Source: Mobula hypostoma (Eukaryota). From it: 60,000 nucleotides of DNA. The notes under the pieces are model-generated. The model searched no databases. It was not told the DNA's origin and worked only from the letters and a program-made list of their open reading frames with translations. The stretch lies in assembly GCF_963921235.1 (NCBI RefSeq), contig NC_086097.1, forward strand, positions 121,336,001 to 121,396,000, read 5' to 3'. Positions 1 through 60,000 of the stretch are shown here, one piece after another. Made by a program: the position numbers and the translations under genes. The first letter of the stretch is position 1. Every line of letters begins with the position of its first letter.

Positions 1-391
1 TTATAATGATTTCCCAATGACTCAATTCCCTAGCCCTGACCAGGGATGTCCAGCCCCTATACCCTTCTATCCACCAACAAGAAGGCCTTAAAATTTTCCA
101 CTTCTTTCTTGAGAACAGACACATCTAGTTCCCCTCCTCCATCACCTTTTTTGCTGTCTGGTGGAACTGGTCCTAATCCTCTACAATTTCTCCTTCAGCT
201 CCTCCCAATTTCTCTGAACCCAAGGTGTAGCCTTGGGCACCTGCATAGGCCCAAGCTATGCTTGCCTTTTTGTTGGCTATACGGAACAGTCCGTGTTCCA
301 AGCCTTCCCTAGTAATTCTCCCTAACTTTTTCATGCTACATAGGTGATGCACCTTCAATTACTCCAAAAGACTGGAAGTAGGGTAAATACT

Positions 392-621
392 TGTGGTAAA
401 CCATGTTATATATGTTGTAACTCGGTTACCTGTCTGGACACACCCCTCTGCTGACTGCCCCTGTGGCTCCTCCCACAGTGTCCTGTATAAAGGTGTTCGC
501 CTTGCCCCTCTCCCTCAGTCCGGGGGCAGACACTCACTGTGGAGGTCGTATTGTACAGCGAATAAAAGCCTTTCAGTATTTTACCAAACCTCAGTCTTTT
601 GGAGTAATTGAAGGTGCTTCA
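392..621 (+). repeat. 5' LTR
   Basis: TGTGGTAAAC...GGTGCTTCA. TATA-like TATAAA at ~487-492, Inr-like TCAGT at ~515-519, AATAAA at 561-566. Confidence 0.95.
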
Positions 622-622
622 A

Positions 623-637
623 TTTTATTCGCTGTAC
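623..637 (+). promoter_or_regulatory. Atypical primer-binding site, complementary to the element's own LTR (553-567)
   Basis: TTTTATTCGCTGTAC is the exact reverse complement of GTACAGCGAATAAAA. There is no TGG-initiated tRNA PBS after the LTR. Confidence 0.7.
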
Positions 638-647
638 GTTTTAAAAC

Positions 648-1601
648 ATGGAACAGGCCCTGAGACCAGAAAAATTAGACCTCAATCCGCAAACACCTGA
701 AGCTGGAAACGCATTTGAACTCTGGCTGGCCTGCTTCGAAGCGTATCTAGAGGAGATTAAAGCGACCGACCCCGTAGCGAAGCGCAGAGTTCTACTCTCC
801 AGGGTCAGTCCACGGGTCTACTCGATGATCAGAGACCAGCCGAACTACGACGGTGCAATGAACACACTCAAAAGACAATACCTGCGGCCGATAAACAGCG
901 TCTATGCTCGCCACCGTTTAGCAACACGGCAACAACGCCCCGGGGAATCGAGTGCTGAGTTCGTCCAGGCCCTACGGACGCTCGTGCGAGCCTGCAATTG
1001 CCAGGAGCTGACGGTGGCACAGCATGCAGAACTCCTAGTGAGAGACGCCTTCGTCATGGGGACCAGGTCAGTGTACGTGTGCCAGCGGCTGCTGGAAAAA
1101 GCCGATCTTACCCTAAATTCGGCAATCGAGCTGGCTGATACGTTGGAGGCTGCTCTGCATAACTCCGAGGTTCTCCAGGCACGCGATCCCCCGATGGCCT
1201 CGTGGGCACCGCAGACCCCGCAACCCGCCGGCGAATCGACCTCGGCTGCCGCCAGTCGTGAGTCCGCGAAGTGCTACTTCTGCGGACTGGAGAAGCACCC
1301 CCGGAAATGCTGCGCGGCTCAACAAGCTACCTGCTCCAGCTGCGAAAAGAAGGGCCACTTCTCCAAGGTCTGTAAATCAAAACCGCGAGCGGGATCGAGC
1401 AGCGCCGCGTGCGAGACGTGGGGGTCGCCATCTTCCCTGCACGCCACCACCACGTGCGAGACGTGGGGGTTGCCATCTTGGCTGCCGCCATCTTCCCTGC
1501 ACGCCACCACCACATGCGAGACATGGGGGTCGCCATCTTGGCTGCCGCCATCTTCCCTGCACGCCACCACCACATGCGAGACATGGGGGCGGCCATCTTG
1601 A
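648..1601 (+). CDS. gag: Gypsy Gag with two CCHC zinc knuckles and a C-terminal tandem repeat
   Basis: 317-aa ORF starting 26 nt after the LTR. CYFCGLEKHPRKCC and CSSCEKKGHFSKVC both fit CX2CX4HX4C. Confidence 0.9.
   Translation: MEQALRPEKLDLNPQTPEAGNAFELWLACFEAYLEEIKATDPVAKRRVLLSRVSPRVYSMIRDQPNYDGAMNTLKRQYLRPINSVYARHRLATRQQRPGESSAEFVQALRTLVRACNCQELTVAQHAELLVRDAFVMGTRSVYVCQRLLEKADLTLNSAIELADTLEAALHNSEVLQARDPPMASWAPQTPQPAGESTSAAASRESAKCYFCGLEKHPRKCCAAQQATCSSCEKKGHFSKVCKSKPRAGSSSAACETWGSPSSLHATTTCETWGLPSWLPPSSLHATTTCETWGSPSWLPPSSLHATTTCETWGRPS
1409..1600 (+). repeat. In-frame 60-bp tandem repeat (first unit 45 bp) at the gag-pro junction
   Basis: Repeated tgcgagac.tgggggtcgccatcttggctgccgccatcttccctgcacgccaccaccac, encoding CETWGSPSWLPPSSLHATTT. 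Confidence 0.95.
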
Positions 1602-4600
1602 TCGGCGCCACCTCCCACTGCCTACGACCAACGGGTGCTCACGCGGCACCCCACCACGCCGGACCAAGACAGCGACCCCACCCTGGCTTCCGTGACCCTC
1701 GACCAAAGCGCTCCCCACCAGCTCGCAAGGTCAATGATGGACATCCTGGTGGAGGGGCACAGGACAAGCTGCCTGTTTGACACAGGCAGCACGGAGAGTT
1801 TTATCCACCCAGCCACGGTGCAGCATTGTGGACTCATGATATGGCCGGTAAGTCGGAGGGTCACCATGGCCTCCAGGTCGCATACAACAGACATCCGGGG
1901 GGGGGTTGTGTAGTGACACTAGTGGTGCAGGGCACAGAATATCGGGACTTTACGTTACTGGTCTTGCCTCAACTGTGTGCCCCTGTGCTGCTGGGGTTGG
2001 ACTTCCAGAGCTACCTGAAAAGCGTGACAATGAAGTATGATGGGCCCCTCCCGCCAATTACTGTCGTAAATCCCCTGTTTTGTAGAGATATGTCACGTAC
2101 TCCGCTACTGACCACACACACACACCGACCCGCGCATCCCACCCAACATCATGCCAACTGCCACACTACCGACACCACTTGCAGCCGCTCCACCCTCAGG
2201 ATCCCTCCCCCACCGTTGTTCGCCAACCTGACCCCCGACTGTAAACCCGTGGCAACTAAAAGCAGGAGGTACAGCGCGGGGGACAGAGCTTTCATTAAGT
2301 CAGAGGTGCACTGGCTGCTTAGGGAGGGGGTCATTGAAGCCAGCACAAGTCCTTGGAGGGCGCAGGTGGTGGTTGTTCAGAACGGGGAGAAGAATAGGAT
2401 GGTCGTGGACTATAGCCAGACCATCAATAGGTTCACGCAGCTCGACGCGTACCCTCTACCCCGCATCGCGGATGTGGTCAATCAGATAGCACAGTACAAG
2501 GTGTACTCGACCATAGACCTAAAATCCGCTTACCATCAGCTCCCCATCCGCCGGGAGGACCGCCCTTACACTGCCTCGAGGCGAACGGCAGGCTTTATCA
2601 ATTCCTGCGCGTCCCCTTTGGTGTCACGAATGGTGTATCTGTCTTCCAGAGGGCAAGGGACCGGATGGTGGACCAGTGCCAACTGAAGGCCACGTTCCCA
2701 TATCTGGATAACATCACCATCTGCAGTTACGACCAGCAGGATCACGACAACAACCTCCAAAAATTTCTCCAAGCGGCCAAATCTTTCAACCTCACCTATA
2801 ACAAGGACAAGTGTGTATTTGGGACCACCCGACTTGCTATCCTTGGGTGTGTCATGGAGAATGGAGTCATTGGCCCTGACCCCGACCGTATGCGCCCCTT
2901 GTTGGAACTCCCTCTTCCCAATACCCTCAGAGCCCTCAAAAGGTGCCTGGGCTTCTTTTCATATTACGCCCAATGGGTCTCTAACTATGCAGACAAGGCC
3001 CGCCCCCTGGTCAAGTCCACCACATTCCCCCTCTCTGCCGAGGCCCACGCGGCCTTCAACCGCATAAAAGGGGACAATGCCAAAGCAGCAATGCATGCGG
3101 TGGATGAGGCCATTCCCTTCCAAGTAGAGAGTGACGCCTCCGACTTTGCGCTGGCTGCTACCCTCAACCAGGCAGGAAGACCAGTGGCGTTCTTCTCCCG
3201 TACCCTTCAAGGCCCTGAAATTCGGCACTCTGCGGTAGAGAAAGAGGCCCAGGCCATAGTGGAAGCTATAAGGCACTGGAGGCACTATCTTGCCGGCAAA
3301 AGGTTCACCCTGCTAACTGACCAGCGCTCAGTCGCATTCATGTTTAATAATCAGCAGCGGAGCAAAATCAAAAATGATAAAATTCTGAGGTGGAGTATCG
3401 AACTCTCCACCTACAACTATGACATCATGTACAGGCCTGGGAAGCTCAACGAGCCCTCCGATGCCCTATCCCGGGGAACATGCGCCAGCGCGCAGATCAA
3501 CCGTCTATACGCCCTACATGTAGACCTTTGCCACCCGGGAGTCACCCGGCTTTTCCACTTCGTGAAAGCCCGGAACCTGCCTTACTCCCTTGAGGAGATC
3601 AGGATGATGACCAGGGACTGCCAAGTCTGCACAGAGTGCAAACCGCACTTCTACCGACCCGAAAAGGCACCACTCATCAAGGCCACCCACCCCTTTGAGC
3701 AACTGAGTGTTGACTTTAAGGGCCCCCTTCCCTCCACCGACCGCAATGTGTACTTTCTTAACGTAATTGACGATTACTCGCGGTTCCCCTTCGCCAACCC
3801 CTGCCCCGACACCACTACCACGTCAGTTATAAAAGCCCTGTGCAAGCTCTTCACTCTGTTCGGATACCCATGCTATATCCACAGTGATAGAGGGTCCTCG
3901 TTTATGAGTGACGAGCTGTGCCAATACCTACTGGCTAGGGGGATTGCAACCAGTAGGACCACGAGCTATAATCCCCGGGGGAATGGACAGGTAGAGGAGG
4001 AGAATGGCACAGTGTGGAAAGCCACACTCTTAGCCCTCAGGTCAAAGGGACTGCCGGTCTCCCGCTGGCAGGAGGTCCTTCCCGAGGCACTCCACTCCAT
4101 CCGCTCCCTGTTATGCACGTCCACCAATGCCACCCCTCATGAGCAGCTCTTTTCTTTTTGCAGAAAATTGACCACTGGAACCACCCTACCAACTTGGCTG
4201 ACGTCCCCGGGGCCAGTGCTGCTCCGGAAACATGCGAGGAGCAATAAATACTCCTCGATGGTGAAGAGGGTTCACTTACTTCATGCGAACCCCCAGTATG
4301 CCTACGCGGTTTTACCTGATGGGCGGGAGGACACGATCTCCATCCGCGACCTGGCGCCCGCAGGAGCTCCGGGCTCCTACCCTGAACACTCCGTGGTGAC
4401 TATTGACCCCGTACCCACCAATGTATGTACCTACGAGACACCATGCACCCTAAACGCTATACAGACACCACACGACACTCCCATACCGGGCGCGACGCCC
4501 ACGCACGAGGGATTACCGACGCCTAACGTGCTGGCACCTGAAGTCAGGCTGAAGCCAGCACAACCGCCATCGCCGGTGCAATCACCACCGGTGCTACGTA

Positions 4601-4644
4601 GATCACAGCGACGGACTCGACCGCCTGATAGACTTAACCTGTAA
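1602..4644 (+). pseudogene. pol: Gypsy pol (protease, RT, RNase H, integrase) with two frameshifts
   Basis: Protease LFDTGS is in the gag frame. RT: SPW...RMVVDY, YPLP, IDLKSAYHQ, YLDN. RNase H: SDASD, EKEA, TDQ. Integrase: HHCC (H..CHPG..CQVC), VDFKGP, SDRG, QVE. Frameshifts at the G9 run (1897-1905) and at ~2575. Confidence 0.93.
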
Positions 4645-4695
4645 ATATACTTCTTGTAAATATTGTCAGTCACTTCACCCCGCGGGACTCTTTTT

Positions 4696-4713
4696 AAAAA
4701 AAGGAGGGGTGAA
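4696..4713 (+). promoter_or_regulatory. Polypurine tract
   Basis: AAAAAAAGGAGGGGTGAA immediately before the 3' LTR. Confidence 0.85.
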
Positions 4714-4942
4714 TGTGGTAAACCATGAAAATATGTTGTAACTCGGTTACCTGTCTGGACACACCCCTCTGCTGACTGCTCCTGTGGCTCCTCCCACAGA
4801 GTCCTGTATAAAGGTGTTCGCCTTGCCCCTCCCCCTCAGTCCGGGGGCAGACACTCACTGTGGAGGTCGTATTGTACAGCGAATAAAAGTCTTTCAGTAT
4901 TTTACCAAACCTCAGTCTTTTGGAGTAATTGAAGGTGCTTCA
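4714..4942 (+). repeat. 3' LTR
   Basis: Near-identical to 392-621, with about 7 differences by eye including one indel. Confidence 0.95.
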
Positions 4943-5105
4943 ATACTAAAAGGCTTTTATTCGCAGTAAAATGTGACCTCCATGCTGAGTGTCTGCCCCT
5001 GGACTGAGGAAGAGGAGCAATGGCGAAATCGTCTTTATCCAGGGACTGTGGGAGGAGCCACAGGGGCAGTCAGCAGAGGGGCGTGTCCAGACAGGTAACC
5101 CAGTT

Positions 5106-5142
<37 letters not shown>

Positions 5143-5959
5143 TACCACAATAGGTGACTGCACTTAGTCCAAGTTCATCAGTCTCATCAACTTTGCCTTC
5201 CTCTTCCACCCTGCTCTTAAATTCACTTGGCCCATTTCTGGCCCATTTGTTTCATCTCCACAACATCTATTCCCAGGATGAGGCTTTTCCTTCCAGGACA
5301 TTAGAAATGTCCTCCTTCTTCAAAAGAAATAGGGTTTCCTTTCCACCAACATTGATGCTGCCCTCACCCGCGCCTCCTCCATTTCCCAGAGCTCCACGCT
5401 TTCCCCATCTTCCCGCCGCTTTAACAGGGGTAGAGTTCCCATTGTCCTCATATCCAAGACATCATTCTCTACAACTTCCACCATCATCAATGGGATCCTA
5501 CCACCAAACACATCTTTACCTCCCCCTACTTTCTGCTTACCCTAGGGATCATTCCCTCAGTGATTCTTGTCCATTTGTCCCATCTGCACTATTCTTCCTC
5601 CTCGGACATATCCCTGCAAGTGACAGAAATGCTACACCTGCCCATTCACCTTCTCCCTCACCTCCATTCGGGGCCCAAAGCAGTAGCTCCAGGTGAGGCA
5701 ACACTTCACCTGTGAATCTGTCGGGATTGTCTTCTGTATCCAATGCAGTCTCCTCTCCATTAGTGAGACCCGACATAAATTGAGAGACCACTCCAACTGC
5801 AGAAAACGGAATTTCCCAGTGGCCAGCCATTTTAATTTCTGTTCCCATTCCCATTCTGACATGTCGGTCCATGGCCTCCTCTTCTACCACAATGAGGCCA
5901 CTGTCAGGGTGGAGGAGCAACACCTCATCTTTTGTCTCCAACCTGATGGCTTGAACATT

Positions 5960-6440
5960 GAATCAGAATCAGGTTTATTATCACTGGCATGTGATGCGAA
6001 ATTTGTTAATTTAGCAGCAGCAGTTAAATGCAATACATAATCTAGCAGAGAGAGAGGGAGAGAAAAAAATAAAATAAAACATAATATTAAATAAACAAGT
6101 AAGTCAATTTATGTATATTGAATAGATTATTAAAAATGTGCAAAAAAAGAAATACTGTATATCAAAAAAAAAGTTCTGTCCAAAGCTTCAAAGTCCATTT
6201 AAGAATCGGATGGCAGAGGGGAAGAAGCCGTTCCTGAATCGCTGGCTATGTGCCTTCAGGCTTCTGTACTTCCTACCTGATGGTAACAGTGAGAAAAGGG
6301 CATGCCCTGGGTGCTGGAGGTCTTTAATAATGGACACTGCCTTTCTGAAACACTGTTCCCTAAAGATGTCCTGGGTACTTTGTAGGCTAGTGCCCAAGAT
6401 GGAGCTGACTAGATTTATAACCTTCTGCAGCTTCTTCCAG
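5960..6440 (-). mobile_element. Rex1/Babar-type LINE 3' fragment
   Basis: ORF 6188-6397 HPGHALFSLLPSGRKYRSL...RFRNGFFPSAIR, followed by an AATAAA+(TGATTC)n tail on the minus strand. Confidence 0.75.
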
Positions 6441-7464
6441 CATTTTTCCCCCTCCCCCTTGCATCTTCAACTGTTCCACACTTTGGCGTCTTACCCCTTC
6501 TCCTCATCTGCCTTTCACCTCCCACTGCCCTCCTCCTTCCCTTTCTCCCATGATCCACTCTTCCCTCTTGTCAGGTTCCTTCTTCTCCAACCCTTTGCAT
6601 TTTCCACCTATCACCTCCCAACTTAATACTTCATTCCGCTCTCCCCCACCCACCTGGCTTCATCTATCATCTTCTAGCTTGTCCTCCTTCCCCTCCCCCC
6701 ACCTTTATCCTGGCATTTTCCCCCTTCTTGTCCAGACATTAAGTAGGTCTCCACCCAAAACGCCGACTGTTTATTCATTTCCATCGCTGCTGCCTGACCT
6801 GCTGAGTTCCTCCAGCATTTTGTGAGTTGTCGCTCTGAATTTTCAGCATCTGCAGAATGCCTTGTGGCTTTATCATTTTTGTCCATTTCACCTACTAATT
6901 GCTGGTTCATTTAATATCACGTAGCTCAGAACATGATATCCAGCGCCTGTCCTTAATTTACAGCAGAAATTGAGTCAGCCTACCAGAGGGCAAAAGAAAT
7001 TACAGGAACAAATCATCCTAGTTCCAACAAAGGAAGAATGGAGAATATAAATACAGATTGCAGCTGAAGTATTTCTGCAGGTATTTCACAGGTTTTGCAG
7101 AGCTCAGCACTATTGAAACCTCGGTAGTCTTAAATTTCAAATAGTTCATCAGACTCAAACAATGGACTCATTGGTCCACCTGCTGGCAAGATAGTATTAT
7201 GGAACCAGTCGTCTGGTACAAGAAACTGGTATTTTATGTTTTGCATTGAGAGTGGAAAACTTGATTCTTTCTTCCTTAATCACTGACTCAAGATAAACAT
7301 TCCCATGCTTATTTCCATTATGGAACTGATAAGAGACAGTCCATATTTAATCATCAGGAGAATATGTACTTAATAAATCAGTATGAAGAATATTAACCGC
7401 AAGAAATAATTGGCAAAGAGCTGATATTGACTGCAGGAGGAAGAACCAGTCCTCATTTGGGTTC

Positions 7465-7590
7465 AGAGGTAGAAAGGGTCAGTAATTTTAAATTGTTTTG
7501 GGTATTGTTTCAGAGGGTCTGTCCTGGGACCAGCACCTAAGTGTCCTTACAAAGAAGGAACAATAGTGCCTCTACTTTCTTAGAAGTATG
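7465..7590 (+). mobile_element. Rex1-type LINE RT-downstream fragment
   Basis: Degenerate VERVSNFK..G....LSWDQH...KK.Q..LYFLRS. Confidence 0.55.
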
Positions 7591-8245
7591 GGTGGATTCG
7601 GGTGTTCCAGTTTCCTCCTGCAACGCTGTACAGTTGAGGATTAATAGATTGTAGGCATGATATGTGGGTGCTGGAAGCAAGACGATACTTGCAGGCTACC
7701 CCAGCACACCCTCAGACTGTGTTGGTGACCAACACAAATGGCTCATTCTACTGTGAGTTTGTATGTTTCGACATACAGTTGAAAAGTAAAGCATATCTTT
7801 TTTAAATAACAGTACTTAATGATATCTGAAACAGGATAAAGCACTGGAGTCCTGGATTCAGCTAGAGTATGATAAGACAGGAATTTTAAAAGTTTAGGTC
7901 TGCTGAACTTGAGAAAGTTTTATTATATCAGTATAAGATCATATTGGTGCAATAGACGTATTTTGATGACCGCAAAAATTTGTCGCACATTTGACTGGGC
8001 ATTTTTTATATGTGTGTAATTGATGTTCCCACTTTTTTAATATCTTCCCAGAGTGATTCTATGTATTATACTTGGCTGTTCTGTACTCTGTAACATGATT
8101 GAGGTTCATAGAATGCAAGAGAAACTGGGGGTGTCTGACACGTATCCAAACTGCTGATTTTGAACACAGTGACTTCCTAAGCCAGGCTGAATTTATTGCT
8201 CCGTTAAAATACATGGATTGGAGCAGAAGGATTTGGAAAAGGACA

Positions 8246-8370
8246 ATGAACACCAGAGATTCTGCAGATGCTGGAAATCCAGAGAACACACACAAACTGC
8301 TGGAGGAACTCATCAGGTCAGGCAACATCTACGAACAGTTGACATTTCAAACTGAGACCCTTTATCAGCA
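8246..8370 (-). mobile_element. PLE terminal fragment
   Basis: gattctgcagatgctggaaatcc...ctggaggaactc, shared with the other PLE ends. Confidence 0.7.
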
Positions 8371-8694
8371 ATTTAACAGATTAGTATACAGCTCAACAAA
8401 ATGCTTGCAAATGGTGGCAGCATCAACAGATGCAAATTCTTTTCCTTTGCTTGTTATTTCAGAATAAATATGAATGGATGTTCTAATTTTTTTATCTTTA
8501 AGAAGTCTTGTTAGCTAACTATTATTGCTAACTATGTAAGAAAGCTAATGTTTTTGTAATGTGGAAGTATATTCCTATGTAAGGTTAGATTTTCAGAGCT
8601 AGAGTGTACAGCAAGTGGATGTAAAATCCTCCATAGTTGGTAGTTACTTCCAGTAACATCACAGCTAATCCAAGAAGGCCCCTTGTCCTACATT

Positions 8695-9470
8695 AAAGTT
8701 TAAAGTTCGAAGTTCAAAGTAAATTTATTATCAAAGAACCGTATATGTCACCTTATACTACCTTGAGATTAATTTTCTTGCAGGCATTCACAGGAAAATA
8801 AAGAAGTACAATAGAATTTATGAAAAGCTGTAAATTATAAAGCCTGACAAACAGCCAATGTGCAAAAGAAGACAAATCATGCAAATAATAACAAAAACAT
8901 AAATAAATAATACTGAGAACATGAATTGTAGAGTCCTTGAAAGTGAGTTTATAGATTGTGGAGTCAATTCAGCATTGAGGTTAGTGAGGTTATCCATACT
9001 GGTTCAGAAGCCTAACGGTTGAAGGGTAATAGCTGTTCTTGAACCTGGTGGAGTGGGGCCTAAGGTTCCTGTTCATTATGATCTGTGTTATATGACATGG
9101 GCTTTCCATGACCATGATTGTCCTTGGCAAATTTTCTACAGAAGTGGTTTACCATTGCCTTCTTCTGGGCAGTGTCTTTCCAAGACGGGTGACCCCAGCC
9201 ATTATCTATACTCTTCAGAGATTGTCTGCCTGGCATCAGTGGTCACATAACTAGAACCTAGAGCTTGTGGTATGCACCAGCTGTTCATACAATCTTCCAC
9301 CACCTGCAGCCATGGCTTCGTGTGACCCTGATCTGGGGGAGGTGCTAAGTGGGTGTTACTCCTTGCCCAAGGGTAACCTGTAGGCTAACGGGGGGATGGA
9401 GCACTTTACACCTCCTTTGGCAGAGATGCATCTTCACCCTCCCACCCAAAGGGTTCCTGTATCTCCTCTA
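8695..9470 (-). mobile_element. Rex1-type LINE 3' end interrupted by a SINE
   Basis: (aagttc)n-aaatttattatc tail and gttcttgaacctggtgg motif. The same unit recurs at ~15830-16260 and ~45575-46250. Confidence 0.6.
9073..9449 (-). mobile_element. SINE-like element with RTE/BovB-type motif
   Basis: Minus-strand GAAGGCAATGGTAAACCACT motif typical of RTE-associated repeats. Flanked by direct repeat GGTTCCTGT (9064-9072, 9452-9460). Confidence 0.6.
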
Positions 9471-12400
9471 TAAGGTACAGGACCTGTGAATCCCCTATGA
9501 TGTGTCCAACCATTCATCAAAGCAACTGCCTCTGGCCACAGATATGTTACCAACTGACCTTTCTAAAACTGATAATACTGTGAGAAACTTGGGAAGTCTT
9601 AAAGAAGAGTAACCAGCATGAAATCACATTGGTCATCGGTTCATTAATTAAGCAGTCTCAAAGTCAATTAAAGTAAGCCTTATGTTTCACTTTATATTGA
9701 ATGAGATTAAATGGAATCCATTGTCTTTCACTTGAAATCTCAGTGAGTAGAAATCTATTGTCTGTTTTATGCACCAAATGTCCAATGCAAAATTTGTATT
9801 ATGATCTCTGGTTGAAGACTTGCAGACTACATCCAGGTAACATCCCTAGGACAGGAGTGGAGGTTGTATTATGGGGAGAAACTAAGCAGACTGGGCCTAT
9901 ACTCTCCAGAGATTAGAAGAGTGAAAGGTAATCTCATTGAAAGTTTCAAAGGAGCAGATGCAGAAATTATGTTTCCTGTGGTTGGACCATCACAGTCTCA
10001 AGGTAAAGTGTTGGCCATTTGGTAAGTTTAGAATTTTCAGATTCTTTGACCAAGAGAGCTGTGGATCCTTAGTCACCAAATATATTCAAGACAAATATTG
10101 GTACATTTTTAGATATAGTAAGAATCTAGTACTAAGAGGTTAGTGAATAATCACGATTCAAGATTTTTTGTTGTCATTCTTCAATACACAAGTGTAAAGG
10201 AGAACAAAATGATTGTTGCTCTGGATCTGATGAAGCACAAAAAAAATCACAACAAACATGAAAACACAAAGAATATAAATATAAACAATCCTATAAAGCA
10301 GAATATACAATTAACTGTTGAGTGTAGCCACGTATACAAAAAATTAGGAATATGGAACCTGCCCTTCCATACTTCTGGCACTATGTAATCACTTGAAATC
10401 TCCATAGAATAGAAATCTGTTTTTTCTATGAACCAAATGTCCAATGTGTCATTTACATTCTGAGCTCCAGCCGTACACTTGATCACGGCATCCACATAAC
10501 ATTCCTGGCTCTGGGGAGAAATTGTGTAGACTTGGCCTATACTCTCCAGGAAAGGAGGCAAAAATTATGTTTCTCTTGGCTGGAACATCAAAATAAGGGA
10601 TTGGCATTGCAGGACTGAGATTAGAAGAAATTTCTTGGTCCAAAGGGTAGTGAATTTTCAAATTCTTTGTCCAAGAGAGTTGGATAACTTCAGCTGCTGA
10701 ATATTTTTAAGACAAATATTAATACAATTGTAGATATAATAGGAATCAAGCACTAAGGGGTTTGAAAATTCAAGATTCAAGGATATGTTAAGCCATGCAA
10801 TTGCTTATTATAGTGATTTATGTTGTGTTCATTACTGAGGGACAGTGCAGAACATGCCAGGATGCCAGCATGCAGGCTACTCCACTGAATTTTTTTTTGA
10901 CAACCCTACTTGTGCAGTATGTAAACTCCTCCCATGTGGGTGAGTTCACATACTGAGTGACATCGGAATAACGCAACCAACTACCAGCATGTCTCCACTT
11001 CCTGACAAAAAAGAAAAACTAGGTATGTACTTCTTGTCTATAACACTGCATTAAAATTAAAGTAACTGAAATTGAACAATTCAGTTCATTTTACCTTAGC
11101 GTATAATTTATGTTCCTTACATAAACATAAAAAAGAATTGTCAACATTCGAACTGTATTTCTCTTTGTTTTCCTCCTTTATTTTCACCAGTTCCTTGAAC
11201 AGGTGCATCCACCTCAGGTAAGTGGTCCTCAATAAGCATCAGGCCACTCTATTTCTTTCTCGACCTTTCACGGACTTTGAAGATGCACAAGCACAATCTT
11301 GTTCTGTCTGATTTCACCTTGTGATGTTCTGATCACAAATGATTGGTGGTGCATGCTGCTGGACTATGGTTCCTTTGGTGAATTGGTCTGAAGCCCAAAC
11401 AGCTCCACCACTCCTGTGCAACAACTTTGCTCTGTGTCAGTGATCATGCACGTTCTTCATTTTTGCATGATGTGTTTTCTTAAAATATCTCACTTTGGCT
11501 AAGTGAGGTTGGAGAAGGGAAAGAAGAACAGACAGGCTTATCCTCAGTCTCCAGCATCCTATCAGTAAAATAATTGATAAATGTAAAGGAGCATTAAATA
11601 TTCTCAGATGTCTATGTGGGTATTCTTAGAGTGCTACATGAAAATCTTTGTTGACCATTTATATTTCTTTAATTACATCTGTGCTTGATCATGGCTGTAT
11701 GTGGCTTATGGATCAGCTTCATCTTCAACTTTAAAATATTGAGATGTGATACAAGCACAGGCTTTAAGATTGTGTTGTGGTGCAATAGGGTTGTCCCTGA
11801 TTCAGCTTTACTGGTTGAAATGGGACAATTGCCCTTACAGTTTGTACCCTTCTTTTTATACGTCTTTTAGCTTTACCTCAGCGTTGTTTTCGTAACTGAG
11901 TTCTACCTGTTGCTGACGAACATACTCACACTGCCTGATTATAGAAATAGCTTTCTCTAGTGTCAGAATTGCCTGTACTTGAAATCTCACTGACAATTTG
12001 GTGTCTAGCAGTTTGACAATAATCCTGTCTCTAATGAGCTCATCTCTCAAATTTCCATATGCTTAGCTGTCTGACAGGGCATTCAATGCTGTGATTGAGT
12101 CATTTACACTTTCATATGGCTCCTGTTTTCTGGAGTTGAATTTTGTCCTCTCATATTTTGCTTTTCACTTTCCTGTGAAATATTCTTTGAATTTGTCCTG
12201 TACTGTTTTATACTCCTTTTTCTCAGCTTCTGCCAGTCCTAATGCACCCATGATGTCATCAGCTTTGTCACCATGCAGTATATCAGTCTGCTTATTTGAT
12301 GCTCTTCTGAAGCCTGAGTGAGATTGTTTGCAACCCTAAATCTCTCAAAGTCCTCTGGTTTAGGGAAATCAAATGTTTCAGAGAGCTTTATTAGGTAAGT

Positions 12401-12638
12401 TGATATAGTTACTACAAGTATTCATTCAATTTTGCTGTTTGTTTATTCATTTGTTATTTTATTTATTTAAACTGCAAATGTCTTCTTTTCTCTCCCCAAG
12501 AGTTTGACTGACTTCTATGTCTGTGTCTCCGTGCACTTTCCATGGCTAGTGGCCCACAGATTATCACAAGGTATCCATTTTTCAGTGTGGCTTGAAGGTG
12601 TTGCTTAGCAACCCTGGACCAGTCTGAGCTCAGCCTTA

Positions 12639-13112
12639 AGCCTGATTTATACTTCTGCGTGAACTCGATGCCATAACCTATGCAAGTGACCGACGTGCGT
12701 TGTGAGCATTTATACTTGTGTGTTGGTGTGTCTGCATCACTCTGCAATTCACGCACGTCGCGCATGCGCAGACACCTGCCCGCGCAAGGTCATTTTCGTA
12801 AAAGCGAAATGTGTCCTCCATAATTTCAGAGGTCTGTAAAGCTTTATGGAAAGCATTGCAGCCAGAGTTCCTTCCCTGCCCTTCAGTTGCCCAATGGAAA
12901 GCTATTGCAGCGTAGGATGAAATACGATGCTACCAAGCGGATCAATCACAGCTGTTGCGTTCTGCATTGCCGCAACGCGTGGTTACATTTTGGGAGAGGT
13001 GCATGTCGCAGCAATGCAGGCTCTCGCATAGGGTTCCGCGTCGGCTTTGCATAGGGTTTGCCGCGACGCAGTACTTACGGTGACGCATTGACACAGAAGT
13101 ATAAATCAGGCT
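12639..13112. mobile_element. PIF/Harbinger-type MITE
   Basis: 19-bp TIR AGCCTGATTTATACTTCTG / CAGAAGTATAAATCAGGCT, 3-bp TSD TTA, no coding capacity. Confidence 0.85.
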
Positions 13113-13269
13113 TTATCGTGCATACAATTTGCAAACTAGCATAGGAAGTTTAGGTTGATAAGTCTCTGGATATTTTTCTTAGATATATATGAACAAGAAC
13201 TGTCTTGCTGTAAATTATTTCTTGTTAGGGCTCTCACTTGGTTTGTAGCACCAATTCATTAGTGATCAA

Positions 13270-13284
13270 CCACTTCTGACACCA
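13270..13284 (-). promoter_or_regulatory. tRNA primer-binding site (tRNA-Leu-like)
   Basis: TGGTGTCAGAAGTGG directly abuts the 5' LTR. It matches, from memory, the 3' end of vertebrate tRNA-Leu(CAA). Confidence 0.7.
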
Positions 13285-13979
13285 TGTTGTGTTTGTTAAT
13301 GAGGGATAGTGCAGAACACACCAGGACACCAGCATGCAGGACACTCCACTGAATGTTATTAACAACCCTGCTAGTATAGTATGTGAACTCCACCTATGTA
13401 GAAGTAATTTACTGGGTGGCATAGGAACAACAACACCTACTGCCACCACAATTTACACTCGGTTTCTGCTATTGCCCCATTGCACCCCATGCACCCAAAG
13501 TTTTCAAGGGATTCAAGATTGTTTATTGTCATTCTTTAGTGCATGGGTGAAAACGTGAACACAATTATTGTTACTCCAGATCTGATGCAGCATAAAAAAA
13601 CACAATAAGCAAAAAAACACAATTAATATAATCATTAAAGTATTCCTATAAAATACAATGTATAAGTAGCTGTTGAGTGTGGATTAGGAATATGGAATAC
13701 AGCACTGAGGTAAAAGAGCAGCCAGGATTTTATTGGATAACAGAGCAACAAAGAGCTGAAAGTCTTTTGGGCTCTGTTTCCATACTCCTTATCTTCTAAT
13801 TGAATGTATTTTCGTTATTAAGGAATTAAAATGATCTCAGAGAAAAAAACCACCAGACCCCCTGGAGAGGGCACCTATCCTAGATTTCTTTCTGATCCCA
13901 TTAATAAAGGCTACAATTAAATCAAAGTTTTCAGTGAAATCCAGTACAAAATTGCTACCGCAAACATTTCGATCTACTG

Positions 13980-15480
13980 CAACACATACAAAATGCTGGA
14001 GGAACAGCATCTTGTTGGGTAGCATCTGTGGAAATTAATAAACAGTCAACGTTTTGGGCTGAGATTCTTCTTCAGGACTGGAAAGGAAGGGGGAAGATAG
14101 CAGAAGAAAAAAATTGGGTGAGGGGAAGGGAACGAGGACAAGCTAGAAGGTGATAGGTGAAGCCAGGTGGGTGGGAAAAGTAAAGGGCTGGAAAAGTAGG
14201 ATTCTGACAGAAGAGGAGAATGAACCATAGGAGAAAGGGGAGGAGGAGAAGACCTGGGGGATATGATAGGCAGGTGAGAAGAATGAGGAATAGAAGAAGA
14301 GGTAAGCGGAAGGAAAAACATTTTTTTTACCAGAAGGAGAAATTGATGTTCACGCTATCAGGTTGAAGGCATCCCAGGCAGTATATAGGGTGCTGTTCCT
14401 CCACCCTAAGAGTGGCCTCTTGGCAAAAAAGAAGGCCATGTACCAACATGTCAGAATGGGAATGGGAATAGGAATTAAAATGCCTAGCCACTGGGAAATA
14501 GTGCTTTTGGCAGGTAGAGCAGAGGTGTTTGACATAGTAGTCCCCTCCATTTACGACGGATCTCACCAATGTAAAGGAAGCACCATATACAACAGACCAC
14601 CCCTAACAGATTCACAGGTGAAGTGTTGCCTCACCTGGAAGGACTGTTTGGGGTCCTGAATGGAGGTGAAGGCGGAGGTGAATGGGCAGGCCAAGTGTAG
14701 CACTTTGGCTGCTTGCAGGAATAAGTGCCAGGAGGGAGATCAATGGGGAGAGACCAATAGACACGGGAATCATGGACGGATTGATTGCTGTGGAAAGTGG
14801 AGAATGGGAGTGAGGTAGAGGTGTGTTCAGTAGGATCCCTTTGGGGATGGCAGAACCTGTGGAGAATAATGTGCTGGATGCGGAAGCTCATGGTTAGTAG
14901 GTTATGACAGGAACTCTGTCCTTGTTAAGGCAGCGGCAAGATGCGGTAAGTGCGAATGTCAGGGAAATGGAGGAAATGTGGGTGAGGGCTGCATCAGTGG
15001 TGGAACAAGAGAAACCCCGTTTCTTGAAGGAGGAGGATATTTTTGATGTCCTGGTTAGAAAAGCCTCATTCTGCGGAAAGATATGGTGGAGACAAAGGAA
15101 CTGGGTAAAGGAGACGAGAGTGGGGGGGCGTAGGGGCTGGGTGATGGGGGCTGGGGAAGAGGTGTTGTCAAGATAGTTGTGGGAATTGGTAGGTTTATAA
15201 TTGATGTCAGTGGACAATTTGTCTCCAGAGATGGAGATAGAGAGTTCGAGAAAAGGGAGGGAGAAGTCAGAAATAGACCAAGTGAATTTAGTGGTGGAAG
15301 TTGGGGGCAAGTTGATGAAATTGACGAGCTCAGCATGGGTGCAGCAAGCAGCGCCAATGAAGTCATCAACGTAGCGAAGGAAGAATTGGAGAGCATTATC
15401 AGGGAAGGCTTGGAACATGGACTGTTCTACGTAGCCAGCAAAAAGGCAGGTATAACTAGGGCCCGTGCGAATGCCCATGG
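13980..15480 (-). mobile_element. Degraded Penelope-like element (RT, GIY-YIG, terminal repeat)
   Basis: ORF 14894-15478 MGIRTGPSYTCLFAGYVEQ...RYVDDFIG...LPFLELSI...YKPT. Endonuclease-end remnant at 14327-14569. Hammerhead-like motif at 14043-14080. Confidence 0.85.
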
Positions 15481-16939
15481 CTTAGATCTACTGACTGGGG
15501 ATCCATAAACGCAAAAGATTCTGCTGATGCTGGAGTCCAGAGCAACACACACAAAACGCAGATGGAATTCAACATTATGGGTGTGCTATACTGGAACTGG
15601 AATACACGGTGACACTTGCGTGCTGCCTCCAGAACATCTTAGGTTGTTTGCTGGTGGTTAACTCGTTTCACTGTGTTTCAATGTACATATGATAAATAAA
15701 TTTGAAACTGAATGTGAAAACAGGTACAAACAAAATGGTCCAGTCCGTGCTGTTCTATGCTTCTTTGCCTTCTTGGACAGGCCCAAATGGCAGCTAGGAT
15801 CAAGTGACTGGAAGGCTCTATGCATGCATGTTCAAAGTTCAAATTAAATTTATTATTGAAGTACGCATGTGTCACCAGATACTAGCTTGAGATTAATTTT
15901 CATTCAGGCATTCATTGTGGAACAGGGAAATACAATAGAATCAATAAAAAAAATGACACACAAAGACTAACAAACATCCAATGTGCAAAAAGAAGACAAA
16001 TTGTGCAAGTAAAATAATTTGTAGAATAGGAAATAAACCATATTGAGAGCATGAGTTAGGAGTTCTTGAAAATGAATGGAGTCAGTTCAGTGTTGAGGTG
16101 AGTGAAATATCCATGCTGGATCAAGAAACTAATGATTGTAGGGTAATAATGTTCCTGAACTTGGTGTTGTTGGACTTTAGGTTCTTGTACCTCCTGCTCG
16201 AAGGTAGTAGTGAGAAGAAAACATGGCCTGCATGATGGGAGTGCTTGATGATAGATACTGCTGAACGAGCACACTTAACAGATCAAACACCGAGCAAGTT
16301 TCTCCTCAAGTTCTCCTTGATACAGATGGGGTAGGATGGAGTCATTCAGCTTTCAGTCAGTGTAAATCTAATGGGTTGCTAACCAGGGATTCCTAGATCC
16401 TTTATGGTTACAGACTGAGATTGTTGATGCAGCAATACTACAGTAGGCCTTCATAATTCTTTCAGGCAGATTTGACCAGTAGTAAAATGGAAGTGCTCTA
16501 TGAAGTAATTTTCGTGCACACATCACAAAAACCAGACATCATGAGCAGCTAAATCACCTCTAAGCAAAACTGCAAGTCAGATATAATTTGCTGAAATGAA
16601 AAATGGATCTATAATAATAAATGATCGGAAATGTAGTTGAATATATACAGAAATATATAGTTGATGTTGAAATGAGAGACATAGTACAGTAAGACACCGC
16701 TGAGATTTTCACAACTGAACAATTCTTGATTGAGTGACTAAAAGATGAGTGTAAGTGTCAGAAAAATACTCAGAAGTGCAAATGAAAACATTTCCCAAAG
16801 GCTGAGATCAGTAAAAGGGCCCAAATCCTTAATACCTCAAGCAGGCTGTGATCCTGACCGAAAACACTTAGCACCTCCATCCTTCTCCATGTTCATCACA
16901 ACATCTGGGCCAGCTGTGAGAACCAGTCAGGACTTACAG

Positions 16940-17850
16940 ACCATAGAAGCATAGAACACAGCACAGTACAGGCCTTTCAGCCCACAACCTTATAATCTGC
17001 TCTAAAATCAATCTAACTCTTCTCTCCTACATAGCCCTCCATTTTTCTATCAACCAAATGCCTATTTAAGAGAATTATATATGCCTCTACCAACCCCCAA
17101 CAGGGTATTCATGTGCCCAACACTCTGTGTAAAATTGAATTAAATTGACTTTATTTCTTACATCCTTCACATACATGAGGAGTAAAAATCTTTACATCTC
17201 TGTCTAAATGTCCAATGTGCAATTATAGTAATTTATAATAATTTATAATAAATAGAACAGTCAATGTAACATAAAAATAAACTCAATCAGTGTGAGTTAA
17301 TCAGTCTGATGGCCTGGTGGAAGAAGCTGTCCCAGAGCCTGTTGGTCTTGGCTTTTATGCTGCGTTACCGTTTCCTGGATGGTAGCAGATGGAATAGATT
17401 GTGGTTGGAGTGACTCGGGTCCCCAATGATCCTACGGGTCATTTTTTCACACCTGTCTTTGTGAATGTCCTGAATCACGGGAGACTCACAACTACAGATG
17501 TGCTAGGCTATCCGCACCACTCTCTCAGGATCCTGCAGTTAAGGGAGGTACAGTTCCCGTACCAGGCAGTGATGCAACCTGTCAGGATGTTCTCAATTGT
17601 ACCCCTGTAGAAAGTTCTTAGGATTTGGGGGCCCATACCAAACTTCCTCCCAAAATAACTTACCTCTGACATCTCCCCTGTACTTTCCCCCAATCAGGTT
17701 TAAATTATACATCCTAGTATTAGCCACTTCAAAGGTCTCTGGCAATCCACTTGATCTATGCCTCTTCTCATCTTATACTCCTCTATAAAGTCACCTCTCA
17801 TCTTCCTTCACTCCAAAGAGAAAAGCCCTGTCTTCCTCAGCCTATCCTCT
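16940..17850 (-). mobile_element. CR1 3' fragment interrupted by a Rex1-type fragment (~17133-17650)
   Basis: CR1-type tail (catagaa..acagcacagtacaggccttt). ORF 17508-17693 RTFYRGTIENILTGCITAWYGNC is Rex1-type. Confidence 0.65.
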
Positions 17851-17929
17851 GACCTCATTTATCCTTCAGTTCCTCACATGTATTGCTGAGAATGGAGTCT
17901 AATTGTGGAAATAAGATGTAGCTAGTGCG

Positions 17930-18345
17930 AAGCCATGCACTCTTCTTGCTATTACCATCGGCCAAGAGGTCCAGGAGCCTTAGGTCCCACACCAACAGGT
18001 TCTGGAACAGTTATTATCCCTCAATCATCAGGCTCCTAACCAGAGTGGATAATTTCACTCACCCCAACATTGAATTAATTCCACAATCTATGGACTTAGT
18101 TTTAAGGATTCTACAACTCATAATCTCAATATTATAGTTTATTTATTTATTATTATTATTTTGTTTTCCTTTTTGTATTTACACAATTTGGTGTCTTTTG
18201 CACATTGGCTGCTTGTCTGTCTTTGTGTAGTTTTTCATGGATTCTGTAGTGTTTCTTTGTATATATTGTGAATGCCTGCAGGAAAATGCATCTTAGAGTA
18301 CAATGTGGTAACATATACATACTTTCATAATAAATTGAACTTAGA
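17930..18345 (+). mobile_element. Rex1-type LINE 3' end
   Basis: HALFLLLPSAKRSRSLRSHTNRFWNSYYP followed by a T-rich UTR and AATAAA. Confidence 0.7.
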
Positions 18346-19859
18346 ACTGTTAACTTCCACCAGTTACTTTACCTAGAGAAAGAATCCAACAATTTTGACT
18401 TCTCATAAAAGATCATTTCTTGGGCTATGGTGAAACCCAGAAACACCAGTTGCAGCTTTATAACACAACCGGGCCATCACCACTCTGGATTAGAAAGGAA
18501 CTCACTTCAAAAAATATATTTTTTAATAGTAATGTTGAACTTACAGCCCACTCTCCCTTCCCTGCAAGTATTTTATCTTTATGCAAGCAGTTTTTTGCAT
18601 GTTAACTCAAACTATTGCATCATATGTTTTAACTTAAAAAAAGATCCATTTGACCTTATAATTAAATCTGAAACCATTAGCTTTTCATTGGTTAATTACT
18701 CACCTCCATTACAACTGCAAGGATACGAGCTGAGGAATGGTGGTGATTTCACTCCCAGTACCAAGTCAAGAAGTAACTTTGTTTCAACTACAGTGCCAGT
18801 CAATCAGGTCAGATCAGATCAGATTCAGATTTATTTATCACATGCACAACAAAACATACAGTGAAATGTGTCATTTGCATTAACATCCACTGCACCCAAG
18901 GGAGTGCTGGGGCAGCCTACAAGTGTCATCAGGCATTCTGGCGCCAGCATACCATGCCCACCTGGGTTGGCAGAACAACACAGAACACGACAAGCAACAA
19001 GCAACAACAATGAAACAAGCTCTGTTCTTCTCTCCTACCCACGCACATACATAGTCCTTTAACCCCAAGATGGGCCATCTCCTTCGGCTTCCAGTGGACC
19101 TGTAGATTCTCAATGTGGGGACTTCAACTTCCCTAGCAGACTGACAAAGATTGGCAGACTCAGGGCCGTGATCGAACACAGATTGTGCTTTGTGTTGTTA
19201 AGTTGCAGCAATTTAATACATTAGGCAACTGTGAAGCAATCAAGTGCTTGAAATTGTCAAGCATACGTTCAGAAGAGTCAGCGAGTCACCAAGTGCAATG
19301 TGAAATGCTCAAGGGTGTGAATGAGACCTGTAATTTATGCAACATTGCCACCCAGGATGAGAACATTACTGACTCGTGTTTCAACGTTGTTGATTCACGT
19401 CCCTCACACAGAATTATGCACAAAACGCTATGCTGAACTTTCAGCATGGTATTGAGCAAGCTTTACATTGTCACAGATACTGTCCTTCAGACGAGATGTT
19501 GAAACAAAAGTTGTTAAAGAACCAGGCACTCATCCTCCACATTTTAGCCAAATCATATCTCTTAACTGACATTACAGAAATAGGATTCCTTGTTATTATC
19601 ATATTGTTCCATGTCGCGCCAACGCACCACAACAAAGCCCTAATACATATAGATGTCTAAAGTGAATAAAGTAGATTCTTGATCCTCAGCTCCTTGCTAA
19701 TTCCACTGGCAATTCAGCGTGCTACTGTATGATGATACCACTTAGAGAGGAAACCCCATCTCTCAGATGATCTTAAAAAAAATCCCTTTACTCTGAAGAA
19801 AAGCAGCAATAACGTGATTACCTAGCTGATACTGTTCCCTCAGTCAACATCACAAAAAT

Positions 19860-20155
19860 TGGGAGTGTATGGTAGCATAGTGGTTGTCACAACACTTTAC
19901 AATACAGACGGCCCAAGTTCAATTCCCACCACTGCCTGTAATGAGATTGTATGTTCTCCCCGTGACCCCGTGGATTTCCTCCGGGTGCTCTGGTTTCCTC
20001 CAACAGTCCTAAGACCTATCAGTTGGTAGGTTAATTAGTTGTTGTAAATTGTCCTGTGATTAGGCTCTGATTAAATCAGGGGATTGCTGGGCAGTGGGGA
20101 TTAGAGCGCTGGTAGGGCATATTTTGTGCTGGATCTCGATAATAAATAAAAAATA
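19860..20155 (+). mobile_element. tRNA-derived V-SINE-like element
   Basis: A box TAGCATAGTGG, B box GTTCAATTC, V-domain-like TTTCCTCCGGGTGCTCTGGTTTCCTCC, A-rich tail. Related copies at ~34238-34430 (+), ~40430-40560 (-) and ~42440-42650 (-). Confidence 0.75.
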
Positions 20156-20369
20156 AAGTAACTTGATTGCGTGATCTTGCCACCTTCAATTTACCTGATA
20201 TATTCAGATTCATATTCATTTATTTATCTCCTTGATCCTTGATTACTGTCTTTGGAAGATTGCTGTACAAAATTAGCAATTGGTGTTTCCCCACTGCAAC
20301 AAAAATTACACGTCTATAGTACTTTATTGATTGTTAGTATTTTAGTAAACGTGAAACCTACAAATGCAA

Positions 20370-20592
20370 AGCAACACACAAAACGCTGGAGGAACTCAGC
20401 GGTCCAGGCAGCTTCAATGGAGAAGAGCAAACAGTAAATGCTTCGGGCCAAGACCCTTCATCAAGGTTTCAGCCCAAAACGTTGACTGTTTACTCTTTTC
20501 CATAGATGCTGCCTGGCCTGCTGAGTTCCTCCAGCATTTTGTGTGTGCTGCTTGGCATTTCCAGCATCTGCAGATTTTCTCGTGTTTGTCAC
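20370..20592. mobile_element. Palindromic PLE-terminus insertion
   Basis: Two PLE ends in inverted orientation meet at ~20462. Flanked by the 10-bp direct repeat ACAAATGCAA (20360-20369, 20593-20602). Confidence 0.8.
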
Positions 20593-21479
20593 ACAAATGC
20601 AAGGCTTTCTTTTTATTTCAAAACAATTCAAATATTTTTGTCACAGAGTAGTACCAAATGAATCACCACATATAATATCTTTCACAGGCACTTACACATT
20701 GTTATTTGTTGCATGTTATGCAAACACACTACAGAAAATCCTTAGTAGATGCAAATGTATATGGTGAATAAAGTAACTCATCGTGATCTTGTACTGCTGT
20801 AGCCTGTACACTTCAAGGTTCAATGTGGTGTGCATTCAGATACACTCTTCTGCACACCACTGTTGTAAGTCTGGTTATTTGAGTTACTGTCGCCTTCCTG
20901 TCAGCTTGAACCAGTCTGGCCATTCTCCTCTGACCTCTCTCATTAACAAGATGTTTTCTCCAACAGAACTTTAACACCAAGCCACCAATGTGTGCGAGAT
21001 GAACCGACTGAGAGGCCTATCTGGGTGTGTGAGTGGGTGGGAGGGATGGGGGAGGGGATTGTTTTGCCGTTTTCTTTTTTTGTTGTTGTTTTTATTACTG
21101 CTCGTGTTCTTTTGTGGGATTGTGGGCATGGTATGTTGGCGCAGGTATGTGTGGTGACACTTGTGACTGCCCCCAGCACATCCTTGATTGTGCTGGTTGT
21201 TAACCTATATGTTTCGATGTACAATACATGTGACAAATAGATCTGAACCTGAGTTAAGTATATATCAGACAGGCACAGATTAGCATGCAAAGTTCTGTGC
21301 CATGAGCAATGGCATTTATCAAAATCTTACACATTCTTTACACAATGTCAAACAAAAGTAAAAACACAAAAGAACTCCCAGACATGTGGCTTAATGTACT
21401 TTATTCCTTGTAGCATCTCACATTTGATGTAAAGCTCTGTATAATTAATCTGGAATGCACATATAGGAAGGCCTGTGTA

Positions 21480-22620
21480 AAACATAAAGCAGTTCAGCTT
21501 CGGCCCACAATGTCTGTGATGAACAGGATGCCAAACTAGACTAATTCCTTGTGCCTGAGCATGTTTTCACCTCTGTTCATTCCCTGTACATTCCTGTGGC
21601 TATGAAAAAGTCTTTTGAACGCCACTACAGAAAATACGCTTACTACCACCCCTGGTGGCACATTGCAGGCATTCACCACTCTCTGTGTTTTAACTTTAAA
21701 GATTTCCACGCCGCGCCCCCGCCCCCCCCCAACTCAGTTTAAAAGCTTCACCCTCTAGTGGTCAACATTTCTACTCCGGGAAAACAATTCTGGCTGACTA
21801 CCCCATTCATTCCTCACATAATTTTATAAACTAAGTCTTCCCTCAGCCTCCAATGCTCCAGTGAAAACAACACAAGTTTCTCCAACCTCTCCTCAGAGCC
21901 GGTGCCCACTAATCAGGGCAGCATCCTGATTAACCTCTTTTGCACCCTCTCCAAAGCCGCCACATCTTTCCTGTCATAGGGAAAACAGAACTGTTCAAGT
22001 ATGGCCTAACCAAAGTTTAATACATCTGCATCGTGATTTCCACCTCTCGTACTCTGTCCCTAGTGATGAAGGTAAGTAGGCCATATGCTTTCTTTACAAT
22101 CATATCTACTTGTGTTGATACTTTCAGGGAGATATCAACCTAGACGCCAAGATCTCTCTGTATATCAATGCCGCGAAGAGCCCTGCTGTTAACTGTACAC
22201 TTTGTTTTATATTTGATACGAGAAGCTGTGCTATGTTGAATTCCGGGTGAAACGCCAAGTGTCTGGGGTAACGGCAAGTCTGTGTCTTTGCCTATATTTG
22301 AATGCTCGGTGGCGGTGCTGCTGCTTGCTTTTTTTTTGACGGCGGGGGGGAGGAGGGATTGTTGCTCACTGCTGCTTATGCGCAGGAGGGGGGAGCTGTG
22401 GGGGGACTTTGGGGTTCTTACATTTAACTGTCATTCATTCTTTGGGGCACTCGTCTGTTTTTGTGGATGTTTGCAAAGAAAAAGCATTTCAGGATGTATA
22501 TTGTATACATTTCCCTGACATTAAATTGTACCTTTGAACCTTTGAACAACTTGCAACAGTTCACATTTGCACAGATTAAACACCATCTGCCATTTTCCTG
22601 CACATTACTGTAACTGATCT
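21480..22620 (-). mobile_element. Degraded CR1 RT 3' fragment with an inserted repeat (~22220-22545)
   Basis: Antisense CR1 signatures (ctcagcctccaatgctcc, ttttgcaccctctccaaagcc, catctgccatt). The insert shares sequence and a (cctttgaa)n tail with ~24560-25272. Confidence 0.65.
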
Positions 22621-22622
22621 AT

Positions 22623-24222
22623 ACTCAGTAGCCACTTTATGAGGTACCTAATAAAATGGCCAGAGAGTGTATGTTCTGCTACTGTAGTCCATCCACTTCA
22701 AGGTTTGATGTGTTGTGCATTCAGAGTTGCTCTTCTGCACACCACTGTTGTAGTATGTGGTTACTTGAGTTACTGTCACTTTCCTGTCATCTTGAACCAG
22801 TCCATCCATTCTCCCCTGATTTCCCTCATTAACAAGACATTTTCACCCATAAAGTTGCCATTCAATGGATTTTTTTATTTGGTATTTGCACCACTCTCTG
22901 TAAATTCCGGAGGTGGTTGTGTGTGAAAATCCCACAAGATCAGTATTTTCTAAGATTGTCAAACCACCCCATTTAACATCAACAATCATTCCACAGTCAA
23001 AATCACGCAGATCACATTTCTTCCCCATTCTGATCTTTGGTCTGAACAACAACTGAACTCCTTGACCATGTCAGCATGCCTTTATGAAATGAGTTGCTGA
23101 CACATGACTGGCTGATTAGATATTTGATACACTGATTAGATACCAAGATTAGATACACAGGTACACCACAAGGTTGTGTATTGAGTCCCATACTCTACTC
23201 CCTCTTCACTTACAACTGTGTACCTGCATGTAACACCAATACCATCGTCAAATTCGCAGACGACACAACAGTGATCGGGTTGATCTCCAACAGAGATGAA
23301 TCAGCGTACAGAGCGGAGGTACAGAACTTAGAGAGCTGGTGCTCAGTGAACAACCTGTCTCTTAATACAGCAATGACTAAGGAGCTATTTATCAATTTTG
23401 GAAAGTCACGAGATGACGAGTATGCTCCAGTCTACATTAACGGAGACATAGTGGAGAGAGTGTCCAGTTTCAGGTTTCTGGGAACACGTATCTCAGAAGG
23501 CCTTACATGGTCCACTAACACCACTACAATAGTTAAGAAAGCACAGCAATGCTTGTTTTTCCTCAGGATGTTGAAGAAAACTGGTCTACCTGAACAGATG
23601 CTGGTGACCTTTCACTGCTGCACCATAGAGAGCATCTTAACATACTGCATCTCTGTGTGGTATCTCAGTTGTACAGCAGCTGATAGGAAAGCACTTCAGC
23701 GGGTTGTCTCTAGTACACAGTAGATCATCGGGACACAGCTCCTAGCCTAGGACGACACCTACAGCTCTGCCTGTCTAAGGAAAGCTACAAGCATCTGTAA
23801 GGACAATACACACCCATGCAATCATCTGTTTGAACTTCTTCCATCTGAAAGAGGTTATAAGATTTTCTATGCCCACATTTCCAGACTGAAAAATAGTTTT
23901 TTCCCCAGAGCTATAATTGCTCTGAACCAATCGATCAAGCATCATCTATAAATTTGTTATATTGCTACTTTAATGCTGGTCTTATGGCTGTCATGCATCT
24001 GTGTTGCGCTTTTGTACTGCTGGACGTTGCTTGTACTGGCTGGTTACTTGATTTTATTTATTGTTTATTTTATTTGTTGTTTTATAGCATTGAGTATGAG
24101 ATTTGCAAATTCATTTTCGCTGTATTGGTGCATGACAAATTGTACAATGACAATAAAGATATTTCAATTTGTATTAATGAGCACATGTACAGGTGTACTT
24201 AATAAAGAGGTCACTGAATGTA
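22623..24222 (-). mobile_element. Non-autonomous Tc1/mariner derivative interrupted by a Rex1 LINE
   Basis: Degenerate TIRs (ctcagtagccactttat... / ...aataaagaggtcactgaatg). ORF 22843-23052 MGKKCDLRDFDCGMIV..GLTILE..LVGFSHTT...YREW is a Tc1 transposase N-terminal HTH. Confidence 0.75.
23160..24165 (+). mobile_element. 5'-truncated Rex1/Babar LINE (RT C-terminal half)
   Basis: GTPQGCVLSPILYSLFT...KFADDTTVIGL...VERVSSFRFLG...KKAQQCLFFLR in ORF 23181-23723, then a 3' UTR with AATAAA. Confidence 0.85.
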
Positions 24223-24559
24223 TGTCTAACAGACACAGTTATTAAAGGCAAATATGTGTACAAGGGCATTTTTTTGATTTAACATTCTATTAACCAGAAT
24301 AGAGTGAATTCTTTTGCTCATTAAATGTAAGAGATAGGTGAAAATTAAATAAAAATATTAGTTATGTCAGCACAGTGACTTGAATTAGTGAAAGTCATAA
24401 AGTAACTTGATTAAAGTAGCAAAAACAGGAAAAAGATTGTTAAGAAATGAGCAGAGCAAAGCTAAATCAGGCTGAGGACATTTCAAAGTTAAAGATTCAA
24501 AGTAAAACTATTATCAATGTATGTATATGTTACCATATACTATCCCACATCTTGAGAAA

Positions 24560-25272
24560 CAGCTCTATTTCCATCTTTAATATCTCTATTTTTCCCTGTC
24601 AGGGTTCTTTTGAAGTCCCTGACCTGGAGTTACGTGCTGACTAACGTTCTCTGCGGGAATGGGACATGCTCTCAGGGTTTCACAACTGGCCATTACCCAA
24701 CATGCCAAGGGCGTGGCCTAAGAGCTCAGCTCACCTTTGGAGGCCTAGGATCTCGGTGCTCTGGAGATAGGCTGGTGTCCCGACAGACCGGTGTGTCATG
24801 GGAGCGGAAGATCTTTGGCTGTGTGCACAGAGTCCTGATATCTTTGGACACAGAGCTCAGAAAAAGCGACACAGACTTTTAACATCATAAGCCAGCAAGT
24901 TGTTTGTTATGTCTCCTCTCTCGCTGTGAAACAGAGACGGCTCTTTCTCCCTTATTAGGGAGAGACAGAGAGAGAGAGAGAGAGAGCCTGTGGTATGTCG
25001 AATACTGGGTGAACTGCAAGTCTGTGTCTTTGCTGCATGCTTGAGTGCTCGGTGGTGGGTGCCGATGTTTTATTTTGCTGATGGGGGAGGGGGAATCATT
25101 GCTTGCTGCCACTTACGTGCGTGAGCTGGGAGGGACTTTGGGGTTCTAACATTTAACTGTTATTCATTCTTTGGGGCACTCCTCTGTTTTCGTGGATGGT
25201 TACGAAGGAAAAGCATTTCAGGATGTAGATTGTATATATTTCTGACATTAAATATACCTTTGAAACCTTTGA
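24560..25272 (+). repeat. Unclassified interspersed repeat with an (AG)n tract and a (cctttgaa)n tail
   Basis: The 3' ~250 bp is homologous to 22280-22545. Probably a LINE 3' UTR or non-autonomous retroposon. Confidence 0.55.
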
Positions 25273-26169
25273 AAAATGAAATATAATAGATTATGAAAAA
25301 ATTATACATAAAGACTGGCAGACAACTGATGTGCAAAAGACGACAAACTGTGCAAATAAAACTAATATCAAGAGCATGAGTTGTAAAACGTCCACGAAAG
25401 TGAATCTGAAAGTCATAGAATCAGTAATGGTTCTCCAATGTAAGGACTCGGATTAACGCAGCTCTCCCCAGAACTGGAGAAAATTTGCAAGCGGTGAAGG
25501 ATTGGGATCAAGACAATGGAATTTAATATCTTATACACCATATTGGCCTAAACGAGAAGGATCATCTCAATTAGAAATTGGTTTAATTTCTTGATTGCAT
25601 CGATATGAATTCAATGCTGTGCATTCAAGTCTTGAAATGCTTATCAAGATGGTTTTTCTCTTTGAACGGGTTGACTCTGTGGTTCTTCTTTGTTTCATGG
25701 CTGTCTGTGGGGAAGACAAGTCACAGAGTTCTATACTGCACACATACTTCAACAATAAGTGTACTTTGATTTGAACTGAATTTGAAAAGCTTGCATGGTA
25801 TTGTTAGCAGAATAGATATAAAAAGAATTTGATGACAAAGATATCATTGGCATATAACGAAAGACATCTGACATGAACAGCTAGAAAGCTAGAACAGGGG
25901 TTAATGGACGGCAAAGACACCATAAGGTCATTTTGCTTTCACTAATCACAGCTTTTTTTAAGTGTTTTTGATCTGCTAGCTAGGTGAGAATAATTGGGGA
26001 TAGTTTGAATAATTTATCAGTGATTTTAAAGTAAACCAGATCCAAATAAAGTTATGTAAATTCCAATCCTAGATGTCTGATAAATGATGTCCAATTTTAA
26101 TCACTCACTTAGCTTCTGGTGTTTATTTGTTCTCTTCTACTTTCTTTTGAGTTTTTGGGGGAGTGATTT

Positions 26170-26308
26170 CTGCCCTGATGAAAGGTCATGGCCCGAAACA
26201 TCAACTGTTTATTCCTCTCCATAGATGCTGCCAGACCTGCTGAGTTCCTCCAGCATTTTGTGTGACTTGCGCTGGATTTCCAACATCCGCAAGATCATTT
26301 GTGTTTAT
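26170..26308 (+). mobile_element. PLE terminal fragment with hammerhead-like core
   Basis: CTGATGA (26175-26181)...GGCCCGAAAC, followed by the PLE terminal motif. Confidence 0.7.
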
Positions 26309-27581
26309 GATTTCTGTACTTGTCCACACCTCTTATCTGTGACATGAGTTGGGTTTTAGTGTCACATAGCCAAGATGGTTTCCTTTGTAGTAACTACTGC
26401 ATTTCTTGTAGTCATGCTCACAGTTTTTGTAATTTCTTTAACCAGAGGATAATGAATTTGTGGAATTCATTGCCACAGACAGCTGTCAAGGCCAAGTCAT
26501 TGGGTATATTTGAAATGGAAGTTGATAAGTTCTTGGTTAGTAAGCATGTGAAAGGATATGGTGAGAAGACAGGAGAATGGGGTTGAGGGGGATAGTAAAT
26601 CAGCAGAACAGAAAAAATGGACTGCATTGCGCTCCTATGTCATATGGTTTGATGGTCTTTTGCTTCCCTGTTGCAACGAGTGATGTGAATTTCATCAGTG
26701 GAACGTAGAACAATACAGCACAGGAACAGGCCCTTCAAACCACAATGCTGTGCCGAATCAATTATATTAGTAACCAAATGGCCAACTAAACTAATCTCTT
26801 CTGCCTATACAATGTTAATTTTCCACTTTCCTCTCATTCATGTGCCTATCTGAACATTTCTTGATGTACTTGCCTCTACTACCAGCCCAGGCAGCGCACT
26901 GCAGGCACCCACCACTCTCGGTGTAGAAACACCTTACCCCTCAAATCTCCTTTGAAATTGTCCCCTCTCAAAATAAATGCATTCCCTCTGGTATTTGACA
27001 TCTCAGTTCTGATTCATTTGATAGTCGATGAGTGTCAGGTCTTTGGCTCTCATGATGATGAAAGCATGCTTCCAGTAGAGGTTATTCTCACAGATTCAGC
27101 AGCATAGTTTGTCAACATAACAGAGATTTCTAATGCTCATCTATATTCTGATTTGGTAGGAAAAACAAGTGAATGCCATTCTGCATTACATGTGGGTCTC
27201 ATATTGCTTAAAGAAAAACTTCTTCCATTAGAGGTCTGTTCTACCTTTTGGAGAGTGACAGTAAAAACAAAGGCATTGATCACTTCTCCTTCTGGTGTCT
27301 TCTACAATATAGCTATCGTTCAAAGGGTGACTTTTGATTATGTCTGATCCTTCCTATTGAAGCCAGTGGAAATGAAACTTCAGACCAGTCTGGGATTTTT
27401 AATCTGTTTGATTGAAAATCAATTTACAAGCTGTGCTGAGAAGTCATGTCAAACGATAATACGTTTAACTGGTGTCAGATCTTGACAGACACACATGTAT
27501 GCTCGTACACACAGACACACTCACACACACGTGGGAGGTTCCAGTTGTCCTCAGACTGTCTTCTTCTATCATTTACTAATA

Positions 27582-28096
27582 CACTCAGTGGCCACTTTAT
27601 TAGGTACCTTTTGTACACAATACAGTGGCCACTGAGTGTATGCTCATGATCTGCTGCTGTAGCCCATCCACTTCAAGGTGCTGCACGTTCAGAGATGCTC
27701 TTCTGCACACCACTGTTGTAACATGTGGTCATTTGAGTTACTGTCGCCTTCCTGTCAGCTTGAACTAATCTGACCACTTTCTTTCACTAACAAGACATTT
27801 TCACCCATAGAAATGCTGCTCTTTGGATTTTTTTTTGTTTTTGCTCCAATCTCTGTAAACTCTGTTGTGCGTGGAAATCCCATATCAGCAGGTTCTGAAA
27901 TACTCAAACCACCGCTTCTGGTACCAACAATCATTCCACAGTCTAAGTCACTCAGATCACATTTCTTCGCTATTCTGATGTTTGGTCTGAATAACAATGG
28001 AACCTCTTGACCATGTCTGCCACATGATTGGCTGTTTTGATATTTCCATTACGAGCCGATGTGCATGTGTACAAAACAAAGTGGCCACTACCTGGT
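27582..28096 (-). mobile_element. Non-autonomous Tc1 derivative
   Basis: TA-CACTCAGTGGCCACTTTATTAGGTAC at the left end and AAAGTGGCCACT at the right. ORF 27755-27997 KKCDLSDLDCGMIVGTRSGGLSISE. A partial third copy lies at ~20780-20970. Confidence 0.8.
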
Positions 28097-28399
28097 ATAT
28101 CTTGTTTTGTCAAATAAGGAGCCTGTTTCATATCTGCCAGTACTTTTCTCCGGAGACTTCATCACACAACATTTGCTGTGTATACTTGTTCTGGGGCCGC
28201 AATTTAGCATTTTAGCCTTTTTGTGAACTTGATGCAAAGGTATCATGAGTTCAGCTGCTCGAAAGTGGCAGATTGTAGAGCACATAGTCTGTGGTTTTAA
28301 ATATGCACTGTTTAACGGGTACCCATCATTTCTATTTTGTGTTGTGTGGGAATTAGTGTGGAGATATTTCAGGGGGATGTTTTACCCAGATACATCTGT

Positions 28400-31320
28400 C
28401 AGGATGGCACCTATTGAGGTCAGGCAACGTCAGGTCGAGAATCCCGATGATCCGAGCCTGCACACTTTGAATCTGATTATGACCATTCACCCCCGGGGAG
28501 AAACTAACCGTTTTTTCAGAGCTACCCACACTTAAAGGCACATGTAGGTATTCAGAATTCCGGAGCAAGCTCAAAGAAATGGTTGAAATTCACCAGATGC
28601 CCTAAAGATATACACGTGTTGATAAAAGCAAAGTGCCCTGGGAATATGTGGGACAGTAATTCCCAGGGGGTGCGGGATGGTACATTGGCAACTACCAGGA
28701 CCACCAGCAATGAAAAAGATATCACTCATTTAAAGGGGAAGTGAATGGGGGGAGGTGAGAGTAACTGGGGAATGATAATGGCAGTGATTCAAAGAGCTAA
28801 TGAGATGGTCATGGATTATGCAGAATGTAAATATTGAGCGTATGAGGAGTATTCAGGGTTAGATAATCCAGGGAGGGATGACAAAGTCTTCTTGAAGATG
28901 ATGAAGGAAGGCCTGAGCTCAGCACACCAGGAAGTTTCAGACCAGTCTGAGTGCTGATCAGATTACAGAACTGGTGTTGTGGCGGCGGCCCCCACTGCCA
29001 GCACTGGTGACTCGTGGATGTACCCAATAGCACTGTTAGGGGACCAGCAACGCGACATGTTAATTGACACAGGGACATTGGTACCAATAACCGACCTACA
29101 ACTAGACAGGCTAATTATATTATGGGTGTAGAAGGAAAAATTGGTAAAAGCAGAAAGAAGCAGGTTGCCAATACATGAAATCGGCAGTATGCAGCTTCCA
29201 GTGTATTTCTGGGTCTGTCCAAATATTGAGGGTACTATCCTTAGACTATACGTCTTAAGAGAAGCAGGGGCCATTATAGATTCAGGAAAGGGAGAAATAA
29301 TATAGACAAGCCAGGGACAACAAGCAACGGAGAATACAACATAGCCAGCATAGCCATGTTGACAACTGTTCAGGGTGAAGTGGAAGAACTAAAATACCAG
29401 GGGATACTCTGAGAGACTGCGACAACTACTAACTTGCCTATATGGCCAGTAAAGAAGCCTGATGAATCTTATCAGTGAACAATAGACTATACCGTCCTGT
29501 ATAAGACCATGCCAAGATTCCATCTCACTGTGGCAAGTCCTGCAACAATACTGAAAGGCCTGTGTCTGGAATATATATTTTTTTTCAGTCCTGGATATTG
29601 CTAATGGATTTTGGGGGCTCCCTTTAGCAGCTGAGTTCCAAGACCGATTTGCCTTCACCCTAAGTGGGCAGCAGTATATGTGAATCAGATTCCCCCAGGG
29701 ATTCCACATTAGCCCAGCTATTTTTCACAAGGTCATGGTGCAGACTTTACAAAAGCTCAAAAGAACACCTTTACAACATCTTACAACATGTAGATGATTT
29801 AAAATCAGTCCACACAAGGATCAGATAGGAAAGCAAACTATACAGTACCTAGGCTACACCATTCCCCAGGGCATGTCAGATGACGGATGTTCGGCAATCA
29901 GCTTCATGCTCTGCCTGGTAAACATAAGGGGAGTGAGGAAGATAATGGGTCTATTCAATTGCTGCTGTATTTCATACCAGGGTTCTCAGCAGTAGTGGCC
30001 TTGATAGAAGCACTGCATTACAGTATAGATATAGACAGATACATGCACACACGAACAGTCGGTGTGGGTCTGCCAGCAGAGGTGGCAGTAATTAAAGTAA
30101 AAGCTCACCAGAAAGGACCTTACTGCGAAGAAGGCAGCAGAGGAACAAGAGGCAATCGAAACTGCAAGTGTGCAGGAAGAAACGACGGAAGCCAGCTTAG
30201 TAAAATTATATGAAGAGGTAAAGGCTGATGAAAAGGAGAAAGGGAGTGAATGTGGGACCAAATGGGAGCTGGATACATGGGGAGGAAGGAGTCGTGGTGG
30301 CCCCACCATGTGTTAGGCAGATACTACCGAAGTTATATCATGCAGTGATGCATCAGGAAAGGCAGGGCATGATCACAACCCTCTGGCAGAACTGGTGGTG
30401 GCCAGGGATGGGCAGGATTGTTGAGAAATTCTGCCGCCATTGTATCATTAATGTCCAACATAACCCTGGTAAGGACAGAAAGCTACAGCTGGCAAATCAG
30501 CCACGCCGAGGGGACCCTGGGAAAACATCCAGATAGACTTCACGGGACCCCAGCCAAAAAGCAGGGGGAAAAGCTACTGTCTAGTAATTATGGACCACTT
30601 CACCCGGTGGGTAGAGGCCTTCCCAACAAGGGACTGCACTGCCAGCACGGCTGCATGGATTCTAGTTCAGGAAATCGTCCCAAGGTGGGGAACCCCAGTT
30701 CAGGTGGACTCGGATCAGGGAGCATATTTTACAGGGAAAGTGATGAAGGAAATGTGCTGACTGTTAGGGTTTCAACAACGGTTCCACATACCCTCTCACC
30801 CTCAGAGTTCAGGAATGGTAGAAAAGATGAACTGAACAATCAAGAATGTCTTAGGCAAAACTATAGCTGAGATGGGAAAGACACAGGCTGATGTATTACC
30901 AGGAATCCTGATGAGATTGTGAGCAACCACAAACTGCACGCTCGGTCTCAGTCCTACGAATTATTAATGGGGCGAGCAATGTGACTCCCTTATACAGTAA
31001 TCACAGGTAGCGGGGAGCCTGGGGCTTACAGGGATAGAATGACGCAGTATGTGAAAGACCTTTGTAATCATCTGAAAGTGTCGAAGGACTAAGCAAAACA
31101 ACAACAGCATTGCTGATCAGAGAGAGCCAAGGGAAAGAAGATGGTTCTCCTACAGCTGGATGACCAATTCACGTGAGGGCGCTCTCTGAAAGGGCAGGGT
31201 TTGCTCCCAGATGGATAAGACCACAGATGGTACTTTTAACAAGTGACACACTTGTGTCTGTGTGCAGACTTGGCAAGGCAGCGAGTGGAAACACTGGACT
31301 CAGATTAAACCGTACGATTC
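28400..31320 (+). pseudogene. pol: Endogenous retrovirus gag/pol relic (PR, RT, RNase H, integrase), heavily mutated and internally deleted
   Basis: LIDTG (~29060); WPVKKPD..TIDY (~29443); FSVLDIANGFW..FAFT; PQGFHISP; QHVDDL; VIKVKAHQ; WWWPGM...C..C; IQIDFTGP..LVIMDHFTRWVEAFPT..DSDQG..HPQSSGMVE. Boundaries approximate; LTRs not identified. Confidence 0.85.
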
Positions 31321-33199
31321 ACTTTCTTGTTGCCCCCCACAGAGCAGGGGATCAAGTGTACCCAGTAACTGTGTAACTACAGAGATCCTAAGAGATGAAC
31401 ACCATTTGGCCACACCAGACCTGACCACAGCTGATGGAAACAGACCCACAGGAAATGCAAAGACAGGAGACACTGAGAGCGTGACAGAAACCCATAAATA
31501 GCATGCTAAAGTATAATGGTACTCTGTAATGAAGGCTCATTGCTGAAGGTTGATGATTAGTTGAATAGCATAGAATAGAAAAGATTTTGGGGAAAATAGA
31601 TTGGGAGAGATTTAAGTTAAAGCAGAGACAGCAGGTTCTACAACTTCGATAGCACAGCAGACTGAGAAAGATTGCACACGGTATCTGAAAGCAGTCACCC
31701 CCAACCTGATTACAAATGAGCTGGGCCCTTTCAGCATTTGGGCCAGCAATCAACTGCACAATTTGGAAGGGGGTGCCACTGGGGAGAGGTTCTTGGGGAG
31801 AGATCCTTGCAGTCATTCAGATAGAGACAACCCTAACTCCTTCCTGTACATCAATGAGAGAGCCTGTAAGCCTGATGCACTTACCTTGCTGGTGCCCCTG
31901 GAAGGCGAGAGTTTTAGCTGCCAGAAAATGGAAGGGTGAAGATGAGGAATGTGATTAAGCTGCAATCGGCCAGCAGAGAAAAAGCCAACAGGCATACGAA
32001 TGAAGACTCATTTCGAAAGACTTTTGTTCAAAGTTCAGGAACAATCTTTCTGCTTAGCATTTTGTAGGTAGCCATTAGGGATGGTAGGGTAGATGTAGAT
32101 GCACGTAAAGTAATGGGGGGGGGGATAAATTCAGAGGCAGGGCATTTCTGCTGCTTATTTGAATAGATCCTCCTTAAGGTTTGCCTTTGTTGGTACAAAT
32201 TTATTTTTGTCAAGGAGGGCTGAGAGGGTTGTTGCATGAATGAGAAAAGTAATGATAGATATGAAGCAGCTTCTTTATTTGACAAAACAAGATACAGCAG
32301 GCATCATATGGAGATGCTTTCGGTCGAAAGGTCGGCTGGCCCTTGATATTTTATGTGCTAAATATTAAAGGACAATTCCATATTTACAATGTATCTACAA
32401 TGCTTTCTTTGAAACTACACACAAACTTCAGACCTCTTGATTTGTACCCACACCACAGAGTCTTTGACTAACCCAAATTCCAGACCATTTCTCTCCTTAC
32501 AAAGTTAATGATCACTTGTCCCAGCTGACTCAACACCAAGCCCAATACCAGGATCAACAAAAGCAAGACGTATCACAGCTCATTTCTAATGTAACAAACA
32601 CTCAGAATTAGAATCATGTTTATTATCACTGATATATGTCCTGAAATTTGTTGTTTTGCAGCAACAAAACAGAGCAATATATAAAATATACTATAAATCC
32701 TAATAATAAATATGTATTAAAAATAAATTAGTTGTGCAAAAAGAGACCAAAAATAGTGAGGCCAGTGTTAATGGTTTCACTGTCCATTCAGAAATCTGAT
32801 AATGGGGGGTACTGGTCCTTAAGACATGCACTCAACATTTTAGGAACAACTTTGTCCCCTCTGCCATCAGATTTCCGAACAGACAACAATATCAGATGGC
32901 TAATTTACTGCACAAACAATAATATCAAAAGGAAAACAACAGAGAAAGAAGGAGAGCCTGGAGACACACACTCAACAATTCAGGAACAGCTTCTTCCCCT
33001 CTGCCATCCAATTTCTGAATGGACATTCCACCCATGAACACAACCTCACTACTTTTTCTATTTCCTAATTTTGCACTACTTACTTAACAGTTTTATACTT
33101 TATTTCACAGTTTTTTCTCTCTATTATCATATATTGCATTGTACTGCTTTCATGACATATGTCGGTGATATTAAATCTGATTCTGATGACTGTGAATTC

Positions 33200-34145
33200 A
33201 TTTCCACAGGTGGCATATGAGGCCAAGTCATTGGGTATATTTAAGGCAGAGGTTGATAGATTCTTGACTTGTCAGGACACGAAGGGTTACAGGAAAAAGG
33301 CAAGAGATTGGGACTGATTGGGAAATGGATCAGTCAAGATGAAATGGTGGTGCAGATTCAATGGACCATATGGTTTAATTCTGCTTCTACATCTTGTGGT
33401 CTTTTGATTGCAGTAAAATTGTGAAAAGATATCAAAAAGGAAAAGTGTTAAAAAGGGTAATATTTCAATTTTAATATTTTTACTATCTCTTGAAGTAATT
33501 TGCAATCTAAGTGAAAGAGGTGTGACACAAGCAATGTTTCCTTTTGGGAGGGAGAGAGGCTGATAATTATCAGTTCCATTAAACAGGCACCAACTGAGCA
33601 ATTTATCTCAAATTTAATGAACAATTAATGTTTAATTGCTGCAACTTTATGGCAGGATGAGGAATAATTCAAATGACAAAATGGCACAATTTTCTCAGAA
33701 GTGGCAATTCAGGGAGTATCACATCCTCACAAGGTAACTGGGCGATCTGCATCATTGACAACACTTGGTTTGTTCATACGGCACCAATTCTTCAGCAGAA
33801 CCTGAACCATCCTGCTGTGAGGCTGACATCAGACAAGCTGGAAGTCTGCCATCTGTTGGAGATTCAGTGACAGTACAAAAAGACCATAAGACATATGGCA
33901 GAATTAGGCCATTCAGATGATTGAGTCTGCTCTGCCATTCCATCGTGACCGATTTATTACCTGCCTCAATTCCATTCTCTTGCATTCTCCCCGCAGACTT
34001 TGATGCCCTTACAAATCAAAAACTGATCAACCTCCGCTTTAAGTAAACCCAATAACTTGGCCTCCATAGTCACCTGTGGCAATGAATTCCACAGATTCAC
34101 CACCCTTTGGCTGAAGGAATTCCTCTTCATCTCCGTTCTAAGGTT
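33200..34145. mobile_element. Two CR1 3' ends in opposite orientation (~33200-33405 +, ~33880-34145 -)
   Basis: FSQRVVNLWNSLP..EAK.LG..KAEVD.FL motif and CR1-type 3' UTRs. Another copy lies at ~26435-26660. Confidence 0.7.
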
Positions 34146-34589
34146 GCTAGAAAAGACAAATAAGCAAACCAATGAGGGAAAAAATAAATAGAAAAATAGG
34201 GCTTCAGAGAGAAGAATGACAAAGGAAAGGAGAAATGGGCAGCACTGTAGTGCAGCAGTTAGTGTAATGATGTTACAACACCAGCGACCCCAGTTCAATT
34301 CCTGCCGCTGTCTGTAAGGAGTTCATGCATCTTTCCCATGATTGCATAGGTTTCCTCCCACATTGCAAAGCATACAGGTAAGTAGGTTAATTGTTTATAT
34401 GAGTGTAGTTGGCTGGCACAGGTTCATTTGGGAGAAAGTGCAGTGAGATGCTTAAGTTTAAAAAAAAGCCCAGCACATTTTTTTTGGAAGGAGGAAAGAA
34501 GGTGTTTGAGCTTTTAAAAAAGGCAGAAAAAGGACGAAATTCACATGTTCCTAAACAGTGAGTATTAGGTGGTAATCATAATAAATTTT

Positions 34590-37500
34590 GAAAAAGCGGA
34601 AATGTCTTGCTACATTCTATGGAATTAAGGGAAACAAGTAGTCTATGGAATTAAGGGAAACAAGTAGTGAGATCATGGAAACTGTACAGATTGAGAAGGA
34701 GGAGGTCCTTGCTGTCTTGAGGAAAATTAAAGTGGATAAATCCCCGGGACCTGACAGGGTGTTCCCTCGGACCTTGAAGGAAACTAGTGTTGAAATTGCG
34801 GGGGTCCTGGCTGAAATATTTAAAATGTCGCTGTCTACAGGTGAGGTGCCAGAGGATTGGAGAGTGGCTCATGTTGTTCCGTTGTTTAAAAAAGGATCGA
34901 AAAGTTATAGGCCAGTAAGTTTAACGTCGGTAGTAGGTAAGTTATTGGAGGGAGTACTAAGACACAGAATCTACAAGCTTTTGGATAGACTGGGACTTAT
35001 TAGGGAGAGTCAACATGGCTTTGTGCGTGGTAGGTCATGTTTGACCAATCTATTGGAGTTTTTGAAGGAGGTTACCAGGAAAGTGGATGAAGGGAAGGCA
35101 GTGGATATTGTCTACATGGACTTCAGTAAGGCCTTTGACAAGGTCCCGCATGGGAGGTTAGTTAGGAAAATTCAGTCACTAGGTATACATGGAGAGGTGG
35201 TAAATTGGATTAGACATTGGTTCGATGGAAGAAGCCAGAGAGTGGTGGTAGAGAATTGCTTCTCTGAGTGGAGGCCTGTGACTAATGGTGTGCCACAGGG
35301 ATCAGTGCTGGGTCCATTGTTATTTGTCATCTATATCAATGATCTAGATGATAATGTGGTAGATTGGATCAGCAAGTTTGCTGATGATACAAAGATTGGA
35401 GGTGTAGTAGACAGTGAGGAAGATTTTCAGAGCCTGCAGAGGGACTTGGACCAGCTGGAAAAATGGGCTAAAAAATGGCAGATGGAGTTTAATACTGACA
35501 AGTGTGAGGTATTGCACATTGGAAGGACAAACCAACGTAGAACATATAGAGTTAATGGTAAGGCACTGAGGAGTGCAGTGGAACAGAGGGATCTGGGAAT
35601 ACAAGTACAAAATTCCCTAAAAGTGGCGTCACAGGTAGATAGGGTCGTAAAGAGAGCTTTTGGTACATTGGCCTTTATTAATCAAAGTATTGAGTATAAG
35701 AGCTGGAATGTTATGATGAGGTTGTATAAGGCATTGGTGAGGCTGAATCTGGAGTATTGTATTCAGTTTTGGTCACCAAATTACAGGAAGGATATAAATA
35801 AGGTTGAAAGAGTGCAGAGAAGCTTTACAAGGATGTTGCCAGGACTTGAGAAACTCAGTTACAGAGAAAGGTTGAATAGGTTGGGACTTTATTCCTTGGA
35901 GCATAGGAGAATGAGGGGAGATTTGATAGAGGTATATAAAATTATGATGGGTATAGATAGAGTGAATGCAAGCAGGCTTTTTCCACTGAGGCAAGGGGAG
36001 AAAAAAACCAGAGGACATGGGTTTAGGGTGAGGGGGGAAAGTTTAAAGGGAACATTGGGGGGGCTTCTTCACACAGAGAGTGGTGGAAGTATGGAATGAG
36101 CTGCCAGACGAGGTGGTAAATGCGGGTTCTCTTTTAACATTTAAGAATAAATTGGACAGATACATGGATGGGAGGTGTATGGAGGGATATGGTCCAGGTG
36201 CAGGTCAGTGGGACTAGGCAGAAAATGGTTCGGCACAGCCAAGAAGGGCCAAAAGGCCTGTTTCTGTGCTGTAGTTTCTATGGTTTCTATGGTTTCATTG
36301 GAAAGATAGGCACATTCAATTGCATGGTAGATAACTGGGAGATATATACGGAACAAATTGAGCAGTATTTTAAAGCAAATGGAATAGCCAATGAGAAATG
36401 TGTGCCAATTTTGCTGAGTGATTTGATGGAAGAACATATAGTGTTCTTAGAAGTCTGTCTACTCCAACGAAACCATCCGATCTGAGCTTTGCTGATATTG
36501 TGAAAGTAATGCAAATACATTTCAAAATGCAATAATTGTTGATTGTAGAATGCTTTAGGTTTCATACATGGAATCAAAAGGAAGGGCAGTCCATTTTAGC
36601 ATATGTGGCTGAAATGATGAAATTATCTGAGCACTGTCAGTTCAGTGATGGACTTAATGATGCATTGAGAGGTCGATTAGTTCGTGGAATCTTACATGAA
36701 ACTATTCAAAATTGCTCCTAACTAAAGCACAAGAGCATTTAAAAGAGCAGTTAAAGCATTTGTATCAATGGAAACAGCAGAGAGAGATGCATTTGAGTGG
36801 CAGTCAGGAATGAAAGTGAGCATGATCAAAATTGCAATGTCCAAACAAAAACTTACCTGGCTAAACAAATTGTGTTACTGTTGTGGCATGGGCTCTAATA
36901 AACAAGACTAATGAAGATTTAAAGGTGAAACTTGCAGGAAATGCAAGAAAGTAGGACATATAGAAAGAATATGTTGGGGAGACAAAAATAAATGAACTGG
37001 ACTGCGAAGAAAATAAAGTCACGCTGCAGTCTCAAACAGAGCACTAATCAGCAAGCCGTTGATGAAAAAAATCTAATAATGATAGAGTAACTCAGGACTG
37101 AGTAGCCTTGAGATTTACATTGTGAAAAAATAACAAGAACCAAGTAATAAGGCTTATACAAGAGTGAATAGCAAATTAATTGAAATTGAATTGGACATTG
37201 GCTCGGCTGCTTCAGTTATTACAGAAAATAAGTTTGAATGGCATTTTAAAGATACCGAACTGAAGCCTGCAGATGTCCAACTATGAGTTTATACCAGAGA
37301 ATAGATAACTCCTGTTGGAATGACATTCGTAACAGTGAAATGAAATACAACAACCAACAAGCCACAGTGGGCTTGTATGGATAAAAACAGAAGAACCAGC
37401 ATTGTGGGGTTATGATTGGTTGAGACAACTACAAATTGATTGGACATCCAACCACCATTTGCATGCCGTATCCCCTGCATTGAGTCAACTGGAAGCAAAT

Positions 37501-38510
37501 TAAGAAAGGAACTGGATGGTGCCACAGCAGTGTTCAAAGATCACATTGGAAAATTCAAACATATAGTTTCAATGTTTTAAATGAAAATGCCACTCCAACT
37601 TTTACAAAGCCCATCCATGATAAAGTAGCCAATGAACTAGATCACATGGAGGCTGAAGGAATTCTTTCTCAGGTTGAGTAAAGCCCATGGGCAATGACAA
37701 TGGCCCCAGTAGCTAAGACGAATGGGTCTGTGAGAATTTGCTGTGATTTTAAGGTCATTGTCAACCCAGTACTGAAAGAAGATCAATACCCTCTGCCCAG
37801 GGTAGAGGATATCTTTGCAAATTCTTCTGGAGGAAAGCACTTCAGCAACATGGACTTAACCTAGCTACAGATGGAGATGGAAGTAGAGTCCAAAGAGTTT
37901 CTCATCATATACACTCACAAAGGGCTTTATCACTATTATAGGCTTATTTTTGGAGTAGCATTGGCATCTGTATTCCGGAAGAAAGCTATGGACCAGGTGC
38001 TATAAGGCTGTCCAGCTACACGGTGATACATAGATGACATCAATGTTACTGGTAAGGATGACAAGGAACATCTCCAAGTTCCCAAACAGTGTTAAAAAGT
38101 TTAGAAACTTATGGGCTCAGAGCATGACGCAACAACTGTGAATTCCTTAACCCAATCTCACGTACTGTGGCTACTCCATTGACACACAAGGATTACACAA
38201 GTGTACTGACAAAATTCAGGCATTGGTGCATGTTACAAGGCCAAAAGACATTTCTGTTGTGGTCCTTTATTGGATTTGTCAATTACTTTAACAGGTTCTT
38301 GCCAATCCTGGTTATGTGCTCCTCCTCTTGAACTCATTCCTACAAATCAGGACGAAATGTCAATGGACGAAACAATGTGAGATGACTGTCCAAAGGGTAA
38401 AGGAAATGGTGATGTCAGACACTGTACTCACATGTTATGATCCACATCATCCTGTGAAGCTTGCCTGTGACGCCTCGCCTTATGGTATAGGTGCAGTCAT
38501 GTCACATATA
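34590..38510 (+). mobile_element. Old Gypsy gag-pol relic, interrupted by a CR1 LINE just after the gag start codon
   Basis: M.CYI|GKIGTF..NWEIYTEQIEQYFKAN; ECFRFH..Q..GQS; LDIGSAASVI; SVRICCDFK; YPLPRVEDIF; LACDASPYGIGAV. Many stops. Confidence 0.85.
34617..36295 (+). mobile_element. 5'-truncated CR1 LINE with a long open RT frame (34645-36099)
   Basis: [45 protein letters not shown], (GTTTCTATG)n tail, candidate TSD CATT (34613-34616, 36296-36299). No endonuclease domain; frameshift near the C-terminus. Confidence 0.93.
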
Positions 38511-39090
38511 AAAAGTTTTTTTCAGATGTAAAAAAAGAGTGAAAGAAAGGTGAGAGGAAATATTGGACCACTGGAAAATGATATTGGAGAAATAATAATT
38601 GGGGACAAGGAAATGCAATGAACTGAATAAGTATTTGCCATCTGTCTTCACTATGGAAGACACTAGTAATACACTGGAGGTTTGACAGTGTCACGGAGCA
38701 GAAGTGAGTGCTTTTGCTATTATTAGGGATATGATGCTTGGGAATCTGAAAGGTCTGAAAGTAGATAAGTCACCTGGAGCTGATGGACTACACCCAAGGG
38801 TTCTAAAAGTGGTAGCTGAAAAGACTGTGGAGGCATTAGTAATGCTCTTTCAAGAACCAATAGAGTCTGGCATGGTTCCCGGGGACTGGAAAATTGCAAA
38901 TGTTACTCCACTCTTCAAGAAGGAAGGGAGGCAGAAGAAAGGAAATTATAGGTCAGTTAGCCTGATGTCAGTGGTCAGGAAGATGTTGGAGGTGATTGTT
39001 AAGGATGTGGTTTTGGGGTACTTGGAGGCTCATGACAAAATAGGTCATGGTCAACATGGTTTCCTTAAGGGAAAATCTTACCTGCCAAAT
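38510..39090 (+). mobile_element. CR1 ORF2 internal fragment
   Basis: KSPGADGLHPRVLK...DWKIANVTPLFKK...NYRSVSL...QHGF. Confidence 0.85.
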
Positions 39091-39275
39091 CTTACCCCAT
39101 CCATTTGGCTTCATCTATCACCTTCCAGCTTGTCCTCCGTCCCTTCCCCCACCTTCATATTCTTTAATCTTCCCCCGTCCTTTCCAGTCCTGATGAAGAA
39201 CCTGGGTGTGAAATATCGACAGTTTATTCATTTCCATAGATGCTGCCTGAGCTGCTGAGTTCCTCCAGCAATTTG
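39090..39275 (+). mobile_element. PLE terminal fragment
   Basis: Pyrimidine-rich tract, CAGTCCTGATGA...GAAATATCGAC and gctgagttcctccagc. Confidence 0.7.
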
Positions 39276-39643
39276 TCTCCATTACTTAAAGGCAAATTTT
39301 AGGGATTTCGGCATCATTGCCAAGATCAGCATTTAACGTCCATTTGTAACTGCCGTTGTGAAGATGCTGGTGAGGCATGGCTTGAACTGCTGCAATACTT
39401 AGAGTCAGAGACACGTGCAATGTGGAAACGGGCCACTCAGAATCAGCATCAGGTTTATTATCACCAACATACGTCATGAAACTCGGCGTTTTTATGCAGC
39501 ATACCATGCAATACATAAAATATACTATAATTAAAACTCAAGATTTAAGATCCAAGATTGTTTAATATCATTTTCAGTACACAAGTGTACAGGAGAATGA
39601 AATACTTGTTATTCCAGTTTCAATGCAGCAACATAAATAAATA

Positions 39644-39686
39644 CACACACACACACGCACACACACACATATATATATATATATAA
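39644..39686. repeat. (CA)n(TA)n microsatellite
   Basis: Directly visible compound dinucleotide repeat. Confidence 0.9.
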
Positions 39687-39689
39687 ACA

Positions 39690-40250
39690 GTACAATATAT
39701 AGAGTATGTCCTAGCCACATTAGCACCCCCAAAATCATCTCACGTTTATTTGGATTAAATTTTATCTGCAGTTGCTCAGCCCATTTCAGCAACACATCAC
39801 TCTGTAGCCTAGGACTATCCATACTATCTATGACTTCACTAAACTTTGTGTTAACTGCAAACTTACTTATCATGCCTCTGACATCTGAATCATTCATATA
39901 TATCGCAAGCAGCAATGGTCCAGACACTGATGCGTGGGGAACACCATTAGTAACAGACATGAAATTGCTAAAACAATCCTCTTCTTTCACCACCAGTCTC
40001 CCATTTTGGGTCCAGTTTGCCAAATTGCCTGAATCCCATGGGCTCGAAGCTGTGGGCCAGTCCACCATGTGGAACCTTGTCAAAGACCTTTCTTGTCCAT
40101 GTAAATCACATCTTCTGCTCTGTCCTCATTAATACACGTGGTTACCTCTTCAAAATATTCAATATGGGTTGGTCAGGCAGTATCTTTCCTTTTCAAAGTC
40201 ATGTTGGCTGATGGAGACTCTGTTTTTCAAAGTGATCAATAATCCTGTCC
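39690..40250 (-). mobile_element. Degraded CR1 RT fragment
   Basis: ORF 39574-40083 VTNGVPHASVSGPLLLAIYMND...ISKFA. Confidence 0.75.
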
Positions 40251-40559
40251 TTTGACATTTTTTTAAAGATTAAAGATGAGCTTTGTCACATGTACATTAA
40301 AACATCAAAATATTCATAGATTGTGTCATTTCTGTCAAATCAAACCAGCAAGGATTGTGTGGGAGAAGCCTATGTGTGTTACCACACATTCAGCTTACTA
40401 ATCCTAACTCTATCTATACTTCTTTGAAATGTGGGATAAAACGGAGCACCCACAGGAAACTCGCGTAGTCATGGGAAGCTCCTTACAGAAAGCGGTGGGA
40501 ATCGAACCCCAATCAGCGATTGCCAGTGCTGTAAAGTGAATGCTCTGACCGTTCTGCCA

Positions 40560-41378
40560 CCATTCAGCCTATTTTCACCAATAGGTTCCCTATTTCTGTG
40601 GGGATTGCTCCCTCCATGATTCCCTCATCCATTTGTCCCTCCCCACTGATCTCCCTCCCAGCACTTAACCCCACAAACAGCCTAAGGGCTACACCTGCCC
40701 ATCCACCTCCTTCCTCGCCTCCACTCAGGGCCCTAAATAGTCCTTCCTGGTGAGAAACTTCACGTGTGAATCTGCGGGGGTTATTAATTATGCCTGGTGC
40801 TTCCAGTGCGGCCTCCACTACACTGGTGAGACCTGTTGTAAGTTGGGGGACCACTTTGTCCAGCACCTCTGCTCCATCTGTCATCTTAATTCCAATTCCC
40901 ATTCCCATTCCAACACGTCAATCCATGGCCTCCTCTTGTGCCTAGATGAGGCCACCCTCAGGGTGGAGGAGCAATCCCTTATATTCCATGTTGGTAGCCT
41001 CCAACCTGATGGCACGAGAGCCAATTTCACTTTCCTGTGAAAAGTATATTACCTACCCCTCCCCACTTCTATTCCGCACTCTGGCATCTTACCTCTTCTC
41101 ACCTGCCCATCATCTTCCCCCGAGTCCCCTTTTCTTTTCCTTTCTCCACTCTCCTCCCCTATCAGATTGCATCTTCTTCAGCCCTTTATCTTTCCCACCC
41201 ACCTGGCTTCACCTATCACCTTCTACCTATCCTCCTTCCCCTACCACCACCTTTTTATTCTGTTTTCTCCCTCCCTTTTCAGTCATGAAGAAAGGTCTCG
41301 CTCCCAAAACACCGACAGTATATTCATTTCCATAGTTGTCTGACCTGCTGAGTTCCTCCAGTATTTTGTGTGTGTTGT
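40560..41378 (+). mobile_element. PLE 3' portion (GIY-YIG + terminal repeat)
   Basis: ORF 40750-41040 FTCESAGVINYAWCFQCGLHYTGET, then a pyrimidine tract and a degenerate hammerhead/terminal motif. Confidence 0.8.
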
Positions 41379-43029
41379 TCCCTAATACTGATGATCGACA
41401 CAGAACTGTAATTATCAATCTTTTCCCTTCTTGTAAGTGGGGACAGCATTTACAGTCCTCCAGTCAACAGGAACCTCACTTGTGATAAACAAGAATTTAA
41501 AAATATCAATAGAAGCTCGTCTCTTTCCTTGCTTCCCATAACAGCCTAATAGGATAAATCCCATTTGGCCCTCAGAACTTACCCACCTTTAAGGTTCTCT
41601 TCCAACTTAAATGCTGCCATCAGGTAAAAGGTACAGATGCCTCAGGACCCACTCTACCAGGTTCAGGAACAATTACTACCCTTCAACCTGGCTGTTGAAC
41701 TAAAGGGGATTTGTTTCTGGTGTTTCCAAAATCGATGGTCTCACTTTAAGGACTATTTATCTTGTTATTACATCCTCTCATTATTTCTTGCTATTTATTT
41801 ATATATGCATTTGCACAGTTTGTGTTCATTGATCCTGTTTACTGTTACTGTTCAATAGACTTGCTGAGTATGCCTGCAGGAAAAAGAACCTCGGGGTTGT
41901 ATGTGGTGAAAGGTATGTACTCTGATAATCAATTTTACTTTCAACTTTGAAAATTTAAGGAACTCTGAGATAGGTACATAGATGATGGAGAAATGGAGGT
42001 CTATGTAGGAAGGAAGAGTCAGATTGAACTTGGAGTAGGTTAAAGGGTTGACCCAACATTGCGAACCAAAGGGCCTGTACTGTGCTGTTATCTTCTATGT
42101 TCTATATTCTTAAATATACTGCCATTCTGGATCTAATAATGGAGCTCCCAGCTCAGCAGCAATGTAGAGGTATCTCTCAGAAGAACTGCTGTGGTTCAAG
42201 AAGCAGTTCACCACTATCTTCCCAAGGTATTTATGGATTGAGCAAATATGTTGGCCTTGACAATGTCAGTCACATCTCCCAAAAGGAACACCAACAACAA
42301 GGACCCCAGTGCTGCAGCCTATATCAGATACTTGCAACTCAATAAGAAATAATATTTATTTATCCAATAGAGATACAGTGTGGAATAAGCCCTTCCTGCC
42401 CTTTGAGCCACACTGCCCAGCAACCTCCACAATCCCAATTTAACTCTAACCTAATCACAGGACAATTTACAATGACCAATTAACCTACCCAGTATGTCTT
42501 TAGACTGTTGGGTGAAAGTGAAGCACCCGGAGAAGACCCACACATTCCATGGGGGGAATGTACAGAGACTCCTTACAGAGTTTGTCAGAAATGAACTCTG
42601 AACTCTGACACCCTGAGCTGCAATAGTGTCGCACTAACTGCAACGCTACCCTGCAGTCCATCTAAGGTGGGAATTGAAACAAAGACAGATGTTGAAAAGT
42701 TGAAATTAAAACAAAAACTCCTGAAAATACTCAGCAGATCAGGCTGGTTCAGTGGAAGTACCAATAGAGAATAGAGTTAACACTTCAGATCAAGATCCTT
42801 CATCAGAACTGGGGAGGAGACAAAAGAAGCGTCTGTGTAAGTGTGTGGGTGTGAGGGTGTGCTTTGTTGTTCGTGTTTTGTTGTTTACTGTGTTCTATTT
42901 TGTTATTCCTGACAAAGGATGCTACATAATGAAGTATCAACTCTAATTATCAATTGATTTTACACAATCCTTCGCCCCATGACTTGCACCTTATGGTAAC
43001 AAAGCCACGAATTGTGGATGTTACTGCAA

Positions 43030-43555
43030 AGCCTTACCTAGTGTTTCCAACAGCTTCTGCCTTTATTAGCTTCAGACAACCAAGTCCAGCTCCTGGCCTT
43101 CACGTGTGGTTTAGCTACTAAACCTGGTGGAACCATTTCTACTGACAGGAGAAGGGGCAAACACGGGTTACTGGTGCCTTAAAAACCAGTCACTTCGGGC
43201 AGATGGGGCTCATCAGCTGTGGTTGGCAGCTCATCTGTGAGAAGGAAAACTCTGATCTCAAACCTCTGCTATTTTGCAGCTATAACCACTCATGGGGAAG
43301 GCTTCGGGAGTGAACTCCGAGAGAAGAATCTGGAGCTGGAGTCCCTAAGGCAGTCCTACGCCGAGTTCAATGTGAATAACAACTCCTGCAGAGCTGCTGG
43401 TACCAAAGGTCTCTGCCATTCCTTTGAGTTCATCAGCTGCGTGGAGAGGGGGAGCTTGCTACATGGGCAACAGCTTGCTCTCCATGGTCGTACTGCCCAG
43501 GCTTGCAAATCTAGACAGCTGGGATGCAACCTCCAAGGTTCACCCTAACCAATAG
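43030..43555 (+). mobile_element. RTE-clade-like non-autonomous element or 5' UTR
   Basis: GAGAAGGAAAACTCTGATCTCAAACC motif reminiscent of RTE 5' UTRs. Shares a ~65-bp block with the SINE at 45797. Confidence 0.5.
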
Positions 43556-45796
43556 AGGTCTCACTCACTCACTGTCTTTATTTTACATTTAAGCTTCCAA
43601 ACTCTTCTCCGTACTCCAGCTTCTGCCTTCGCTGTGGCAGGTTCAGCTTTATTGTCTCTTGCCGTCTTTTTGGTTTCTTGTTGGGTTTTAATCAATACCA
43701 ATCCTAACTCTGGCCTCCTTTCATTTAAGGGTTCTCTTTATAGTGTTTGTCCTACATCAATACAAACAAGTACTGTATAAATATACTGAAGTATCAAAAT
43801 GCATTTACTGAAGATCGCATTGTCTGTTCTTACCATTGGGCAGGAGATACAGGAGCCTTAGGTCCCACATTACCTGGTTCAGAAACAGTTATTACACTTC
43901 AATCATCAGACTCCAGAACTACTCTCTCCAACTCTGAACTGATTCCACTAACTCCAGACTCGTTGTCAAGGACTTTACAACTCATATTCTCAGTATTAGT
44001 TTTTGTTATTATTTGCACAATTTGTCTTCTTTTTCACATCGATTGTTTGTCTGTCTTTGTTTATTGTATATTTTTTCATGAATTCTATAGCGTTCCTCTA
44101 TTTTCCTGTAAATGCCTGCAAGAAAATGAATGTCAAGGTAGTATAGGGTGTCATAGTTGTACTGTCATGATAATTATACTTTGATTTTAAAGTCAATGGA
44201 TAACTAACAGGTTGTAAGATGATTTATGGGAATGAGGGCATGAATGTTAACTAGGACATTGGTAATGATTGACATTTCTGTTGGATTTTGCAATTATTCC
44301 TGATCTGCAGGAAAATGATTGATTTAAATATTTCATGTACTCATGGATAATTTACTGACACATTTTTCATCATGAACAAAAATGCATATTTACTAGGGGA
44401 ATAGTGCCTTAGGAATCATTATGGTGTAGGTAATCTTGAGATCCCATATATGCAGCTCCTTTGAGTTTTAATTTTAAAAACACTTCTTTATTTGTGGGTC
44501 TTGCCTTACTGTACCTTCAGAGAGACTTTATCCCTGGACAGAAATGGCTAACACAAGGGGACATAATTTTAGGATGATTGGAGTAAACTTCAGGAAGATA
44601 TGTTAGGGTTAGTTTTTTTTACGCAGAGTGGTGAGTGTGTGGAACACCCTTCCAGTGCTGGTAATAGAGACTGATACATTAGGGACATTTAGAATCTCTT
44701 AGGTAAGCACAAGGATGATAGAAAAAGTGGAGGGCTATGAAGAAGGGAAGGATTAAGTTGATCTAAGTGCAGGGTAAAATGTTGGCACAACATTGAAGGG
44801 GCTGTACAGTGCTGTAATGTTCAATATTCTATGTTTTATTTTGAGGAGTGGTGGGGCATGTGGTGGTGTTAGGTTCAGTGAGAAAATCTTATCTTTCTTT
44901 GCATATCAGCTACTTTTCAAACCAGGGAAGCATAATACCTCTCCCTTGTTCTGTTTAATTGTCTCTATATTTGCCATGTAAGGAATGGTGAAGATTCTAC
45001 CCCTGACAAGAATCAGGAAAATCACAGCATTGATAGAATCCATACTTTATCTGGAGCTCTATTTCTGCTATTTGCACAAGAGTTATGAGGAAAATAAATT
45101 TGCAACCATTGATCTTTCAGCCTCGATGTTGTCAGCCTACAGCAACAATACAAAGTGACCTAGAAGCTGGCATTCATCATGATAAAAAATGAATTCAAAG
45201 GCAATGCAGCTAAAAACACAATTATACATACATCTTCACAAGGTTCCAGAAATTCTATTTTGAATCTCATTTGGTTTAAAAGAAAATGCCTCATATCTTA
45301 CCTTACACTCAAGGAATTAAAACTTTATAATGACAGACCATGGTGCTTTAACAAACACTTCACAAAATTACAAAAAAGGCTGCCCAACTCAATTCATGGG
45401 CTGGAGTTGAAGTGCATGATTGCTACTTCCAACTGACACAACTGTGTGCCACATCCGATGTAATGTCTGAGCCTTACAAGCATAATACTGACATGTACAA
45501 TTAGCCAAATACATTGTTTAATGTTCAAAAAAAAGATGTAATGAATGAACACACGAAGAGGAGTAAAGTGCTACAAAATCAAAATCAAAATAAATTTATT
45601 ATCAAAGTGTATATGTCACTATATACTACCTTGAGATTCATTTTCTTGCAGGCATTTATGGGAAAATAGAGAAATACTGTAGATTGATAAACAATCAACG
45701 TGCAAAAGAAGACAAATTGTACAAATATATGAATAAAAAGGTAGATAAATCAATCAATCAATAAATACTGAAAACATGAGTCATAAAGTCCTTGAA

Positions 45797-46109
45797 TGTG
45801 GGCACGTGGCCAAGTGGTTAAGGCATTGGACTAGTGACCTGAAGGTCGTGAGTTCGAGCCCCAGCCGAGGCAACGTGTTGTGTCTTTGAGCAAGGCACTT
45901 AATCACACATTGCTCTGCGATGACACTGGTGCCAAGCTGTATGGGTCCTAATGCCCTTCCCTTGGACAACATTGGTGTCATGGAGAGGGGAGACTTGGAG
46001 CATGGGCAACTGCTGGTCTTCCATACAACCTTGCCCAGGCTTGCGCTCTGGAGAGTGAAGACTTTCCAGGCGCAGATCCATGGTCTCGCAAGACTGACGG
46101 ATGCCTTTA
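45797..46109 (+). mobile_element. Young tRNA-headed SINE
   Basis: A box TGGCCAAGTGG, B box GTTCGAGCC, CORE-like TTGAGCAAGGCACTTAA. TSD AAA(G/A)TCCTTGAA (45785-45796, 46110-46121). Inserted in a Rex1-type 3' end. Confidence 0.85.
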
Positions 46110-46315
46110 AAAATCCTTGAAAATGAGTCTGCAGCTTATGAAATCAGCTCAGTGTTGAGGTGATTGAAGTTATCCACACTGGTTCAGGAGCCTGATGGTT
46201 TAAGGGTAATAACTATTCCTGAACCTAAGGCTCCTGTACCTCCTGCCTAATGAAGAATATAGTTTTGCTTTTCAATATAACAATCATCAATAAAGCAAGA
46301 TACAAAACAATATTT

Positions 46316-47190
46316 TTGAATTGAATTGAACTGGAATAATTTTATTACATACAACCTTCATACACATGAGGAGTAAAAATCTATACGATACATCTCCATT
46401 CAAATGTGCAATGTGCAATTATAGTAATTTATAATAAATATTATATACAACAGGATAGCCAGTATAACATAGAAATACAGTTGTGTCAGCATAAATTAAG
46501 TAGTCTGATGGCCTGGTGGAAGAAGCTATCCCGGAACCTGTTGGTCCTGGCTTTTATGCTGCGGTACCATTTCCCGGATGGCAGCAGCTGGAATAGATTG
46601 TGGTTGGGATGGCTTGGGTTCCCAATGATCCTTCAGGCCCTTTTTACACACCTATCTTTTCAAATGTTCTGAATAGTGGGAAGTTCACAACTACAGATGT
46701 GCTGGGCTGTCCGCACCACTCACTGCAGTGTCCTGCGATTGAGGGAAGTGCAGTTCCCATACCAGGCAGTGATGCAGCCAGTCAGGATGCTTTCAGTCAT
46801 GCCTCTATAGAAAGTTCTTCGAATTTGGGGAGCCGTACCAAACTTCTTCAACCGTCTGAGGTGGAAGAGGTGCTGTTGTGCCTTTTTTACTCCACAACCA
46901 GGAGGTATGGACCACATGAAATCTTTGGTGATGCTTATGCCAAGGAACTTAAAGCTGTTCACCCTCTCAACCCCAAATCAATTGATATCTATAGGAGTTA
47001 GCCTTTCTCCATTCCTCCTGTAGTCCACAACCAGCTCCTTCGTTTTTGTAATGTTGAGGGAGAGGTTGTTTTCTTGACACCACTGTGTCAGGGTGATGAC
47101 TTCCTCTCTGTAGTTTGAGATTAGGCCAATCAATATAGTGTTGTCAGCAAATTTAAATAGCAGATTGGAGCTGTGAGCTTTAAATTTATT
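46316..47190 (-). mobile_element. 5'-truncated Rex1/Babar LINE
   Basis: KFADNTILIGLIS..WCQENNLSLNITKTKELVVDYR; SFKFLGI..KKAQQHLFHLRRL..ESILTGCITAWYG; (TTCAA)n tail. Confidence 0.85.
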
Positions 47191-47459
47191 CATTTACTGG
47201 CAAAATTCAAATGTAATTATTTTATTGTGAGATTGATTCAATACATTTTCTAAGGTCTTAATGTGGAATTGATCTATGATGAAGGGAAGATCCCATGGTC
47301 TGCTGTAAAATAGAAGATGTTGGAAAATGATCTGTTGATTGACTTGGATGGCCTTCCTTGTTGTAGAGCTTACACTGGACAACAAAGATTTTGCTTCCTG
47401 AATACTTTTGGTTGTATCTTATGGAGTTGTGACTGCTGATCATGAAAATCATCATGAAA

Positions 47460-48150
47460 TTTCCCTATCACACACTATTTTCCTGAAATCTCCTATATTT
47501 GTTATTTCAATTCATAATTCTAGTCAGAATAACTAATGCCAAGATTAAGGAAGGCATTGTTGTTGGTCCACAAATCAAACAGGTCATCAATGATTGGCAA
47601 TTCAAAGAACTCCAAGTGGGACTGGAGAAAATCGTATGGAAGGTATTCAAAGATGTGGTTGAAAATTTTCTTGGCAACTACAGAGCACTAAATTACATTC
47701 AGCTGCTTGATAACATGCTTCAAATATACAAAACCATGAAGTGCAACATGTCACTAAAGATTTATTTTCTGCATTCCTGTTTTAGGCTTCTTCCTTGCAA
47801 ATCTTGATGATGTCAGTGAGCATGGGGAAAGGTTTCACCAGGACATTGCAGTCATGGAGAAAAGGTATCAGGGCATCTGGAATCCATCAGTGCTGGTTGA
47901 TTATTGTTGGACATTTAAAAGAGAAGCCTCAGGAACTGAGTACAAATGAAAATCATCAACAAAACAATTTTAGCTTAGTTGAACTATTACAAAGCATGAG
48001 CAATGTTATGCATTATGTTCAATAATAATTAATTTCTTATTTCTCCACATTCGCACATGGTACAAGTAGTCTGAAATTACATTTGTGTTCAGCTTCAAGC
48101 AGTCTATCATAAACAAAAAAATTCTGCAGAAACAACGCTTTCATTAATGG
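47460..48150 (+). mobile_element. DNA transposase C-terminal relic, Chapaev3-like (CMC group)
   Basis: AKIKEGIVVGPQI...FLGNYRA.NY...CNMSLKIYFLHS, then after a frameshift VSEHGERFHQDIAVMEKRYQG.W....VDYCWT. Confidence 0.7.
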
Positions 48151-48927
48151 TGAGGCTATGTGTTTAGGATGTATGCTTCTTATAAATTATATGTGTATGT
48201 ATATCTGTAATTATAATGATTTCAATCTAAAATTGATATATCTTTGCCTGATTTCAGCTTGTAGCCTGCAAATGACAGAGTTTACTCTGAATTCAGATTG
48301 TATAATCGTGCTTGTATTTGTGATAAATCAAATGTTCATACATCAGGAATATTTTATTAAAAGCAATTGACCTTTCAATTTTAAATGCTAATTATGTGTC
48401 TTTCTATACAGATACTTCTTAAGTAAATTACATGCAGCTTATTCTGTTAATATTTTAGATTTATCAAGTCAGTTTTTGTTTTGCTTCTCAATTACAAACT
48501 TAAGTTAATGTGACTTCAATGTTTAAGTAGCATGGTAAGCTGCTAAATTATACTTCTATTGTTTATTCATTTTAAGTGATTAGTGCTACATAAGTCTCTG
48601 AGGAGCTGTTGCCGTTGTCAATATTTATGGCAAAAGCAACTGCCAGTAGTAAAACTTAATGAGGTCTACTGTGGTTTTACATAAAACCCTAGGGTGGATG
48701 GTGTCACTGGAAGAGACAAAAGCAATCAAAAAACAAACCTATCATATTTTTCACTGTGCGTCAGATAAGTGAAAGCATGATATCAATATTTAATGATACT
48801 CAGTTGTTCCTGGTCCCTAATTCACTAGATTTTATTCAAACTTAAATTTAAAAATATTAAAGTTGAAAAATACAATGCAAATGATTTACACTCTCACATT
48901 CCATTTATCTTCAGTTCTTAATTTTTA

Positions 48928-49300
48928 AGAACACAAGAGATTCTGAAGATGCTGGAAATTCAAAGCAACACACACAAAATGTTGGAAGAACATAGCAGAT
49001 CAGCAACATCTATGGAAGGGGGAATAAACAAACGACGTTTTAGGCTGAGGCCCTTCATCAGGACTGGAAAGGAAGGGGGAAGAAGCCAAAATAAGAAGGT
49101 GGGCAGAAGTAAGGAACACAGCTTGGGAGGTGATAGGTGAAGCCAGGTAAGGGGGAAGGTGGGTGGATGGGGGGGGGGATGAAGTCTGAAGCTGGGAGGT
49201 GTTAAGTGGAAAAGCTAAAAAGCTAAAGAAGAAGGAATCTGATAGGAGAGCTAAGTGGACCGTAGGAGAAAGGGAAGGAGGGGGAACCTTGTTGGGCAGG
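48928..49300 (-). mobile_element. PLE terminal fragment with hammerhead-like motif
   Basis: The minus strand reads CAGTCCTGATGAAGGGCCTCAGCCTAAAACGTCG at 49033-49066. Confidence 0.75.
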
Positions 49301-49799
49301 CGAGGTTTAAATTTTCTACATTTGCAGTTCTAATCTGTCATGTTTTGTAACTCCAAATAAGAAACTAATTGAACTAACATCAAGGAGCCAGGAATAACAT
49401 GTCTAATGTTTTTACTTTAAGCAAGGTGAGCACATATGATGTGGTGGCATGATGACGTATGCCATTCACATACTTTTACATTAAATCCACAATGAATTAT
49501 TTAAATGAACAAAGATGCTCAATCAAATGATTAATTTACAATATTACTCAAACATTACTGAAATAGTAAATACACAGCACCCCTCTATATTTAGCTATAA
49601 ACTCTATCTCAATATAGAATGCATCTCAACTTATATCCTGTATATATAAGCTGTACATATACAGTATTCTATATAATACAACGACTATATAGACATCCAC
49701 AGCACGATAAATTTTAATGTGTCCCATTCAGGCCTAAAGATTTAATCGCCATGGACGCTTTCTTACTCTTGTTAGATAGCATCTTTCCTGAGAAGGAAA

Positions 49800-50122
49800 G
49801 TCTGAGAATCGGAGACGGAAGTCTGAGAATCGCAGCGGGAGTGCGGAGGAAGCCATTTTTGAATTTTTTCGGTTTTTTTTCCATCGGCGTTCAGAGAGGC
49901 GGGACAGCGCAGGCGTGTGACATCGGGCAGTAAAGCGCGGAAGATTTAAAAGGACAGAAATCCTGCTTCGGGTTTAATTCGGAGAAAGAAGTCTGAGAAT
50001 CGGAGCCGGAGTGCAGAGGAAGCCATTTTTGAATTTTTTGGGTTTTTTTCCATCGGCGTTCAGAGAGGCGGGACTGCGCAGCCATGTCAAGTCAGGCAGT
50101 GAAGCGCGGAAGATTTAAAAGG
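49800..50122 (+). repeat. ~170-bp tandem monomers in the CR1 5' UTR
   Basis: GTCTGAGAATCG at 49800, 49821 and 49991. The unit starting at 49821 is repeated from 49991. Confidence 0.85.
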
Positions 50123-50257
50123 AACAGAGCCTTATACAGCTGGCAGCGTCATTTGCGGGCGGCGAAGTGAGCTGGGAGCAGAGTGAAGGCTTAAGTGCTT
50201 CGGCTCAACGGGCTTAGGTGGAAACGGGCGAGGTGAGGAAGGTTTGGTATTCATTTT

Positions 50258-51208
50258 TTGTTGTTATTTGAGGAAAGGGGCAGTTTGAGTGTGAGGGCAG
50301 TTTGTTGTTCTCGGTGCTGGATGTGGGAGTCCCCAAGCCTCCCGGACATCCACATCTGCGCCAGGTGTGCCGAGATGCAGCTCTTAAGGGACTGCGTTAG
50401 GGAACTGGAGCCGCAGCTCGATGACCTTTGTCTGGTCAGGGAGAGTGAGGAGTTGATAGAGAGGAGTTACAGGCAGGTGGTCACGGGGCCACGGGAGGCA
50501 GACAAGTGGGTCACGGCTAGGAGGGGAAAGAGGAAGAGTCAGGTAACAGAGAGTATCCCAGTGGCTGTGCCTCTTGACAATAGGTACTCCTGTTTGAGTA
50601 CTGCTGAGGGGGACAGCTTACCTGGGGGAAGCGACAGTGGCCGTGCCTCCGGCACAGAGTCCGGCCCTGTAGCTCAGAAGGGTAGTGAAAGGAAGAGGAG
50701 GGCAGTAGTATTAGGGGACTCGAGAGTGAGGGGGTCAGATAGGCTATTCTGTGGACGCAGTCAGGAGATCCAGATGGTAGTTTGCCTCCCCGGTGCCAGG
50801 GCCCGGGGTATTTCTGATCGCGTCCAAGATATCCTAAAGTGGGAGGGTGAGGAGCCAGAGGTCGTGGTACATATAGGTACCAATGACATAGGTAGGAAAA
50901 GGGAAGAGTTCCTGAAAAGAGAATATAGGGAGTTAGGAATGGAGTTGAGAAAAAGGACTGCAAAGATAGTAATCTCGGGATTACCGCCTGTGCTACGCGA
51001 CAGTGAGAGTAGGAATGCGATGAGGTGGAGGATAAATGCGTGGCTGAGGGATTGGAGCAGGGGGCAGGGATTCAAGTTTTTGGATCATTGGGACCTCTTT
51101 TGGCGGAGGTGTGACCTGTACAAAAAGGACGGGTTACACTTGAATCCTAGGGGGACCAATATCCTGGCGGGGAGATTTGCGAAGGCTACTGAGGTGACTT
51201 TAAACTAG
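50258..51208 (+). CDS. CR1 ORF1: zinc finger/coiled coil + SGNH esterase
   Basis: CSRC...CARC followed by a heptad-rich segment. Esterase blocks LGDS, GTND and DGLH are intact. True start uncertain (~50286). Confidence 0.88.
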   Translation: MLLFEERGSLSVRAVCCSRCWMWESPSLPDIHICARCAEMQLLRDCVRELEPQLDDLCLVRESEELIERSYRQVVTGPREADKWVTARRGKRKSQVTESIPVAVPLDNRYSCLSTAEGDSLPGGSDSGRASGTESGPVAQKGSERKRRAVVLGDSRVRGSDRLFCGRSQEIQMVVCLPGARARGISDRVQDILKWEGEEPEVVVHIGTNDIGRKREEFLKREYRELGMELRKRTAKIVISGLPPVLRDSESRNAMRWRINAWLRDWSRGQGFKFLDHWDLFWRRCDLYKKDGLHLNPRGTNILAGRFAKATEVTLN

Positions 51209-52061
51209 AATGGTTAGGGGGTGGGAATCAAATTAAAGAGACTAGGAGAGAGGAGGGTAGTTCACAACAGGGGGATAGGAACAAGTGCAGAGAGACAGAG
51301 GGGTGTAAAGTGAGGGTAGAAGCAAAAAGCAGTAAGGTGAAAAGTAAAAGTGGCAGGCCGGCAAATCCAGGACAAAAATCAAAAAGGGACACTTTTCAAC
51401 ATAATTGTATAAGGGCTAAGAGTGTTGTAAAAACAAGCCTGAAGGCTTTGTGTGTCAATGCAAGGAGCATTCGTAACAAGGTGGATGAATTAAAAGTGCA
51501 GATTGTTATTAATGAATGTGATATAGTTGGGATCAGAGAGACATGGCTCCAGGGTGACCAAGGATGGGAGCTCAACATTCAGGGATATTCAATATTCAGG
51601 AGGGATAGACATGAAAGAAAAGGAGGTGGGGTAGCATTGCTGGTTAGAGAGGAGATTAACACAATAGAAAGGAAGGACATTAGCCGGGAGGATGTAGAAT
51701 CGATATGGGTAGAGCTTCATAACACTAAGGGGCAGAAAACACTGGTGGGAGTTGTGTACAGGCCATCTAACAGTAGTAGTGAGGTTGGGGATGGTATTAA
51801 ACAGGAAATTAGAAATGCGTGCAATAAAGGAACAGCAGTTATAATGGGTGACTTCAATCTACATATAGACTGGGTGAACCAAATTGGTAAGGGTGCTGAG
51901 GAAGAGGATTTCTTGGAATGTATGCGGGATGAATTTTTGAGCCAACATGTCGAGGAACCAACTATAGAGCAGGCTATTCTAGACTGGGTATCGAGCAATG
52001 AGGAAGGATTAATTAGCAATCTTGTCGTGAGAGGCCCCTTGGGTAAGAGTGACCATAATAT

Positions 52062-52932
52062 AGAAACATAGAAACATAGAAAATAGGTGCAGGAGTAGGC
52101 CATTCGGCCCTTCGAGCCTGCACCGCCATTTATTATGATCATGGCTGATCATCCAACTCAGAACCCAGCCTTCCCTCCATACCCCCTGACCCCTGTAGCC
52201 ACAAGGGCCATATCTAACTTCCTTTTAAACATAGCTAATGAACTGGCCTCAACAGTTTGCTGTGGCAGAGAATTCCACAGATTCACCACTCTCTGTGTGA
52301 AGAAGTTTTTCCTAACCTCGGTCCTAAAAGGCTTCCCCTCTATCCTCAAACTGTGACCCCTCGTTCTAGACCTCCCCAACATCGGGAACAATCTTCCCGC
52401 ATCTAGCCTGTCCAATCCCTTTAGGATCTTATACGTTTCAATCAGATCCCCCCTCAATCTTCTAAATTCCAACGAGTACAAGCCCAGTTCATCCAGTCTT
52501 TCTTCATATGAAAGACCTGCCATCCCAGGAATCAATCTGGTGAACCTTCTTTGTACTCCCTCTATGGCAAAGATGTCTTTCCTCAGATTAGGGGACCAAA
52601 ACTGCACACAATACTCCAGGTGTGGTCTCACCAAGGCCTTATACAACTGCAGTAGTACCTCCCTGCTCCTGTACTCGAATCCTCTCGCTATAAATGCCAG
52701 CATACCGTTCGCCTTTTTCACCGCCTGCTGTACCTGCATGCCCACTTTCAATGACTGGTGTATAATGACACCCAGGTCTCGTTGCACCTCCCCTTTTCCT
52801 AATCGGCCACCATTCAGATAATAATCTGTTTTCCTATTTTTGCCACCAAAGTGGATAACTTCACATTTATCCACATTAAATTGCATCTGCCATGAGTTTG
52901 CCCACTCACCCAACCTATCCAAGTCACCCTGC
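52062..52932 (-). mobile_element. 5'-truncated CR1 of the same subfamily, inserted antisense in ORF2
   Basis: ORF 52158-52934 nearly matches the host's C-terminus. TSD ATAT (52058-52061, 52933-52936). Removing it restores SDHN-MVEF. Confidence 0.92.
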
Positions 52933-53815
52933 ATATGGTGGAATTCTTCATTAAGATGGAGAGTGACATAGTTAATTCAGGAACAAAGTTTCTGAATTTA
53001 AAGAAGGGTAACTTTGAAGGTATGAGACGTGAATTAGCTAAGATAGACTGGCAAATGATACTTAAAAGGTTGACGGTGGATATGCAATGACAAGCATTTA
53101 AAGATCGCATGGATGAACTACAACAGTGCTTCATCCCAGTTTGGCAAAAGAATAAATCAGGGAAGGTAGTGCACCCGTGGCTGACAAGGGAAATTAGGGA
53201 TAGTATTAATTCCAAAGAAGAAACATACAAATTAGCCAGAAAAAGCGGCTCACCTGAGGACTGGGAGAAATTCAGAGTCCAGCAGAGGAGGACAAAGGGC
53301 TTAATTAGGAAAGGGAAAAAAGATTATGAGAGAAAACTGGCAGAGAACATAAAAACTGACTATAAAAGCTTTTATAGATATGTGAAAAGAAAAAGATTGG
53401 TTAAGACAAATGTAGGTCCCTTACAGACAGAAACAGGTGAATTGATTATGGGGAACAAGGACGTGGCAGACCAATACAATAACTACTTTGGTTCTGTCTT
53501 CACTAATGAGGACATAAATAATCTTCTGGAAATTGTAGGGGACAGAAGGTCTAGTGAGATGGATGAACTGAGGAAAATACATGTTAGTAGGGAAGTGGTG
53601 TTAGGTAAATTGAAGGGATTAAAGGCAGATAAATCCCCAGGGCCAGATGGTCTGCATCCCAGAGTGCTGAAGGAAGTAGCCCAAGAAATAGTGGATGAGC
53701 TAGTGATAATTTTTCAAAACTCTTTAGATTCTGGACTAGTTCCTGAGGATTGGAGGGTGGCTAATGTAACCTCACTTTTTAAAAAAGAAGCGAGAGAGAA
53801 ACCGAGAAATTATAG

Positions 53816-54284
53816 CATGAATGATGGCATGAACATCAACTTCTCTAACCTCCGCTAAGGCCCCACCTCCCCCTCGTACCCCATCTGTTACTTATTTTTA
53901 TGCACACATTCTTTCTCTCACTCTCCTTTTTCTCCCTCTGTCCCTCTGAATATACCTCTTGCCCATCCTCTGGGTCACCCCCCGTCTTTCTTCCCAGACC
54001 TCCTGTCCCATGATCCTCTCGTATCCCCTTTTGCCTATCACCTGTCCAGCTCTTGGCTCTATCCCTCCCCCTCCTGTCTTCTCCTATCATTTTGGATCTC
54101 CCCCCTCCCCCTCCAACTTTCAAATCCCTTACTCACTCTTCCTTCAGTTAGTCCTGACGAAGGGTCTCGGCCTGAAACGTTGACTGCACCTCTTCCTACA
54201 GATGCTGCCTGGCCTGCTGCGTTCACCAGCAACTTTAATGTGTGTTGCTTGAATTTCCAGCATCTGCAGAATTCCTGTTGTTTG
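53816..54284 (+). mobile_element. PLE 3' terminal insertion inside CR1 ORF2
   Basis: 8-bp TSD AATTATAG (53808-53815, 54285-54292). Removing it restores NYRPVSL. Confidence 0.9.
54149..54186 (+). ncRNA. Minimal type I hammerhead ribozyme-like motif in the PLE terminus
   Basis: AGTC-CTGACGA-A-GGGTCTCGGCCT-GAAA-CGTT-GACT: stem I AGTC/GACT, intact CUGANGA and GAAA cores, NUH site GUU. Confidence 0.65.
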
Positions 54285-56642
54285 AATTATAGACCGGTTA
54301 GCCTAACATCGGTGGTGAGGAAAATGCTCGAGTCAGTTATCAAAGATGTGATAACAGCACATTTGGAAAGCGGTGAAATCATCGTAAAAGTCAGCATGGA
54401 TTTGTGAAAGGAAAATCATGTCTGACGAATCTCATAGAATTTTTTGAGATTGTAACTAGTAGAGTGGATAGGGGAGAACCAGTAGATGAGGTATATTTGG
54501 ATTTTCAAAAGGCTTTTGACAAGGTCCCACACAGGAGATTAGTGTGCAAATTTAAAGTACATGGTATTGGGGGTAAGGTATTGATGTGGATAGAGAATTG
54601 GTTGGCAGACAGGAAGCAAATAGTGGGAATAAACGGGACCTTTTCAGAATGGCAGGCAGTGACTAGTGGGGTACCACAAGGCTCAGTGCTGGGACCCCAG
54701 TTGTTCACAATATATATTAATGACTTAGATGAGGGAATTAAATACAGCATCTCCAAGTTAGCGGATGACACGAAGTGTTAGCTGTGAGGAGGATACTAAG
54801 AGGATGCAGGGTGACTTGAATAGGTTAGGTGAGTGGGTAAATTCATGGCAGATGCAATTTAATGTGGATAAATGTGAGGTTATCCACTTTGATGGCAAAA
54901 ACAGGAAAACAGATTATTATCTGAATGGTGGCCGATTAGGAAAAGGGAAGGTGCAAAGAGACCTGGGTGTCATTATACAACAGTCATCGAAAGTGGGCAT
55001 GCAGGTACAGCAGGCGGTGAAAAAGGCGAATGGTATGCTGGCATTCATAGCAAGAGAATTTGAGTACAGGAACAGGGAGGTACTACCGCAGTTGTAAAGG
55101 CCTTGGGGAGACCATACCTGGAGTATTGTGTGCAGTTTTGGTCCCCTAATCTGAGGAAAGACATTCTTGCCATAGAGGGAGTACAAAGAAGGTTCACCAG
55201 ATTGATTCCTGGGACGGCAGGACCTTCAGTTGGTGAAAGACTAGATCGACTAGGCTTGTACTCGTTGGAATTTAGAAGATTGAGGGGGGATCTTATTGAA
55301 ACGTATAAAATCCTAAAGGGATTGGACAGGCTAGATGCAGGAAGATTGTTCCCGATGTTGGGGAAGTCCAGAACGAGGGGTCACAGTTGGAGGATAAAGG
55401 GGAAGCCATTTAGGACTGAGGTTAGGGAAAACTTCACACAGAGAGTGGTGAGTCTGTGGAATTTTCTGCCACAGGAAACAGTTGAGGCCAGTTCATTGGC
55501 TATATTTAAGAGGGAGTTAGATATGGCCCTTGTGGCTAAAGGGATCAGGGGGTATGGAAAGAAGGCAGGTACAGGGTTCTGAGTTGGATGATCAGCCATG
55601 ATCATACTGAATGGCGGTGCAGGCTCGAAGGGCCGGATGGCCTACTCCTGCACCTATTTTCTATGTTTCTATGTTTCTGACAAGGAGGGGAGTTGTGTGG
55701 GGGGTACATCACTCTGCTTGGCAAGTGAAATTTGTAGCTGTGAATCAAACTCAGACATTGGGGCCTCCTCAATGGTAGTTGTAAGAGTTGACTCTGGAAC
55801 TGCAGGAAGTGATTGTGACAGCTTTCTTCTGGATGTGTTAGCATACTGAACACTGTATGACAAGCTGCTCGATCTGCTGATCTACCCGAGACACCAGACA
55901 AACCTTTGAGCCAACGCTTTCATTCTGACCATGCCTAGATGACCGGAATGCAGCTCTTCTAACTGTTTGGATGGCACAAATTCATTCTGACGCTGATAAA
56001 TTGGGGAAACTGGAGTTTCAGCTGCACATTCCAGCCATTTTGGGTTGCCATGTCGACCAGAGACAGTGTGAGGCCTTAAATGATTTCTCCTTGTCTCATC
56101 TCTGCCATAATAGGGAGACTTTCGATTTTCATTAGTGAGAATACGTCAAGAGGAGTATCCTCTTTTGTAAATTTTTCAGTGATTTCCTTTTCCAAAGGCA
56201 AGCAAGACAATCAATCAGCATTTCCATGATTAGTTGTCCTCTTGAATTCAATCTTGTAATTGTATCCTCCATGAAATGGTGCCCATCTTTGGATTTGTGT
56301 TGCTACCCTTCTATGCATTGAAAATGGACAGTAGTAGTTGATGATCAATAATGAGGGTAACCTTTCATACAAGTTGAAACATTTTACACTCCAAACCAAA
56401 CTCAAGGCCTCTCTGCCAATCTATGTATAATTTTTCTCTGTAGTGGTAAGGGAATGTGATGCAAAGGATATGGGGCATTCAATTCAATCACTCATCACAT
56501 GCGGCATGATTGCTCCTATTATGGGACATCACAGGCAAGTTTAACTGGATGATGTGGATCATAATGTCTGAGTAGTGCCTGACATCACCATTTCCTTTGC
56601 CTTTTGAAAAGCTACCTCACACTTCTTCATCCATTGCCATCT

Positions 56643-57743
56643 CAGACAGGAAGCAAAGAGTGGGAATAAACGGGACCTTTTCAGAATGGCAGGCGGTGAC
56701 TAGTGGGGTACCGCAAGGCTCAGTGCTGGGACCCCAGTTGTTTACAATATATATTAATGACTTGGATGAGGGAATCAAATGCAGCATCTCCAAGTTTGCG
56801 GATGACACGGAACTGGGTGGCAGTGTTAGCTGTGAGGAGGATGCTAAGAGGATGCAGAGTGACTTGGATAGGTTGGGTGAGTGGGCAAATTCATGGCAGA
56901 TGCAATTTAATGTGGATAAATGTGAAGTTATCCACTTTGGTGGCAAAAATAGGAAAACAGATTATTACCTGAATGGTGGCCGATTAGGAAAAGGGGAGGT
57001 GCAACGAGACCTGGGTGTCATTATACACCAGTCATTGAAAGTGGGCATGCAGTACAGCAGGCGGTGAAAAAGGCAAATGGTATGCTGGCATTTATAGCGA
57101 GAGGATTCGAGTACAGGAGCAGGGAGGTACTACTGCAGTTGTACAAGGCCTTGGTGAGACCACACCTGGAGTATTGTGTGCAGTTTTGGTCCCCTAATCT
57201 GAGGAAAGACATCCTTGCCATAGAGGGAGTACAAAGAAGGTTCACCAGATTGATTCCTGGGATGGCAGGACTTTCATATGAAGAAAGACTGGATGAACTG
57301 GGCTTGTACTCGTTGGAATTTAGAAGATTGAGGGGGGATCTGATTGAAACGTATAAAATCCTAAAGGGATTGGACAGGCTAGATGCAGGAAGATTGTTCC
57401 CGATGTTGGGGAAGTCCAGAACAAGGGGTCACAGTTTGAGGATAAAGGGGAAGCCTTTTAGGACCGAGATTAGGAAAAACTTCTTCACACAGAGAGTGCT
57501 GAATCTGTGGAATTCTCTGCCACAGGAAACAGTTGAGGCCAGTTCATTGGCTATATTTAAGAGGGAGTTAGATATGGCCCTTGTGGCTACGGGGATCAGG
57601 GGGTATGGAGGAAAGGCTGGGGCGGGGTTCTGAGTTGGATGATCAGCCATGATCATAATAAATGGCGGTGCAGGCTCGAAGGGCCGAATGGCCTACTCCT
57701 GCACCTATTTTATATGTTTCTATTCTCTATGTTTCTATGTTTC
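56643..57743 (+). mobile_element. 5'-truncated CR1 (third copy of the same subfamily)
   Basis: [15 protein letters not shown] (56597-57067) and C-terminal ORF 57064-57633, with one frameshift and a (CTATGTTT)n tail. Confidence 0.92.
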
Positions 57744-60000
57744 TTCCCGATATGTAGTAATGAGTTTAAAGTATGGAGCAAGTAGTCAGGTTTGGCAGGA
57801 ACCTGTCTTAGTAATTGTAAAATCCTATAAAGGACTACATCTGAGACACAATTTTTTGCCTCAGGGCATCCACCACTGTTTGAATTTTGTCAACACACCT
57901 CACTTACAACTATAGAGAAAAATTATGCACAGATTGGCAGAGAGGCTTTGAATCTGGTTTGGGGTGTAAAACATTTTCAACTGTACTTGTATGAGAGTTT
58001 ACCCTCATTATTGATCAACCACTATTGTCCATTTACAATGCACAGTCTAATCCTGGTGTGTCAATGATATGACCACAGTAAGTGATGCTTGGTTTATAGA
58101 ATTGTCACTCTCATTATTATCTTATTTTTCATGACTACCATGAAGATCAGTGCTCTTTTTGAAAATGCAACTTAACATTTTATTTCTCTTCCCTTAGCAG
58201 CCCATTTACTTTTGTCTGCCCAACATGCTCTTTGTATAGGCTCCACATTGTTGCATTTTCTCCAAGTTTTGCTTTTAAATCTGCATTTCTCCGGTGTATG
58301 TGAGCTCCTGACATAATGGTAATCCAAGTTGTTCAGCCAGGCTGGTTTCTGTTAGACACTACAATTTTGTTCATGCTCACTTTCATTCCTGACTGCAAGT
58401 CAATTACGTCTCTGTCTGCTGTTTCCATTGATACAGGTATTTCAACTGCTTTTTTAAATGTAAGTTGTGCTTTAGTCAGGAGCCATTTTTGAATGCTTTC
58501 TTGTAAGATTTCACAAACTAAACGATTTCTTGGTGCATCATTAAGCCCATCACTGAACTGACATGCTCAGACAAACTCATCAATTCAGCAACATACACTG
58601 AAATGGACTCCCTTTCCTTTTGATTCTGCTTATGAAACCTAAAGCATTTCGCTTTCAACAATGGCTTTGGTTCTAAATGGTCCTGCATTACTTTCATGAT
58701 ATTAAAGCTCATTCTGGCTGGTTTGGTTTGAGCAGTCAAACTTCTAAACAAGGTGTATGCTCTTCCATCAATTACACTGAGCAAAAATGGCACTCGTTTC
58801 TCATTGGCTGCTCCATTTGCTTTAAAATACTGCTCAGTTCACTCAACATGAATCAGCCAGCTCTCCATTATTTATTGAATGTGCCTGTCTTACACATGTA
58901 GCCAGCCATTTCTGCTTTTTTAAAATTTTGATTATTATCACCTGGTACTCACTGTTTATGAACCCATGGAATTTATCCATGTACTGCTTTTTTTTAAATC
59001 TTGAACATCTCACTGTGCTTTGTCTTTAACTCAAATATCTTGCTGCACTTTTAAAAATTTAGACTGTCTCACTCACACTGCTTTTTTTTATACTTGAATG
59101 TCTCACTGTGCTTCAACAGGTAAGAAGTCATCTTAGGTTTGTTTAAAAATTTCTCATCAACTCCAAAACAATAAACTAATTGAAATAAAAACATGGAGCC
59201 AGGAATAAATGTCTATCTTCATCTTTACTTCAAGAAAGGTGAACACGTATTATGTGGTGGTGTGATGACATATGCCATTCACGTTCTTTTACATTACCAC
59301 ATGAATTATTGAAATGAACAAGAATGCTTAATCAAACAATATTATTCATATATTACTGAAATATAAAATACACACATGAAAAATTGAGACATCTATGGCC
59401 CAGCACATAACAAAGTAAAAAAGTTAGTCAGGAAGACATATCTTTTTTCATTATTTAAACAGAATATGATTCATTATTCAATTCATACTTTAGAGATACT
59501 TGAATATTTAATTTCACAAACTCACCATCATCTAAGAAAAGAAGGTTTTAGGACATCAGGATGGTCCATGAGCCTTACCTCACTATTTTGATCTCTATTT
59601 GCACTACTTGTTTATTTCTTATTGTAACTTTGAGCATTTTATTATGTATTGCATTGTACTGCTGCCACAAAACAAATTTCACAATATATGTCAGTTATAT
59701 TAAACCTGGTTCTGGTTTACTAGGTAACTCTTGCTCTTTCAAACATTCATGAAATTCATACTTACTGTGATATGGAAACAGAAAATATTGAGCTCCAAAA
59801 ATGAAGGATAATACGTACATTATGATCACACAAATGGCATCAATATCATCCTAGTAGACATCATGTGTAAAGTACTGGATGATGCTGGCAATTTTGAACA
59901 GTGATTAACTTTCAGAGTTTTGTAAAAATCTGCTCTGTTCACTTAGAACATAGACACTGCCATTGAAGTAAAAACAAGTTATTATAACTACTTGAAAAGT

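Follow-up and report, generated by a model that had tools for sequence, protein, structure and literature searches.

How does an LTR retrotransposon begin reverse transcription when it carries no binding site for a tRNA? This question is raised by a gypsy element in a stretch of 60,000 nucleotides from Mobula hypostoma, which as a whole is called the window here. The element occupies 392–4942 and has LTRs of 230 and 229 bp. The features to which the text refers are as follows.

345–391, minus strand: U5 portion of the older sister solo LTR that the element interrupted; the duplication of this solo LTR is at 340–344.
387–391, plus strand: left target site duplication, ATACT.
392–621, plus strand: 5' LTR (TGTGG...TTCA), 230 bp.
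486–492, plus strand: TATA box TATAAAG, from the sequence; its first T is 31 nt ahead of the predicted start.
515–521, plus strand: initiator-like TCAGTCC with the predicted start A517 (LTR position 126), from the sequence and four run-on arm ends at LTR 124–127.
517–567, plus strand: putative self-primer, a capped leader with the 3' end AAUAAAA.
553–567, plus strand: LTR partner motif, with the AATAAA poly(A) signal inside it at 561–566.
568–617, plus strand: U5 stem, predicted to stack on the primer duplex; putative cut between A567 and G568.
618–622, plus strand: UUCAA, the LTR end and spacer A, unpaired in the predicted fold; first template bases.
623–637, plus strand: primer-binding site (PBS), core 623–636, complement of 553–567.
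648–4644, plus strand: gag-pol, with two tandem CCHC knuckles, protease, RT, RNase H and integrase, and no chromodomain.
4696–4709, plus strand: polypurine tract (PPT), from the sequence, 4 nt 5' of the 3' LTR.
4714–4942, plus strand: 3' LTR, with a motif copy at 4874–4888 and no PBS behind it.
4943–4947, plus strand: right target site duplication, ATACT.
4943–5149, minus strand: U3-R part of the same sister solo LTR, with a motif variant at 4955–4969; duplication at 5150–5154.

The element is a young, high-copy Ty3/gypsy retrotransposon without a chromodomain. Its 5' and 3' LTRs are identical in 223 of 230 columns (6 mismatches, 1 gap), and the TG...CA LTR ends, target duplication and PPT of a Ty3/gypsy LTR element are all present. 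Pfam found protease, RT, RNase H and integrase in the gypsy order (PR-RT-RH-IN) in the window proteins, the best PDB match is Ty3 Gag-Pol (E 1e-56), and in the alignment the invariant C and H columns of the two tandem Gag knuckles lie at 224–257. The gag-pol of the window copy is disrupted: there is one stop, near 1600, and the frame changes near 1900 and again near 2580. Single frames of ~1,300 codons occur in other genomic copies of the family. The search for the 5' end gave 1,871 candidates, 40 of them scored at at least 97%, and the genome has 449 exact normal LTR-PBS-gag junctions. The element lies antisense within the sister solo LTR, ~10 nt downstream of the AATAAAA of the latter, and each of these nested insertions retains its own 5-bp duplication. 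At the gag-protease boundary (1419–1616) there are three 60-nt tandem repeats.

The initial annotation proposed that a 15-nt self-complement stands where a tRNA site would be expected, and its reading of the letters is correct. The PBS at 623–637, TTTTATTCGCTGTAC, is the exact reverse complement of GTACAGCGAATAAAA at LTR positions 553–567, a single A (622) separates it from the LTR end, and the 3' LTR has the motif copy at 4874–4888. The partner motif does contain AATAAA and is internal to the predicted transcript, ~36 nt past A517. No TGG follows the LTR and the PBS starts with TTTT; the element shows neither the TGG start, which is the signature of a tRNA-type PBS (PMC5006619, in excerpt), nor a complement to a tRNA 3' end. 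When the LTR was resampled 20,000 times with a first-order Markov model, the longest complement was 10 nt, and a complement of at least 15 nt was found in 7 of about 19,900 random 230+39-nt segments of the window.

A pairing that is used should be kept when its letters change. The motif of the sister solo LTR reads TTACTGCGAATAAAA, as the initial annotation stated, and the PBS that it predicted from this motif exists in the genome (74 matches, against 0 for the reversed control). Inspection of 30 loci with the sister PBS found 25 that run into gag, one that is unrelated and four run-ons, in which the PBS continues into an inverted LTR. The compensatory changes between PBS and LTR for which the initial annotation proposed a test were found between subfamilies at two internal pairs, 11 and 8, in sets picked by exact PBS pattern, which under-samples PBS decay, and among copies that are not independent events inside one subfamily. 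At pair 11, for which four sets supplied 72 distinct normal junctions to score (two loci without an anchor were dropped, and some misfit the junction pattern), LTR A accompanies PBS T in 47 of 47 copies, and LTR T accompanies PBS A in 22 of 24 subfamily-B copies and in the one further copy (23/25). At pair 8, an LTR variant predicted a further PBS before the search, which gave 85 matches and none for the control. The first 20 of these 85 were taken and 19 were scorable: PBS A goes with LTR T in 16, with G in two, and one is misregistered. PBS C goes with LTR G in 58 of 71 copies (T in 5, other in 8). The copies with the letter of the other subfamily in the LTR, 5/71 and 2/19, are counter-evidence at this pair. 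The letter at pair 15 differs between subfamilies A and B, and in an intermediate subfamily (47 matches) this pair is unpaired in 24 of 25 copies (broken in 23, variant in one). With two pairs covarying and the terminal pair 15 broken in one subfamily, we set the core at 14 bp; the 15-nt pairing of the initial annotation is exact in the window copy, but the selected duplex is one pair shorter. On the evidence of these sequences, the motif/PBS pairing is under selection, with two pairs covarying and one lagging. Searches for more distant families within the same genome gave this family alone. Copies with discordant LTR and PBS were considered as a test of 5' versus 3' priming and dropped; B' and D share U5, and their gag starts are mixed by eye.

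The same arrangement is found in distant relatives. A metagenome scan retained 80 loci from 286 related stretches; the gag N-terminus was matched in 35, of which three are too close to a contig end and 32 are testable. A perfect inverted repeat of 11–18 nt, with one arm just 5' of gag, is present in 24 of these 32 loci in other letters, many of the 24 being copies of the same families. The remaining eight have 6–10 nt only, and several are decayed copies of positive families. Sixteen representatives were picked by hand and 15 relocated (L131 was mislocated). Across these 15 families, own-family pairing is 11–18 nt, compared with a mean of 4.7 across families. Their layout is fixed, namely a motif ending in AAA, RCC (14/15), a U5 of 21–70 nt, CA, one spacer base and TTT, and the middle letters of the motif vary despite it. 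The duplex edge lies one base past the LTR-terminal CA in 15/15 families. A canonical AATAAA or ATTAAA is inside the duplex in nine of the 15, and L121 has a separate AATAAA in the loop. The self-priming signature is real, selected and clade-wide.

The nearest named protein is from a ray (69% identical), and other named proteins, from a nematode, two crustaceans and a moth, are 48–55% identical. By the names on these protein hits, the clade spans cartilaginous fish, crustaceans, insects and nematodes. The Chromo family was detected neither in the window proteins nor in the relatives (0/35, E 0.01) nor among the precomputed domains of 120 matches, and by this test the element is outside the Tf1/sushi group. 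A scan of 37 candidates among viral contigs found none related, and a protein atlas matched generic Gag clusters only. A motif search in the searchable supplements of PMC6238403 gave no match, and the excerpts of that paper no sequence or PBS data. The Cigr-1 and MolGy clades were considered as names. The Mag lineage has short LTRs, a single gag-pol frame, two tandem CCHC knuckles, no chromodomain and a 5-bp duplication. By these features the element can tentatively be labelled Mag-like; Mag elements are described as tRNA-primed, whereas this element has a self-complement in place of the tRNA PBS.

The spacing between TATA box and start site predicts a transcript beginning at A517. In the predicted fold of 516–660 (−45.3 kcal/mol, z −3.37, 0/200 shuffles), the motif/PBS duplex is stacked on the U5 stem and UUCAA is unpaired on the 3' side. 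The putative cut at 567/568 faces this UUCAA bulge and would leave A622 as the first template base. The computed unpaired probability of AAUAAA is 0.00–0.01 with the PBS and 0.33–0.97 in the 3' context. A pyrimidine run at 505–518 overlaps the initiator, and the CAG of TCAGTCC also fits a 3' splice site. Six distant loci (L148, L152, L169, L196, L131 and L133) have, by eye, a pyrimidine run and AG 0–25 nt 5' of the motif. Judged by eye from such letters, these could be 3' splice sites, and a spliced leader is conceivable.

Further evidence comes from the run-on insertions. The exact pattern, LTR end, A, PBS and the inverted LTR upstream of the motif, occurs in 47 places and its control in none. 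Forty of the 47 belong to family A, which against the 449 normal junctions is about 8%, the two patterns being of different lengths (22 and 27). A looser one matched 61 places. All 47 exact loci and 20 of the 22 new ones from the looser pattern were examined (67 distinct loci); L238 proved to be a local duplication only, and 66 run-ons remain.

In Class I (29/66), both arms end at LTR position 1, arms that fade at 6–21 in a variable AT repeat being scored as reaching U3, and no PPT lies behind. These units are ~405 bp long, have a U3 end on either side and occur in subfamilies A, B and D. The 5-bp duplication is perfect in 20, has one mismatch in five and is absent from those ends in four, two of which are right ends of longer elements. 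The U3 end on each side and the duplication indicate that Class I units were accepted by the integrase. Arm-to-arm identity (0.948, versus 0.938 to other copies) is uninformative. Insertion into an older LTR was rejected as an origin of the two-ended units; a single duplication flanks the whole unit and there is no host-LTR remainder. In Class II (10/66; nine by script, L112 by eye), the arms pass the PPT into pol, two of them reaching or passing the PBS after more than 3 kb, and in five of the eight inspected the outer ends have duplications. Class III comprises ten arms that break in the LTR, at 159, 158, 149, 144, 143, 127, 127, 125, 124 and 118; three resume beyond a deletion or SINE. Four of these ten end at 124–127, around the predicted start at 126 (binomial p about 2e-4 with a uniform null, the 4-nt window having been drawn after the ends were seen and each end carrying 1–3 nt of microhomology uncertainty). 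Four loci are LTRs in which a short inverted U5 stretch is inserted, and the rest of the 66 are truncated or complex.

Several loci show related structures. Two of 20 subfamily-D loci are run-ons, one departing after 18 nt. L099, L214 and L101 are longer elements whose right end carries the run-on (3' LTR, A, PBS, inverted U3), and the duplication of L099 is intact. By analogy with Tf1, this suggests that the primer stays on the minus strand. In L096, L106, L228 and L229, an inverted copy of the U5 end is inserted in an LTR right behind AATAAAA, with the same breakpoint in two subfamilies; our reading is a recurrent template switch via the PBS and the short AAAAG homology. L004 is a complex rearranged copy, in which an inverted LTR is joined to the protease region at a short motif homology. 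A small leader hairpin lies just 5' of the motif at 528–547; its loop is in part palindromic and varies from one subfamily to another, and two run-on arms end 2–3 nt short of its base. This hairpin is a candidate for the signal at which plus-strand copying of the primer stops. The run-ons prove that motif and PBS pair in the course of reverse transcription and set the 3' edge of this pairing; they do not single out the molecule that primes.

We consider it highly probable that the element self-primes in the manner of Tf1. The initial annotation had suggested self-priming, and the compensatory changes, the clade-wide layout, a Tf1-like stacked hairpin and the run-on products support it. With appreciably less assurance, we favour as primer a capped leader of ~51 nt cut behind AAUAAAA; its duplex with the PBS would also keep the 5' poly(A) signal hidden. 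Transcription would begin at A517, as the TATA box and initiator suggest and four run-on ends support. The leader motif, whose pairing is selected, would then pair with the PBS and, according to the computed fold, stack on the U5 stem and leave UUCAA free. The 5' AAUAAA would be buried, and the 3' copy, which has no PBS, would by its computed accessibility be free for polyadenylation. As in Tf1, the RNase H activity of the RT would probably cut the RNA between A567 and G568, giving a primer of ~51 nt held by 14–15 bp. The RT may then extend AAUAAAA onto A622 and U5 and jump to the short repeat bounded by the cut and the poly(A) site. Plus-strand DNA would finally copy back into the retained primer. 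Normally the PBS part alone would be kept, and in ~8% of products the end may run on or snap back on R, leading to inverted-LTR insertions.

Class I may arise by snap-back of the plus-strand PBS copy on itself, Class II by invasion of the 3' R of plus-sense RNA by the plus-strand end, and Class III by plus-strand copying as far as the RNA 5' end. All three would follow if plus-strand DNA ends in a PBS copy able to pair with R. Class III is the expected read-through of a capped 51-nt primer, and this class and the local hairpin together speak for the cleaved 5' leader. Internal cleavage of a leader was one of three uses of the pairing listed in the initial annotation and fits best of the three, given the hairpin and the arms at the start site, the primer itself being our inference. 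Several points stand against the leader. Free copying of a 51-nt primer would leave a 37-nt flap on every product, and the persistence of the broken 15th pair in the subfamily with 47 matches implies that normal progeny inherit no primer letters beyond 14 nt. Ten of the 66 run-ons were templated by the 3' LTR copy and do not single out the 5' leader. Nor do the 29 two-ended units, which need only the 15-nt complement.

Another of the listed uses, priming by the RNA 3' end, is unlikely but has evidence in its favour. The 3'-LTR motif, trimmed behind AAUAAA, would anneal to the PBS of the same or a co-packaged RNA, and the cDNA would, on this doubtful assumption, start tethered to the 3' end of its own genome. 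It agrees with the ten run-ons that go back through U3, PPT and pol, as read-through would give, and with the target duplications of five of the eight inspected. The long leader in normal products also needs no account if RNase H removes the upstream RNA. However, invasion of the 3' R by the plus-strand end gives the same products, the 5' motif, at a distance of 55 nt from the PBS, is the first to fold, forming a stable hairpin, and the arms that stop at the start site (4/10) are not predicted. We hold it possible, at a similarly low level, that the PBS is an antisense switch that chooses the 3' poly(A) site and also serves as landing site for the cut RNA 3' end. The inverted-LTR insertions through PPT and pol might then, no less tentatively, be fossilised primer-cDNA joints. 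If true, 3'-end priming would be a mode distinct from tRNA, half-tRNA and Tf1 5'-end priming, in a widespread animal gypsy clade.

It is improbable that transcription starts at the motif itself (553) and that the primer is the first 15 nt, strictly as in Tf1. This arrangement is known (PMC10085805 and PMC4600332, in excerpt), it would explain why no more than 14–15 nt are complementary, and two arms (L120 and L213) end 3–4 nt beyond the motif. However, there is no TATA-like box 30 nt upstream of 553; the TATA box and initiator indicate 517, and four arms end at 515–518.

There is also little likelihood that hiding the 5' poly(A) signal, or some other structural role, is all that the duplex does, with priming left to a host RNA or protein. 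Suppression of the signal is obligatory for retroviruses that carry it in R, and HIV-1 achieves it in part through a hairpin (excerpts of PMC12789967); AAUAAA is fully paired in the computed 5' context. Masking, the remaining use in the initial annotation, is plausible here as a second job, though it is not shared by the whole clade. It does not require a duplex edge fixed past CA as in the 15 families, which priming does; a canonical hexamer is missing from the duplex in six of the 15, one has its AATAAA in the loop, and no other PBS is present. Priming by a tRNA or tRNA half with an incidental LTR match is nearly excluded, since TGG is absent and the PBS varies in step with its own LTR, both among copies in the genome and from family to family, although the host tRNA sample is partial (37 calls, 11 distinct sequences, nine of them Lys, too few for a screen; longest complement 9 nt in an intron-spanning call, otherwise 3–6).

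Self-priming by the ~51-nt leader, our preferred reading, can be compared with known systems, here from excerpts of the papers cited (further sources: PMC3601003, PMC5445492, PMC5443660, PMC7472051). Tf1-type elements have a self-primer, a PBS and flanking stems (PMC10085805, PMC4600332, PMC5341516), and about half of Tf1 cDNA molecules have the PBS copy as a single-stranded 3' end (PMC11042837). As in Tf1/Tf2 of S. pombe, Tj1 of S. japonicus and the Tf1/sushi group, the PBS of our element is complementary to its own LTR RNA and there is no tRNA site; also as in the Tf1/sushi group, a predicted U5 stem flanks the duplex and the PBS would be copied onto the cDNA 3' end (PMC11042837). Unlike these chromoviruses, it has no chromodomain. 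Unlike in Tf1, the motif overlaps the poly(A) signal and is about 36 nt inside the predicted transcript, not at its first base. Tf1 forms a three-duplex pretzel, whereas one U5 stem and a weak hairpin behind the PBS are predicted here; a third duplex, between the LTR and the sequence behind the PBS, was not predicted in the fold. Self-priming has been predicted from sequence for the plant elements Tcn1 (gypsy) and TAR/Houba/Osr-1 (copia), in which a self-complement likewise replaces the tRNA PBS (PMC6317226). Those are other lineages and hosts, and the excerpted text of that paper mentions no animal case outside the chromoviruses. As with the HIV-1 poly(A) hairpin (PMC12789967, in excerpt), the predicted RNA structure covers the 5'-LTR AAUAAA; the HIV-1 hairpin is local to R/U5, forms at both ends and a tRNA primes, whereas here the masking strand would be the PBS, which follows the 5' LTR alone.

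Self-priming is known from descriptions of chromoviruses and from predictions for a few plant lineages; here it very probably extends to a gypsy clade without a chromodomain. The geometry differs as well, in that the putative primer end is internal and coincides with the poly(A) signal, and one duplex could serve both priming and 5' poly(A) suppression. The run-on insertions supply exact candidate coordinates, start 517 and cut 567/568. They also point to a cost of self-priming: roughly one in twelve products is mis-copied as a palindrome, and the integrase inserts it nonetheless. The second compensatory pair, the correction to 14 bp and the integrated by-products that locate the primer are new. 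In the open literature, as distinct from subscription journals and Repbase Reports, we found neither self-priming in a non-chromodomain animal gypsy clade nor integrated PBS fold-back units. Some Repbase entries reportedly mention self-priming, so prior notice is possible.

Repeat libraries would take the run-on units for odd solo LTRs or inverted-repeat elements. Elsewhere in the window, several dispersed copies of a short repeat with the end ...GCTGAGTTCCTCCAGCATTTTGT, which we take to be a shark/ray SINE-LINE tail, lie between 6729 and 54224. Another repeat is present at 52062–57723 in three copies, one of them inverted, with 92–99% identity.
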